Shown here: in pieces, positions 1 to 64,000 of the stretch | How positions within the stretch are numbered: position 1 is the first letter of the stretch | Layout: every line of letters starts with the position of its first letter | Assembly (NCBI GenBank): GCA_963785725.1 | Contig: CAWAWS010000014.1 | Span: forward strand, 128,001 to 192,000 | Reading direction: 5' to 3' | From: an uncultured delta proteobacterium | Lineage (GTDB): Bacteria; Myxococcota_A; Polyangia; Palsa-1104 | DNA: 64,000 nucleotides | Notes under the pieces: model-generated | Database searches by the model: none | Seen by the model: only the letters and a program-made list of their open reading frames with translations | What the model was told of the DNA's origin: nothing | Program-made: the position numbers and the translations under genes

Positions 1-887
1 CGACGCGCGTCGTCGATCGCGTCGGCAAAGGCTTGCGCGGCAGCCCGCGCGATGCGCTGCTCGCCGACGCCACGCCGCCCGAAGAGCGCGGCCGCGCCTA
101 CGGATTCCACCAGGCCATGGACAACGCCGGCGCGCTCATCGGCCCGCTGTTGGCGACGACGCTGATCGCGCTCGGCCTCGGGCTGCGCAAGGTGTTCCTG
201 CTCGCCGCCGTGCCGGGCGCGCTGGCGATGACGACCCTCGTCTTCGGCGTGCGCGAAGAGACGATCGCGCAGCCGAACACGCCAAAGCCGACCCACTCCG
301 CGACGAAGCCGCCGCTGGGCCCGACGCTGCACCGCTATTTCGTGGCCGTGGCGCTGTTCGGGCTCGGTAACTCCTCGGACGCGTTCTTGCTCTTGCGCGC
401 ACAACAGTGCGGCGTGGCCGTCGCGCTCATTCCGCTCTTGTGGATGGCGCACAACGGCACGAAAGCGGCGCTGTCGACGTGGGGCGGCGCGCTGTCCGAT
501 CGCATCGGTCGTCGCCGCCTCATCGTCGCCGGCTGGCTGCTCTACGCCGTGACCTATCTCGCGTTCGGGTTCGCGTCGCGGCCGTGGCAGATCTGGGCGC
601 TCTTCATCGGCTACGGCCTCTATTATTCGCTCGTCGAAGGCGCGGAGAAGGCGCTCGTGGCCGAGCTGTCACCGACGGGCGCGCGCGGTCGCGCCTTCGG
701 CTGGTTCAACGCCGTCGTCGGCTTGGCGGCGCTGCCGGCGTCGTTGGCGTTCGGCGCGCTCGCCGATCACGCCGGCGCGCGCGTGGCGTTTACGGCGTCG
801 GCGGCGCTGGCGGCGCTGGCGAGCCTGTGGCTGGCGCTGGCGGTGCGTCCGTCGGCGCCGGCGCCGCGGCCGCAGCCGGATCGGTAA
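1..887 (+). CDS. MFS transporter (5'-truncated by window edge)
   Basis: Frame is open from the window start (DRVGKGLRGSPRDALL); MFS loop motif GALSDRIGRRR; multiple TM helices. Confidence 0.85.
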   Translation, partial: TRVVDRVGKGLRGSPRDALLADATPPEERGRAYGFHQAMDNAGALIGPLLATTLIALGLGLRKVFLLAAVPGALAMTTLVFGVREETIAQPNTPKPTHSATKPPLGPTLHRYFVAVALFGLGNSSDAFLLLRAQQCGVAVALIPLLWMAHNGTKAALSTWGGALSDRIGRRRLIVAGWLLYAVTYLAFGFASRPWQIWALFIGYGLYYSLVEGAEKALVAELSPTGARGRAFGWFNAVVGLAALPASLAFGALADHAGARVAFTASAALAALASLWLALAVRPSAPAPRPQPDR

Positions 888-1650
888 TGTCGATCGCCGG
901 CAGCTCGTCGATGCGCGGCATGACCACGATCTCGATGCGACGGTTGTGCGCGCGCTGGTCGGGGTCGTCGTTGTCGCCGAGCGCGTCGAACTCGGAGTAG
1001 CCGGCGGCCGCCAAGTGGCGCGGATCGACGCCCTCGGCCTGCAGAAAACGCACGACCGTGACCGCGCGCGCCGTCGAGAGCTCCCAATTTCCCGCGAACG
1101 GCGAGCTCTTGATCGGCTTGTTGTCGGTGTGCCCAGCGACGACGAAGTCGCGATCGGGGATCTCCTTGAGCGCCAGCGCCACCTGCTTGAGCGCCGTCTG
1201 CCCCGCCGTCTTCAGCGCCGTTTGACCGGGATCGAACAAGATGGCGTCGCCCAAATGCACGAGCATCTTGCCTTTGCGCACGTCGACCGAGAGCGTGCCG
1301 GCGCCGATGGCGTCGCGCAGCCGGGCGACGAGCGTGCGATAGAGCTCACTGCGCTGCTCGGACTGGGCGTGCGCGCGGCGGAGCGCGTCCATCTCGCGCT
1401 CGGTCGCCGACAGATTCTTCGCCAGCGTGCGCGCGTTGCCTTCTAGCGTCGTGATCTGCTCGTCGCGCTGCTCGAGGTCGCGCTTGCGATCGGACAGCCG
1501 CGCGGTCGCGGCGCCGAGCTCGACTTGCGTGTGCGAGAGCTCGGCCTGGCACTTCTCGGCCTCGGTCGTGCGCTGGTTGTATTCGGCTTGCGTCACGCCA
1601 CAACCGGCGAGCACGCACCCTATCGCTAGGCATGAGAGTCGAGAAGGCAC
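790..1650 (-). CDS. OmpA/MotB-family peptidoglycan-binding lipoprotein with N-terminal coiled coil
   Basis: Lipobox VLAGC; GHTDNKP, NWELSTARA and NRRIEIV motifs of the OmpA-like domain. Confidence 0.85.
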   Translation of the reverse strand: MPSRLSCLAIGCVLAGCGVTQAEYNQRTTEAEKCQAELSHTQVELGAATARLSDRKRDLEQRDEQITTLEGNARTLAKNLSATEREMDALRRAHAQSEQRSELYRTLVARLRDAIGAGTLSVDVRKGKMLVHLGDAILFDPGQTALKTAGQTALKQVALALKEIPDRDFVVAGHTDNKPIKSSPFAGNWELSTARAVTVVRFLQAEGVDPRHLAAAGYSEFDALGDNDDPDQRAHNRRIEIVVMPRIDELPAIDITDPAAAAAPAPTDAPPAPATGSPAPPAPPTP

Positions 1651-1718
1651 GGCAGCTTAGCTTGAACGAGCAGCGCGAAAATTGACAGGTGTGTCTACGT
1701 ACGTAAGTATCCTACATC

Positions 1719-4362
1719 ATGCCATCACGTTCTGAGCGGGCCATCCAAGTTGGCGCCACCGGTTCGCGCGGCCGCGAGGTCGCCGGCATCGTCCTGTTGG
1801 GGCTGGCGCTGTTCGTCGGGCTGAGCGTCGTCTCACTGCAGCTCGGCTCGGGCACGCTGATGGGACCGTGCGGCGCGACCGTCGGCCTCGGCGTTTACGC
1901 GCTGTGCGGCATCGGCTCGTACCTCGTCGCGTTCGGGCTCGGCTTCGCGGCGCTGCGCTGCCTGCAAGGTCAGCCGGTGCGCGTGAAGTCGGTCGCGTTC
2001 TGGGCGGCGCTGTCGGGCGGCGTCGCGGCGGCGATACTGCTGCATTTGGCGCTCGGCGCGCATCGTCTGCGCGGCCACTCGCCGGGCGGAATCGTCGGCG
2101 AATACGGCGCCGAGCTGATGATCTCGTTCGTCGGCCGCGTCGGCGCCGTGCTCTTCGGCTTCGTGCTCTTGGCGGTGGCGTTGGTGCTGTCGACGCCGCT
2201 GTCGCTGCGCTCGATCGTCGAGCTGACGTTGTCGAGCCTCAAAGGTGGCCTGGCGCTCTTGGGTCGCACGGTGGCGTCGATCTTCCCGGCGCACGACGAA
2301 GAGGACGACGAGCGCGACGTCGCGGAAAAGCCGGCGCCGAAGAAGCGGTCGCGCAAAGAGGCCGACGACACGGTGTCGGCGCCGATGGCGGCGGGCGAGC
2401 TCGCCATCGACGTCGACCTCGACGACGCGAAAGCGCTCGATGGGAAGAACGAGCCGAAGATCAACGAGCCGAAGATCCTCGAGCGGGCGCGGCTGCCGAA
2501 GAAGCGGCGCGACGATGATGCGCAGATCGTGAAGCTGGCGGCGGCGCAGATGGCGGCGGTCGAAGAGTCGGCGCCGGTCGAGATCATCGAGAACGAGCGG
2601 ACGGAATTGTCGCCGCTGGCGCCGGCCGCGCCGATCGGCGAGCTGCCGCAAATGGGGCCGAAGATCGTCGAGCCGCTGGCCATGAAGAAGGAGAAGCTGG
2701 CGCAAAAGCCGGTCGAAGGTCCGAAGGTCGACTTCATTCCGGCGGCGGGCGGCTATCACTTGCCGGAGCTGGCGCTGCTCGATTACGAGGAGTCGCACGA
2801 AGACAAGATCGACAAGGGCGCGATGCTGGCGCTGGCCGACAAGCTGCAAAAGACGCTCGCGGACTACGGCGTCAAAGGCACGGTCGCCGAGATTCATCCC
2901 GGCCCCGTCGTCACGATGTACGAGTTCATTCCGGCGCCGGGCACGAAGCTGTCGAAGATCTCGGCGCTGTCGAACGACCTGGCGATGTCGCTGCAGGCGC
3001 TGCGCGTGCGTATCGTGGCGCCGATTCCGGGCAAGGGCTCGGTCGGCATCGAGGTGCCGAACAAGACGCGCGCGACCGTGTTCCTGAAGGAAATTCTCGT
3101 CGACGAGGACGTTCAGAAGCAGAAGTCGAAGCTGACGATCGGGCTCGGCAAGGACATCGCCGGCAAGCCGGTCGCGGTCGATCTGGCGAAGATGCCGCAC
3201 TTGCTCGTCGCCGGCACCACCGGCTCGGGCAAGTCGGTCGCGGTCAACGGCATGATCTGCAGCGTGCTCTTCAACAGCACGCCCGAAGAAGTGCGCATGA
3301 TCATGATCGATCCGAAGATGGTCGAGCTCTCGATCTACGAGGGCATTCCGCATCTGCTCTTGCCCGTCGTCACCGATCCGAAGAAGGCGAACCTGGCGCT
3401 GCGCTGGGCCGTCGACGAGATGGAGCGGCGCTACGAGCTGGTGTCGAAGGCGGGCGTGCGCGACATCTTGTCGTACAACAAGAAGGTCGAGAAGCAGCTC
3501 GCCGACGCGCCGGCGGTCAGCGACGAGCCGAAGATCAAGATCTTCGTCGAGGACGACGACGGTCAGCGCAGCGAGGTCGAGGTCGCGGCCAACGAAGAGG
3601 CGGTGCGCGAGGCCGGCGGCGTCGTCAACGGCGAGATCCACGACGAGATCTCGGCGGCGGTCGCGGCCATGCAGAAGCAGAAAGAGGACGCGAATTCGCT
3701 GCCGCGTAAATTGCCGTACATCCTCGTCATCATCGACGAGTTCGCCGACCTGATGATGGTGGCGCCGAAGGACGTCGAGACCTCGGTCGCGCGCATCGCG
3801 CAGAAGGCGCGCGCCGTCGGCATTCACCTGCTGCTGGCGACGCAGCGGCCGTCGGTGGACGTCATCACCGGGCTCATCAAGGCGAACTTCCCGTCGCGCA
3901 TCGCGTTCCAGGTGGCGTCGAAGATCGACTCGCGCACGATTCTCGGATCAGCAGGGCGCCGAGAACCTGCTCGGCATGGGCGACATGCTGTTCACCGATC
4001 GCGGCCAGGCGCTGCGCCGCGTGCACGGCGCGCTCGTGACCGACACCGAGATCAAGCGCATGGTCGACTTCCTGAAGCTGCAGGGACAGCCGGTCTACGA
4101 CATGGACATCCTGAAGCCGCGCGCCGAGGAAGAGGGCGAAGACGGCGGCGGCTTGCCGACGGACGACAGCCAAGATCCGGTCTACGATCAGGCGGTGCGG
4201 CTGGTGTGCGAGACGCGGCTGGCGTCGGTGTCGATGATTCAGCGGCGGCTGCAGATCGGGTTCAACCGCGCGTCGCGCTTGGTCGAGCGGATGGAGCGAG
4301 ACGGCATCGTCGGCGCGCCCAACGGCTCGAAGCCGCGCGAAGTGCTCGCCCAAGCCATCTAG
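1719..4362 (+). CDS. ftsK: DNA translocase FtsK (one +1 frameshift at ~3946)
   Basis: 4TM N-terminus, Walker A GTTGSGKS, IIDEFADLM, ATQRPS. The gamma domain (SVSMIQRRLQIGFNRA) is in another frame; removing one G in ctcggatcagcag restores ILDQQGAENLLGMGDML. Confidence 0.95.
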
Positions 4363-4496
4363 ATCGTCAACTTGCCTGACTAAATGGTCAAGCGCGCTTG
4401 ACTACATGGTCAAGTAGGTTGACGACGTTCGTGATCGTCAACTTGCCTGACTAAATGGTCAAGCGCGCTTGACTACATGGTCAAGTAGGTTGACGA
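4362..4496. repeat. Two identical 64-bp palindromic units (4362-4425, 4433-4496) separated by 7 bp
   Basis: GATCGTCAACTTGCCTGACTAAATGGTCAAGCGCGCTTGACTACATGGTCAAGTAGGTTGACGA occurs twice; central perfect palindrome GTCAAGCGCGCTTGAC; terminal IR TCGTCAAC/GTTGACGA. Confidence 0.95.
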
Positions 4497-4501
4497 AACC
4501 G

Positions 4502-4693
4502 TCAAACCTCCGTGTGTTGGTCGAAGAGCGGGAGCTGGCCGTCGGGGGCGCCGAAGCGGCGCTCGAGCGCGCGGCGCCAGGCGGCGACCACGTCGTCTTC
4601 GCCGAGGCCGCCGAGCTCGCTGGCCGCTTGCCGGGCCAGCTCCAGGCGCTCCGCCGGTGTCAGTTGCAACAGTCGATGCACCAGATCGTCCAT
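4502..4693 (-). CDS. 63-aa protein resembling addiction-module antitoxin components (TIGR02574-like), with C-terminal QLPLF
   Basis: MDDLVHRLLQLTPAERLELA...AAWRRALERR matches the L-x-P-x-ER-x-x-LA...AW...RR pattern; fills the gap between the repeat and lolA. Confidence 0.6.
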   Translation of the reverse strand: MDDLVHRLLQLTPAERLELARQAASELGGLGEDDVVAAWRRALERRFGAPDGQLPLFDQHTEV

Positions 4694-4744
4694 ATGTAGG
4701 TGCAGTCGCAATAAACGGGCCGCGCGAGCGTCTATACTCTCGCC

Positions 4745-5404
4745 ATGCGGAAAATCGCCTTCGTAATAGTGACGATGACGGCGCTCGCGGGTGTCGCGCG
4801 GGCGCAGGCCAAGCCGACCGAGACGGCGGCGACGCTCGTCGCGCGCGTGCAGAAGTATTACGACTCGACCAAAGATCTGCATGCGACGTTCGAGCAGCAG
4901 ATCGACTCGGCGTCGCGTGGCGCGCAAAAGGCGTCGGGCGAGGTGTGGCTGAAGAAGCCGGGCAAGATGCGCTGGGATTACGCCAAGCCCGAGAAGAAGC
5001 TGATGGTGTCCGACGGCGGCACGCTGTGGGTGTACGAGCCCGAGGACGAGCAGGCGTTCAAGCAGTCGCTCAAGGACAACGCGCTGCCGGCGCAGGTGTC
5101 GTTCCTGCTCGGCGAAGGCAAGCTGGCGCAGGAGTTCGACGCCACGTTCACGAAGGTCGACGGGCTGGCCGCCGACGAGCTGGCGTTGAAGATGGTGCCG
5201 AAGACGGGGACGGCGGCCTATCGCTACATCGTGTTCATCGTCGACGAGAAGTCGGGGATGGTGAAGCAGACGATCATTTATGATCAGACGGGCGCCACCA
5301 ATCGCCTGCGCTTCGGCGACGTGCAGCAGAACCGCGGCGTCGAGGATGGCAAGTTCAAGTTCGCGCCGCCGTCGGGCACGAAGATCCTGACGCCGCCGAA
5401 GTAG
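4745..5404 (+). CDS. lolA: Outer-membrane lipoprotein carrier LolA
   Basis: Signal peptide; KKPGKMRWDY, VSDGGTLWVYEP, FKFAPPSG; near ftsK as in many Gram-negatives. Confidence 0.9.
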   Translation: MRKIAFVIVTMTALAGVARAQAKPTETAATLVARVQKYYDSTKDLHATFEQQIDSASRGAQKASGEVWLKKPGKMRWDYAKPEKKLMVSDGGTLWVYEPEDEQAFKQSLKDNALPAQVSFLLGEGKLAQEFDATFTKVDGLAADELALKMVPKTGTAAYRYIVFIVDEKSGMVKQTIIYDQTGATNRLRFGDVQQNRGVEDGKFKFAPPSGTKILTPPK

Positions 5405-5457
5405 CCGCGCCGCCATCGGGCACGAAGATCCTGACGCCGCCGAAGTAGCCGCGCCGC
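5367..5457 (+). repeat. Tandem 44-bp duplication of the lolA 3' end including the stop codon
   Basis: TCGGGCACGAAGATCCTGACGCCGCCGAAGTAGCCGCGCCGC at 5372-5413 and 5416-5457. Confidence 0.9.
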
Positions 5458-5602
5458 GCCCTCGCTGTCGAATCTGCACGCGTCTCCGGCGATTGCGCGG
5501 TGTCAGCCGGCGTCGCTTACCTGTGCTCGATGTAGGCGCCGCTTTCGCCAGCGGTCGCTAAAGTTCGCCCGCCTAGTCCCGATGTCTTTCGGGAGGCTCG
5601 TA

Positions 5603-5782
5603 ATGCGGCAAGTGTTGGTGGCGATCTTATTGGCGTGCGCGGCAGGCTGCGGTGGCGGCGGCAGCGATCACGTTTCGGTTACGAATGAGCCGCCTGCCGA
5701 CATGGCGCAGGTCGGTGTCGATCTAGGCGGCGCGACGACTCATGTCGCCAAGGTCTCATTTCACCTGACGGGAGTTCAATAA
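5603..5782 (+). CDS. Small putative lipoprotein
   Basis: Hydrophobic signal with CAAGC lipobox; GGGAGG RBS; stop overlaps the next start (TAATG). Confidence 0.55.
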   Translation: MRQVLVAILLACAAGCGGGGSDHVSVTNEPPADMAQVGVDLGGATTHVAKVSFHLTGVQ

Positions 5783-6759
5783 TGCGCCGCTCGCTGATGT
5801 GGGGCGCGCTCGCGTTGTCGCTCGCCGTGCCCGCGGTCGCGTTCGCCGAGCCCGGCGAAGGCAGCTTCACGCCGGCCAGCCTGCTCGTGCCCATTCGCAA
5901 AGTGACGCTCGAAGGCGCCGCCGGCTCGTCGACGCTCTATTCCTGCGATCCGACCGCGAGCAACGACTGTCTCGTCGACGTCGCCGACAACACGGCGCTG
6001 GCCAAGCTGTTCGCGCAGCCGGCGATGATCAACGTCGGCACCTACGATTCGGTCGGCGTCTACAACTGCAGCAGCGGCGAGCCGTCGTTCACCGCCAAGG
6101 TCAAAGGCACCGTCGTCCTCAGCGGCGTCACCTGGTACACCGCCGGCGCCAACGTGCTCTCCAGCGACGTCGCCGACTATGACTACGTCAGCGTCTCGTT
6201 CGCCGGCTGCAAGAACGGCCCCGCGCTGCCCGCGCCGGTGACGCTCAAAGAGGGCGACGACCTCGACGTCAGCGCGTTCTTCACGCTCGCCAACGTCGCC
6301 TGGGTGTCGTCGGGCCTGCAGACGGCGGGCGCCTGCGCGCTCACGCCGAGCGGCACGCCGCGCAACGTCTGCGTCGCCCTGCCCGCGCTCGTGCCGTTCA
6401 TGGGCACCGCGGCGCCGACCGTCGAAACCTATTACGTCACCGAAGATCCGAGCGACACCGACGCGGCGAAGGCGGGCGGCCAGGTGCTGCTGCTCGTCGA
6501 CAGCGCGTCCAACGTCTTCGGCGGCTTTCTGCGCCAGCTGTTCTCGGCGACGTCGCGCCCGCCGTCGGTGAGCTATGACGCGTCGCTCGTCAGCATCGTC
6601 GTCAACGCCGACGGCACCGATTACACCGCCATGACCGCGGGCCCGACGGCCGGCAGCTACGGCGTCGAATTCCCCGCGTTCCAGCGCCAGACGCACGACG
6701 GCGGCTACTTGCAGGCCGGCTCGTCGACGCCGACGCCGTACCGCGCCGTCCGCAAGTAG
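5782..6759 (+). CDS. Secreted beta-rich hypothetical protein
   Basis: Sec signal (AVAFA/E), strong GC3 bias, 6 Cys. Confidence 0.75.
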   Translation: MRRSLMWGALALSLAVPAVAFAEPGEGSFTPASLLVPIRKVTLEGAAGSSTLYSCDPTASNDCLVDVADNTALAKLFAQPAMINVGTYDSVGVYNCSSGEPSFTAKVKGTVVLSGVTWYTAGANVLSSDVADYDYVSVSFAGCKNGPALPAPVTLKEGDDLDVSAFFTLANVAWVSSGLQTAGACALTPSGTPRNVCVALPALVPFMGTAAPTVETYYVTEDPSDTDAAKAGGQVLLLVDSASNVFGGFLRQLFSATSRPPSVSYDASLVSIVVNADGTDYTAMTAGPTAGSYGVEFPAFQRQTHDGGYLQAGSSTPTPYRAVRK

Positions 6760-6784
6760 CGCGCCGCTCGCCGCACGACTCCGC

Positions 6785-6999
6785 CGCAACTTCGCCCGCC
6801 GTCAGCGACTACGTTCGCCGCCACAAAACGTGCGCAACTTCATTCGCCCGCGCCTACGTAACTCCGTTCGCGGCTGGCGATTACGTTCGCACGCCATTCG
6901 CCGCCAGCGAACGTAACGCCGTTCGCAGCTGGCGATTACGTCCGCAACTTCATCCGCCGCTAGTGATTTTCGTTCGCAATTCCGCTCGCTGCCGGCGAT
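6785..6999. repeat. Degenerate ~25-31-bp tandem repeat (about 8 units) between convergent genes
   Basis: Units resemble CG(T/C)AAC(T/G)(C/T)C(G/A)TTCGC.GCTGGCGATTACGT; copies at 6857-6886 and 6912-6941 match at 28 of 30 positions. Confidence 0.75.
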
Positions 7000-7079
7000 G
7001 CGCTCGCCGCTCCATCGCGCGCGCTGCCAACGATGGCGCTGTAACGGCCGCTGTCTGCCGCGCTCACGGCGAACGCCGT

Positions 7080-7979
7080 TTACGCGCCGGCGATGAGCAC
7101 GATCACGCCGGCGACCGTCGCTGCCACCGCGCCGAAGCGCGGCGCGCTCCAACGCTCCTCCTGATACAGCAGCGCAAACGGCACCGACATCAGCGGCGCC
7201 AACGATGACAGCGTCGCGCCCACCGCCAGATCCGTGTGCGTCAGCCCGTACACGAACAGCGACGAGCCGACGCACGTCTCCGCCAGCGACACCGGGATCA
7301 GCATGAGATAGGTGCCGCGCGCCGCCTTGCGATCGACGCTGGGCGGCTTCGTCAGCGCCGTGGTCACGGCCAGAATCGGCCAGGCGCACAAAAAGCGCGT
7401 CAGGTTCGCCTGCCACGGATCGAGGCCGGCGCCGCCATGCTTGGTGGCGACCGTGTTGCCCGCCCACAGCACCGACGTCAGCAGCGCCAGCAGAATGCCC
7501 TGGCGCGCCTCTTTCGCCGACGACTGCTGGTGCTCGTGCTCGTCGGCCGCTTGCGGCGCCAGCGCGATGAGCGCGATGACGCCACCGACGCACAAGACGG
7601 TCCCGCCGGCGCGCACGAGGCCGAAGCGCTCGCTGCCGAAGAACGCGCCCGCGAGCGCCGCCCACAGCGGATACGACGACGCGATCGCCAGCGCCGTCGT
7701 CACGCCCACGCGACGCGCGGCCGCGAAGAAGACGTTGTCGGCGAACGCGTACGAGCACAGCACCGACGCCGCCAGCCAAAACGCCGCGTGGCCGCCGATG
7801 CCGGCGAAGACGTGACCGCGCGTCGTCGCGATCGTGGCCAGCGCGAAGATCGGCAGCACCGTCGTCGCGCGCGTCAGATTCACGCGCGCCGATCCAATCG
7901 TGCGCGACGCCAACGCGTAGCGCGTCGAGGCGAACGCCCACAGCGCCGCCGACACCAGCGCCGCGATCGCGCCCGTCAC
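7080..7979 (-). CDS. DMT/EamA-family transporter
   Basis: About 10 TM in two repeats; YPLWAALAGAFFGSER and APLMSVPFALLYQEER motifs. Confidence 0.85.
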   Translation of the reverse strand: MTGAIAALVSAALWAFASTRYALASRTIGSARVNLTRATTVLPIFALATIATTRGHVFAGIGGHAAFWLAASVLCSYAFADNVFFAAARRVGVTTALAIASSYPLWAALAGAFFGSERFGLVRAGGTVLCVGGVIALIALAPQAADEHEHQQSSAKEARQGILLALLTSVLWAGNTVATKHGGAGLDPWQANLTRFLCAWPILAVTTALTKPPSVDRKAARGTYLMLIPVSLAETCVGSSLFVYGLTHTDLAVGATLSSLAPLMSVPFALLYQEERWSAPRFGAVAATVAGVIVLIAGA

Positions 7980-8009
7980 GACCGCCGCAACTTCGCAGGA
8001 CGACGCACG

Positions 8010-8999
8010 TTACAAGAGCGGCGCGATCTCGGCCGACTTCGGGAACACGCCGTAGATGCCGCCGGTGTGCACGAAGCAGATGCGCTCGCCGAAGATCTTG
8101 GGATCGCGCGCCAGCTCCGCCTGCAGGCCGTGAAACGCCTTGCCCGTGTACACCGGATCGAGGATGAGGCCGCTCAGCCGCGCCACATCGCGCAGCGTCG
8201 CCAGCTCCTCCGGTCGCGACTTGGCGTAGCCGATGCCGACGTGGCCATCGCAAATCTCGATCTCGTCGCGATCGAACGTCAGCGGCAGCGACCACTGCGC
8301 GATCGCCTGCTCGACGATCTCGCCGATGGCCGCCACGAAGTAGGCCTTGTCGTCGCAGACGTTGATGCCGACGGCGCGCCACGGCAGCTCGAGCAGCTTG
8401 ATGCCGAGGATGATCCCGGCGCCGGTGCCGCCCGATCCGGCGGCATAGACGATCGTGAGCGGCTGGTCGCCCAGCTGCTCGGCGAGCTCCTCGACGCAGC
8501 CGACGTAACCCCACGCGCCGAGCGCGTTCGAGCCGCCTTCGGGGATGATGTAGGCCTTGCGCGCTTGCGCCAACAGCTGACCTTGCGCTTCGACGAACAG
8601 CTGCGCCCGCCGCTTGTACTCCTCGCGGCTCACCCAGCGAATATCGGCGCCGACGAGCTGATCGAGCAAGATGTTGGCCTCGCTCGCCGGCGGATTCTTC
8701 GGATCGTCGGTGCGCAGCAGCAGATGCGCGCGCAAGCCGAGCTCGGCGGCCGCGATCGCCGTCGCGCGGCAGTGGTTCGACTGCTCGCCGCCGCAGGTGA
8801 TGACCGTGTCCGCGCCCTGCGCCAGCGCCTCGGCGAGCAGGAACTCGAGCTTGCGGATCTTGTTGCCGCTCAGCGTCGAGCCGGTCAGATCGTCGCGCTT
8901 GACCACGAGCTCGACGCCCAGCTTCTGCGCCAGCCGCGGCGCCGGCTCGACCGGCGTCGGCAAGCGCGCGCGACGCACACGTTCGGGATACGCAATCAT
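8010..8999 (-). CDS. dcyD: D-cysteine desulfhydrase-family PLP enzyme
   Basis: KRDD, SGNKIRK (PLP Lys), QSNH, PEGGS, GSGGT; DPVYTGK and HTGG fit the desulfhydrase rather than the ACC deaminase (DPVYEGK) signature. Confidence 0.8.
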   Translation of the reverse strand: MIAYPERVRRARLPTPVEPAPRLAQKLGVELVVKRDDLTGSTLSGNKIRKLEFLLAEALAQGADTVITCGGEQSNHCRATAIAAAELGLRAHLLLRTDDPKNPPASEANILLDQLVGADIRWVSREEYKRRAQLFVEAQGQLLAQARKAYIIPEGGSNALGAWGYVGCVEELAEQLGDQPLTIVYAAGSGGTGAGIILGIKLLELPWRAVGINVCDDKAYFVAAIGEIVEQAIAQWSLPLTFDRDEIEICDGHVGIGYAKSRPEELATLRDVARLSGLILDPVYTGKAFHGLQAELARDPKIFGERICFVHTGGIYGVFPKSAEIAPLL

Positions 9000-9002
9000 C
9001 GT

Positions 9003-9653
9003 CTAATCCGCCTGCACGAACGGGTTATGGCGCGCTTCGTCGCCGATCGTCGTCTTGGGGCCATGCCCGCAGATGACCGCCGTATCCGGATCGAGCGTGT
9101 ACAGCCGCTCCTTGATCGACCGCTCGATGGTCGCGTAATCGCCGCCGGGCAAGTCGGTGCGGCCGATCGACCGCTGAAACAGCGTGTCGCCCGCCAGCAG
9201 CAGCGGACCTTCGCTCGACTCGACGGCAAAGCAGCAGCTGCCCGGCGTGTGCCCCGGCGTGTGAATGACCTGCGCGTTGGACTTGCCGTAGGCCAGCGTC
9301 TCGCCGTCTTTGAGCCAATGCTCGACGGGCGTCGACTGCCGCGGCCGCCAACCGAACATGCCCGCCTGCTGCGCAAACGCGTCGTACAGGAACTGGTCGC
9401 CTTGGTGCAGCGCCACCGTCCCGCCCGCGGCCTCTTTGACGTCGCGCGTCTCGTAGATGTGATCGAGATGCGCGTGCGTGTGGATGATCCACTTCACCGT
9501 CAAATCGTAGTGCCGCACGACCTCCAGGATGCGCGCGTGGTCGCCGCCGGGGTCGACGACGATCGCCTCCTTCGTGTCACCGCAGGCGACGATGGCGCAG
9601 TTGCACTGAAAGGCGCCGACGGGAAATGTCTCGAGGAGCTGCATGCTGGTCAT
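9003..9653 (-). CDS. MBL-fold metallo-hydrolase (glyoxalase II/YcbL-like)
   Basis: HTHAHLDH, HTPGHTPG, GDTLF, GRTDLPGGD, GHGPKTTIGDE. Confidence 0.9.
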   Translation of the reverse strand: MTSMQLLETFPVGAFQCNCAIVACGDTKEAIVVDPGGDHARILEVVRHYDLTVKWIIHTHAHLDHIYETRDVKEAAGGTVALHQGDQFLYDAFAQQAGMFGWRPRQSTPVEHWLKDGETLAYGKSNAQVIHTPGHTPGSCCFAVESSEGPLLLAGDTLFQRSIGRTDLPGGDYATIERSIKERLYTLDPDTAVICGHGPKTTIGDEARHNPFVQAD

Positions 9654-10174
9654 GGTTGAGTCGCCTGAAATGATCCGCTGTCGAGGGTGATGAAGGGCTT
9701 GCCGTCCGATTCGAGCGCGACATCGGCGACGGTGCCTTTGATGACGGCGTTGGGCGCGCCGCTGACTTGGCTGAAGGTGATGTTGCCCGTGGCGAAGGTG
9801 GCCGTCGTCGGGCTGGCGCCGCCGGTGCTGGCGTCGGGCCCGATGATGAAGAACACGACCGGGCCGTTCACGGTCGACGGATAGGTCGTTCCCGCTTGCA
9901 CGTCGCCGGCGATCCACTCGATGCGAAAGCCGCGTAAGTCGTCGGGTCCGGTGGCCTGCGCGCCGACGGCCGTGACGGTGCCGAGCGTGCTCAAGCTGGG
10001 CACGACGCCGGTCGTGGCCGGTAGGTGCTGATCGATCTTATGGCCGTCGATGAAGCTACCGTGCATCTCCATGAAGTCGCTGGTGTTGTTGATGGGCACG
10101 CAGCCGAGCCCGCCCGTAGCGACCGCGACGGCGACGGTGGCCGAGCCGACGAAGCTGAGGGCGCGCGCACGCAT
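9650..10174 (-). CDS. Hypothetical lipoprotein
   Basis: Signal ending GGLGC; stop overlaps the MBL start (ATGA). Confidence 0.65.
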   Translation of the reverse strand: MRARALSFVGSATVAVAVATGGLGCVPINNTSDFMEMHGSFIDGHKIDQHLPATTGVVPSLSTLGTVTAVGAQATGPDDLRGFRIEWIAGDVQAGTTYPSTVNGPVVFFIIGPDASTGGASPTTATFATGNITFSQVSGAPNAVIKGTVADVALESDGKPFITLDSGSFQATQP

Positions 10175-10328
10175 GCGGCGGGAATCTACGCCGGAAATGG
10201 TGCCGCGTCACGCCGGCGACGGCAAAACGGCGCGCCCAGCGCCGATGGGGCTGGATGTTGCGCAGCCGTTGCACACACGCACCCACCTATTCACCTAGCA
10301 AGCCCCTATGTCGTGATAAGAAGTGTAG

Positions 10329-11120
10329 ATGCGAGTCTGTTTCACGCTCGGGCTGTTGGTCATCGTCGCTGGGTGCGCTGGCGTCGGGGCGCCCGAGACG
10401 CAGAACGTGTCCATCGGCCTCGATCTGACGCTGCAGCCGGTCGCTTACGATCTGCTCGGCGTCGAGCCGGGTGCCGACCTGGCGATGACGCCGCAGCCGC
10501 CGAGCCACGACATGGCCAATGACAATGACGACATGGCCGTGCCGGTCGTGCCGCCCGATCTGGCGCAGACGCCGGTCGTGCCGCCTGATCTGACGGCACC
10601 GCCCGTCTTCGATCTCTCCAGCAGCAGCGGCTGTACCGGCCATCTCGTCATCAACGAGGTCAAAGTCGCCGGCACGAGCAGCGTCGACGACGAGTTCATC
10701 GAGATCTTCAACCCCTGCGCCACGTCAGTCAGCCTCGCCAACTGGACGCTCGCGCACCTCGCCGCGACCGGCACGACGCCGAACGTCATCGCCACCTTGA
10801 CCGGCAGCATCAGCGGCAACGGCTACTACTTGGTCGCCGAGACGCAGTGCGCGTGCAGCACCATCGCCGATCTCACTTACACGACCGGCACCTTGGCCGC
10901 GGCCGGCGGCGGCATCGGGCTGCGCAACGCGTCGGGCACCGTCATCGACGCCGTCGGCTACGGCACGGGCACGGCCAACGCGTACGTCGAAGGCGCGCCG
11001 GCCGCTGCGCCGGCGGCCGGTTCGTCGATCGCGCGCCATCCGAACGGTCACGACACCGACCACAACGACGCCGACTTCACCGTCGATACGACGCCGACGC
11101 CGCGCGCCGCCAATCCTTAG
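10329..11120 (+). CDS. Lamin-tail-domain lipoprotein
   Basis: VAGC lipobox; LVINEV...DEFIEIFNP...DAVGYG...SIARHPNGHDTDHNDADF...PTP. Confidence 0.8.
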   Translation: MRVCFTLGLLVIVAGCAGVGAPETQNVSIGLDLTLQPVAYDLLGVEPGADLAMTPQPPSHDMANDNDDMAVPVVPPDLAQTPVVPPDLTAPPVFDLSSSSGCTGHLVINEVKVAGTSSVDDEFIEIFNPCATSVSLANWTLAHLAATGTTPNVIATLTGSISGNGYYLVAETQCACSTIADLTYTTGTLAAAGGGIGLRNASGTVIDAVGYGTGTANAYVEGAPAAAPAAGSSIARHPNGHDTDHNDADFTVDTTPTPRAANP

Positions 11121-11164
11121 CCCGCCGACCGGTCTGACCCTCCGCTCGTGCTCGTCTACCGCGT

Positions 11165-11194
11165 TTGACAGCGGGCGGCGCGACGGCCTACCGT
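11165..11194 (+). promoter_or_regulatory. Sigma70-type promoter, probably leaderless
   Basis: TTGACA (11165-11170), 18 nt, TACCGT (11189-11194), 6 nt, then GTG start at 11201. Confidence 0.55.
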
Positions 11195-11200
11195 AAAACC

Positions 11201-12022
11201 GTGCCGGGTCTGCGATTCGCGCTCGTGGTGGCTCTCGGCGCCGTCTGTTTGGCGACGCCGGCGCTGGCGCGATCGGAGTCGGCCGAAGCCGAAGTCGAGC
11301 GGCTGGCCGCCGAGGCGCTCAACGCTTACAAAGGCGCGGACTATCATCGCGCCGTCGAGCTGCTGACGCGGGCTTACGAGATCCGCCAAGTGCCGGCGCT
11401 GCTCTACAACTTGGCCAAGGCCGAGGACAAGCTGGGCGACGTCGATCGCGCGGCCGATGCCTATCGCCGCTATGTGCAGTCGACGGGCGCCGATCCGAAG
11501 CTGAAGGCGCGGGCCGAGGCGCGCCTGCTCGTGCTCGACGAGGCGCGGCGCAAGCAAGCGGAGGCGAAAGCGGCGGCCGCGGCCGCGGCCACGCCGCCGG
11601 TCGTCGTCACGCCCGCCCAAATCACCGCCGCGCCGCCATCGATCGTGACCGACGAGCAGCTGCGCCAAGAGGCGCGCGTGGCCGAGCAGCGCCGTCGCCA
11701 TCGCGATCGGCTGTTCGCGCTCGGCTTCGGCGCGGCGACGGTCGCGTTCGGCGCCGTCGCCGTCGGGCTCTCCGTCGACGCGCTGCAGCTGCGCGACGAT
11801 TACGGCGCCACCGTCGACTTCGCGCGCAAGCAGCAGCTGAAGTCGGACGCGCTCGTTCGCGCCGGCGCCGCCGATGGATTTTATGCCGCGACCGCGGCCG
11901 CCGCCGTCGTCACCGCCGTGTTCCTCTATCGCGGCTATCGTCACGAGCGCGCCGCCGCGGTCGCGGTCGCGCCGTCGCTGGCGCCGTCGGCGTTCGGCCT
12001 CGTCGCGAGCGGACGCTTTTGA
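11201..12022 (+). CDS. Exported TPR protein with C-terminal hydrophobic segments
   Basis: Signal peptide; RAYE...PALLYNLAKA...AADAYRRY TPR; C-terminal GLVASGRF typical of myxobacterial TPR/PEGA proteins. Confidence 0.75.
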   Translation: MPGLRFALVVALGAVCLATPALARSESAEAEVERLAAEALNAYKGADYHRAVELLTRAYEIRQVPALLYNLAKAEDKLGDVDRAADAYRRYVQSTGADPKLKARAEARLLVLDEARRKQAEAKAAAAAAATPPVVVTPAQITAAPPSIVTDEQLRQEARVAEQRRRHRDRLFALGFGAATVAFGAVAVGLSVDALQLRDDYGATVDFARKQQLKSDALVRAGAADGFYAATAAAAVVTAVFLYRGYRHERAAAVAVAPSLAPSAFGLVASGRF

Positions 12023-13374
12023 GAGCCGGCGCGCTCGTCCTCGCGGTCGTCGCGAGCGGCTGCTCGGCCGTGCTCGACTTCCACGAGTGCAACGTCAGCG
12101 CCGATTGCGCCGGCCGCAGCCCCGACGGCGGCGCGGCCCTCTATTGCACGAGCGATCACATGTGCGTCGACTCCACGCCGTGCGTCGTCTCGACCGCGCC
12201 GACGACGACGACGGGGCAGCCGACGCTCGTCATCGGCGGGCTCTACAAGCTGTCGGGCACCGGCGCCGACGATCATGCCGTGCGCCAGGCGGTCGACTTG
12301 GCCGCCGAGCAGCTGGCGACGGAAGATCAGCCGGTCTTGCACGTCGCCTGCGATACGGCCGGCGATCCGACGCAGGCGGCGAACGCGCTGCGCGTGGCCG
12401 TCGAAGTCTTCCACGCCGTCGCCATCGTCGGGCCGCGCACGAGCGACGAGGTCGTCAAAGGGCTGGCGCCGGTCGTGCGTCGTTATGGCGCGGTCATCGT
12501 CTCACCGTCGGCGACGAACCCGTCGATCGGTCAGCTCGACGACGACCACCTCATCTGGCGCACCTGTCCGAGCGACAACTTGCAGGCCAAGGTGTTGACG
12601 ACGCTGGTGCCGACGACGACCGGGACGACGCTCGATCTCGTCTACGTCGACATGAACACCTACGCGACCGGGCTCGAGCAGGCCTTCACGCAGCAATTTA
12701 CCGGCATGGTGACGAAGTCGATCGTCTTCGAGACCGGGATGGCGGCGATGGCGGTGTCGGAGATGGACGACCCCGAGTATGCGCTGCTCATCGCCGACAC
12801 CGACGCGCCGGCGCTCGTGGCCGCGATCGGCGCGACGCCGGGGCTGGCGACGACCAAGTTCCTCATGACCGACAGCGCGCAGGCGCCTTCGTTGTGGGGC
12901 GCGGCGCCGTACGATTACACACTGTTGTCACGCATCTCGGGCACGGCGCCGGGGCTGCCGCCCGACGGCGATCCGTCGGCGGCCGTCTATCGCAGCTTCG
13001 CGTCCGACTACATGGCGCACTGGAGCGAAGATCCGGCCGACACCGCGCACGTCGCGAACGCCTACGACGCCGCCTTCGCCATCGCGATCGCCGCCGCCGG
13101 CGTCGGCAAGCGCGCGACGGGCGCGGAGATCGCGGCCAACATGGCGCGGCTGTCGAGCGCCAACGCGCTCAGCGTCGACGTCGGGCCCATCTCGTTCAAG
13201 ACCGCCGTCAACGCGCTCCTCAGCGGCAGCAACGTCAACCTCGTCGGCGCCTCGGGACCGATCGACTTCGACGGCAACGGCGACATCATCACCGCGCCCA
13301 TCGAAGTATGGGGAATCGCGCAAGGTACCGATGGCTCGCCCACCTTCGTCAGCGAGAAGGTGACCACCCCCTGA
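12019..13374 (+). CDS. Lipoprotein with Cys-rich N-terminus and branched-chain amino acid (LivJ-like) periplasmic binding domain
   Basis: ASGC lipobox; ACDTAGDP, AIVGPRTS, SPSATNP, WRTCPSDNLQ, ANAYDA, GASGPIDFD. Confidence 0.8.
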   Translation: MRAGALVLAVVASGCSAVLDFHECNVSADCAGRSPDGGAALYCTSDHMCVDSTPCVVSTAPTTTTGQPTLVIGGLYKLSGTGADDHAVRQAVDLAAEQLATEDQPVLHVACDTAGDPTQAANALRVAVEVFHAVAIVGPRTSDEVVKGLAPVVRRYGAVIVSPSATNPSIGQLDDDHLIWRTCPSDNLQAKVLTTLVPTTTGTTLDLVYVDMNTYATGLEQAFTQQFTGMVTKSIVFETGMAAMAVSEMDDPEYALLIADTDAPALVAAIGATPGLATTKFLMTDSAQAPSLWGAAPYDYTLLSRISGTAPGLPPDGDPSAAVYRSFASDYMAHWSEDPADTAHVANAYDAAFAIAIAAAGVGKRATGAEIAANMARLSSANALSVDVGPISFKTAVNALLSGSNVNLVGASGPIDFDGNGDIITAPIEVWGIAQGTDGSPTFVSEKVTTP

Positions 13375-13408
13375 TCGGATTTCGCCGCGCGTGGTAAAAT
13401 TCGCGCCA

Positions 13409-15008
<1,600 letters not shown>

Positions 15009-15019
<11 letters not shown>

Positions 15020-15536
15020 ATCGACCCAGCTGCTGGTGCTCGCGGGCGCGCTCATCGCCGCCGGCGCGCTCGTCGCCGCGTGCGACAACTTCTTCTTCCT
15101 GCGCGGCACGCTGCACGGCGACTGCGATCCGCCGCGCGGCAGCAACACCGACACGACGCAGGCGCAGGTCTCCAACTGCCAGGCGCCCGCCAGCGTCTGC
15201 TGCCGCACGAACCCCAACGTGCCGCGCACCAGCTGCGAGTATCCCGAGGACTGCTACGTCGCGCCGTTCTTGGGCAAATGCTCGACGCCGGTCGACTGCA
15301 CCGAGTCGCAGTCGTGCACCAACGGCACGTGCCAATGCACCGGCGGCATCCCGTGCAGCAACCCGCTCACCAAGATCACCACCTGCTGCACGACGAGCGA
15401 AGTGTGCGATCCGGTCATGTTCTTGTGCGCGATCCCCGACGGCGGCGTCATCCTCGTCGACATGTCGCGCGGCGGCCAATCGCCGGGGCTCGATTTGAGC
15501 CTACCCACGACTGGCAGCACCGATATGGCGCAGTGA
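15009..15536 (+). CDS. Cys-rich lipoprotein
   Basis: LVAAC lipobox; many spaced Cys and CC pairs; overlaps the kinase stop. Confidence 0.7.
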
Positions 15537-15615
15537 ATCCAGTTGAACGCGTATAAAATTCACGTGCTTGCGACGGTGGCACCAGCCCGTCGCATCCGTT
15601 AGACTCCCCACTCCC

Positions 15616-18297
15616 ATGCCGCGCGTCGCGATCGCCAATCCCTCGGATGGCGGCCTGATTTACTGGCTGTTCAAGCTCTACGCCTTCGCGTTCTGCGCTG
15701 GTTTGACGACGCTCGTGTTCATCGCCGGCGCGGTCTATTTGCACTTTTGTCGCGAGCTGCCGCCGCTGCCCGATCTGTCGACCTACGCCTCGACCGCGCC
15801 CGGCATGACGACGATCTACGGACAAGACGGCACGCTCCTGGCCGAGCTGTCGACCGAGCGGCGCGAGATCGTGCCGCTCGATCACGTGCCGCCGACGCTC
15901 GTCGATGCCTTCTTGTCGACCGAGGATCGCCGCTTCTTCTCGCACGGCGGCTTCGATATTCGCGGCCTCGTGCGCGCGTTGGCCGCCGATCTGCGCGCCG
16001 GCGGCGTCAAGCAGGGCGGCTCGACCATCACGCAGCAGGTGGCGAAGGCGTTCCTCTCGTCGGAGCGGACGTGGTCGCGCAAGATCAAGGAGCTCATCTT
16101 CGCGCGCCGCCTCGAGGGCCGATATTCGAAACGCGAGATATTATCGTTATATTTGAATCATATTTTCCTCGGTAATTACGCCTATGGCGTGCAGGCGGCG
16201 GCGCGGCGTTATTTCGACAAGGACGTGGCCGAGCTCGACTTGGGGCAGCAGGCGCTCATCGCCGGCTTGGCGCAGGCGCCGTCGCGCTACAACCCGTTCG
16301 TCGACGAGGAAGCGGCGCAGAAACGGCGCTCGGAAGTGCTCGACAACATGGTCGAGAACGGCGTGCTGCAGAAGGACGCGGCGGCACAATGGAAGCGAAC
16401 GCCGCTGCACATTCGCCCGCGCCCCGATTACTTCCACGAATTAACCCCATATTTTACCGAGCAGATTCGCCGCGATTTGATCAAACGCCTCGGGCAAAAG
16501 GCGCTCTACGAAGGCGGTTATCGCGTCGAGGCGACCGTGTTGCCGTACGTCGATCTGTTGGCGCAGGACAACGTCGACCACGCGGCGCGCAAGCTCGACA
16601 AGCGGCAAGGCTGGCGCGGCCCGGAAGCGCGGCTCACCGACGACAACGCGCTGGCGTTCAAGGCGCGCATGATCGAGCTCTACGGCAAAGGGCCGCTCGT
16701 CGAGGACAAGCTGTATTTGGGGCTCGTCGAGAAGGTGAGCCCGCAAGCGGCGACCGTTCGCGTCGGCGCGCACACCTATCAGCTGCCGCTCGAGAACATG
16801 CTGTGGGCGGCGCCGTTTTCGGCATCGGACGCGACCAACGACAAGCAGATCGCGGCCGTCGGCGAGGCGCTCCATCGCCACGACGTCGTGTGGGTCAAAT
16901 GGGTGTTTCACTCGACGATCCCGCGCTTCTCGGACTTTACGTACAACGAAGAGGGCGACGCGACCTGGATTCCCGAGCAGCTGGAGCCGAAGAAGCCGCC
17001 CAAGCAGCAAATTCTCGCGCTCGAGCAGACGCCGCGCGTGCAGGGCTCGATCTACGCGGTCGATCATCGCGACGGCTACGTCGTGGCGATGGCCGGCGGC
17101 GACGACTACGATCGCTCGGAGTTCAACCGCGTCACGCAGGCCTGCCGGCAGCCGGGCTCGGCGCTCAAGCCGATCTACTATTCGCTGGCGCTCGATCGCG
17201 GCTACGCCTACGACACGCAGTGGAACGACAAGCTGAAGGCGGAGGTCGATCCGTCGACGGGCGAGCTGTGGGTGCCGCAAAACGTCGACGGCAGCTACTC
17301 GGCGCAGGTCTCGCTCGAGCGCGCGCTGGTGTGGTCGAAGAATCCGCCGTCGGTCGAAATCTTCCACATCCTCGGCACCAAGGACATCGAGCGCTGGGCC
17401 AAGAAGCTCGGCATCACGACGCCGATCATCACCAACGACAAGTGCGAGAAGGAGTTCTGCTCGTCGCTGGCGTTGGGCGCGTCTTGCGTGCACATGGACG
17501 ACATGACGCGCGCCTTCGCCGTCTTCGCGCGCAACGGCAAGCCGATCGAGCCGACCTTCGTGCGCCGCGTGATCGATCGAACCGGCCGCGTCGTCGAGGA
17601 TCACGCGGCGTGGGACGATCCGTGGCTCGAAGGCGACGAGCGGCTCGATCGGCAGGCGGCGCTGATGGGCAAAGAGCCGGCGCCGGTCATCGATCCGCGC
17701 ACGGCGTGGCTGACGTCGAAGCTCCTGCGCGAGGTCGTGACGCAAGGTCACTCGGGCCCGATTCGCGCGACCAAGATCGTCGCCGCCGGCAAGACCGGCA
17801 CGTCGAGCCGCACCAGCGACGTCTGGTTCTACGGCTACACGTCGCGCTGGATGGCGACGGCCTGGCTCGGCGACGACAAATACGAGCGCCAGCTCGGCTA
17901 CAAGGACGCGTCGTTCATGCTCAGCGTGCCGATGTGGGCGCGCTTCATGTACGCGGCCGCGGGCGAGCAGCCGCTCGAGGACATCCCGTGGGAGCGGCCG
18001 GCGAAGGTCAAGGCGACCGACATCGGCGGGCCGCTGAAGAAGGATTTCCCGCCGCCGCCGCCGGCCGGATTCGACGTCACCGGCAAGCCGATCGAGCCGC
18101 CGGACAAGCTCAAAGAGCAGATCGCCAAGCAGAAGGAGTTTCCTGGCGCGTTGACGCCGGTCGGCGTGTCGCCGGTGGTCAAGTCGCCGTTCGACAAGCT
18201 GGAGAAGCCGAAGACGGTGCGCGTGATGTCGGCGACGCCGAAGGTGCCACCGTCGGGCGCGACGCAGGCGCCGCCGCCGCCAAAATCTCGCCATTAG
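15616..18297 (+). CDS. mrcA: Class A penicillin-binding protein 1A
   Basis: GT51 motifs EDRRF, GGSTITQQ, RKIKE, YLN; transpeptidase motifs QPGSALK, SKN, KTGT. Confidence 0.93.
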   Translation: MPRVAIANPSDGGLIYWLFKLYAFAFCAGLTTLVFIAGAVYLHFCRELPPLPDLSTYASTAPGMTTIYGQDGTLLAELSTERREIVPLDHVPPTLVDAFLSTEDRRFFSHGGFDIRGLVRALAADLRAGGVKQGGSTITQQVAKAFLSSERTWSRKIKELIFARRLEGRYSKREILSLYLNHIFLGNYAYGVQAAARRYFDKDVAELDLGQQALIAGLAQAPSRYNPFVDEEAAQKRRSEVLDNMVENGVLQKDAAAQWKRTPLHIRPRPDYFHELTPYFTEQIRRDLIKRLGQKALYEGGYRVEATVLPYVDLLAQDNVDHAARKLDKRQGWRGPEARLTDDNALAFKARMIELYGKGPLVEDKLYLGLVEKVSPQAATVRVGAHTYQLPLENMLWAAPFSASDATNDKQIAAVGEALHRHDVVWVKWVFHSTIPRFSDFTYNEEGDATWIPEQLEPKKPPKQQILALEQTPRVQGSIYAVDHRDGYVVAMAGGDDYDRSEFNRVTQACRQPGSALKPIYYSLALDRGYAYDTQWNDKLKAEVDPSTGELWVPQNVDGSYSAQVSLERALVWSKNPPSVEIFHILGTKDIERWAKKLGITTPIITNDKCEKEFCSSLALGASCVHMDDMTRAFAVFARNGKPIEPTFVRRVIDRTGRVVEDHAAWDDPWLEGDERLDRQAALMGKEPAPVIDPRTAWLTSKLLREVVTQGHSGPIRATKIVAAGKTGTSSRTSDVWFYGYTSRWMATAWLGDDKYERQLGYKDASFMLSVPMWARFMYAAAGEQPLEDIPWERPAKVKATDIGGPLKKDFPPPPPAGFDVTGKPIEPPDKLKEQIAKQKEFPGALTPVGVSPVVKSPFDKLEKPKTVRVMSATPKVPPSGATQAPPPPKSRH

Positions 18298-18323
18298 ATC
18301 GGCGCTGTTGTATCGTCGCGACC

Positions 18324-18710
18324 GTGAAGTGGGTCGGCGCGATCCTCGTGTTTCTCGTCGCTGGTTGCGGCAGCGGCTCCAATACGCAAAAGGAGCCGAT
18401 CGGCTCGCGTTGCAACTCGAACGGCAACTGCGGCACGTCACCGTTCCAATGCGAGACCGCGGCCAACGGTTACCCCGGCGGCTATTGCGACAAGCCCTGC
18501 ACCACCGACGGTGATTGTCCGCTCGATTCGTTGTGCTTGCCCAAGCCCGCCGCCGTCTGTCGTCGTCGCTGCACCGACTCGGCCGAGTGCCGCACCGACA
18601 CCGCCGACGGCAAAGGCTACGCCTGCATCACCACCGAAGGCGCCACCGGCAGCTACTGCGACGTGCAGACGCTGACGACGCCGGTCGATCTCGGCCCCGT
18701 CGACCTGTAG
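18324..18710 (+). CDS. Cys-rich lipoprotein
   Basis: GTG start, LVAGC lipobox, GYPGGYCDKPCTTDGDCP myxobacterial Cys repeats (3' end of track ORF 16389..18710). Confidence 0.75.
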   Translation: MKWVGAILVFLVAGCGSGSNTQKEPIGSRCNSNGNCGTSPFQCETAANGYPGGYCDKPCTTDGDCPLDSLCLPKPAAVCRRRCTDSAECRTDTADGKGYACITTEGATGSYCDVQTLTTPVDLGPVDL

Positions 18711-18784
18711 CGACAGACGACAAACGCCGCGCGGCCGCAGCAACGGTCGTGGACGGCGACGCGTCATCGGGCTAAGCTTTCTCC

Positions 18785-20138
18785 ATGCGTTGGGCGCCAG
18801 CTCTGCTGCTGGGCTGTGTCGGACTGGCGGCCTGCAGCTTCACCGTCTCGGGCAGCCAAGGTACCGACCTAGGCTCTCCCGTGTTCGATCTGGGGGGCGC
18901 CGATTCTGACGCACGTCGTGCCGCCCGACATCGCCGGCAGCGGCTGCGCCAGCTGTCCCAACGCCTGCGACACGACGATGATGCCGCCGCGCTGCTTGCA
19001 CCTCGTGCCGACCGGACCCGTCGCCGCCTCCGACCTCACGACCGACGGCTTGAAGATGCAGTCGGTCAGCGCCGACATCGTCGTGAACACCGACACGGGC
19101 GCCATTTCGGGCGGCGTCACGCGCGCAGCCGGCAGCGGCGTCATCGGCGGCGTCGGCTTTCGCGTCGCGACGCAGGCGACCGGCCCGTCGGTCGGCGTGT
19201 TCAGCGTGGCCGGCTTGACCGTCGCCAACACCGCCACCATCAGCTTCACCGGCAGCAACGCGTTCGCGCTCGCATCGGCCGGCACGCTGACGATCCACGG
19301 CACCATCAACGGCTCGTGCGCCGGCCCGCAGAATCCCGGACCGGGCGCGTTCGCCGGCGCGACACCGACAACGATGGCCGGCGGACCGGGCGGCGGCGCG
19401 AACGGCGCCAGCGGCGCGCTCGGCGCGGCCAGCGGCGGCGGCGGCGGCGGCTTCGGCGATCTCGGCGGTAAAGGCGCGCAAGGCCCGACGCTGACGACGA
19501 CCGCCGGCGGCGGCATCTACGGCGACCTCACGACCGCGACGTTTACGCTCATCGGCGGCAGCGGCGGCGGCCTCGGCGGCAACGGCGGGCTCGGCGGTCC
19601 CGGCGGCGGCGCCGTGCAATTCTCCGTCGACGGCGACATCGAGATCGACGGCGTCATCACCGTCGGCGGCTGCGGCGGCTCGGGCGCGGCCGCCGGCGCC
19701 GGCGGCGGTGGCGGCGCCGGCGGCGCGATCGTGCTCGAAGGCGCGCAGATCGCGCTCGGCACCAGCTCGGTCGTGGCCGCGAACGGCGGCGGCGGTGGCG
19801 GCGCCGCGGTCACCGACGCGAGCGGCAACGGCGCCACCGGCAGCGCGTCGACGGCGCGCGCGCTCGGCGGCGTCGGCGCCGGCTTGGGCGGCTCGGGCGC
19901 GCTCGGCGGCGCCAGCGGCGGTCATCCCGGCCTGCACTTGACCCAAGGCGGCGACGCGCCGGCGCTGGTGGGGCTACAGAACGCGGGCGGCGGCGGTGGT
20001 GGCGGCTCGGGACGCATCGCGCTGCGCGCTTACATGAAGCACATCGACGATCAATCGACCGCGGTGACGCCCGATCTGACGGACACGAATGCTGCCGGCA
20101 CGCATCAGACAAGCTACGACACGGCCACGTTCCAATAG
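18785..20138 (+). CDS. Gly-rich (PGRS-like) lipoprotein, +1 frameshift at ~18905
   Basis: LAAC lipobox in one frame; removing one T in gattctgacg joins it to the Gly-rich ORF 18918..20138. Confidence 0.75.
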
Positions 20139-20161
20139 CGAAGACGATGTTGTAGTAGTCG

Positions 20162-20812
20162 TTAGGCGGCGCGGCGGGGCGCGTCGTCGTCGGCTTGTGG
20201 GGCTTGGCCGGCGAGCGCGAGCAGCTTCGAGCGCAGCTTGTTCTTCTTCGAATAGACCGTCTTGACGCTGATGTTCATCGCCGTCGCCACCTCTTCCGGC
20301 AACAGGCCCGCGCCATAATAGAGCTCGACGAAGCGACGATCGCGCTCGCTGAAATCGGCCAACAGCGCGTTCAAGTAGTGCCAGCGCTCCTTCTCGAGCA
20401 CGGTGTCGAGCGCCGACGGATCGTCCCCCGCGCGTTCGACGGCGCCGTCGAGCCGATCGAGCAGCGGACGGCGCGAGGTCTGGCGCAAGTAGTCGTAAGC
20501 CGTATTGATCGCGAGCAGGCCCAGCCACGAGCCGAGCTTGGCGCCGCGCGTCGCGTCGTAAGCGCGCAGCTTGCGCATGTCGTCGCGCAGGAGGTTGAAG
20601 CAGACGTCGCCGAAGATCTCGTTGACGTCTTCGTTGGAAAGAACGGCGTCGTATTTGCCGGCCACTTTGCCGATGCAGCGGAAGACGAGGCCGCGAAAGC
20701 GCCGTAACAGCTCGTTCCAGGCCACCTGATCGTTGTCGAGGACGCTGGCCAAGAGCTGGCCGTCCGGTAGCGCGCGATAATCCAACTCCAAGCTGACATG
20801 CAAAGCGCCCAT
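20162..20812 (-). CDS. ECF-type sigma-70 family sigma factor
   Basis: DQVAWNELL, WLGLLAINTAYDYLR (region 2); PEEVATAMNISVKTVYS (region 4 HTH). Confidence 0.85.
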   Translation of the reverse strand: MGALHVSLELDYRALPDGQLLASVLDNDQVAWNELLRRFRGLVFRCIGKVAGKYDAVLSNEDVNEIFGDVCFNLLRDDMRKLRAYDATRGAKLGSWLGLLAINTAYDYLRQTSRRPLLDRLDGAVERAGDDPSALDTVLEKERWHYLNALLADFSERDRRFVELYYGAGLLPEEVATAMNISVKTVYSKKNKLRSKLLALAGQAPQADDDAPRRAA

Positions 20813-21127
20813 GTTCGGAACCTCTCGTTTCGCTCAGCCGCTACTTACGCAAGCCCGAGGCCGAAAGTTCTTTTCCGCGCGCCGATCGCGGAAGTCGGCG
20901 GCGTCCGCGGCTTTCGTGCGGCGCGGCGTGCCTGGTCGCACAGCGTGCGCAGCGTCAGTGGCGCCACCGACACGCTCCGGCGCGGCTTTTAGGACACATC
21001 GGCAATAACGCGCGGGCGAGCGCCGTTATTCATTTAACGGAGTGACTCGAAACTAGTGACGGTTTGAAGCGGAAATAAATTCGTATGCGAATGCGGCGCG
21101 AAATCGAGCGGAAATGATCAGCCGCTT

Positions 21128-22615
<1,488 letters not shown>

Positions 22616-22626
22616 CGTTTCTCCTG

Positions 22627-23406
22627 TCACAAGTAGCGATTGAACCAGTCGGCGGCGGCGTTGAACACGCGCTCGCGCTCGACGTCGAGGGTGATGCAGT
22701 GAAACGAGTCGTGCAGGACGACTTTGGCGTAGTCGGCGCTGCCGATGCGATGGGCGATGCCGTCCATGTTGTCGAACGGCACCGTGTGATCGAGCTCGGA
22801 GTGCATGAGGATCGCCGGCGTCTTGACGTCGCCCAGCTTGTCGCGCAGGTATTCGCCGAACTCGACCAGCGACGCGAGCGCGACGAGCGGCATGCCGGCG
22901 CGTCCTTGCGCTTCCGAGTTCTGCTTCTTCAGCTCCGGGTCGCGAATGTCGCTGCCGGCCAACTTCGGCAACGACGCGCGCCGCAGCATCGGAATGCGCA
23001 TCATCGTCTTGGCGAACTGAATCGCTTGCGGCTGTAGCCACAGCGGCGCCGACATGACGCAGATAGCGGCGATGTCGCTCGCATGATGGCGCGCCAGCTC
23101 CAGCGTCACGAGCCCGCCCATCGACAGCCCAGCGACGGCGACCGGCTTGTCGCCGACGCGCGCACGCAGCCGCGCCAGCGCCGTTTCCGCCGAGGCATAC
23201 CAATCGTGCCAGGTCGTCTTGGCCAGATCCTTGGTCGTGCCGCCGTGGCCGGCCAAGCGCACGCCTTCGACGGCAAAGCCGCGGCGCGCCAGATCTTCGC
23301 CCATGAGGCGCATCTCGAAGGGCGTGCCGGTGAACCCGTGCACGACGAGCACACCCTTCGTCCCCGGGCTTTGCGGCCCTAATGAAAATGGCTCTGCATC
23401 TACCAC
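22627..23406 (-). CDS. Alpha/beta-hydrolase carboxylesterase / monoacylglycerol lipase-like
   Basis: HGFTG, LAGHG, GLSMGG nucleophile elbow, DHTV, SFH. Confidence 0.85.
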
Positions 23407-23519
23407 GCGTACACCGTAGCTGTTTTCACGACGTGACGTCACGTTGACAGTAAGAGAATAGAAGATGTAAAAAGAAACGAGGAAGCTCGTGACCACCACG
23501 AGCAACCGCCTCCCCGCGC

Positions 23520-24404
23520 ATGGAAGATTGGAAGACGCGCATCACCCAGATACGCCCCGTCGAAAAACAGGCGGGCGATCCCGAACAGGCGTGCCTGGTG
23601 CTCATCTATCCGGCCGGCGCAGAGCTCGGGAAGCGCTACGAATTGGCGGGCACGAAAGAGGTCGTCATCGGCCGCGGCGGTGATTGCGACATCCAAGTCG
23701 ACCGCGACTCGGTCTCGCGCCGCCATGCGAAAGTGACGCGCGCCGGCGCCGGCTGGAAAGTCGAAGACCTCGGCTCGACCAACGGCAGCTACGTCAACGA
23801 CGCGCAGATCACGCAGTACACGTTGCGCGACGGCGATCTGCTCAAGATCGGCAACGCCATCTTCAAGTTCTTGGTCGGCGGCAACATCGAGACCGCCTAC
23901 CACGAAGAGATTTATCGCATGACCATCATCGATGGTCTGACGCAGGCGTTCAACAAGCGCTACTTCGTGGAGAATCTCGAGAAGGAGATCCCGCGCTGCA
24001 CGCGTCATCAGCGGCCGCTGTCGCTGGTCATGTTCGACATCGATCACTTCAAGAAGATCAACGACGAGCACGGCCACTTGACCGGCGACTACGTGCTCAA
24101 AGAGCTGGCGCGACGCGTGCGAACGCGCGTGCGCAAAGAAGAAGTGTTCGCGCGCTACGGCGGTGAGGAGTTCGCGTTGACCTTGCCCGAGACGTCGCGC
24201 GAGCAGGCCGTCAAAGTGTCCGAGGATCTGCGCAAGCTCGTCGGCAACGATCCCTTCGACTTCGAGGGCGACCGCATCCCGGTCACGGTGTCGCTGGGCG
24301 TGGCGACGATCGTCAACGAGGTCGCCGCCGACGCGTTCATCAAGAGCGCCGACGACAACCTCTACAAAGCCAAACGAAACGGCCGCAATCGCGTCGTCGG
24401 TTAG
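23520..24404 (+). CDS. FHA-GGDEF diguanylate cyclase
   Basis: FHA motifs IGR, SRRHA, DLGSTNG; DIDHFKKIND, GHLTGD, RYGGEEF. Confidence 0.92.
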   Translation: MEDWKTRITQIRPVEKQAGDPEQACLVLIYPAGAELGKRYELAGTKEVVIGRGGDCDIQVDRDSVSRRHAKVTRAGAGWKVEDLGSTNGSYVNDAQITQYTLRDGDLLKIGNAIFKFLVGGNIETAYHEEIYRMTIIDGLTQAFNKRYFVENLEKEIPRCTRHQRPLSLVMFDIDHFKKINDEHGHLTGDYVLKELARRVRTRVRKEEVFARYGGEEFALTLPETSREQAVKVSEDLRKLVGNDPFDFEGDRIPVTVSLGVATIVNEVAADAFIKSADDNLYKAKRNGRNRVVG

Positions 24405-24621
24405 CCGTTTCGTCGCTCCGCTCGGGTTTTCGTTTCGCAGTCGTTCTTGACCGTTCTCGGTCGTCGTGCGGCGTCGCGTCATCCGTGGCGGCGGCTAAGT
24501 TTTTGCGGCCTTGCGTGATCGGTGCCACCCTACCTTGGGGGCAAAAGGGGAATTGTTGCAGGCGACTAGGGACAAGCAGCCGGCCCGAGGTGGCGCGCCC
24601 ACAGCGGCGTCGGCTTCCGCC

Positions 24622-26013
24622 GTGAGCACGCTGCGCCACGTCCTCGTCGTCGACGACGAGGAGAGCTTGCGGCACATGCTGACGGTGCTGCTCAAGCGCG
24701 AAGGCTACGAGGCGACCGCGGTCGCCTCGGGTGAGCAGGCGTTGGCCGAGCTCGAGCAGCGACCTTACGACGTCGTGCTCTCCGACATTCGCATGCCGAA
24801 GTTGGGCGGGCTCGAGCTCGTCGACGAGATCAAGAAGCGCGGCCTGTCGTGCACGGTGATCCTGATGTCGGCGTTCGGCTCGGTGGATGTCGCGATCGAG
24901 GCGATGAAGCGCGGCGCCTACGATTACGTCTCGAAGCCGTTTCGTCCCGACGAAGTGGTGCTCGTGCTCAAGAAGGCCGAGGAGCGCGAGAAGCTCTATC
25001 GCGAGAACCTGCAGCTCAAGCAGCAGCTGGCCAAGGCGTCGCAGTCGAACGAGACGCGCGGCTTGTCATCGATGATCGCGCGCGGTCCGCGGATGCAGGA
25101 AATTTTCCGCACGATCAAGAAGATCGCCGAATACAAAACGACCGTCCTCATCACCGGCGAGTCGGGCACCGGCAAAGAATTGGTCGCCCGCGCCGTGCAC
25201 GAGCAGTCGCCGCGCGCCAACGGGCCGTTCGTCGCCGTCAACTGCGGCGCCATCCCCGAGTCGCTCATCGAGTCGGAGCTGTTCGGGCACAAGCGCGGCG
25301 CCTTCACCGATGCCATCCGCGACAAGAAAGGGCTCTTCGAAGAGGCGTCGGGCGGCACCTTGTTCCTGGACGAGATCGGTGAGCTGCCGCTCGGTCCGCA
25401 GGTGAAGCTGCTGCGCGTCCTGCAGGAGCACGTCGTGCGTCCGGTCGGCGGCGTCGAAGACCTGAAGGTCGACGTGCGCATGGTGGCGGCGACCGTGCGC
25501 GACCTGCCGACCGAAGTGCGCGAAGGTCGGTTCCGCGAAGATTTGTTCTATCGTCTCAACGTCATCACGGTCGGTTTGCCGCCGTTGCGCGATCGGCGCG
25601 AGGACATCGCGCTGCTCGTGCACCACTTCGTCGATCGCACGAACGGCAAGCTCGGTACATCGATCGATGGAGTCAGCGCGGAGACCATGAAGCTGCTCAT
25701 GGACTACCGCTGGCCAGGCAACGTCCGCGAGCTCGAGAACACGATCGAACGGGCCATGGTGCTCAGCGACGGCAAGCGCATCGAGCCGGACGGGCTGCCG
25801 GAGAAAGTCCGCGAGAGCCGGGACCGGGTTCGGCTGTCACTGCAGTCGGGCGAGCTGTCGATCAAGAAGACGACGCGAATCATCGAGGAGGAGCTGATCC
25901 GCAAAGCCCTCCGCGAGACCAAGGGAAATAGAACTAACGCTGCGAAAATATTAGAGATTAGTCATCGGGCGCTGCTCTACAAGATCAAGGAGTACGCCAT
26001 CGATGACCGCTGA
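24622..26013 (+). CDS. Sigma54-dependent response regulator (PilR/NtrC-like)
   Basis: VVDDE, SDIRMP, SKPF receiver; GESGTGKE, GAFTDA, FLDEIGE, WPGNVREL; Fis HTH. Confidence 0.92.
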   Translation: MSTLRHVLVVDDEESLRHMLTVLLKREGYEATAVASGEQALAELEQRPYDVVLSDIRMPKLGGLELVDEIKKRGLSCTVILMSAFGSVDVAIEAMKRGAYDYVSKPFRPDEVVLVLKKAEEREKLYRENLQLKQQLAKASQSNETRGLSSMIARGPRMQEIFRTIKKIAEYKTTVLITGESGTGKELVARAVHEQSPRANGPFVAVNCGAIPESLIESELFGHKRGAFTDAIRDKKGLFEEASGGTLFLDEIGELPLGPQVKLLRVLQEHVVRPVGGVEDLKVDVRMVAATVRDLPTEVREGRFREDLFYRLNVITVGLPPLRDRREDIALLVHHFVDRTNGKLGTSIDGVSAETMKLLMDYRWPGNVRELENTIERAMVLSDGKRIEPDGLPEKVRESRDRVRLSLQSGELSIKKTTRIIEEELIRKALRETKGNRTNAAKILEISHRALLYKIKEYAIDDR

Positions 26014-26024
26014 AAACAGAAAAT

Positions 26025-26095
26025 TTGACGCGTGTCCTACCGGTAGTAAGATGTGGGATGAAGTGAGATGAAAGACTACTTAATTAAGTATCTTT
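26025..26095 (+). promoter_or_regulatory. Promoter plus palindromic operator upstream of the XRE-pilMNOPQ operon
   Basis: TTGACG (26025), 16 nt, TAAGAT (26047); perfect palindrome TACTTAATTAAGTA at 26077-26090. Confidence 0.55.
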
Positions 26096-26146
26096 TATAT
26101 TCTCTTGACGCTGAGGAGGATGCGATCCCATCATCTTCGTCGGCAG

Positions 26147-26455
26147 ATGGAAGCGCACGAGAAGAACGAACCGAAGTCGCCGGACGACGCCAAGGAGGAG
26201 GCGAAGCCTAGCCCGAGCGCACCTGTGCGCGCGGCGAAGGGGACCAAGGTGAAGAACAACGTCCGCAAGTTGCGGACGGAACGGATGATGAGCAAGGCGG
26301 AGCTCGCGCGGCGCGCCGCACTTTCAACGCTCACCATCGACCGGGTCGAGCGCGGCATGAAGGCGCGGATGGATACGAAGCGGAAGATCCTCGAAGCCCT
26401 CGGGTTGAAGCCGACGGATCGGGTCATGGTCTTCGGCGATGCGGAAGAAGACTAA
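26147..26455 (+). CDS. XRE-family HTH regulator
   Basis: NNVRKLRTERMMSKAELARRAALSTLTIDRVERG...TKRKILEALG; start uncertain. Confidence 0.8.
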   Translation: MEAHEKNEPKSPDDAKEEAKPSPSAPVRAAKGTKVKNNVRKLRTERMMSKAELARRAALSTLTIDRVERGMKARMDTKRKILEALGLKPTDRVMVFGDAEED

Positions 26456-26504
26456 TAGGGCGTGAGCGTTTGCTCGCCGCGCCCGGTAGGAGAGGGTTGC
26501 GGCG

Positions 26505-27545
26505 ATGGCGAAGAATTGCATCGGCCTTGATCTGGGGAGCTCGGCCGTCAAGGTCACCCAGGTGAAGAAGAAGGGCAGCGGATTTCAGCTGCTGAACTTC
26601 GGCATCGAGCCCATCCCGCCGGACACCATCGTCGACGGTGCCATCCTCAACCACTCGGGCGTCGTAGATGCGGTCCGCGCGCTGTTCGAGCGGCTCAAGA
26701 TCAAGCAGAAGGAAGTCGCGCTCGCCATCTCGGGCAACGCGCTCATCATCAAGAAGATTTTCGTCCCGGCGATGACGCCGGACGAGCTCGAAGAGCAGGT
26801 ACCGTGGGAAGCCGAGCACCACATCCCGTTCAATCGTAACGACGTCGAGATCGACTATCAGGCGCTGGGCGGCAAGAACGCGCAGGGCCAGATGGAGCTG
26901 CTCTTGGTCGCGGCCAAGAAGGAAGTGGTCGCCGACTACGCGGCCGTCGCGCGCGAAGCGCAGCTGACGCCGGTCGTGGTCGATGTCGCCGCCTTCGCGG
27001 TGCAGAACGGCTTCGAGGCCGCGTACGGGCCGATGACCAACGAGGTCGTCGCGCTCATCAACGTCGGCGCCTCGTTATCCAACATTAATATACTGGCGGG
27101 TGGGACTTCGGCCTTCACGCGCGACGTCACCACCGGCGGCAACTCGTTCACCGACGACATCAAGCGTCATCTCGCGGTCTCCGGCGAAGAGGCCGAGGCG
27201 CTCAAGGTCGCCTACACCGAAGGTGACGCGTCGCAAGACGTGGGCCGCGTGTTGCAGATGACGTCGGCGCAGATGGCGGGCGAGTTCCAGAAGTCGATCG
27301 ACTTCTTCTTGGCCTCGCATCCCGACACGGCCATCGCCAAGATCTACTTGGCCGGTGGCTCGGCGCGCGTGCCGCCGTTGTTGAGCGCGATCGAGCAGCG
27401 CGCACGTGTGCCGGTCGAGATCATGGATCCCTTCCGCGACGCGTCGGCGGCGCACATCGATCCGGCGTTCCTGCGCTCGCACGGGCCGCAAGCGGTCGTG
27501 TCGCTCGGCCTCGCGCTGCGCTCGTCAGGGGACAAGTTCCAATGA
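26505..27545 (+). CDS. pilM: Type IV pilus assembly protein PilM
   Basis: IGLDLGSSAVK, WEAEHHIPF, LINVGA, YLAGGSA, SLGLALR. Confidence 0.95.
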   Translation: MAKNCIGLDLGSSAVKVTQVKKKGSGFQLLNFGIEPIPPDTIVDGAILNHSGVVDAVRALFERLKIKQKEVALAISGNALIIKKIFVPAMTPDELEEQVPWEAEHHIPFNRNDVEIDYQALGGKNAQGQMELLLVAAKKEVVADYAAVAREAQLTPVVVDVAAFAVQNGFEAAYGPMTNEVVALINVGASLSNINILAGGTSAFTRDVTTGGNSFTDDIKRHLAVSGEEAEALKVAYTEGDASQDVGRVLQMTSAQMAGEFQKSIDFFLASHPDTAIAKIYLAGGSARVPPLLSAIEQRARVPVEIMDPFRDASAAHIDPAFLRSHGPQAVVSLGLALRSSGDKFQ

Positions 27546-27576
27546 TCGCGCGGGTGAAACGAGCGGTGGTGTACGC

Positions 27577-28212
27577 ATGATCAGGATCAACTTATTACCG
27601 GTCAAGGCGGCCAAGCGGCGCGAGCAGGGGCAGAAGCAGCTCCTCGCCGGCGCCGTCATCATTTCGCTGACGCTGGTCGGCATCATCGTCTTCCACGGCG
27701 CCGAGACGTCGAAGCTGGCGGCGCTGCGCGAGCACAACCAGCAGGTCTCGCACGACATCGCCAAGCTGAAGGCGGAGATCGGCGACTACGAGATCATCAA
27801 GGCGCAGCGCGACGAGCTGATCAGGCAGCGCGACGCCATTCGCCGGCTGCAGGCCAATCGCTCGGGCCCGACGTTCATGATGCGTGAGCTGTCCGACATT
27901 CTGACGCCGGGCAAAGGCCCGACGTTCAACAAAGAGCAGTACGAAGAGTCGATCAAGCGCGCGCCCGATGTCGGCTTCAACCCCAATTGGGACACGCGCC
28001 GCGCGTGGCTGCTGAGCTACATCGAAGAGAACCACGCCGTGAAGATCCATGGCGGCGCCAAGAGTGACGAAGACGTCGCCGAGTTCTTGAAGCGGCTCAA
28101 GGTGAGCGCGTTCTTCTCGGACGTCTACTGGCAGCAGACGCAGCCGCAGGTCGATTCGCGGCTCAACGTCTCGTTCGTGACCTTCGACGTGACGTGCCGG
28201 GTGAACTATTGA
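27577..28212 (+). CDS. pilN: PilN
   Basis: MIRINLLP motif, TM, coiled coil. Confidence 0.92.
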   Translation: MIRINLLPVKAAKRREQGQKQLLAGAVIISLTLVGIIVFHGAETSKLAALREHNQQVSHDIAKLKAEIGDYEIIKAQRDELIRQRDAIRRLQANRSGPTFMMRELSDILTPGKGPTFNKEQYEESIKRAPDVGFNPNWDTRRAWLLSYIEENHAVKIHGGAKSDEDVAEFLKRLKVSAFFSDVYWQQTQPQVDSRLNVSFVTFDVTCRVNY

Positions 28213-28244
28213 GCGCCGCGGCCCGAACGGAGATGAGGTAGGCG

Positions 28245-28886
28245 ATGCAGAACATCTTCGACAAGATCGCGTCGCTGCAGCTGCTGGCGAAGATCGGAAT
28301 CGCCGTCGGTGCGGTGCTTCTGTTGGTCGGCGGCTATTACTACTTCTTCTACGGCGACATGCTCGACGAGCAGGCGCAGCTGGAGAAAGATCGCGACCGG
28401 CTCGAGCGCGAAAAGAAGGACTACGAGAAGCGCAAGCAGGAGTATTTGGCCTTCCGCAACGAGGTCAACGCGCTGCTCGAGGAACAAAAGGAGCTGCTGC
28501 GCGTCCTACCGAAGCGCGACGACATCGAGCAGTTCATCGAGAGCGTGCAGGCGCAGATCGAGCTGTCGGGGTTGTCGAAGGTGTCGTCGATTCGCGACGC
28601 GGCGCAACCGGTGGAGATGTACATCAAGATTCCGATCAAGATGTCGCTCTCGGGCACTTATCACCAGATCAACCACTTCTTCAAACAGGTGGGCGATCTC
28701 AAGCGCATCGTGAATATCGAGAACTTGTCGCTGGAGCCGATGGCGCCGGCAGCGAACGCGCCGCTCGATCAGGCGAACCAGCTGAAGGCGAACTTCGTGG
28801 CGACGACGTTCCAGTTCGTCGACAAAGACGCCGGCGCCGGGCCGCACAAGACCGGCGTTTCGATCTCGACGGGTGGTCCCAAGTGA
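28245..28886 (+). CDS. pilO: PilO
   Basis: TM, coiled coil, LPKRDDIEQF, GTYHQINHFF...LKRIVNI. Confidence 0.92.
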   Translation: MQNIFDKIASLQLLAKIGIAVGAVLLLVGGYYYFFYGDMLDEQAQLEKDRDRLEREKKDYEKRKQEYLAFRNEVNALLEEQKELLRVLPKRDDIEQFIESVQAQIELSGLSKVSSIRDAAQPVEMYIKIPIKMSLSGTYHQINHFFKQVGDLKRIVNIENLSLEPMAPAANAPLDQANQLKANFVATTFQFVDKDAGAGPHKTGVSISTGGPK

Positions 28887-29473
28887 GCCGCTTCATCGTC
28901 TGGTCGTTGCCGCTGTTCCTGCTGATTGGCTGCAGCGGCGACGAGACCAGCAAAGGGCCGCCGCCGCCGCCGATGCCGCACGCGGGCGGGACGCCGGCGC
29001 CGACCGCGGCAGCGGGCGCGGCCGCCGCCGGCCAGCCGAGCGTCGATCAGTCGAAAGAGGCGCTGTTGGCCGAAGTGCGCAAGCGGCAGCTGACGAGCGA
29101 CGACTTCAAGGAGTCGCCGTCGAACCGCGATCCGTTCCGCTCGTTCTTGACGACGTTCGCGACGCAGGTGGTGAACGTCAAGCCGCAGCATCGCATCGTC
29201 CTCGAGAAGTTCGCGCTCGAGGAGCTCAAGCTCATCGCCATCGTCGGCGGCAACGGCGAGACGCCGAAGGCGATGTTCGTCGATCCGACGGGAATGGGCG
29301 TGACGGTGGTGCGTGGCGATCACGTCTCGAAGGTGGACGCGCTCGTGACGCGCGTGGCGCCCGATCGGGTCTTCTTTCAGCTGGAAGAGGACTTGGGCAA
29401 TGGCGGCAAGCCGAAGCTGAGCGAACGCGTGGTCGAGCTGCACGCGGGCGAGAACATCGGAGCAGGGCAATGA
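28883..29473 (+). CDS. pilP: PilP lipoprotein
   Basis: LIGC lipobox; RDPF; LEKFALEELKLIAIV...AMFVDPTG. Confidence 0.9.
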   Translation: MSRFIVWSLPLFLLIGCSGDETSKGPPPPPMPHAGGTPAPTAAAGAAAAGQPSVDQSKEALLAEVRKRQLTSDDFKESPSNRDPFRSFLTTFATQVVNVKPQHRIVLEKFALEELKLIAIVGGNGETPKAMFVDPTGMGVTVVRGDHVSKVDALVTRVAPDRVFFQLEEDLGNGGKPKLSERVVELHAGENIGAGQ

Positions 29474-29589
29474 GCGACCGTCAGGGAGCGAATGTGAGCG
29501 ACCAGCCCGTAGGGCTAGCGGATCGGCGTTCTGGCTCGTTGACCTCTGAAAGAGGTCACACGAGCAGCAAGACTCCCAAAGGAGCCTTC

Positions 29590-32500
29590 ATGAGGCGTTC
29601 TTCTGTCGGGCTGGCGACGTGGCTTGCACTTGCCGGAGTGGCGAGCGCGGGCGAGAACGTCGTCAGCAAAGTGACTGCGCACGCCGAAGGCGGCAAGACG
29701 GTGATCGTCGTGCACGGCTCGGCGACGCCGAGCTTCACGGCTTATCGGCTGGAGAAGCCGGCGCGCATCGTGGTCGACGTGGCCGACGGCAAGTGGAGCA
29801 CGGCGGAGCTGGGCCAAGGGCCGGTCGACGTCGACACGTGGGCCGTCAATCAGATGGCGGCGGCGCAATATTCCGACGAGGCGAGCCGCACGGCGCGGCT
29901 GATGATCGGCTTCAAGCGGCCGGCGACGTACGACGTCAAGGCGACCGGTCACGACCTGGTGATCACGGTGACGCCCGACGAGCCGATGCCGGCGGCGTTG
30001 GCGCAAGTGGCGCCGCAAGCGGCCGCACCGACGGCGGCCGACCTGGCCAAGCTCGACGAAGCGCGCAAGAAGCGCGTCGAGGCCGAGGCGCAGGTGGCGG
30101 CGACCGAGCAGCGGCGGCTGAAGGCCGTCGAGGCCGAGCATGACGCGCAGTCGCGCGCCGGTGACGCCGATCGCGAGGCGGCGGCGGCCAAGCTGCGCGC
30201 GCAAGCAGCCAAGGACGAGCTCGAGCACGTCATCGCGGCGCGTAAAGTGGAAGAGCAGCGGCTGGCGGAAGCGCAGAAGCGGACGTCGACGGCGACGGCG
30301 CAGAGCGAGACGGCGCGGGCCGAAGCGCAGGCGGCGCAGAGCGATCGCGCGCGGACGGCGGGCGATCTGCAGGCCGAGCAGGCGCGTCTGGTGAAGCTGC
30401 GCGCCGAAGCGATGGCGCTGTCGCGTGAGCGTGAGCTGGAGGCGAAGAAGCTGGCCGAGACGCAAGCGGCGGCGCGCAAGGCGATCGTCGAGCGGCAGCA
30501 GCACTTGGCCGACGCGGAGTCGGCGGCGCGGGCGCGGCAGGCGGAGTCGGAAGCGGCGCGCGTGGCCGAAGAGCGGCGGGCCGATGCGCGCGCCGAAGAG
30601 GCGGCGCGACTGGCCCAAGCAGCGACGGCGGCCGAGCGGGCGCGCACGAGCGAGACGGCGTCGCGTGAGGCCGACAAGCGCGCGAACGATGCGTTGACGC
30701 GGGCGCACGACGCCGAGAACGCGGCGCGCTCGGAGGCGTTGCGGCTGCAGGCGATCAAGCGTGACGCGGCGGCGCAGGCGGCGGAGGCGGCGGCGGCGCA
30801 GGCGAAGCTGCAGGCGGCGCGGGTCGAGCTGGCGAAGCTGACGGCGGCGCAGGAGACGGAGCGGGCGCGCGTCGACGAGGCGCGGCGGGACGCGGCGCGG
30901 GTCGCGGCCGAGCGCGCGCAGGCGGCGGAGCGGGCGGAGCACGCGGCGGCGTTGGCGTCGGGCTCGCTCGAGAAGATGCGAGAAGCGGAGCGCGAGGCGC
31001 GCAAGATCGCCGACGAGCGCGGCAAAGAGTCGGCGCGCTTGGACGAGGTGCGGCGTGAATCGGCGGCCTTGGCGGCGCAGCGCACGCAGGAGCTGGCGAA
31101 GCTGGAAGTCGCGCGCGGCGAAGCGGCGCGTGTCGAGACGGCGCGGCGGGCCGAAGAGACGCGGCTGGCGCAGCTCAAAGGCGAAGTGCAGAAGCAGTCG
31201 GACGAGCTCAAGCGGCAGGCGGAGCTGACCCGCGTGGCCGGCGACGAGACGCGGCGGCAGCAAGAGGCGGCGCGTTTGGCCGGCGACGAAGCGCGCAAGC
31301 AGTCGGAAGCGGCGGCGCGCGCCGGCGACGAAGCGCGCAAGCAGTCGGCAGCCGCGGTGCGCGCCGGCGACGAGGCGCGCAAGCAGTCGGAGGCGGCGGC
31401 GCGAGCCAGCGACGAGGCGCGCAAGCAGTCGGAAGCGGCGGCGCGAGCCAGCGACGAGGCGCGCAAGCAGTCCGAGCTGGCGCGCAGCGCCGGCAAAGAG
31501 GCGCAGCAGCAAAAAGACGAGACGCGCAAGCTCAACGAGGCGGCGCGCTTGGCCAGCGACGAGGCGCGCAAGCAGCAAGAGGCCGCGCGCGTCGCCGGCG
31601 ACGAAGCGCAGCGACTCAAGGACGAAGCGCAGCGGCTCAAGGACGAAGCGCGCCGGCAGTCGGACGCGGCCAAGTTGGCGGGCGATCAGGCGGCGCAGGC
31701 GCGCAGCGAGCTGGCGCAGCTGTCGGCGGCGCAGTCGGCCGAGCGCGCGCGGCTCGTGGCGGCGCAGAAGGACGCGGCGCGCGTGGCCAAGCAGCTGGCC
31801 GAGCTCGACGCCGAGCGGCTGGCAGCCGAGAAGCGCGCCAAGGCGCAGGCGGCGGCTTCGGCGGCGTCGTCGGCCGACGAGAAGGCGCGGCTCGAGCGCG
31901 AGCGTAACGATTTTCAACGGCAGCTGACGGCCGAGCGGGCGCAGCTGACGAAGAAGCTGGAGACGGCGCAGGCGGAAGTGGCACGCGTCGCGGCCGAGCA
32001 GCAGCGCAAACAGGCGGAGCGCGCGCAGCTCGACGAGCAGCTGCAGGCGGCCCGCGCGGAGTTGCAGCGCATCGAGCAGACGACGCGCGAGCGGTTGGCG
32101 ATGGTGCCGACGCCGGCGAAGGTGGCCGCGGCTGCCAAAGTCACGCCGCCGGCGCGCAACATGAAGGACGCGCTGCCCGTCGACAAAGTGGCGGCCAAGG
32201 TGCGCGACGTGCGCTTCGCCGACGACGAGAACGCCGAACGCGTGATCTTGGAGCTGCTCGGCAACAGTGACGCGACGGTCGTGCGCGCCGACGACCATGG
32301 CGCGGTGTTGAAGATCGCGCGCGCCGATCTGCCGAAGAAGCTGGAGCGGACGCTCGATGCCAGCGCCTTGAAGGGCCCGATTCGCAGCGTGTCGACCTAC
32401 GCCGACGCCGATGATCCGGGCGCCGTGCGCGTCGAAGTGGCGCTCGCCGACGGCGGGCCGCACGTGGCGCCGACGCTGGTGCGCGACGGCGGCACGCTGA

Positions 32501-33926
32501 CCTGGGAATTCCCGCGCGGCACGCGCTCGCTGGCGCCGGCCAAGGTCGCGCCTTACGGCGTCGAGATGCCGCTGCAAGTGGCGACGGTGACGCCGACGCA
32601 GCCGCAGCGCAACAGCGGCCGGCAGCGCAAGACGTTCAGCGGCCGGCGCATCGACCTCGACTTCAAGGATGCGGATATCCACAACATCTTGAAGCTGATC
32701 GCGGACGTGGCGCAGGTGAACATCGTCGCGGCCGAGGACGTGAAGGGCACGATCACGATCCGCCTGCGCGACGTGCCGTGGGATCAGGCGCTCGACATCA
32801 TCCTGCGCGCCAAAGGGCTCGGCATGCAGCGCGAAGGCAACCTCATTCGCGTCGCGCCGCAAGCGGTGCTCGAGAAGGAGATCGAGGCCGAGGTGGCGCG
32901 GGCCAAGGCGCGGTCGAGCTCAAGCCGCTCGATACGCGGCTCATCGCGCTCAGCTACGCCGACGGGACGCAGATCTTGCCGCGCATTCAGGAAGTGATGT
33001 CGTCGCGCGGTCACGTGTCGGTCGACGCGCGCACCAATCAGCTCATCGTCACCGACGTGGCGGCGAATATTTCGCTGGCCGAAGACCTGGTGCGCAATCT
33101 CGATACGCAGACGCCGCAGGTGCTCATCGAGGCGCGCATCGTCGAAGCGGACACGACGTTCGAGCGCGACATCGGCATCCAGTGGGGCGGCAACACGATC
33201 AACTCGACGGCGACGGGCAATCCGACCGGTATCGTCTTCCCGTCGACGCTCGGCGTCGGCGGCGGCGCCACCGACACGGCGACGTCGACCGCCGGTCTGC
33301 AAGGCGCGGGCGCGGCGTCGCCGAACTTCGCGGTCAACATGCCGGCCGCCGTCGGCACCGGCTCGGGCGGCGCCCTCGGCCTCACGCTCGGCTCGGTCAA
33401 CGGCAACTACAACATCAACTTGCGCTTGTCGGCGCTCGAGAACACCGGCTGGGTGCGCATCGTGTCGTCGCCCAAGATCATGACGCTCGACAATATCGAG
33501 GCCACGATCGAGCAGGGCACGTCGATCCCGGTCTCGGTCGTCAGCGCCGCCGGTGCCAACACCATGTTCGTCGACGCCAAGCTCAACCTCACGGTCAAGC
33601 CGCACGTCACCAACGAAGGCTCGATCTTGATGACGGTGCTCATCACGCGTAACGAGCCCGACTTCGTCAACACCGCCGCCAACGGCACGCCGACGATCCA
33701 GAAGAAGCAGGCGCACTCGCAGATGCTCGTCCGCGACGGCGACACCGCGGTCATCGGCGGCATCTACACGCGCAACAGCGGCTTGTCGTACACGAAGGTG
33801 CCGTGGTTCGCCGAGATTCCGGTCATCGGCTGGCTCTTCAAGGCGCGCAAAGAGAACGACAACCGCACCGAGCTCCTCATCTTCATCACGCCGCGCATCA
33901 TCAACCGCAGCGTCGTGACGCGCTAA
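29590..33926 (+). CDS. pilQ: Type IV pilus secretin PilQ, ~1,445 aa with a giant coiled-coil insertion (one missing base at ~32910)
   Basis: AMIN-like domains; FSGRRIDLDFKDADIHN, LRDVPWDQALD; secretin core QVLIEARIVE...ELLIFITPRII is in another frame. Confidence 0.93.
31237..31488 (+). repeat. Six consecutive 42-bp (14-aa) repeats inside pilQ, with degenerate copies to ~31690
   Basis: A(G/S)DEARKQSEAAAR units start at 31237, 31279, 31321, 31363, 31405, 31447. Confidence 0.9.
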
Positions 33927-33935
33927 GCCGGCCGC

Positions 33936-35114
33936 ATGTCGCGTCTGCGTCTCATGACCGCCGGCGAGTCGCACGGCCCGTCGCTGGTGGCGATCTTGGA
34001 GGGGCTGCCGCACGGCTTGCACGTGCCGCGCGCCGCCATCGACGAGGATCTGCGCCGTCGCCAACAGGGTTATGGCCGCGGCGGGCGAATGAAGATCGAG
34101 ACCGACAAGGTCGACGTCTTGGCCGGCCTGCGCGGCGGCGTGACGTTGGGCGCGCCCTTGGCCATGGCCGTCCGCAACGCCGATCACGCCAACTGGCTCG
34201 ACGTGATGGATCCGTTTACGCCGCCGTCGGGCGAGCGTTCGAAGGCGCTGACGCGGCCGCGGCCGGGCCACGCCGACTTGGCGGGCTCGTTGAAGCTCGG
34301 GCTGCACGACGCGCGCGACGTGCTCGAGCGTTCGTCGGCGCGGTCGACGGCGGCGCGCGTCGCCGCCGGCGCCGTGTGCAAGCAGCTGTTGCGCGCCTGC
34401 GGCATCGAGACGTTGTGTCACGTCGTGCGCATCGCGGCGGCGACGGCGCCGATGTTGACGACGCGCGACGACGGCGAATTGCGCGCCGCGCGTGACCAGG
34501 CCGAGGCCTCGCCGGTGCGTGCCGTCGACGAGGCGGCCGGTCAAGCGATGGTGGCGCAGATTCAGGCGGCGCAAAAGGACGGCGACTCGGTCGGCGGCGT
34601 CGTCGAGGTCGTCGCGTGGGGCGTGCCGCCCGGCTTGGGCTCGCACGCCGAGTGGGATCAGCGCCTCGACGGTCGCATCGCCATGGCGCTCATGTCGATC
34701 CAGGCGATGAAGGGCGTCGAAGTCGGCATCGGCTTCGACGCGGCCGAGGCGCGCGGCTCGGCGGTGTTCGACCCGATCTTCCACGACGGCAAGCGCTTTA
34801 CGCGGCCGTCCAACCGCATGGGCGGGCTCGAAGGCGGCATCACCAATGGCGAGCCCCTCGTCGTGCGCGCGGCGATGAAGCCGATCCCGACGCTGGCGCG
34901 GCCGCTGCCGTCGGTCGATCTGGCGACGAAGGTGGCGTTCGACGCACAGAAAGAGCGCACCGATTCCTGCGCCGTGCCGGCGGCGGCGGTGGTGGCCGAA
35001 GCGGCGCTGGCGTTCGTCCTCGCCGACGCGCTGCTCGACAAGCTCGGCGGCGACACGATGACCGAGGTCCTGCGTAGCTTGAAGGAGTACCGTGCCGACC
35101 TCGACCACTACTAA
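33936..35114 (+). CDS. aroC: Chorismate synthase
   Basis: TAGESHG, RPRPGHAD, ERSSAR, GGLEGGITNG, MKPIPTL. Confidence 0.96.
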   Translation: MSRLRLMTAGESHGPSLVAILEGLPHGLHVPRAAIDEDLRRRQQGYGRGGRMKIETDKVDVLAGLRGGVTLGAPLAMAVRNADHANWLDVMDPFTPPSGERSKALTRPRPGHADLAGSLKLGLHDARDVLERSSARSTAARVAAGAVCKQLLRACGIETLCHVVRIAAATAPMLTTRDDGELRAARDQAEASPVRAVDEAAGQAMVAQIQAAQKDGDSVGGVVEVVAWGVPPGLGSHAEWDQRLDGRIAMALMSIQAMKGVEVGIGFDAAEARGSAVFDPIFHDGKRFTRPSNRMGGLEGGITNGEPLVVRAAMKPIPTLARPLPSVDLATKVAFDAQKERTDSCAVPAAAVVAEAALAFVLADALLDKLGGDTMTEVLRSLKEYRADLDHY

Positions 35115-35115
35115 G

Positions 35116-35631
35116 GTGTTGCGACCGATCTTCTTGATCGGCTTCATGGCGACGGGAAAGTCGACAGTGGGCCTCTTGCTCGCGGCCAAGCTGGAGCGCC
35201 GCTTCGTCGACTTGGACGCGGTGATCGAGGAGGAGGCGCACATGACCATCCCCGAGATCTTCTTCAACGAGCGCGAGGCGGGTTTTCGCGCGCGGGAGGC
35301 GGCGGCGCTGCGTCGCGTGGCCGCGCAAGGTCCGCAGGTCATCGCGGTCGGTGGCGGCGCGCCGGCGCACGGCGACAACATCGACTTCATGCTGCACGCC
35401 GGTCGGGTGGTGCGCCTCGATGCGTCCGTCGACGAGCTGGTGCGCCGGCTCGACGACGTGAACGCGACGGCGCGGCCGATGCTCGCCGGCAAAGACACGC
35501 GCACCGAAGTCGAGCGCCTGCTGGCCGAGCGCGAGCGGCATTACGCGCGCGCACATTTCACGATCGACACCGCCGGCGTCGTGCCGTCGCAGGTGGCGCG
35601 GCGCATCGCCGAGGAGCTCGAGCGGCTGTGA
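35116..35631 (+). CDS. aroK: Shikimate kinase
   Basis: GFMATGKST, DLD, FRARE, GGG, RPML. Confidence 0.93.
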   Translation: MLRPIFLIGFMATGKSTVGLLLAAKLERRFVDLDAVIEEEAHMTIPEIFFNEREAGFRAREAAALRRVAAQGPQVIAVGGGAPAHGDNIDFMLHAGRVVRLDASVDELVRRLDDVNATARPMLAGKDTRTEVERLLAERERHYARAHFTIDTAGVVPSQVARRIAEELERL

Positions 35632-36737
35632 TCACGCGCGTCGACGTGGCGCTGCCGGCACGCGCCGCAGATCGATCGTATGCGATCGTCGTCGATCCCG
35701 ACGCCGGCGCCGCCGAGCGCTGCGCCGAGGCCGTGTGCGCGCTCTTTCCCAGCGGCCGCTTCGGCATCGTCAGCGACGACACCGTCGCGAGGCTGTATCT
35801 GCCGCGCTGTGCCGACGCCTTGCGCGCGCGTGGCCGGCGCGTCGCCGCGGCGGTCGTGCCCGACGGCGAAGGCTCGAAGTCGTTCGCCACCGCCGAGGAA
35901 GTGTGCGAGTCGTTCGCGCGCGAAGGCCTCGACCGCGGCGCCGTCATCCTCGCGCTCGGCGGCGGCGTCGTCGGCGACTTGGGCGGCTTCGTGGCCTCGA
36001 TCTTCATGCGCGGTATCCCGTACGTGCAGCTGCCGACGACGCTCTTGGCGCAAGTCGACTCCTCGGTCGGCGGCAAAACGGGCGTGAACCTGGCGTCGGG
36101 TAAGAATTTGGCCGGCAGCTTCTGGCAGCCGCGGCTGGTCTACGCCGACGTGACGACGCTGGCGACGCTGTCGGAGCGCGATCGTGTGGCCGGGCTGGCC
36201 GAGGTCGCCAAGCACGCGCTCATCGCCGACGTCGAGCTGCTGACGCTGCTCGAGACGCGCGCCGGCGACGCCCGCGCCGGCGAGCCGACGCTGACGGCGG
36301 AGCTGGTGGCGCGCTCGTGCCGTATCAAAGCGGCTGTCGTCGGCGACGACGAATTCGAGACCACCGGCGCGCGCGCCCTCTTGAACTTCGGCCACACCGT
36401 CGGCCACGCGCTCGAGTCCGACTCGCACAAGGAGCACGAGCCGCTCCGTCACGGCGAGGCGGTGGCGCTCGGCATGATCGCGGCCGCGCGCATCGGCCAC
36501 GCGCTCGGCGGCGCCGATCTCGAGCCGCGCGTGACGGCGCTGTTGTCGGCGCTGGGGCTGCCGGTCGATCTCGATCGTCGCCTGTCGCCGGGCGCGCTGG
36601 CGCGTGTTGCCGTCGACAAGAAGCGCGGCGGCGAGCACATCGGCTTCATCGTCGTCGACAGGCCGGGCACGGCGCGCGTCACGCCGATCGCGCCGAGCCG
36701 CATCCACGAAATTTTGCTTGGACGAAAAACGCGATGA
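35628..36737 (+). CDS. aroB: 3-dehydroquinate synthase
   Basis: GGGVVGDLGG, PTTLLAQVDSSVGGKTG, LNFGHTVGHALE, HGEAV. Confidence 0.96.
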   Translation: MITRVDVALPARAADRSYAIVVDPDAGAAERCAEAVCALFPSGRFGIVSDDTVARLYLPRCADALRARGRRVAAAVVPDGEGSKSFATAEEVCESFAREGLDRGAVILALGGGVVGDLGGFVASIFMRGIPYVQLPTTLLAQVDSSVGGKTGVNLASGKNLAGSFWQPRLVYADVTTLATLSERDRVAGLAEVAKHALIADVELLTLLETRAGDARAGEPTLTAELVARSCRIKAAVVGDDEFETTGARALLNFGHTVGHALESDSHKEHEPLRHGEAVALGMIAAARIGHALGGADLEPRVTALLSALGLPVDLDRRLSPGALARVAVDKKRGGEHIGFIVVDRPGTARVTPIAPSRIHEILLGRKTR

Positions 36738-36762
36738 TACGATCGAATATGGAGGTAGGTGC

Positions 36763-37530
36763 ATGAGGTCAGCACTGCTCCTGTTGGCGCTCCTCGCCAG
36801 CGGCAGCGTCGTCGTCGGATGCGTGAACAACGATGCTTCGCTCTCGATCGAGCAGATGGAGGCGGTCACCGAGGCGACGGCTTGCGTGGCCACGGCGACC
36901 GTCGGTGTCGAGATCGCGCGCGGGCTCTTCGACGTCGCCGCCAGCAACCACATCCAGGGCTACATCGGCTTCCCGCTCGTGCGTAACAACGAGGTCTCAC
37001 GCATGTTGAGCAGCGGCGATCCCGAGCTCGACTCGATCCAGCTGCTCGGCGCCAACGTCTCGCTCACGTTCGCCAGCGCGACGGACGAGGCCAAAGTCCC
37101 GGTCGCCGATCGCAAGTTCTTCTGGGCTTCGGCGGGCGGTCGGCTCGATCCGGCGGCGCTGGCGCCGATGCCGATCGAAGTCGTGCCCAACAACATCGTC
37201 ACCGAGCTCGCCGTGGCGCCCGGCGCCTTCGTGTCGCTCACCGCCAAGATCCAGCCGGTCGGCATGCAGACGAGCGATCGCATCGTCGGCGGTCCCATCT
37301 ATTTTCCGGTCGATCTCTGCAACGGCTGCCTGACGAACGTCATCAGCGCCTGTCCGCTGCCGGCCGGCACCGTCGTCGTCGACACCTGCTACCCGGGCCA
37401 AGACGTGCTGGCGACGTGCTGCCAAGCCTCGGCCTCGCAGCTCTTGTGCGGCTCCTTGGCTCCGATCCAAACGGCGACGATGTCGACGCTGCCGCCGGGC
37501 GCGCACGAAGAAGAAGTCAGCCAGCCGTAG
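36763..37530 (+). CDS. Conserved-looking myxobacterial lipoprotein with C-terminal Cys cluster
   Basis: GGAGG RBS, VVGC lipobox, FPVDLCNGCL...C..GQD...CC. Confidence 0.7.
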   Translation: MRSALLLLALLASGSVVVGCVNNDASLSIEQMEAVTEATACVATATVGVEIARGLFDVAASNHIQGYIGFPLVRNNEVSRMLSSGDPELDSIQLLGANVSLTFASATDEAKVPVADRKFFWASAGGRLDPAALAPMPIEVVPNNIVTELAVAPGAFVSLTAKIQPVGMQTSDRIVGGPIYFPVDLCNGCLTNVISACPLPAGTVVVDTCYPGQDVLATCCQASASQLLCGSLAPIQTATMSTLPPGAHEEEVSQP

Positions 37531-37635
37531 CCGTTTCTGACGCGCTGCGCGCCCAGTCATTTGTAAGACCCGTCGACAAACTCCGAGCGGCAACGTTTGA
37601 CTCCCGCTGCTCGACTCGATACAACCGGGGGACCG

Positions 37636-37995
37636 ATGTTCCAGGAGAACCTCAAGCGGCTGGTTGCGGAGACCGAAGGCGGCGTGGCCGGCCTGCTCAT
37701 GGGCTTCGACGGCATCGCGGTCGACAGCTACTCGGCGCCCAACGGCGGCATCGACATCCAGACCGTCGGCATGGAGTTCAGCTTCATCTGCGGCCAGGTG
37801 CGCAAAGCAGCCGAGATCCTCGAAGTGGGCGGCGTGCAGGAGATCGCCATCCGCTGCGCGCAGCTGACGATCCTCATCCGCGTGATCAGCGTCGAGTATT
37901 TCGTGGCGCTCGCGCTTCGCCCCGACGGTAACTTCGGCAAAGGGCGCTACCTGCTGCGGGTCGTCGCGCCCAAGCTGCAGGCGGAAATCGCCTAA
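37636..37995 (+). CDS. mglC: Roadblock/LC7 polarity protein MglC
   Basis: MGFDGI and [17 protein letters not shown] closely match M. xanthus MglC as recalled; located downstream of pilQ. Confidence 0.85.
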
Positions 37996-38004
37996 GCAGC
38001 GGAT

Positions 38005-38468
38005 ATGGACTCGGCCCCGCACGTCATGGTGCTGCACGGGCCCAACCTGAATTTGCTGGGCGCGCGCGAGCCGCGAATTTACGGCGCGACCACGTTGCCC
38101 GAGATCGATCGGCTGCTGGCGGAAGCGGCGCAGGCGCGCGGCGCGACCGTCGAGTGTCACCAGTCGAACATCGAAGGCGTGCTCATCGATTACATCCAAG
38201 CGGCGGGCAAGACAGCGCACGCCATCGTCATCAACCCGGCGGCGTATACGCATACGTCGGTGGCGATCGCCGACGCGTTGCGCGCGGTGAAGCTGCCGGC
38301 CGTCGAGGTTCACCTGTCGAACGTGCACGCGCGCGAGGACTATCGGCGACAATCGTTCGTCGCCGCCGCCTGCGTCGGCACCATCGGCGGCTTCGGCGCG
38401 CGCAGCTACACGCTCGCGCTCGAGGCCGTGCTCGACCTCCTCCAGGCAAACACGGTAAAGAGAAACCC

Positions 38469-38472
<4 letters not shown>
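38005..38472 (+). CDS. aroQ: Type II 3-dehydroquinate dehydratase
   Basis: [38 protein letters not shown]. Confidence 0.96.
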
Positions 38473-39032
<560 letters not shown>

Positions 39033-39039
39033 TCGGCCC

Positions 39040-40395
<1,356 letters not shown>

Positions 40396-40462
40396 CCGGT
40401 TTGATTGCGCCTCGTAAAATTTGAGTGTCCGTCTTCAGTTAAAGGAGTCGGCGCGGAGCCAG

Positions 40463-43400
40463 GTGGCGACGAATAAAGACAAGCTGATTGCTGGAGCTCA
40501 GAAGCTGGTTGAAAAGAACCAGTTCGAGAAGGCGATCAAAGAATATTTAAAGGTCGTCGCCGAGGACGACAAAGACGTTCCGGATCTGGCTCAAGATCGG
40601 CGATCTCTACGCCAAGCTCGGCAAAAAGAGCGAGGCGGCGGAGACCTATTCCAAAGTCGCGCAGTTCTATAGCGACCAAGGCTTTTACCTAAAAGCCGTC
40701 GCTGTTTATAAGCAGATCCTCAAGATCGAGCCGCGGCTCGTCGACGTGAACCAGAAGCTGGCCGAGCTGTACAAGCAGCTCGGTCTCTTGTCGGACGCGA
40801 TGCAGCAGTACGAAGCCGTGGCGGCGTTTTATCATCGCGAAGGCAAGACGCGCGAAGCGCTGGCCGCGCTCAAGCAGATCGTCGAGCTCGATCCGGAGAC
40901 GGTCGCCAATCGCATCAAATTGGCGGAGCTGTACTCGAAAGAGCAGATGGCGCGTGAGGCCATCGACGAATTCTCGAAGGCCGCCGAGCAGCTGCGGCAG
41001 GCGGGGCGCGTCGACGATTTCATGAAGGTCGCCGAGCGTCTGCTGTTCCATTCGCCGGACAATCGGCCGGTCACCAAGGAGCTGGCCGGGCTGTACATCG
41101 AGAAGGGCGATCCGCGGCGCGCGCTGCCGAAGCTGCAGATCTGCTTCAAGGCCGATCCGCGCGATACCGAAGTGTTGTCGCTGCTGGCGCGCGCGTTCGA
41201 GGCGCTCGATCAGCGGCAAAAGTCGGTCAGCGTGCTGAAAGAGCTGGCGCGCATTTTGGGCGAGAACGGCGACAATCGCGCGCGCGACGCCACGTGGCGC
41301 AAGATCATGCAGCTGGCGCCGGGCGATCCCGACGCCGAGGCGGCGTTGTCGAGCGCCGGTCGGGCGCGCTCGCAGCCGGCGATCGAGACGGCCGCGCCCG
41401 CGCCGCCGCCACCGGCGCGCAATGCGACGGGCAGCGCCGTCGCCATCGGGCGCATCGCGCCAACGAACGCGACGGGCGGACGGCCGGTGCAGATGAGCGC
41501 GTCGGGCCGCGTGCAAGCCTTGCGCGACGAGCCGCCGGCGCCCGAGCCGAACGCGCCCAAAGCGCGCACGTGGGACGGGCCGACCGTCGGCCGCGGTGAG
41601 CGCGAGCGCGATCGCGGCGACAACAGCAAAGGCTTCGAAGTCCCCGACGACTCGATGCGCAATGCCGCCGGCGCCGAAGAGGAGATCGCGCGCATCCTCA
41701 ACGAGACCGACGTCTACATCAAATACAACCTGCACGCCAAAGCCATCGAGCATTTGCAGCGCGCGTTCGAGCGTAATCCGCGGCATATCGGCGCGCGCGA
41801 GAAGCTGAAGGCGCTCTTCCTCATCCTCGGCAAGAAGGACGAGGCGGTGCTGGAGCTGTGGTCGCTCGTCGAGAGCGCCGAGCCCGGCCGCAAGCGGCGT
41901 TATCTGCGCGAAATTCTCGAGATCGATCCCGGCAACGCGCGCGCGTCCGGCGAGCTCGGCGAGAAGGTGCAGCCGTCGGTGGGCGCGCTCACGTCGAGCC
42001 TCGACGATCGCGACTACTCGGCGCCGGTGCAGCGCGATCCCGAAGGCACGGGCTCGGAGATGCTCGACGTCGACGATCTGGAGGAGCTGGACGACGACGA
42101 TTCGGCTTCGCCGCCCGATTCGTCGCCGAGCCTGTTCGCCGACGCCTTCGCCGCGGACGAGGCCGAGCGGCGCGGGCATGGCCAAGCGGCCGATCGCCGT
42201 CGCGGCGCGCCCATCGAGATCGAAGACAGCGAAGACGACGAGCTGATTCCCGTCGTCGTCGAGCAGGAGCGCGAGCCGGAAGAGGCGAGCGGCGACGAGG
42301 TCGAAGATCGCTTCGGCTTCGATCATGACGAGGAGCCGGTCGAAGACCGCTTCGGCTTCGACGACAAAGCTGACGAGTCGACGCTGCCGCCGAGCTTTGC
42401 CGAGACGGCGCTGACCGAGGAAGAAGACACCGATACCGCCGCGGGCGAGCCGGAGCGACAGCCGGAACCGGTGCCGCCGTCGCCGCCGCAGCGCGCCCGC
42501 CGCGATTCGTCGGTCGGCCGCGAGCCGGCGCCGCCGCAGCGCGCGCGTCGCGACTCGTCGGTCGGCCGCGAGCCGGCGCACGCCGCGGCGCGACCGCCGG
42601 CGCGCGAGCCGTCGCAGCCGGCCGCGCGACCGCCGTCGAAGAAGCGCAACGCCGCCGAGGAAGAGCTCGACGCCGACGTGCACACGCGCTTCGACGATCA
42701 GCCGCTGAAGTTCGATCACGCGGCGCTGTTCGGCAATCACAGCCACAGCGACGAGGTCGACGAAGCCGATCTGCCGCCGATGTCGTCGATCCCGGGCGGC
42801 ACGCGCACGCAGCAGGCGCCGAAGCTGGACGAGTTCGAGGACGACGATCTGGCGTCGCCGAACAATCGACCGATCACGCGCACGCAGCAGACGCCGGCCG
42901 GCCTGCTCGACGGCGGCGAATCCGGTCCTGTCGGCACGACGCTCGAGGACGAGCTCGACGAAGCCGACTTCTTCGTGCAGCAGAACCTGTTCGACGAGGC
43001 GCGCGTCATCCTCGAGAACCTGCTCAGCAAGCATCCCGGCCATCCGCTGGTGACGGCGAAGCTGCGCGACTTGGAGGCGATGGAGCGCGCGGCGGCGTCG
43101 GCGGCGCACGATCCGTCCGAGGCGCACGAGACGCGGCCGGGCATGTCGGCCGAGATGGACGCCGATTTACCCGACGATCTGCCGGGCGACGTCAACGCGA
43201 CGGCCACGGTCGGCGATCCCGCGGCCGCCTTCGAGATGACGCGCAAAGGCGTCATCGAAAAGGGAGTAACCGCAGAAGACTTCGAAACCCATTATGATTT
43301 GGGTATCGCGTACAAAGAAATGGGTTTGTTGGACGACGCGGTAAACGAGTTTCGCATCGTCATGAAAGACCCGGCGCGCGAGGTGCAATGCCACCTCATG

Positions 43401-43721
43401 ATCGGCCTCTGCTACCTCGAAAAGGGGCTGCAGACCGACGCCATCGGGCAGTTCAAGAAGGGGCTGTACGTCGAGGGCATCACCGAGCGCGAGGCGCTGT
43501 CGATGTACTTCGAGCTCGGGCAGGCGTACGAGCGGCTGACCGATCCGCGCGAGGCGCTCTACTATTACGAGAAGGTCATCAAGCGCGATCCGAACTTCCG
43601 CGACGTCGAGAAGCGCGTGGAAGCGCTGCGCGGCGGCGCGGCGGTCACGCCGTCCTTGCCGCAGGGCAACAGCGACGACGTCGACGCCGCGTTCGATACG
43701 CTGCTCGGCAAAGATCTGTAG
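40463..43721 (+). CDS. sgmX: Multi-TPR type IV pilus activator SgmX-like (+1 frameshift at ~40580)
   Basis: N-terminal NKDKLIAGAQKLV...KAIKEY; removing one C gives DVRIWLKIGDLY; C-terminal ETHYDLGIAYKEMGLLDDA TPRs; follows accBC. Confidence 0.8.
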
Positions 43722-43848
43722 CGCCGTAGACCGTAGCTGTAGCCGGTAGATCGACCCGTAACGGCCCGATTTGCGTCATCGTTCGCCCCGTCGCGGCGAC
43801 GATCGCCACAGGTTGACTTCGCTCGTCGCGGCTTAAGTCATTCCTACG

Positions 43849-44322
43849 ATGAAGAGACGTAGCGGTTGGATGGCGCTGGTCGGTTTTGCCGGCGCAGTAG
43901 CGGCCACAGCCCTCATCGGCGCGCGGGTCAATCGGCGCAACAAGCGCTGGTATCGGCGCCTGCAGAAGCCGAGCTTCAGCCCGCCCGAGTGGCTGTTCGC
44001 GCCCGTGTGGACGGCGTTGTATGCGCTCATGGTGGCGTCGGCCTATCGCGTGTGGCAGCAGCCGGAGTCGCCGGCGCGCACGCGGGCTTTGGCGCTGTGG
44101 GGTGGTCAGCTGGCGGCGAACGCCGCGTGGACGCCGCTGTTCTTCGAGGCGCGCCGGCCGGACGCGGCACTCGTCGACGTCGGGCTGCTCGTGGCCGGCC
44201 TCGGCGCCTACGTCAACGAGGCGCGCAAGATCGATCCGCAAGCGGCGTGGCTGATGGCGCCTTATGCCGCGTGGTCGCTCTTTGCCACCGCGCTCAACGA
44301 AGAGATCGTGCGCCGTAATTAG
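43849..44322 (+). CDS. tspO: TspO/MBR sensory protein
   Basis: WYRRLQKPSFSPPEWLFAPVWTALY, NAAWTPLFF, PYAAWSLFATALN. Confidence 0.93.
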   Translation: MKRRSGWMALVGFAGAVAATALIGARVNRRNKRWYRRLQKPSFSPPEWLFAPVWTALYALMVASAYRVWQQPESPARTRALALWGGQLAANAAWTPLFFEARRPDAALVDVGLLVAGLGAYVNEARKIDPQAAWLMAPYAAWSLFATALNEEIVRRN

Positions 44323-44476
44323 CCGTTTCCGGTCGGTAATCGACGGCGGGCTCGGCGCTGAGCGTGTGTGCTTTGGCCGCTCGCTCGATGTCGCGCAGGG
44401 TCATCGCCATCACGCGGTCGCGCCACGGCAGATACGGCAGCACGCGAAGGTTCACGTTGCGGAACCAGGTAGCGCA
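44294..44476 (-). pseudogene. C-terminal remnant of an FAD-dependent monooxygenase
   Basis: TWFRNVNLRVLPYLPWRDRV...IERAAKAHTL...DY resembles the C-terminus of FAD_binding_3 oxidoreductases; no N-terminus present. Confidence 0.45.
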
Positions 44477-44588
44477 CGCGCTCGACGAGGATTCGATGTT
44501 CGAGTTCGGCTTGGCGCGGCTGCTCGACGGGATCGCCGCGCTGATCGGGCCCACGAAGCGGCGCGGCAAGCGGCGCCAGCGATCGTGA
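44477..44588 (+). pseudogene. C-terminal remnant of a TetR-family regulator
   Basis: LDEDSMFEFGLARLLDGIAALI is the TetR_C terminal helix pattern; no HTH upstream. Confidence 0.6.
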
Positions 44589-44601
44589 GGCGCCGGTCGT
44601 T

Positions 44602-44637
44602 CCACGGCCACGGCCACGGCCACGGCCACGGCCACGG
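44602..44637. repeat. (CCACGG)6 microsatellite
   Basis: Six perfect copies. Confidence 0.95.
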
Positions 44638-44657
44638 CGCGCGAACGCTCACGGCGA

Positions 44658-45257
44658 CTATGGATTGAGCAGGCGCACCGTCCAGCTGCCGTCGTCGTTG
44701 CGCGAGAAGAGCTCGCGTTCGTGCAGGCGATCTTCGCGATTGCGCCACAGCTCGACGGCGATCGGCGTCAAACGATAGCCGGACCAATGCGGCGGACGCG
44801 GCACCGGCCGACCCTCGTAGCGGCGCGTGACTTCGGCCAGGCGCGCTTCCAGCTCGGCGCGCGAATTCAACGTCGCGCTCTGGTCCGACGCCCACGCGCC
44901 CAGCTGCGAACCGCGCGCGCGCGACGCGAAGTAGGCGTCGGCTTCGGCATCGGTGACGGGCGCGACGTCGCCTTCGAAGCGCACCTGCCAGCCGATGTGC
45001 GGCCACCAGAAGTCGAGCGCGGCGTGCCGGTTGGCGGCGAGCTCCCGGCCCTTACGCGAGCGCGTGTTGGTGTAAAAGACGAGGCCGCCGCCGTCGACGC
45101 CCTTCAAGAGCACGATGCGCGCCGATGGGCGGCCGTCGGCGCCGACGGTGGCCAGCGTCATGGCGGTGACGTCGGGGTGGCCGGGCGTCGCTTTGGCCGT
45201 ATCGAAGAGCGCGACGAAGCGCGCCAGCGGATCGGGTGCGGCGGAGTCTGCGGACAT
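44658..45257 (-). CDS. pdxH: Pyridoxamine 5'-phosphate oxidase
   Basis: MTLATV, PSARIVLLK, FYTNTRSRKG, SQLGAWASDQS, PPHWSGY, RLHER. Confidence 0.95.
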   Translation of the reverse strand: MSADSAAPDPLARFVALFDTAKATPGHPDVTAMTLATVGADGRPSARIVLLKGVDGGGLVFYTNTRSRKGRELAANRHAALDFWWPHIGWQVRFEGDVAPVTDAEADAYFASRARGSQLGAWASDQSATLNSRAELEARLAEVTRRYEGRPVPRPPHWSGYRLTPIAVELWRNREDRLHERELFSRNDDGSWTVRLLNP

Positions 45258-45359
45258 GACCGCGAGTGTAACGCCTGCCGACGCCGGCGCTACCGACGTC
45301 GCGCGCGGACGATGCGGCCGACGATCGCGCGCGGCGCGAGGAACGGTTTGGCGCTGGCG

Positions 45360-47063
45360 TTACGGCTTTGGCGGCGGGGAGGCGTTGGGCGCGGCGATCG
45401 CCGGCATGTCGCCCGTCGCCGGCGCGCTCGGCTTGGGCGCGCCACCGGCGGTGTCGGCCTGCTGCGCGGACTGAGCGGCGGCGGCGGCGCGCGCGGCGTC
45501 GGCCTCTTCCAGCCGCTGCGCCTCGAGCGAGCGGTCGGGCGGACCGATGGGACGATCTTGGCGGAACTGCTTCTTCATGTGCGAGTTGCGCGTCACGACA
45601 TAGGGCGACTGCAAGAGATCGAGCGGACGCAGGCCCGTCCAGCCCGGCGGCAACGGCGGCTCGACCCATTCGAACACGTGCTTGGCGTCGAGCGGCGCCA
45701 CGTTGACACAGCCGTGCGACTTCACGACGCCGAAACGATCGTGCCAATAGGCGCCGTGAATCGCGTTGTGCCACTGGAAGAACGTCGACCACGGCACTTT
45801 ATTGACGAAATATTCCTTATCTTCGTAGGGCTGATTCTTCATCGTGATCGCCGAAACCTTGGCCCACACGGGATAGGTGCCCATCGGCGTCGGGAAGGCG
45901 CGGCCCGACGACACCAGCGTCGCGAACGTCGGCTTGTCGTCTTCGTAGGTGACCAGCACCTGCTCGCCCAAGTCGATGTCGATCCACTTCTTGATCGTCG
46001 CCGGCACCGTCGTGGGATGCGGCAGGAGGCGCACTTCGTTGAGCGAATCGGCGGCGATCCAGGCTTCGGGCAGGCTGGCGATCGGATTGTCGGGCGAAGG
46101 CGGCGCGGGCGCGGCCGCGGCGTCGGCAGTGACTTCGGCGGCCGGCTTCTTCTTTAGATTTTCTTGCATGATGTTGCCGAACGTCGGTGGCGGCGGCGGA
46201 TCGGCGAACGTCACCTTGAGCCACTTCTTCTTGCCGACGACGCGCTCGTCGACGATGTTGACGCGCGTGCGCCGCTCGAGCTGCGCCGCGGCCGCGCCCG
46301 GTTTGCCCTCGGGCGGCGCCGCGTAGATGTTGGCTTTGTCGGGCGTGACCCAGCCGAACGGCAACGTCACCTTGTCGTTGACGTCGATGCCGTGCCACTC
46401 GGCGCCGCCGCCCATCATGCCGGCGCCCTTCTGCGGAATGACCTTGCCGTCGACGTTGATCCAATATTTCTGGCCGTCCCAGGTGTACGGCTTGTCGACG
46501 GCGGTGGTGTCGCCGCGCTCGAGCATGCGCTCGGGCGTCGCGCCCGCTTTCATGTCGTCGAGCGAGGCCCACATCGGCACTTTGTCGCCCTCTTTGACCA
46601 GCTCCATGACGTACGTGAACGGCAGGCGCGTGCCCTCTTTGATCTTGAGGAGCTGCTCCGTCGACGCCGGCTGATCGGTCGGATGGCCGTCGTGGCCGCA
46701 CAAGTAGCCGAACGGCTCGAGCGCATACCACACGCGCGACGAACAGCCGCCGCGCGACGACTTGACGACGCCCTTCACCGTCAGGCGCGCGCCGTGGATC
46801 GCGTTGCCCACCATCGGCGACGACCACGGGCGGATCTCGATGACCGCTTCGGGCGTCGTCACCTCCACGACTTTGACGTCGGACGGCTCGAGCGGCGGCT
46901 CCGGCAAGAGCTTCGGCGGCTCGTAGGGCTTGATGTCGTCCGCCTTGAGCGGCACGCCGGGAATGACGTGGATCGGATGCGGCACCCACGGCTTGGCCGA
47001 GGCGGCCGTCGGTGGCAGCGTCATCAGGAGGAGCGGCAGAAGCAGGCGGCGGGCGGATCGCAT
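45360..47063 (-). CDS. Exported L,D-transpeptidase (YkuD)
   Basis: Signal peptide; WIDIDLGEQ, VSSG, TPMG, AIHGAYWH...SHGCVN. Confidence 0.9.
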   Translation of the reverse strand: MRSARRLLLPLLLMTLPPTAASAKPWVPHPIHVIPGVPLKADDIKPYEPPKLLPEPPLEPSDVKVVEVTTPEAVIEIRPWSSPMVGNAIHGARLTVKGVVKSSRGGCSSRVWYALEPFGYLCGHDGHPTDQPASTEQLLKIKEGTRLPFTYVMELVKEGDKVPMWASLDDMKAGATPERMLERGDTTAVDKPYTWDGQKYWINVDGKVIPQKGAGMMGGGAEWHGIDVNDKVTLPFGWVTPDKANIYAAPPEGKPGAAAAQLERRTRVNIVDERVVGKKKWLKVTFADPPPPPTFGNIMQENLKKKPAAEVTADAAAAPAPPSPDNPIASLPEAWIAADSLNEVRLLPHPTTVPATIKKWIDIDLGEQVLVTYEDDKPTFATLVSSGRAFPTPMGTYPVWAKVSAITMKNQPYEDKEYFVNKVPWSTFFQWHNAIHGAYWHDRFGVVKSHGCVNVAPLDAKHVFEWVEPPLPPGWTGLRPLDLLQSPYVVTRNSHMKKQFRQDRPIGPPDRSLEAQRLEEADAARAAAAAQSAQQADTAGGAPKPSAPATGDMPAIAAPNASPPPKP

Positions 47064-47365
47064 CGACGCGATCGTAGCAAATGTCGGCAGCGGCGGCTAA
47101 CTCGCGCCTCCCGGCGCTCGCCGATGACGCCGCCGAGGCTGTGAAGTGTGCGGATGCGTGCGGGTGTGCCCGTGCGTGCGTTGCTGTTGGGGGCGTGCCT
47201 GGGTGCGGTGCGCGCCGGGCGGAAATAAACCTTCCACCGGCGTGCCGAGCTACACGATGGCCGGCGCGACGGAGCCAGGCTGCGCGCACCGCGCGCCCGC
47301 GCAGCCCGGCCAAGCGGACCACCGCTCGGTAAACGATCGGGCGCGCTCGTCGGCGCGCCGCGCGC

Positions 47366-47761
47366 CTACCGGAACCGCTTATGGCACTCCTTGCACGTCG
47401 CCCGCAGGTTCGTCAGCGCCGTGTTCGCCGCCACCGCGTCCTTCGACGCGTACGAGTTCGACAGGTCCGACGCATAACGATTGAGCTTCATCGCCAGCGC
47501 GTCGAACTCGGCGCCCTTGGTGAAATCCTTGATCTTCAAGCTCGTCGCCTGCACGCGCGTCCCCGCCGACGTCAACAGCGCCCACTCGTCGTCGTTGAAC
47601 GACGTCTGCCCGATCTTCTTGAACAGCGGATCCATCACGGTCGCCTGATTGGCCATGACGTCGTCGAGCTTCGTCAGCTTCGGGATCTCTTCCACCGGCG
47701 TCGACAGCTGCGGCGTACAGGCGGAAGCGGCGAGCAACAGCGCGAGCGCGAGCTTTTTCAT
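47366..47761 (-). CDS. Cytochrome c'-like helical-bundle lipoprotein
   Basis: AASAC lipobox; helical composition; C-terminal CKECHKRFR; GAGGAG RBS. Confidence 0.8.
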   Translation of the reverse strand: MKKLALALLLAASACTPQLSTPVEEIPKLTKLDDVMANQATVMDPLFKKIGQTSFNDDEWALLTSAGTRVQATSLKIKDFTKGAEFDALAMKLNRYASDLSNSYASKDAVAANTALTNLRATCKECHKRFR

Positions 47762-47773
47762 GGGTTCTCCTCG

Positions 47774-49231
47774 TCAGTGCGGAACGGCCGGCAGTGAGTG
47801 CGGCTCGGGAATCATCGGCATGTCGGCGCGATCGACGCGCAATCCCGGACGATTGGGCACGCGCGCCGCCGCCGCCACCGGATAAATGCCGGCGACGCCG
47901 AGGAGCACGATGTTGCGCTCGATGTTCGGCTGCATGAACCCGAGATCCGACGGATGCCCGAACTGCCGATAGTATTCGTAGCGCGCGAACACGCCCAGAT
48001 ACGGCAGCGCCTGCCACGTCAACGACGCGTCGGCGAGCGCGATCTCCGCCGTCGCCACCAGGCCCGTCCGCTGTCCGCCCGTCGAATCTTGGTTATAGAG
48101 CTGCGCATGCTCGTAACCACCCGAGCCAGACAAGAACAGGCGCGTCTTCTGCGGCAGCGGCACCGTCACGCGCAGCGTCGCCTGATCGGCTACGAACGTC
48201 GCGCCCGACAGCGGATTGGGCACGATGCTGTGCTCGTAGCGCAATTCGCCCGTCGCCCGCTCGTTGAAGTAGCGCGCCACGGCCAGCGCATACGGCTGCC
48301 AGATGCGCTCCGAGCCGTCGGCGGCGTTCATCGCCATGATGAGCCCGAGCGCCGCCTCCGTGGACCAGAAGTTGGACCAATCGCGACGCCAACGCGCGAT
48401 GGCGCTGTCGATCACCTGCTGCTGCAGCGGCGCGACCGTCCCCGTCGTCGTGTCGCGCGTGGCGCCGTAGATGACATATTCCGAGCGCAGATCGACGCCC
48501 ACCGCGTCGAGCGCGAACAGCCGCTCGGCGCCGAGGTCGACCGTCGTCGTGTACGTGTCCGGCAGCGTCCGCGGCGACAGCGGAATGAACGCCAGGAACG
48601 TCAACGACTGCGCGAAATTCCACTGCTTCGTAATGTGATCGACGAGCGCCTCGTTCGCGCCCTGCGTAAAAAACGTCGTCGAGGTCGCCAGCGACGGGCT
48701 GACCGCGAGCCCGGTGGCATCCGCCGTATTCTGCAGGTTGAGCGTATTGATGCGCCCTTCTTGCGACTGCAAGCCCACCATCAGCTCGGTCTTCTTCGAC
48801 GGAATGAAGAACCCATTCCAATCGAGCGTGTTCGTATACGAGTTCCCTTGCGGATGGAGCACGAACAAGTCGGCGTTGAAGTTGAACGCGAGCCGCTGCA
48901 CCGCCCGCGCCGCGCCCGTCGTGTAGGCGATCCCCGGCCGCAGCTGAAAGAAGAAGTCGCTGAAGCGCGGCAGCGGCGCGCCCTGCGCGCAGGTCGTGGA
49001 CTTGGTCGAATCGCAGGCCGGCGGCGTCGGCGTGCAGTTGCCGGCGGCGTCGCACGACAGCGGCGCATAAGGCGTCGACGGCGCGTTGAAGACGTTGTCG
49101 GTCCAGCCGACGGCGACCTCGGCCGTGCCTTGCACCGAGTTGGCCGCGTGCGCGCGTGGCTCGGCAGCGACGAGAAAGGATGCGGCGGCAGCGATCGACA
49201 GAGCCCGGGCGGCGCGACCGCAACGTGGCAT
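47774..49231 (-). CDS. Outer-membrane beta-barrel, probable polysaccharide export porin (EpsX/ExoB-like)
   Basis: Signal peptide; VGWTDNV, DFFFQLRPG and alternating beta-strand patterns; lies in a Wzx/Wzy cluster. Confidence 0.65.
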   Translation of the reverse strand: MPRCGRAARALSIAAAASFLVAAEPRAHAANSVQGTAEVAVGWTDNVFNAPSTPYAPLSCDAAGNCTPTPPACDSTKSTTCAQGAPLPRFSDFFFQLRPGIAYTTGAARAVQRLAFNFNADLFVLHPQGNSYTNTLDWNGFFIPSKKTELMVGLQSQEGRINTLNLQNTADATGLAVSPSLATSTTFFTQGANEALVDHITKQWNFAQSLTFLAFIPLSPRTLPDTYTTTVDLGAERLFALDAVGVDLRSEYVIYGATRDTTTGTVAPLQQQVIDSAIARWRRDWSNFWSTEAALGLIMAMNAADGSERIWQPYALAVARYFNERATGELRYEHSIVPNPLSGATFVADQATLRVTVPLPQKTRLFLSGSGGYEHAQLYNQDSTGGQRTGLVATAEIALADASLTWQALPYLGVFARYEYYRQFGHPSDLGFMQPNIERNIVLLGVAGIYPVAAAARVPNRPGLRVDRADMPMIPEPHSLPAVPH

Positions 49232-49297
49232 GCGCGACAGCCTATCATGACGCGCCGATGCTCGCGCGTTCGCGCGGTGCGATGTTATGCTCGTCGC

Positions 49298-49911
49298 GTG
49301 CCCGCCGACTCCGCCGACTCCGCCGACGTGACGCTGGAGGCGCTCGGCATCCGCCTCGACGGTGCCGACGTGCTGGCGCTGCGCGACGACTGCATCCCGA
49401 TCGCGCGCCGCCTGGTCCACGCGCGCCGCAAGATCGTCGGCCTCTTGCCCGCGTCCGGTCGCGTCGGCGTCACCGCGGTCGGCGTGCAGCTGGGCCTGGC
49501 CACCGTCGAAGTCTCGGGCACGCCGACCGCCTACGTCGACGCCAACGTGCGCTGGCCGGCCATCTCGCAGATCGTCGTCGGGACGCGCGCCGACGACGAC
49601 GAGTCGCTCTTCGCCACCCGCTGGCTGCGCGGCTCGCTCGCGCTCCTGTCGCCGCCGCGCGCCGGTGACGCCGGCGCCGGCCTGCCGCAGCTCGCCCGCG
49701 TCATCCAGACCGGCGGCGAGCTCTTTGCGCACGTCCTCGTCGATCTGACCGGCTTCAAGCAGCTCGGCGAGCACCTGGCGGCGATCGAGATGATGGACGC
49801 CGTCGTCGTCGTGGCCCGCGGCGGCCTGACCCGCGAGCGCGACCTCTTGCGCATCGACCAAGAATTACCGCCCGACCGCAGCCTCGGCGTCCTCATCTCC
49901 AACGTGCGTCC

Positions 49912-49915
<4 letters not shown>
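49298..49915 (+). CDS. Degenerate BY-kinase (CpsD/Wze-like pseudokinase)
   Basis: PASGRVGVT (Walker A without Lys), VDANVRWP (A'), VLVDL (B), DAVVVVARGG, LGVLI; no Tyr cluster. Confidence 0.65.
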
Positions 49916-51005
<1,090 letters not shown>

Positions 51006-51012
<7 letters not shown>

Positions 51013-51069
51013 ACGCGCGCTGACTTGTAGTAAACGCGCGCTGACTTGTAGTAAACGCGCGTTTACTTG
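51006..51069. repeat. Three 21-bp palindromic tandem units spanning two convergent stop codons
   Basis: AGTAAACGCGCGCTGACTTGT twice, then AGTAAACGCGCGTTTACTTG; outer 14-bp perfect IR. Confidence 0.93.
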
Positions 51070-52004
51070 CGCGGGCCCACGTGCAAGTAGGCGCGGGCGA
51101 GCGTCTTCCACGTCGCCAGCGAGCGCGGCTGCTGGCGCGCCGCGCGCCACAGCGCCGAGCGCGCCTGACCCCAGCGGTGGTAGCTCAGGTGCTCGTAGCC
51201 GGCCTGATACTCGATGCGCGCGAACGTGCGCTTGACGAACGGCGCGCCCACGAACTGCGGATGCTCGGCCAAAAATTCGCGATAGACCTGATATTCGCCG
51301 TCGACCCAGCTGCCGTCGCGCTGCGCCTGCGCGCTCAAGCTGTCGCCATGCAAGCGGCGCTGCACGAGCGGCTCAGGCAAGTAGCCGACCGGACCCATGA
51401 CCGCCAGGCGCAGCCACAGTCGATATTCCTCGGCTATGCGCTTGCGTGACGCCATGCCGCCGGCGCGCATATAGGCCTCGCGCTGCACCATCGCCGACGA
51501 GCATGAGATCGGATTCTCGTAGAACAGCTGCTCGAAGGGGACGACGGTGCCGTTGATGCCGTAGCGTTTTTGCCGCGACTGCTCCATGTCGTAGCGCGGA
51601 TCGATCTGACCGAGCGCGCCCACCTCCGTCGACGACAACAGCGACTCGGGCATGCTGCGATGAAAGCCGAGCTGCTTCTCCAGCTTTGTCGGCAGCCACA
51701 CGTCGTCGCTGTCGAGGAAGGCGATCCACGGCGCCCGCGCCATGTCGACGCCGCGGTTGCGCGCGCCGCCCGGCCCGGCGTTGGCGTGGCGCACGAGGAT
51801 GAGATCGTCCACACGCTTCGGGCGCACCGGCTCGGGCGAGCCGTCGTCGACGACGATGATCTCGACCGCGCGCAGCGTCTGCGCGCGAATGCTCTCCAGC
51901 GCGTCGTCGAGCCACACCGGCTTGTACGCCGGGATGATGACGCTGACGGCGGGCGCGTCGTGCGCGTTCTCGCCGCGGACGATTTCGACGCGATCTTCAG
52001 TCAT
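51063..52004 (-). CDS. GT2 glycosyltransferase
   Basis: VSVIIPAY, VVDDGS, NAGPGGARNRG, FLDSDD. Confidence 0.92.
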   Translation of the reverse strand: MTEDRVEIVRGENAHDAPAVSVIIPAYKPVWLDDALESIRAQTLRAVEIIVVDDGSPEPVRPKRVDDLILVRHANAGPGGARNRGVDMARAPWIAFLDSDDVWLPTKLEKQLGFHRSMPESLLSSTEVGALGQIDPRYDMEQSRQKRYGINGTVVPFEQLFYENPISCSSAMVQREAYMRAGGMASRKRIAEEYRLWLRLAVMGPVGYLPEPLVQRRLHGDSLSAQAQRDGSWVDGEYQVYREFLAEHPQFVGAPFVKRTFARIEYQAGYEHLSYHRWGQARSALWRAARQQPRSLATWKTLARAYLHVGPRK

Positions 52005-52011
52005 GCTGGGG

Positions 52012-53487
52012 TCATCCGGCGCGTGCCTTTCTGCGGCGTTGCAGCGTTTCGCGCGCGAGCCGCAGCAGCTCGCGGCTGTTTTTGTGATCGATCGTGAGCG
52101 CGCCGGCGACGTAGGCGAGCCCGCCGGCGACGACTTCGGCGCCGAGCGCGATGGCGTTGCCTTGGATGCGCGTGCCCCACAAGAGGTGGCGCACGCCGAG
52201 GACGGCGGCGACGAGCGGCACGCACGCGGCCAGCGGTCGCCACAAGACGGCGCCGATCGCCGACAGTTGAATGCCGTCGGTGGCGCGCACCAGCCACAGC
52301 GACAGCAGCATGCGAATGCCGAAGGCGATGCCGACGGCGAAGCAGCACCACAAGAGGTTGTGGCGGCCGATGGTCGAGATCGAGACGACGATCGCCGTCA
52401 AGTTCACGATCTCGAGGAAGGCGGCGGCGCGCGTGTCGTTGCGCACTTGCATGTAGGCCGACATCGCGCCGGCGACGGGCCGCGTGATCGACAGGCCGGC
52501 CAGCACCATCAGCATCGGGCCCACTTCGACCCAGCGCTTGTCGAGGAACGCCGAGACGATGGTGTTGGCGACGGCGCCGAGCCCGACGGAGAGCGGGAAC
52601 ATGATGAGCGCGATGAGCCCGGTCGCGCGCAAGAGCGCGTCCCGTCGCCGCTCGCGCTCGACGTTGGCCAGCGACGCCAAGAGCACGTCCGTAATCTGCT
52701 CGCCGACTTGGATGGCCGGGATGTCCGCCAAGTTGTAGGCGAGGTTGTAGCCGCCCATGATCCAGGCGCCGTAAAAGCGCGAGACCAGTAAGTTGTCCCA
52801 CTTGCGCGCGACGACGCTGGCGAACTGCCCGACGGAGACGATGCCGCCGTAGCCGACGAGCAGGCGCAGCGTCGCCGCGTCGACGGGCACGAACTCGAGC
52901 CACTCGCGCCGGTCCATCGCCGTCGTCACCATCGCCAAGTTGACGGCCGAGCGCGCGATGTTGCCGTAGACGAGCGCCATGCCGCCGGCGCCGCGCCACG
53001 CCGCGGTGACGGCGACGATCGGCAACGCCGCTTCCGCCATCGCTTTGCCGAGCCCGAGGCGGCGAAAGCGCATGTCGCGCGCCAACAGCCGTTCGGGCAT
53101 GAACGCGATGCGATCGAACGCCATCGCCAGCACCAGGCCGGGCAGAAACAGCGGCAGCTCGGGCGCGTTGACCCAGCGCGAGATCGGCCAGCGCAGCGCC
53201 AGCACGCCCAAAAGCGCGATCACGCCCAGCGTCAGATGAATCAGCGTGGCGTGGAAGATGACGCGGCGGCCGCAGTCGCGGTTGGCGATGACGTACATGC
53301 CGACGCCGAGCTGCGAGAATTGATTGGCCGTGATGACCGCGATCGACGCCGCCGAGACGTCGCCGCAGACGTCGGGCGCCAGGAAATGCGTGAGCGCGAC
53401 GGTGCCGCCGAGGCCGAGCATGCGCGCCGCGCCGCCCATCGCCACTGTCCACGCCACGCCGCTGACTGCTTTGTGCGCCGTGGTCAT
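52012..53487 (-). CDS. wzx: Wzx flippase
   Basis: About 12-14 TM; LARDMRFRRL, DNLLVSRFYG...GGYNLAYNL. Confidence 0.88.
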   Translation of the reverse strand: MTTAHKAVSGVAWTVAMGGAARMLGLGGTVALTHFLAPDVCGDVSAASIAVITANQFSQLGVGMYVIANRDCGRRVIFHATLIHLTLGVIALLGVLALRWPISRWVNAPELPLFLPGLVLAMAFDRIAFMPERLLARDMRFRRLGLGKAMAEAALPIVAVTAAWRGAGGMALVYGNIARSAVNLAMVTTAMDRREWLEFVPVDAATLRLLVGYGGIVSVGQFASVVARKWDNLLVSRFYGAWIMGGYNLAYNLADIPAIQVGEQITDVLLASLANVERERRRDALLRATGLIALIMFPLSVGLGAVANTIVSAFLDKRWVEVGPMLMVLAGLSITRPVAGAMSAYMQVRNDTRAAAFLEIVNLTAIVVSISTIGRHNLLWCCFAVGIAFGIRMLLSLWLVRATDGIQLSAIGAVLWRPLAACVPLVAAVLGVRHLLWGTRIQGNAIALGAEVVAGGLAYVAGALTIDHKNSRELLRLARETLQRRRKARAG

Positions 53488-53522
53488 GTGTTATCGAGGT
53501 TCGCGCCGCGAGCGGGGCGCGG

Positions 53523-54116
53523 CTACGGAACGAACAGCGAATCTCCGGCGATGAGCGGCAGATCTTCTTCGGGATGCAGGCCCGACGCGACGCGCTCGTA
53601 GTCGATGGGCACGCGACGCACGCCGTGACCGTCGTTGCGCACGATGACGAGCTTGTGCGGGTCGGCGAACTTGTTGAGCCCGCCGCCCATCGCCACCGCT
53701 TCGGACACGGTCACGTAATACTTGGCCGTGAAGATGCCGCCATGCTCGACGTTGCCGCCGACGGTAAAGCGGTAGCTGTTGACCTCGGTGACGGCGACGC
53801 TGACGACCGGCCCTTCTTTGACGTAGTTCGTCAGCTTGGCCGTGATTTCCTTCTGCAGCTCCGACGGGGTGCGGCCCGCGGCTTGAATGTCGCCGATGAG
53901 CGGCATGGTGATCGTGCCGTCCGGCCGCACGCGCGCGTCGGTCGACATCTCCGGATTCTTCCAGACGTTGATGCGCAGCTGGTCGGAAGCGCCGATCACG
54001 AACTCGCGCTTTCGCGGGTCCGGCTCTTTGCTATAATCATAAACCGACGACGCACAGCCCATCGTCGACAACAGCATGCACATCACAGCGCTTCGGAGCA
54101 TCGACGTTCGCGTCAA
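53523..54116 (-). CDS. wza: Short OPX/Wza polysaccharide export lipoprotein
   Basis: MGC lipobox; IGASDQLRINVW, VRPDGTITMPLIGDI; one SLBB domain; ends at GDSLFVP with no TM helix. Confidence 0.9.
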   Translation of the reverse strand: MTRTSMLRSAVMCMLLSTMGCASSVYDYSKEPDPRKREFVIGASDQLRINVWKNPEMSTDARVRPDGTITMPLIGDIQAAGRTPSELQKEITAKLTNYVKEGPVVSVAVTEVNSYRFTVGGNVEHGGIFTAKYYVTVSEAVAMGGGLNKFADPHKLVIVRNDGHGVRRVPIDYERVASGLHPEEDLPLIAGDSLFVP

Positions 54117-54152
54117 GGCGGTCTCCCCGGCGCATCATAACCGGACCGCCTG

Positions 54153-55535
54153 ATGTTCGCCATCCCCGGAATCGTCCTCTTATTGGCGTTTCTGTATACG
54201 CGTCCGCAAGAGTTCATCCCCGAGCTGCGCGCGATCCCGCTTTTGTACGTGTTTTTCGCGCTCGCCATCTTCGGTTGGGCCGTCGATCTCCGCCTGCGCC
54301 GCAGCCGCCCGGTGAGCGTGCCGCAGCTGCCGTGGGTGCTCGGCTTTTACGGCTGGGCCCTGTTCACGGCCGCCATTCGCAAGCCGGAGATGGCCTTGCC
54401 GCTCGCCATCGATCTCGGCATTCCCATCGTCGTCTTCGTGATGCTGGCGACGATGGTGCAGAGCTTTCGCGCCTTCTCCGTCGTCGCCGTCTCGATCTTG
54501 GCGCTCAGCATCTTCTTGGCCGGCATCGGCGTGCATCAAGGTCTGGCGCCATGGGGCTGCCATCGCATCGACGCGTCGTCGACGGATCAAGTGGGCATTT
54601 ACGACGGCCGCAGCTGCAGCGGCGTCAGCGAAAAAGAGTGCGAAGAGGGCGACGTCGAGCCCGGCGCCGACTACGCGTGCGAGAAAATAGGCCTCTTCGG
54701 CACGTCGTCGATCGCCGGCGGTCGCGTCCGTTATCGCGGCGCGCTCAACGATCCCAACGAGCTGGCGCTCGTCATCTCCGTCGGGCTGCCGTTCGCGTTC
54801 GCGCTATTCGAGCGTAAACGCAATCTATGGCGCTTCTTGTTGGCGTTCGGCGGCCTGGCGCTGGTCGCCACCTGCGTCGTCTTCACGCAGTCGCGCGGCG
54901 GCCAATTGGTGTTATTGGCCGTATTGGCCACATATTTCGTCAAACAGTTCGGCTTCAAAGGCTTGATATACGGCGGCATCATCGGCGCGCCGGTCCTGTT
55001 GTTGGGCGGCCGCCAAGGCGAATCCGCCGATTCATCGTCGATCGAGCGCGTCGAATGCATGTACGCGGCGATTCAGATGTTCAAACAATATCCATTTCGC
55101 GGCGTCGGCTTAGGGCAAATTCTCGATTACCACACGCAGACCGCGCATAACTCGTATGCATTGGCGGCCGCCGAATTGGGTTTTCCCGGTATGGTACTTT
55201 GGACCGGCGTCCTCTATGTCACCATCAAGATCCCCTATCAGCTGCTACGCGACTTCGCGCATAAGCCGGAGACGGCCGTCGCGCGCGCCTGGGCGATGGC
55301 GATCTTGTCCGGCAGCCTCGGCATGGCCGTCGGCGTCTTCTTTCTCTCGTTCTGCTATCACCAGACGTTTTGGATTCAAATGGGAATGGCCGGCGCGCTC
55401 TATTCCGCCTGCAAAGCGCACGACCCCGATTGGGAAGTTCGCTTCGGTGCGCGCGATTGGCTATTACTCGTGGGCATCGACAGCGTCCTCGTCGTCGCCA
55501 TATTCCTTTATACCCGCGCCAAAGTGGGCGGCTGA
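54153..55535 (+). CDS. wzy: Wzy polymerase / O-antigen ligase family
   Basis: NDPNELA, TQSRGG, GVGLG, TAHNSY...AELGFPG; multi-TM. Confidence 0.85.
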   Translation: MFAIPGIVLLLAFLYTRPQEFIPELRAIPLLYVFFALAIFGWAVDLRLRRSRPVSVPQLPWVLGFYGWALFTAAIRKPEMALPLAIDLGIPIVVFVMLATMVQSFRAFSVVAVSILALSIFLAGIGVHQGLAPWGCHRIDASSTDQVGIYDGRSCSGVSEKECEEGDVEPGADYACEKIGLFGTSSIAGGRVRYRGALNDPNELALVISVGLPFAFALFERKRNLWRFLLAFGGLALVATCVVFTQSRGGQLVLLAVLATYFVKQFGFKGLIYGGIIGAPVLLLGGRQGESADSSSIERVECMYAAIQMFKQYPFRGVGLGQILDYHTQTAHNSYALAAAELGFPGMVLWTGVLYVTIKIPYQLLRDFAHKPETAVARAWAMAILSGSLGMAVGVFFLSFCYHQTFWIQMGMAGALYSACKAHDPDWEVRFGARDWLLLVGIDSVLVVAIFLYTRAKVGG

Positions 55536-55559
55536 CCCGATCGCGAGCGGGAGGCGGTA

Positions 55560-56447
55560 ATGGATTGGCGCTTGAAAGCGACGCTACAGAATGTGTTTTC
55601 GCGCGTCCCCGGCGGCGAATCGCTCAATCATTTGTTCCAAAAGTACGTCACGCGCACGTTACCGATCGACGCGCGCCGGCTGACCGAGATCGTGCAGCGC
55701 GCCGGCCGCCACTTGCAGGCGCTGGCGCCGCACCGGCAAAAGCCGCTCGCCGACGCGGTCTTCTACGAGTTCGGCGCCGGCTGGGACTTGGCGAGCCCGC
55801 TCGGCTTTTGGAGCCACGGCGTCGAGAAGCAGTTGTTGGTCGATATTCGCGATCTGTTACGGCTCGACGTCCTGAATCATACGATCGCCCTGTTCGCGCA
55901 CGTCGATCTGCCGTTGCCGCGTCGTCCGGGCGCGCCGTTATTGGCGAAAGAATCGCTGCGCGCGACCTTCGGGATCGATTTCCGCGCGCCCTGCGACGCG
56001 CGCGCCACCGGGCTCGGCGACGGCGCCGTCGACGTCATCACGTCGTCCAATACCCTCGAGCACGTACCGCCCGACGATATTCGCGGCATCTTGCGCGAGT
56101 GCCGCCGCATCTTGGCCGCCGACGGCATGATGAGCATGCTCGTCGACTACCAAGATCATTACTCGTACTTCGATCGCACTATTACGCCCTATAATTTCCT
56201 GCGTTATTCCGAGCGTGATTGGCGCTTCTTCAACCCCTCGCTGCATTATCAAAATCGATTACGACATAGCGATTACGTGCGGCTCTTCGAAGAGTCGGGT
56301 TTCCGCATTCTCGACGTGCAGCCGTCACCGGTCGGCGACTCCGATCTGTCGGCGCTGCGCTCGGTGCCGCTGGCGACGCCGTTTTCCGCCTATCCGGCCC
56401 AAGATCTGGCCATCCGCGACGCACGCTTCGTGCTGACGAAAGGCTGA
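55560..56447 (+). CDS. Class I SAM-dependent methyltransferase
   Basis: YEFGAGW, DVITSSNTLEHV, RILAADG, DYQDH, QNRLR. Confidence 0.8.
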   Translation: MDWRLKATLQNVFSRVPGGESLNHLFQKYVTRTLPIDARRLTEIVQRAGRHLQALAPHRQKPLADAVFYEFGAGWDLASPLGFWSHGVEKQLLVDIRDLLRLDVLNHTIALFAHVDLPLPRRPGAPLLAKESLRATFGIDFRAPCDARATGLGDGAVDVITSSNTLEHVPPDDIRGILRECRRILAADGMMSMLVDYQDHYSYFDRTITPYNFLRYSERDWRFFNPSLHYQNRLRHSDYVRLFEESGFRILDVQPSPVGDSDLSALRSVPLATPFSAYPAQDLAIRDARFVLTKG

Positions 56448-56451
56448 GCTC

Positions 56452-57045
56452 ATGTTCGACTTCTCCCGCGAAGTGTTCATTTGCAAATGCTCCACGTCCG
56501 TCGATATCCATCAAATGGACGACGATCCGGAAGTGGCGCGCATGAAGTTCAGCCAGGGGCGCGAGTTCGATTTGGCGCGCCTGAGCGTGCAATATCACGA
56601 CGTCAATCATTTGCAGGAAATGCGCGACCGCTTGGCGCGCGGCGAATATTGGATGATCGGCGAGCTCGACGGCGAGATCGTCACCTATACCTGGCTGTTC
56701 GCCCGCGAATATTTCGAATATACCTATTTGCCCGGTTGCCGCTTCACGCTCGGCGACGACTCGGCTTACGGGTATGGCGCTTGGACGCCGAATCACTTGC
56801 GCGGCAAAGGATTACGGCGGCGCGCGTTTCTCGAGGAGCTCGATATCTTGCGGCGGTGGGGGAAACAGTGGGAGGCGAGCGTGTTCATCAAGCAGCAGAT
56901 CGAGGGCGCCAATCGTTCGTTGGCGAAAGTGGGGATCGAGATCGTCCCGCTGTGGCGCGTCGAATATGGCCGCGACAAGAAGCTGCACGCCGAGTCGCTC
57001 ACGCCCGACGAGAAATCGATTCGCCCGTTTTTCCCCGCGCCATGA
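56452..57045 (+). CDS. GNAT-like hypothetical protein
   Basis: WTPNHLRGKGL acetyl-CoA-binding motif A. Confidence 0.55.
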   Translation: MFDFSREVFICKCSTSVDIHQMDDDPEVARMKFSQGREFDLARLSVQYHDVNHLQEMRDRLARGEYWMIGELDGEIVTYTWLFAREYFEYTYLPGCRFTLGDDSAYGYGAWTPNHLRGKGLRRRAFLEELDILRRWGKQWEASVFIKQQIEGANRSLAKVGIEIVPLWRVEYGRDKKLHAESLTPDEKSIRPFFPAP

Positions 57046-59462
57046 ATCGCCTATCTCGGCAGTCGAATATCGTGGCGGCCTTCGTCGCCGCGACGCTGGC
57101 GCTCGGCTGTCGCGCGCAGCCGCCGCCCGGCTCGTCGCTGCCGCCGGCGCCGTCGACCGAGGCCCAAAGAGGCCATCCGCGCTTGTGGATCCGCGCCGAC
57201 GAATTGCCGAAACTGCGCGGCTGGGCGCGCGCCGACAATCCGACGTGGGCCGCGCTCGAGCAAGCGGCGACGCGCGCTCGTACGGTGTACGACAAAGGCA
57301 AAGTCCCGGCCGGTAGAGTCTGCACCGACGATAGCGGCGTCTATACGTGCGAAGGTTACGCCGAATTATTCGCGTTCTTGTCGCTGCTCGAGCCCGACGA
57401 AGCGCAGCGGCGCGCCGACGCCGGCCGCGCCGTCAAGCTGCTCATGGCCGTCGTAAACGAAGCGAAAAAGGGCGCGAAAGAGGGCGAATCGGTGCGCGAT
57501 CCGGCGTTCGCCGTGTCCGATCGCTCGCGCTGGAGCGGCGAAGCGTTCGCGCTCACCGCCGATTGGACTTACCCCTGGCTCACCGCCGAGCAAAAGCGCG
57601 ACGTGCGCGCCGTATTCCTGCGCTGGGCCGACGAGCTGACGCACGCCACGACGACGTCGCACAATCACCCCGAGCCGCTCGGCGTCTATGACGATCCGAA
57701 GCTGACACAAGATCGATTGAACGTTCGTTTCAGCGCCAATAATTATTTCACGGCGCATATGCGCAATATGGGAATGATGGCGCTGTCGTTCGACGCGCAA
57801 GACGATCCCGACGGAAAATTAGCCGCCTACCTCGGCAATGCGACCGGCGCGTGGCTGTATATGGTCGATGATCTATTGCGTACCGACGCCAAAGGCGGAT
57901 TACCGCCCGACGGTCTCGAATATGGCCCGCAAACGTTCGCTTATGTCGCCGAATTCTTACTCGCGTTACATAGCGCCGGCCGCGACGACGGCAAACGCGA
58001 GCCGCAAACACGCTTCGACGGCAATCCCTGGTGGAGCGACCTGATCCCGGCGTGGCTGCACTTGATGAGCCCGCGCACCGTCGAGCATCCGTGGATGGGC
58101 GCGCTGTCGCAGCCGGGGTGGTATGGCGAAGGCCAGAAGTATTGGGCCGCCGATCCGATCGATCTTTTTGCGCCGTTGGGTATTTGGGCGCGCGACACCG
58201 GCGATAGCAAACGCTACGACGCCGCGCGTTTCATCGTGCGCAACATGGCGCCGGGCGGCGCCGAGAAGTTCGACGAGCGTATCGCCAAAAACGACGATTT
58301 CCGGCAATCGATATTGTATTTCCTGTTATTCGATCCGGGCGCGCCGCCGGCCGCCGACCCGCGTCCGTCGCTGCCGAAAGCGCATTTCGCGCCCGGTTTG
58401 GGCCGGATTTACGCGCGCACGAGCTGGGACGGCGACGCCGCGACGTTCGATTACGGGCTGGGCTGGGTGGCCATCGATCATCAGCACGGCGACGGCAACG
58501 GCTTCGAATTCTATCGCCGCGGTGAATGGCTGACCAAAGAGCGCACCGGATATGGGCCCAATATCGCGTGCAGCGATTATCACGATACGCTGGCGGTCGA
58601 GAACGATAAGCCCTATCACGCCAAAGATCCGCACGACTATCGCACCATTCAATGGCAGCGCGGCTCGCAGTGGAGCGGCGATTTGAGCGACGGGCCGGGC
58701 AAATTGCTGGCGCATTCGATCGACGATAAATACGTTTATGCGTTGGGTGATGCGACGCAGCTCTACAATTCGAAGTACGAAGGTGTCGGCGATGTCGAGC
58801 GCGTCGTGCGTTCGATCGTCTGGCTGCCGTCCGATTATGTGGTCGTTTACGATCGCGCGGCGACGAAGAAGGACGGTCGCTTCAAGCGTTTCTGGCTGCA
58901 ATTGCCGGCGCCGGCGACGGTGAGCGGCAAGCGCGCGACGATGCGCACGGCCAAAGGGCAGCAGCTGTTCGTCACGACGTTGTTGCCCGCCGACGCGCAG
59001 CCGCAAGCGGAGCTGGCCGAGCCGCTGAAGGAGAACTCCGAGCCGGCCGAGCTCGATCCGATCGTCGCGCGCTTGCGCGTCGAATCGCGCGCCAAAGACG
59101 TGCGTTTCCTGCACGTTTTGCAGGGCGCCGACGCCAAAGCGGCCGCCGATGCCGTGGCGCTCGTCGACGCCGGCGGCGACTTCGTGGCCGCGGCGGTGCA
59201 CGCCAAGACGGCCGATTGCAAGTCGACCGCCGCTTGCGCCGGTCCCGTCGTCGTCGTCTTTCCGCGCGACGCCGGCGACGCGGCGGCGGTCGAGAAACTG
59301 GCGCTGGCGACGCCGCCGGGCACGCGCGCCGTGCTGTTCACCGGCCTCGTTCCCGGCGCTGAATACGCGGCCGCGCGGCAAGGCGACGGCCGCGTGCATA
59401 TCACCAAAGGTGGTGCGCAGCACGCCGACGACGGTGGCGCCTTGTGGGTCCCGCTGCCGTAA
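57042..59462 (+). CDS. Heparinase II/III-like (polysaccharide lyase-fold) lipoprotein
   Basis: LALGC lipobox; HPRLW, NNY, DGLEYG, ARTSW, HQHGDGNGF. Confidence 0.65.
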   Translation: MNRLSRQSNIVAAFVAATLALGCRAQPPPGSSLPPAPSTEAQRGHPRLWIRADELPKLRGWARADNPTWAALEQAATRARTVYDKGKVPAGRVCTDDSGVYTCEGYAELFAFLSLLEPDEAQRRADAGRAVKLLMAVVNEAKKGAKEGESVRDPAFAVSDRSRWSGEAFALTADWTYPWLTAEQKRDVRAVFLRWADELTHATTTSHNHPEPLGVYDDPKLTQDRLNVRFSANNYFTAHMRNMGMMALSFDAQDDPDGKLAAYLGNATGAWLYMVDDLLRTDAKGGLPPDGLEYGPQTFAYVAEFLLALHSAGRDDGKREPQTRFDGNPWWSDLIPAWLHLMSPRTVEHPWMGALSQPGWYGEGQKYWAADPIDLFAPLGIWARDTGDSKRYDAARFIVRNMAPGGAEKFDERIAKNDDFRQSILYFLLFDPGAPPAADPRPSLPKAHFAPGLGRIYARTSWDGDAATFDYGLGWVAIDHQHGDGNGFEFYRRGEWLTKERTGYGPNIACSDYHDTLAVENDKPYHAKDPHDYRTIQWQRGSQWSGDLSDGPGKLLAHSIDDKYVYALGDATQLYNSKYEGVGDVERVVRSIVWLPSDYVVVYDRAATKKDGRFKRFWLQLPAPATVSGKRATMRTAKGQQLFVTTLLPADAQPQAELAEPLKENSEPAELDPIVARLRVESRAKDVRFLHVLQGADAKAAADAVALVDAGGDFVAAAVHAKTADCKSTAACAGPVVVVFPRDAGDAAAVEKLALATPPGTRAVLFTGLVPGAEYAAARQGDGRVHITKGGAQHADDGGALWVPLP

Positions 59463-59510
59463 GCGAGCGCGTATTCCGGGATTGGCGATTCGGCTTATAA
59501 TAGGGAGCCC

Positions 59511-60659
59511 ATGTCTACGAAGATCTTGTGCGTTGCCGGCGCGCGTCCCAACTTCATCAAGATCGCGCCGCTCATGCGCGTGCTCGGCGCCAATCCGCGC
59601 TTCGCCGCGCGGCTGATTCATACCGGACAGCACTATGACGCCAAGCTATCGAAGGTGTTTTTCGAAGACTTGAAGATACCAAAGCCCGATATCGAGCTGG
59701 AGATTGGCTCGGGGTCGCACGCACAGCAGACCGCGGAGATCATGAAGCGCTTCGAGAGCGTGTTGCAGACGGAGCAGCCGGAGGCGGTGCTCGTCGTCGG
59801 CGACGTCAATTCGACGATCGGCTGCGCCATCGTCACGGCGAAGTTCTTCTTGGACAAGCCGTTCAAGGCGAAGCTCGACGGTAAGATCGTCGAGCGGCGG
59901 CGACCGGTGATGATTCACGTCGAAGCCGGGCTGCGCTCCAATGACGACGACATGCCCGAAGAGATCAATCGCAAGCTGACTGACGCGATCTCGGATCTTT
60001 TGTTTGTCAGCGATCCGGCGGGTATGGAGAATCTAAAGCGCGAAGGCGTGCCCGATAGTCGCTACTTCTTTGTCGGGAACGTCATGATCGACACGCTCTT
60101 GGCGGCGCGCGAGCAGGCGATGCAGTCGCCGATTCTCGAGCAGATCAAAGTCGAGAAGAACGGCTATGTGCTGATCACGCTGCATCGACCGTCGAATGTC
60201 GATGATCCGGCGCAGTTGTCGGCGCTGTTGCGCACGATCGAGTCGGTGGCCGGCGATATGCCGCTCGTGTTTCCGGTGCATCCGCGCACGCGCCAGCGAC
60301 TGGCCGCGGCCAAGCTCGAGCCCGACGCCCGTCGCTGGCGACTCATCGAGCCGCTCGGCTATCTCGACTTCCTGAAGCTCACGGCGTCGGCGCGCATCGT
60401 GCTCACCGACTCCGGCGGCGTCCAGGAAGAGACGACGGTGCTCGGCGTTCCCTGCGTCACGTTGCGCGAAAACACCGAGCGGCCGGTGACGATCAGCGAA
60501 GGCACGAACTTCTTGGCCGGCACCGATCCGAAGTCGGTGGGCGAGCATTTCAAGAAGGCCATGGCGACGTCGACGAGCGGCCGCGTGCCGCGCTTTTGGG
60601 ACGGCAAGTCGGCCGAGCGTATCGACGCCATCTTGACCGGCATCTTCGCGGACGGTTGA
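59511..60659 (+). CDS. wecB: Non-hydrolysing UDP-GlcNAc 2-epimerase
   Basis: GARPNFIK, HTGQHYD, GDVNST, HVEAGLRS, TDSGGVQEE, RENTERP. Confidence 0.95.
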   Translation: MSTKILCVAGARPNFIKIAPLMRVLGANPRFAARLIHTGQHYDAKLSKVFFEDLKIPKPDIELEIGSGSHAQQTAEIMKRFESVLQTEQPEAVLVVGDVNSTIGCAIVTAKFFLDKPFKAKLDGKIVERRRPVMIHVEAGLRSNDDDMPEEINRKLTDAISDLLFVSDPAGMENLKREGVPDSRYFFVGNVMIDTLLAAREQAMQSPILEQIKVEKNGYVLITLHRPSNVDDPAQLSALLRTIESVAGDMPLVFPVHPRTRQRLAAAKLEPDARRWRLIEPLGYLDFLKLTASARIVLTDSGGVQEETTVLGVPCVTLRENTERPVTISEGTNFLAGTDPKSVGEHFKKAMATSTSGRVPRFWDGKSAERIDAILTGIFADG

Positions 60660-60730
60660 GCGGTCGAGCGACTGAGCGTCGGCGACAGAGCCAAGCGACA
60701 CAAATGAGCGACTGTGAAGAGACATAAACG

Positions 60731-61783
60731 GTGAAGACGCGCGTCTATATCACCGTCGACGTCGAATGCGCCGAGGAGCGCGTCATTCGCGGTCAGCTGT
60801 GGCCGCCGCTCGGCTATGACCTGCGCGTGTGGGGCCGTTTCGCCAACCAAAAGGACGAGCTCGGCGTGCCGCTCATCATGCGCGAGCTCGAGGCCGAAGG
60901 CTTGCGCGGCACCTTCTTCGTCGAGCCTTTGGGCGCGCGCTTCTTCGGTATCGACGGGTTGTCCGCCGTCTGTCGCTCGATGCGCGCGCGTGGCCACGAC
61001 GTGCAACTGCACGCGCATCCGGTGCAGCAGCGGCCCGACTTTCGCTCCAAAGGCGGCGCCGCCCCGCCCGACGATCTGCACGCTTACTCCGTCGCCGAGC
61101 AGGCCGCGCTGCTGCAATCGGGGCTCGATATTCTCGTGGAAGCGGGCGTGCCGCGCGCCGAGTTGCGCGCCTTTCGCGCCGGCAACTTCGGCGCCGACGA
61201 GCGGACGTGGGACGCGATGGCGCGCGTCGGCCTGACGCTCAGCTCCAACCTGAACCCCAGTTATACCAAGCGCAATTGCCGCATTCCCTGGCGCGACAAT
61301 GGGCGCTTATTCGACACCGCCATAAGCAATGATAAACGCGTCTTCGAGCTGCCCGTCTCCAACTTCAGCGACGGTCACGGCGGCTTTCGCCACCTGCAGA
61401 TCATGGCCGTTTCGCTGACCGAAATGAAAGATTACCTGCGCCAGGCGCGTACGCTCGGTATCCACGAAGTCGTGCTGTTTACGCATTCTTTCGAGCTCTA
61501 TTATATCGACGACTTGGCGCGTAAACAGGCGAGCGTTAGCTATATCAATGTCGCTCGTCTGCGCGGGTTATGTCGCTTCCTGAAGGAACACAGCGACGAA
61601 TTCGAGGTCGATACGATGGGCGCCTTGGCGAAACGGCTCGCCGACGGCAGCGAAACGGCGACACCGGCGACCCCCAGCCCGTTGCCGCGCATGCGCCGCA
61701 TTCATCGTTACGGTCGTATGATCGAGCAGCTGTTCAAGCGCGTCGAATCGGGTTTCAAAGTCCAATCCCATTACTCGGAATGA
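60731..61783 (+). CDS. Polysaccharide deacetylase (CE4-like)
   Basis: ITVDVE, GTFFVE, GHDVQLHAHP, AFRAGNF, ELPVS. Confidence 0.82.
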   Translation: MKTRVYITVDVECAEERVIRGQLWPPLGYDLRVWGRFANQKDELGVPLIMRELEAEGLRGTFFVEPLGARFFGIDGLSAVCRSMRARGHDVQLHAHPVQQRPDFRSKGGAAPPDDLHAYSVAEQAALLQSGLDILVEAGVPRAELRAFRAGNFGADERTWDAMARVGLTLSSNLNPSYTKRNCRIPWRDNGRLFDTAISNDKRVFELPVSNFSDGHGGFRHLQIMAVSLTEMKDYLRQARTLGIHEVVLFTHSFELYYIDDLARKQASVSYINVARLRGLCRFLKEHSDEFEVDTMGALAKRLADGSETATPATPSPLPRMRRIHRYGRMIEQLFKRVESGFKVQSHYSE

Positions 61784-62940
61784 ATATGCTGAGCGACGCC
61801 AATATCATCTGCTTCGCCAAGGACTGGAGCGAAGATCCCACGAGTAACAACCACGTCATGCGGCTCTTGGCGCAGGACAACGAGGTCTTGTGGCTCAACT
61901 CGATCGCGACGCGCACGCCGAAATTGTCGAGCGGCAGCGATATGGCGAAGATTCGTCGCAAGCTCAAGAGCTTCGCCGACGGGCCGCAGCGCGTCGCCGA
62001 GCATTTGTCGGTCTTCACGCCGCTGGTCTTGCCGTTTCCTCATTCGCGGGCCGCGGTCACGCTCAATCAGCAGATCTTGCGCGCGACGACGGGCTATTTC
62101 CGGCGTCGCTTGGGAATGGGCGACTTCCAATTGTGGAGCTTCATTCCCACGGCCGTCGAATACTTCGGCAAATTGGGCGAGTCGTTTCGCGTTTATTACT
62201 GCACCGACGAATGGTCGCAGTTTTCGTATGTCGACGGCGCGCGCGTCACGGCGATGGAAGAAGAGCTGTGCCGCAAGTGCGATATCGTCTTTACGACCTC
62301 GCGCACGCTGCTGGAGAAGAAGCGGCCGTGGAATCGCGAGACGCACCTGGCTTCGCACGGCGTCGATTGGAAGCATTTCGCCAAAGCGCTGGCGCCGGAG
62401 ACGGTCGTTCCGTCGGAGATCGCGCAGCTCAAGCATCCGGTGCTGGGCTTTTTCGGGCTCGTGCAAGATTGGATCGATATCGACTTAATCGGCTGGCTGG
62501 CGCGACAAAGACCCGATTGGACGATCGTCATGATCGGCAAAGTGGCCGTCGATCATTCGCATTTGCGAGATATTCCCAATATCAAATGGCTCGGCCGTAA
62601 GCCTTATGAAGAGCTGCCCGCGTACTGCAAAGGATTCGATTTGGGACTGATTCCATTTCGCATCAACGAGCTCACGCGTAACGTCAATCCGATTAAATTG
62701 CGCGAATATCTCAGCGCGGGATTGCCGGTGGTTTCGACGCATTTACCGGAGTGCGCGCAATATCCCGAGTGGTGCACGGTGGCGGACACGCGCGAGCAGT
62801 TCTTGAGCGCCTGCGACGCGGCGCTGGCGGCGGATTCGCCCGACGCGCGGCGCGGTCGCAGCGAGCTCATGCGCGCCGAATCGTGGGAGCATAAAGTGGC
62901 GGAGCTGGGGAATCATATTCTGCGCGTCCAGCGCGGGTGA
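61780..62940 (+). CDS. GT-B (GT4-like) glycosyltransferase
   Basis: YYCTDEW, HGVD, KPYEELP, GLIPF, NPIKLREYLSAGLPVVS. Confidence 0.9.
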   Translation: MNMLSDANIICFAKDWSEDPTSNNHVMRLLAQDNEVLWLNSIATRTPKLSSGSDMAKIRRKLKSFADGPQRVAEHLSVFTPLVLPFPHSRAAVTLNQQILRATTGYFRRRLGMGDFQLWSFIPTAVEYFGKLGESFRVYYCTDEWSQFSYVDGARVTAMEEELCRKCDIVFTTSRTLLEKKRPWNRETHLASHGVDWKHFAKALAPETVVPSEIAQLKHPVLGFFGLVQDWIDIDLIGWLARQRPDWTIVMIGKVAVDHSHLRDIPNIKWLGRKPYEELPAYCKGFDLGLIPFRINELTRNVNPIKLREYLSAGLPVVSTHLPECAQYPEWCTVADTREQFLSACDAALAADSPDARRGRSELMRAESWEHKVAELGNHILRVQRG

Positions 62941-62953
62941 CCTTCGGCACTCG

Positions 62954-63549
62954 ATGTCCGACATAGCGGCGGCCTTTACGAGACATTCGGCGCGCCGCGG
63001 CCACGCCTGAAACCGCTGTCTTTCCCCGATCGCCCGGCGATTCACGTCTGGCATCATTACGCGCCTATCGTCGGTTCGGGCTGGTTTCGCGATCGCTTTT
63101 TATGTCTGTTCGCCGGCAAGCTACAGTCGCTCAACGCCTGTCTCGACGCGTGGCCCTTCTTGGTGCCAAAGCGCGCCGAGCGGCTCATTGTCGGCCGCAA
63201 CGCGCACGGCGCCATCGCCTTCGTCGACGATTTCGCGACGGCGGCGCCGCCGCTCTATGTCGTCGATCCGCTCAACGTCGATCTGCTCGGCGAGGGCGAT
63301 CTCAATCTGTTCACGTTCATCGATCAATATCTGCCCGAGAATCGCCTTCCCGCTTTCACCGACGATGAGCTCTATCGTCAGTCGCGCGCCAACGGCGTCG
63401 AGCTCGGCGATGACGAGATCTTGGCGATCGATGTGCCGCTGACGCTCGGCGGAAAAGCGGAGCTCGACAACTTTCACGTCGAGAACATCATCGAGCATTA
63501 CAAGGCGACGGGGCCGATTTACGCCAAGGGCTTCAAGAAGAAGAAGTGA
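62954..63549 (+). CDS. GAD-like/DUF1851 (Tdi1-type) immunity-like protein; one T apparently missing at ~62977
   Basis: MSDIAAAF joins the open frame YETFGAP...GSGWFRDRFL...IVGRNAHG...LGDDEI...VPLTLGGKAELDN. Confidence 0.55.
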
Positions 63550-63663
63550 TCGCGGCCGCATATTCGCGATATCAAAACCTTACTGTCGCGCGTCGATTGG
63601 AAACGAATAAGGCCTTGACTTCGAATGGCCGAGCTCGTACATAACTGGATAGGTAATATTCCC

Positions 63664-63810
63664 ATGACGACCCTCGCGACGATTCTCGGCGGCCACACGA
63701 TGCGCGTTCTTGCGCTCGTGGCCGCCTCGTCGCGTTCCGGCTCGCGGTCATCGTCGCACGCCAACGGCGCGTCATCGCTGGAGGATTCGGGCTCGCCCGG
63801 CTCTTTGTAA
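63664..63810 (+). CDS. Putative 48-aa leader peptide (12 Ser)
   Basis: Follows TTGACT-N17-TACATA; its 3' end is complementary to the downstream terminator arm. Confidence 0.4.
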   Translation: MTTLATILGGHTMRVLALVAASSRSGSRSSSHANGASSLEDSGSPGSL

Positions 63811-63832
63811 GGATTCCCGCGAGGGAACTTTG

Positions 63833-63871
63833 AAAGAGGCCGGGCCCGCGAGGTCCCGGCCTTTTTTATTT
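63833..63871 (+). terminator. Intrinsic terminator (possible attenuator)
   Basis: AGGCCGGG-loop-CCCGGCCT followed by a TTTTTATTT tail. Confidence 0.85.
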
Positions 63872-64000
63872 CCGGCTCCGAAAATCAACGATTTCCAACG
63901 GCGCGAAATGCATTCGCGCCGAATGGGATAGGTGCGTCTGCGTCCGCGATATGGCGGTCGATATCGATAACGCGATTCAAAACGAGCCGGCCCGGCTCGA

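Follow-up and report, generated by a model that had tools for sequence, protein, structure and literature searches.

Results

The final gene of a pilMNOPQ operon in the 64,000-nucleotide stretch of DNA analyzed here (the window) encodes a type IVa pilus secretin PilQ of an uncultured myxobacterium. Its two AMIN domains are separated by a proline-free run of 692 residues (aa 148-839, window 30031-32106), which is likely to form a long coiled-coil arm. Arm-bearing PilQ is the commonest state among the sampled myxobacterial lineages, and none of the solved PilQ entries that were found has a coiled-coil arm of 100-300 nm per subunit.

Identity of the gene and correction of the assembly

The pilQ gene is a single gene (29590-33926) with an ATG start at 29590. 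The reading frame breaks near 32910, and Secretin_N and Secretin continue behind the break to the stop at 33926. Contigs from four of four runs (two studies) carried an extra base behind 32910. The intact near-twin P0008 (1449 aa) matched two different frames of the window, with 82% match in aa 1-1106 and 97% in aa 1109-1449. The break is a one-base assembly error and not a real frameshift, as the preliminary description had supposed. The corrected protein of 1445 aa, in which Pfam found AMIN, STN, and secretin domains, has the giant size given there. Since P0008 is intact and the run contigs contain the extra base, the insert is neither a chimera nor a misassembly. Database relatives with distant AMINs also ruled this out: two AMINs lay more than 200 aa apart in 51 of 52 matches, a set selected by a query that included the arm.

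The PilQ model TIGR02515 (cut-off 284.35) gave 318.3 bits for the C-terminal piece and 437.4 bits for intact P0008, and in the same search the GspD and SctC models scored under their own cut-offs. The window secretin matched the PilQ of 3jc8 with E 3.5e-104. By homology, the window PilQ would form a 12-15-mer outer-membrane pore, and its AMINs would bind peptidoglycan.

Table 1. Features of the pil operon and of PilQ (positions in the window)
Feature	Position	Strand	Evidence
pilM	26505..27545	+	PF11104, E 1.6e-73
pilN, 212 aa	27574..28212	+	PF05137, E 8.1e-08
pilO, 213 aa	28245..28886	+	PF04350, E 3.3e-25
pilP, 196 aa	28883..29473	+	PF04351, E 0.00086, below cut-off; operon position
PilQ signal peptide, aa 1-20, AxA-type	29590..29649	+	By eye: RR, hydrophobic stretch, A-S-A
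AMIN1, aa 24-130, equivalent to M. xanthus AMIN1	29659..29979	+	Pfam PF11741, own AMIN profile, genome search
Pro/Ala hinge	29980..30030	+	Pro at aa 132, 134, 142, 147; low pLDDT
Helical arm, conserved part, aa 148-545	30031..31224	+	Family alignment, AlphaFold2 model
Helical arm, expandable block	31231..31658	+	Tandem repeats: 42-bp (14-aa) x6.5, 21-bp (7-aa)
Helical arm, C-terminal part, aa 701-839, strongest Leu heptads	31690..32106	+	Period 3.54, z 3.6
Pro-rich hinge (VPTPAK...)	32107..32196	+	Sequence, alignment, AlphaFold2 model
AMIN2, aa 870-977, equivalent to the core-proximal AMIN of M. xanthus	32197..32520	+	PF11741
N0/STN, aa 1023-1091	32656..32862	+	PF07660, PF21305; fold matches 4ar0, 4jtm
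One-base deletion error of the assembly	32910..32911	+	Extra base in run contigs; intact P0008
N3 (Secretin_N) and secretin core	32925..33926	+	PF03958, TIGR02515, 3jc8 PilQ match

Pfam analysis of the window PilQ showed AMIN, STN, and secretin families only, with one N0 and one N3 before the core. PF11741 was above its cut-off at two places (E 1.8e-13 over the full protein, with aa 873-954 as the best stretch). AMIN1 was matched to 3jc8 residues 33-134 by the alignment profile and was modelled with a pLDDT of about 90, and the AMIN fold matched AmiC 4bin with an rmsd of 2.4. Both AMINs retain the family motifs in 97 long forms. Pfam and our own profile thus recovered the order described earlier, in which two AMIN-like domains flank the insert and N0 and the secretin core follow.

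Composition, periodicity, and predicted structure of the arm

A 693-residue slice of the arm contained A 199, R 96, E 94, Q 62, L 51, and K 43. The helix of about 690 aa, essentially without proline and rich in A/E/R/K/Q, that had been described between the AMINs was therefore found as such, its 692 proline-free residues being modelled as helical. Proline made up 0.1% of arm residues among the long forms. By contrast, 79 of 94 had proline in the first 30 aa behind AMIN1, and an equal number, 79 of 94, had it in the last 50 aa ahead of AMIN2. The conserved part of the arm occurs throughout the family; its identity was about 27-62% per 40-aa block, with an HAAxxASG landmark near aa 451-458. The expandable block, with nearly all Ala at one heptad position, had an occupancy of 17-31% in the family alignment.

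We analyzed periodicity in 95 long linkers. The pooled hydrophobic period peaked at 3.51, and identity-at-lag was raised at all multiples of seven (1.09-1.39) and was at most 1.05 elsewhere. Seventy-six of the 95 linkers were above shuffles at z>3 (window arm, z 5.9), and acid-to-base pairs at i+3 numbered 73, compared with 26 in shuffles. Among indels of at least 5 aa in 41 close pairs, 74 of 134 were multiples of seven, compared with one in seven expected, a count that is not independent of the heptad pattern because slippage of tandem-repeat units of 7n residues would by itself give 7n indels. The period of 3.51 and these indels make a left-handed heptad coiled coil likely.

In the window arm, the coiled coil described for the whole insert gave a strong signal in the C-terminal part, where the a/d seam was clear (aa 701-839), but the seam was weak at aa 460-545, and aa 148-460 and 545-700 were above shuffles only with Ala counted. 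The periodicity of large hydrophobic residues in these last two segments was at shuffle level (z -0.3, -0.5, 0.1), and therefore Ala-cored coils or single helices may apply there.

In the AlphaFold2 model the arm consists of five long helices, mostly at pLDDT 50-75, which are interrupted near aa 232-240, 354-357, 456-459, and 580-606; the pTM of the model was 0.30, and confidence within the arm was moderate. The continuous helix of about 100 nm proposed earlier held for helicity and for calculated length (692 x 0.1485 nm = 103 nm), but not for continuity. An intramolecular hairpin like that of EnvC or SMC was rejected, as the segment ahead of the ASG landmark (306-531) did not co-vary in length with the segment behind it (114-442; rho -0.30, p 0.16, 23 rows including some duplicates). 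Among the 40 of 433 run-difference rows listed, 17 of 23 differences in the arm were synonymous; dN/dS was uninformative because synonymous sites were saturated.

Distribution of the arm in Myxococcota

The lengths of 151 hand-picked Myxococcota PilQs were surveyed. The data showed that the long insert is clade-wide and not peculiar to this genome: 102 of the 151 had the design of two AMINs with a long linker (244-2029 aa). This spread and length range had been overlooked in the preliminary description. Arm cores measured 157-2021 aa (median arm 644 aa), with wide ranges inside single families, such as 440-784 aa in that of the window PilQ. No linker between 83 and 244 aa was found among 112 two- or three-AMIN PilQs. 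The more than eightfold range of linker length across the clade means that the arm is no ruler for one fixed distance.

In a PilQ tree built without M. xanthus, all long-linker PilQs belonged to a single clade, within which short forms were also nested. The history would most simply comprise one gain and about six losses. The forward/reversed score ratio of arm sequences across families had a median of 1.05, compared with 1.02-1.09 for unrelated coiled coils, and the sister family alone reached 1.32. Homology of arms across families was therefore rejected, their likeness being no greater than that among unrelated coiled coils, and a single origin is argued solely from tree position and insertion site. 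The leads from an atlas search were all under 0.9 and were all AMIN clusters.

Envelope width and the pilus machine

The insert had been suggested to span an unusually wide envelope, the rod bridging the outer membrane to a distant wall as in SlpA/OmpM or Omp-alpha. SlpA does share the plan of a wall-binding head, a coiled coil, and an outer-membrane barrel (PMC9388160). However, the insert is N-terminal to AMIN2 and off the pore axis, and AMIN2 remains beside the pore: the distance from the last AMIN to the core had a median of 154 aa among 94 long forms, compared with 151 aa among 18 short ones. The spans of PilP (197.5 vs 195) and PilM (351 vs 349.5) were also alike in long and short forms, rank correlations of span lengths with the insert were weak (0.21-0.23), and the PilN/PilO stalks were, by eye, no longer even in the 2000-aa family. 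PilM, PilN, PilO, and PilP are thus of ordinary size and do not scale with the insert, while the arm varies widely within one family. The wide-envelope reading was rejected on these grounds, and we consider it very improbable.

In wide-periplasm secretins of the Thermus type, the channel is lengthened by additional N domains placed between N0 and the core. The window PilQ has none of these, with its single N0 and N3 and its ordinary distance from last AMIN to core.

MglC- and SgmX-like genes lie downstream, and the genome contains a TsaP gene; together they make the machine look like a polar motility machine. For Tgl, the best matches were under the cut-off. TsaP-like genes were present in 45 of 45 genomes examined (23 with and 22 without the arm), which excluded the arm as a replacement of TsaP. 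A linkage of the arm with SgmX was also rejected, as an SgmX-like gene was found in 43 of the 45 and both misses carry arms. The arm is missing from about six nested lineages that retain TsaP- and SgmX-like genes, and is therefore dispensable.

Comparison with known proteins

M. xanthus PilQ (901 aa; 3jc8/3jc9) matches the window PilQ in AMIN1, the core-nearest AMIN, N0, N3, and secretin (E 4e-103), and M. xanthus shares the pilMNOPQ order and has TsaP, MglC, and SgmX, of which the window genome holds relatives. However, M. xanthus PilQ carries three AMINs on flexible linkers (PMC10653833), whereas the window PilQ has two AMINs 739 aa apart, the 692-aa arm occupying the place of the middle AMIN and its linkers. 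The PilQs of P. aeruginosa, Neisseria, and Vibrio have the secretin core and N0 in common with the window PilQ, and those of P. aeruginosa and Neisseria also have two AMINs (PMC5285504), but their solved-structure entries (571-761 aa for the three) are too short for a long arm.

SlpA/OmpM and Thermotoga Omp-alpha follow a similar plan of wall-binding head, long coiled coil, and outer-membrane anchor; in SlpA/OmpM, an SLH head sits on a 28-nm trimeric stalk crossing the periplasm, with no second wall-binding domain at the barrel (PMC9388160). The corresponding Pfam families (SLH, single-chain barrel) were not found in the window PilQ, which thus resembles these connectors in design without belonging to their family. 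Delta-proteobacterial proteins with an AMIN fused to a TolA-like charged helix were reported as architecture viii by de Souza et al. (2008), in one sentence, apart from PilQ, and with neither secretin nor length stated (PMC2572700); the supplement file searched contains neither "TolA" nor "coiled". Pfam and NCBIfam gave no match to the TolA inner-membrane anchor helix or C-terminal domain in the window PilQ, whose arm has AMINs on both sides.

In the freely accessible literature searched, we found no description of a coiled-coil PilQ. The accessible part of a 2008 supplement lists, without comment, the Plesiocystis pacifica SIR-1 PilQ ZP_01912337 (1125 aa, two AMINs). It exceeds the short two-AMIN forms in the present survey (713-816 aa, estimated) by about 350-400 aa, and therefore, from length alone, probably carries an arm.

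Possible function of the arm

Of all parts of the pilus machine, PilQ arrives at the pole first, and it has to hold on to the wall against forces over 100 pN. The arm may bear on how PilQ locates and grips the wall. The explanation we favor, with about even chances of being correct, is that the arm is a hinged coiled coil of about 100 nm lying sideways in the periplasm, by which AMIN1 would catch and hold peptidoglycan at a distance from the pore; this retains the tether to distant or septal peptidoglycan that had been suggested earlier. The identity of the gene, its domain order, the Pro-rich hinges flanking the arm, and heptad periodicity were observed directly, as were length changes that mostly come in sevens and envelope-spanning parts of ordinary size. 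Neighboring subunits of the 12-15-mer ring would wind their arms together in parallel; if they paired as dimers, a ring would have 6-7 arms, each ending in two AMIN1 heads of higher avidity. Next to the pore, AMIN2 and TsaP would provide the anchor, as they do in M. xanthus, and AMIN1 could bind peptidoglycan of the septum or the pole as far as about 100 nm off. The outer membrane lags at the division site, and PilQ might be captured there while this membrane still trails behind; the arms would later spread retraction force like guy-ropes. Arm length may be loosely tuned in each lineage through the tandem repeats. AMIN-dependent septal and polar capture of PilQ has been shown in M. xanthus (PMC10653833) and in P. 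aeruginosa, where anchoring against force was also proposed (PMC5285504). However, a single AMIN is enough for polar localization in M. xanthus (PMC10653833), and therefore the extra reach is not obviously needed.

The arm might instead be a module for oligomerization and avidity, the coil mainly pre-bundling PilQ monomers, clustering AMIN1 heads, and speeding assembly and septal binding, with the extra length due to slippage drift. The variation of arm cores even inside single families and the conservation of the N-terminal about 400 aa within the family, beside a sparsely occupied middle block, are consistent with this, as is the finding that M. xanthus PilQ without AMINs gave no detectable multimers (PMC10653833). 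The gap in linker lengths speaks against it, and at 12-15 copies per pore the median arm is far beyond what oligomerization needs; we regard this reading as rather improbable. A TolA-like single helix, or semi-flexible leash, could hold the secretin when AMIN2 releases or the outer membrane lifts off. The AMIN fused to a TolA-like charged helix mentioned for delta-proteobacteria (PMC2572700) offers a precedent. The richness in Ala, Glu, and Arg, the strong i+3/i+4 salt-bridge pattern, and the weak hydrophobic heptads of aa 148-460 also point this way, but the pooled period is 3.51 rather than 3.6, and autocorrelation and indels both follow 7n. Charged residues make up just 35-48% of the arm, and typical single alpha-helix domains have a higher fraction; the single helix is thus unlikely. 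There is likewise little chance that arms of different secretin rings pair or repel and so set a lattice or minimal machine spacing at the pole. Rigid rods of about 100 nm could, by geometry, touch neighboring rings, and the hinges allow lateral orientation, yet a near-neutral net charge (median +0.02 per residue) gives no repulsion, and an AMIN at the arm tip suggests a peptidoglycan target over another ring.

A possible, more doubtful extension of the favored explanation concerns the ancestor of a large clade (Polyangia and several other lineages), whose machine may have had a spider-like secretin with several coiled-coil arms of 25-300 nm spreading out in the periplasm, which reached septal peptidoglycan before the invaginating outer membrane and then linked or spaced machines into a load-sharing polar network. 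If so, short PilQs such as the M. xanthus type would be exceptional, and a major structural element would be missing from the best-known T4aP architecture. The natural range of arm lengths (157-2021 aa) and several losses that look independent provide ready comparisons, and P. pacifica, as a cultured candidate carrier, would make cryo-ET feasible.

The pilQ gene and its surroundings

The window carries a pilMNOPQ cluster with aroC, aroK, and aroB downstream, and the proline-free segment between the two AMIN domains of its PilQ (the arm), put at about 690 aa in the preliminary description, was confirmed at 692 residues. The reading frame of pilQ is broken near 32910. The contigs of 4/4 sequencing runs (two studies) contained one additional base behind 32910, and the intact 1449-aa database near-twin P0008 aligned to both window pieces (82% and 97%), so the suspected indel is an assembly error and pilQ is whole in nature, encoding 1445 aa. 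The secretin-core piece scored above the PilQ model cut-off, and the protein is a genuine PilQ. Further apparent frameshifts occur elsewhere in the same assembly within the window. The glycerol kinase-like gene (21118-22429) is split over several frames and the SgmX-like gene is apparently frameshifted near 40670; frequent single-base assembly errors affect these genes and pilQ alike.

Features of the pil region and of PilQ (nucleotide positions are those of the window)
Feature	Position	Strand	Basis
pilM, pilN, pilO, pilP, pilQ	26505-33926	+	annotation and Pfam
pilQ start	29590	+	ORF reading
PilQ signal peptide	N-terminus	+	by eye
AMIN1	aa 24-130 of PilQ	+	profile searches
Pro/Ala hinge	between AMIN1 and arm	+	sequence
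Arm, 692 residues without proline	aa 148-839	+	sequence
Pro-rich hinge	between arm and AMIN2	+	sequence
AMIN2	aa 870-977	+	profile searches
N0	C-terminal to AMIN2, upstream of frame break	+	Pfam
N3 and secretin core	past frame break near 32910, other frame	+	Pfam
MglC homologue	37639-37995		7ct3, E 2.6e-27
accB/accC-like genes	38154-40395		read from ORFs
SgmX-like TPR gene	40421-43721		NF052243, E 2e-111, below cut-off

The aroC-aroK-aroB genes intervene between pilQ and the MglC, accB/accC-like, and SgmX-like genes. Judged from sequence, the mglC- and sgmX-like genes would fit a polar motility machine. The pilP-pilQ spacer (29473-29589) contains a short duplicated motif, and its length varies among related contigs. 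A small HTH_3 gene (26105-26455), which lies between a sigma-54 response regulator gene and pilM and is accompanied by two sigma-70-like sites (26025-26052 and 26105-26134), may regulate the pil operon.

Distribution of the arm

The PilQ family of the window belongs to the myxobacteria, as judged by the names of the matching database sequences ('Polyangia bacterium', 'Kofleriaceae bacterium'). Matches to the secretin core at E<=1e-45 occurred in 206/251 genomes of the class and 172/201 of the phylum. From the best 150 places of each of these searches, together with one further source, 153 loci were hand-picked for family coverage, so the arm counts describe the selected loci and not the phylum. 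Among the 112 PilQs with at least two AMIN domains, the linker was 244-2029 aa in 94 and 15-83 aa in 18, with none between 83 and 244 aa. The long-arm PilQ is real and widespread among the Myxococcota lineages sampled, and is not specific to the genome of the window.

A gene tree was built from N0-to-core sequences (151 rows; three truncated loci were left out, and the window row lacks N0). In this quick single-gene search, made without bootstrap, all 102 arm-bearing rows (six of them scored on incomplete or frameshifted frames) fell inside one 127-row clade (SH-aLRT 98), in which 25 armless rows were nested; 24/24 rows outside were armless (7 changes). A 62-row mixture-model tree, equally quick, was concordant (support 96, 8 changes), and a clade of arm-bearers alone was rejected (p-AU 8e-07). 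The simplest reading of these sequences would be one gain of the arm and six or seven losses, given the chosen outgroup. Several independent gains at the same insertion site are also possible, because no homology beyond composition was detectable between the arms of different families.

AMIN1 or both AMIN domains were also lost in some armless lineages. No AMIN domain was detectable in the PilQs of L050, L057, L062, L063, and L124 (family f12), which group as one clade within the arm-bearing forms, or in those of L111, L112, and L178; by the correlation drawn in the part of PMC10653833 covered, such lineages might be piliated all round. In family f3, of the same order as the window, only 2/18 genomes, most of them >80% complete, gave a PilQ-level match, and the pilus secretin may have been lost there. 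In family f38 (L129-L136), PilQ frames reach 2830 aa, their linkers measure 1476-2029 aa, and PilN has tails that are long, acidic, and Pro-rich; neither of the two f38 genomes tested gave an SgmX-like match. At L107 (G187), PilM and PilN share a single 655-aa open frame, an apparent fusion.

The PilQ family itself is known, and the long-arm design was not found described in the literature searched, including the parts covered of PMC2572700, PMC6060248, PMC10653833, PMC5285504, PMC9388160, PMC13190605, and PMC7668184; one supplement of PMC2572700, outside the search, may bear on it. The design goes unmentioned in the covered parts of two surveys of myxobacterial pili. The covered part of De Souza et al. 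(PMC2572700) reports an AMIN domain fused to a TolA-like helix, separate from PilQ, and lists two AMIN domains and a length of 1125 aa for the PilQ of P. pacifica.

Composition and predicted structure of the arm

The arm is 29% Ala and rich in Arg, Glu, Gln, Leu, and Lys, with strong enrichment of acid-base pairs at i+3 and i+4. AlphaFold2, run on PilQ aa 22-1107 with a 41-row alignment, modelled AMIN1, AMIN2, and N0 confidently (about 90) and the arm as five long helices of 12-34 nm each (pLDDT mostly 50-75). The model supports the helix of about 100 nm proposed earlier in helicity and length (about 103 nm if straight), but divides it into five.

When 95 long linkers were pooled, hydrophobic periodicity was strongest at 3.51 and autocorrelation was raised at each multiple of 7 up to 63; 76/95 linkers exceeded shuffles (z>3). 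Gaps between 41 close pairs were multiples of 7 in 74/187 cases, and in 74/134 of those of at least 5 aa (7n+4 gaps, 34/187); slippage of 7n repeats alone would also yield 7n gaps. In the window arm, large-hydrophobe periodicity is limited to aa 701-839 (z 3.6) and a weaker signal at aa 460-545 (z 1.8); the remainder hinges on Ala at core positions. The arm is likely to be a coiled coil. Its N-terminal part (aa 148-545) is conserved within the family, its middle is an expandable block, here of 14-aa and 7-aa tandem repeats, and its C-terminal end is moderately conserved. Two proline-free charged runs in unidentified proteins of the same genome, of 982 aa (G000:C33:54538-58962, +) and 534 aa (G000:C30:35511-38423, -), were taken as controls.

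Possible role of the arm

The ordinary periplasm is a few tens of nm wide. Since a 100-nm rod is too long to stand upright in it, the arm would lie sideways. By profile match, AMIN1 corresponds to the first AMIN domain of M. xanthus PilQ and AMIN2 to the core-proximal one; both retain the family motifs, and the arm is flanked by hinges at each end. In both M. xanthus and P. aeruginosa, PilQ is captured by its AMIN domains at peptidoglycan of the septum and the poles, and anchoring of PilQ against force has been proposed earlier (PMC10653833 and PMC5285504, parts covered). We propose, with about even confidence, that the sideways arms form parallel coiled coils and would extend the reach and raise the avidity of AMIN1, so that PilQ is captured early at the septum and load is spread.

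Arm length ranged over 440-784 aa in the window's family and 157-2021 aa overall, which rejects a fixed ruler; an avidity or assembly module whose length drifts is a rather unlikely explanation. A spacer between pilus machines is improbable, and a single-helix leash equally so. The suggestion that the arm spans an unusually wide envelope is very improbable, and the arm does not lengthen the machine axis: the last-AMIN-to-core distance and the PilP and PilM spans did not differ between long and short forms, and correlations were weak. In the longest-arm family, the additional length of PilN and PilO sits, by eye, in tails and loops; the span figures for these two proteins are rough, owing to cross-matching between their profiles. 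A hairpin was not supported by the arm comparison, and replacement of TsaP was rejected, as TsaP was found in 45/45 genomes tested.

The genome of the window also encodes a stand-alone 233-aa protein with a single AMIN domain and a Pro-rich linker (L189:1429-2130, G000:C12); solo AMIN proteins of similar size are recorded for M. xanthus, Stigmatella, and Sorangium in the covered part of a published supplement.
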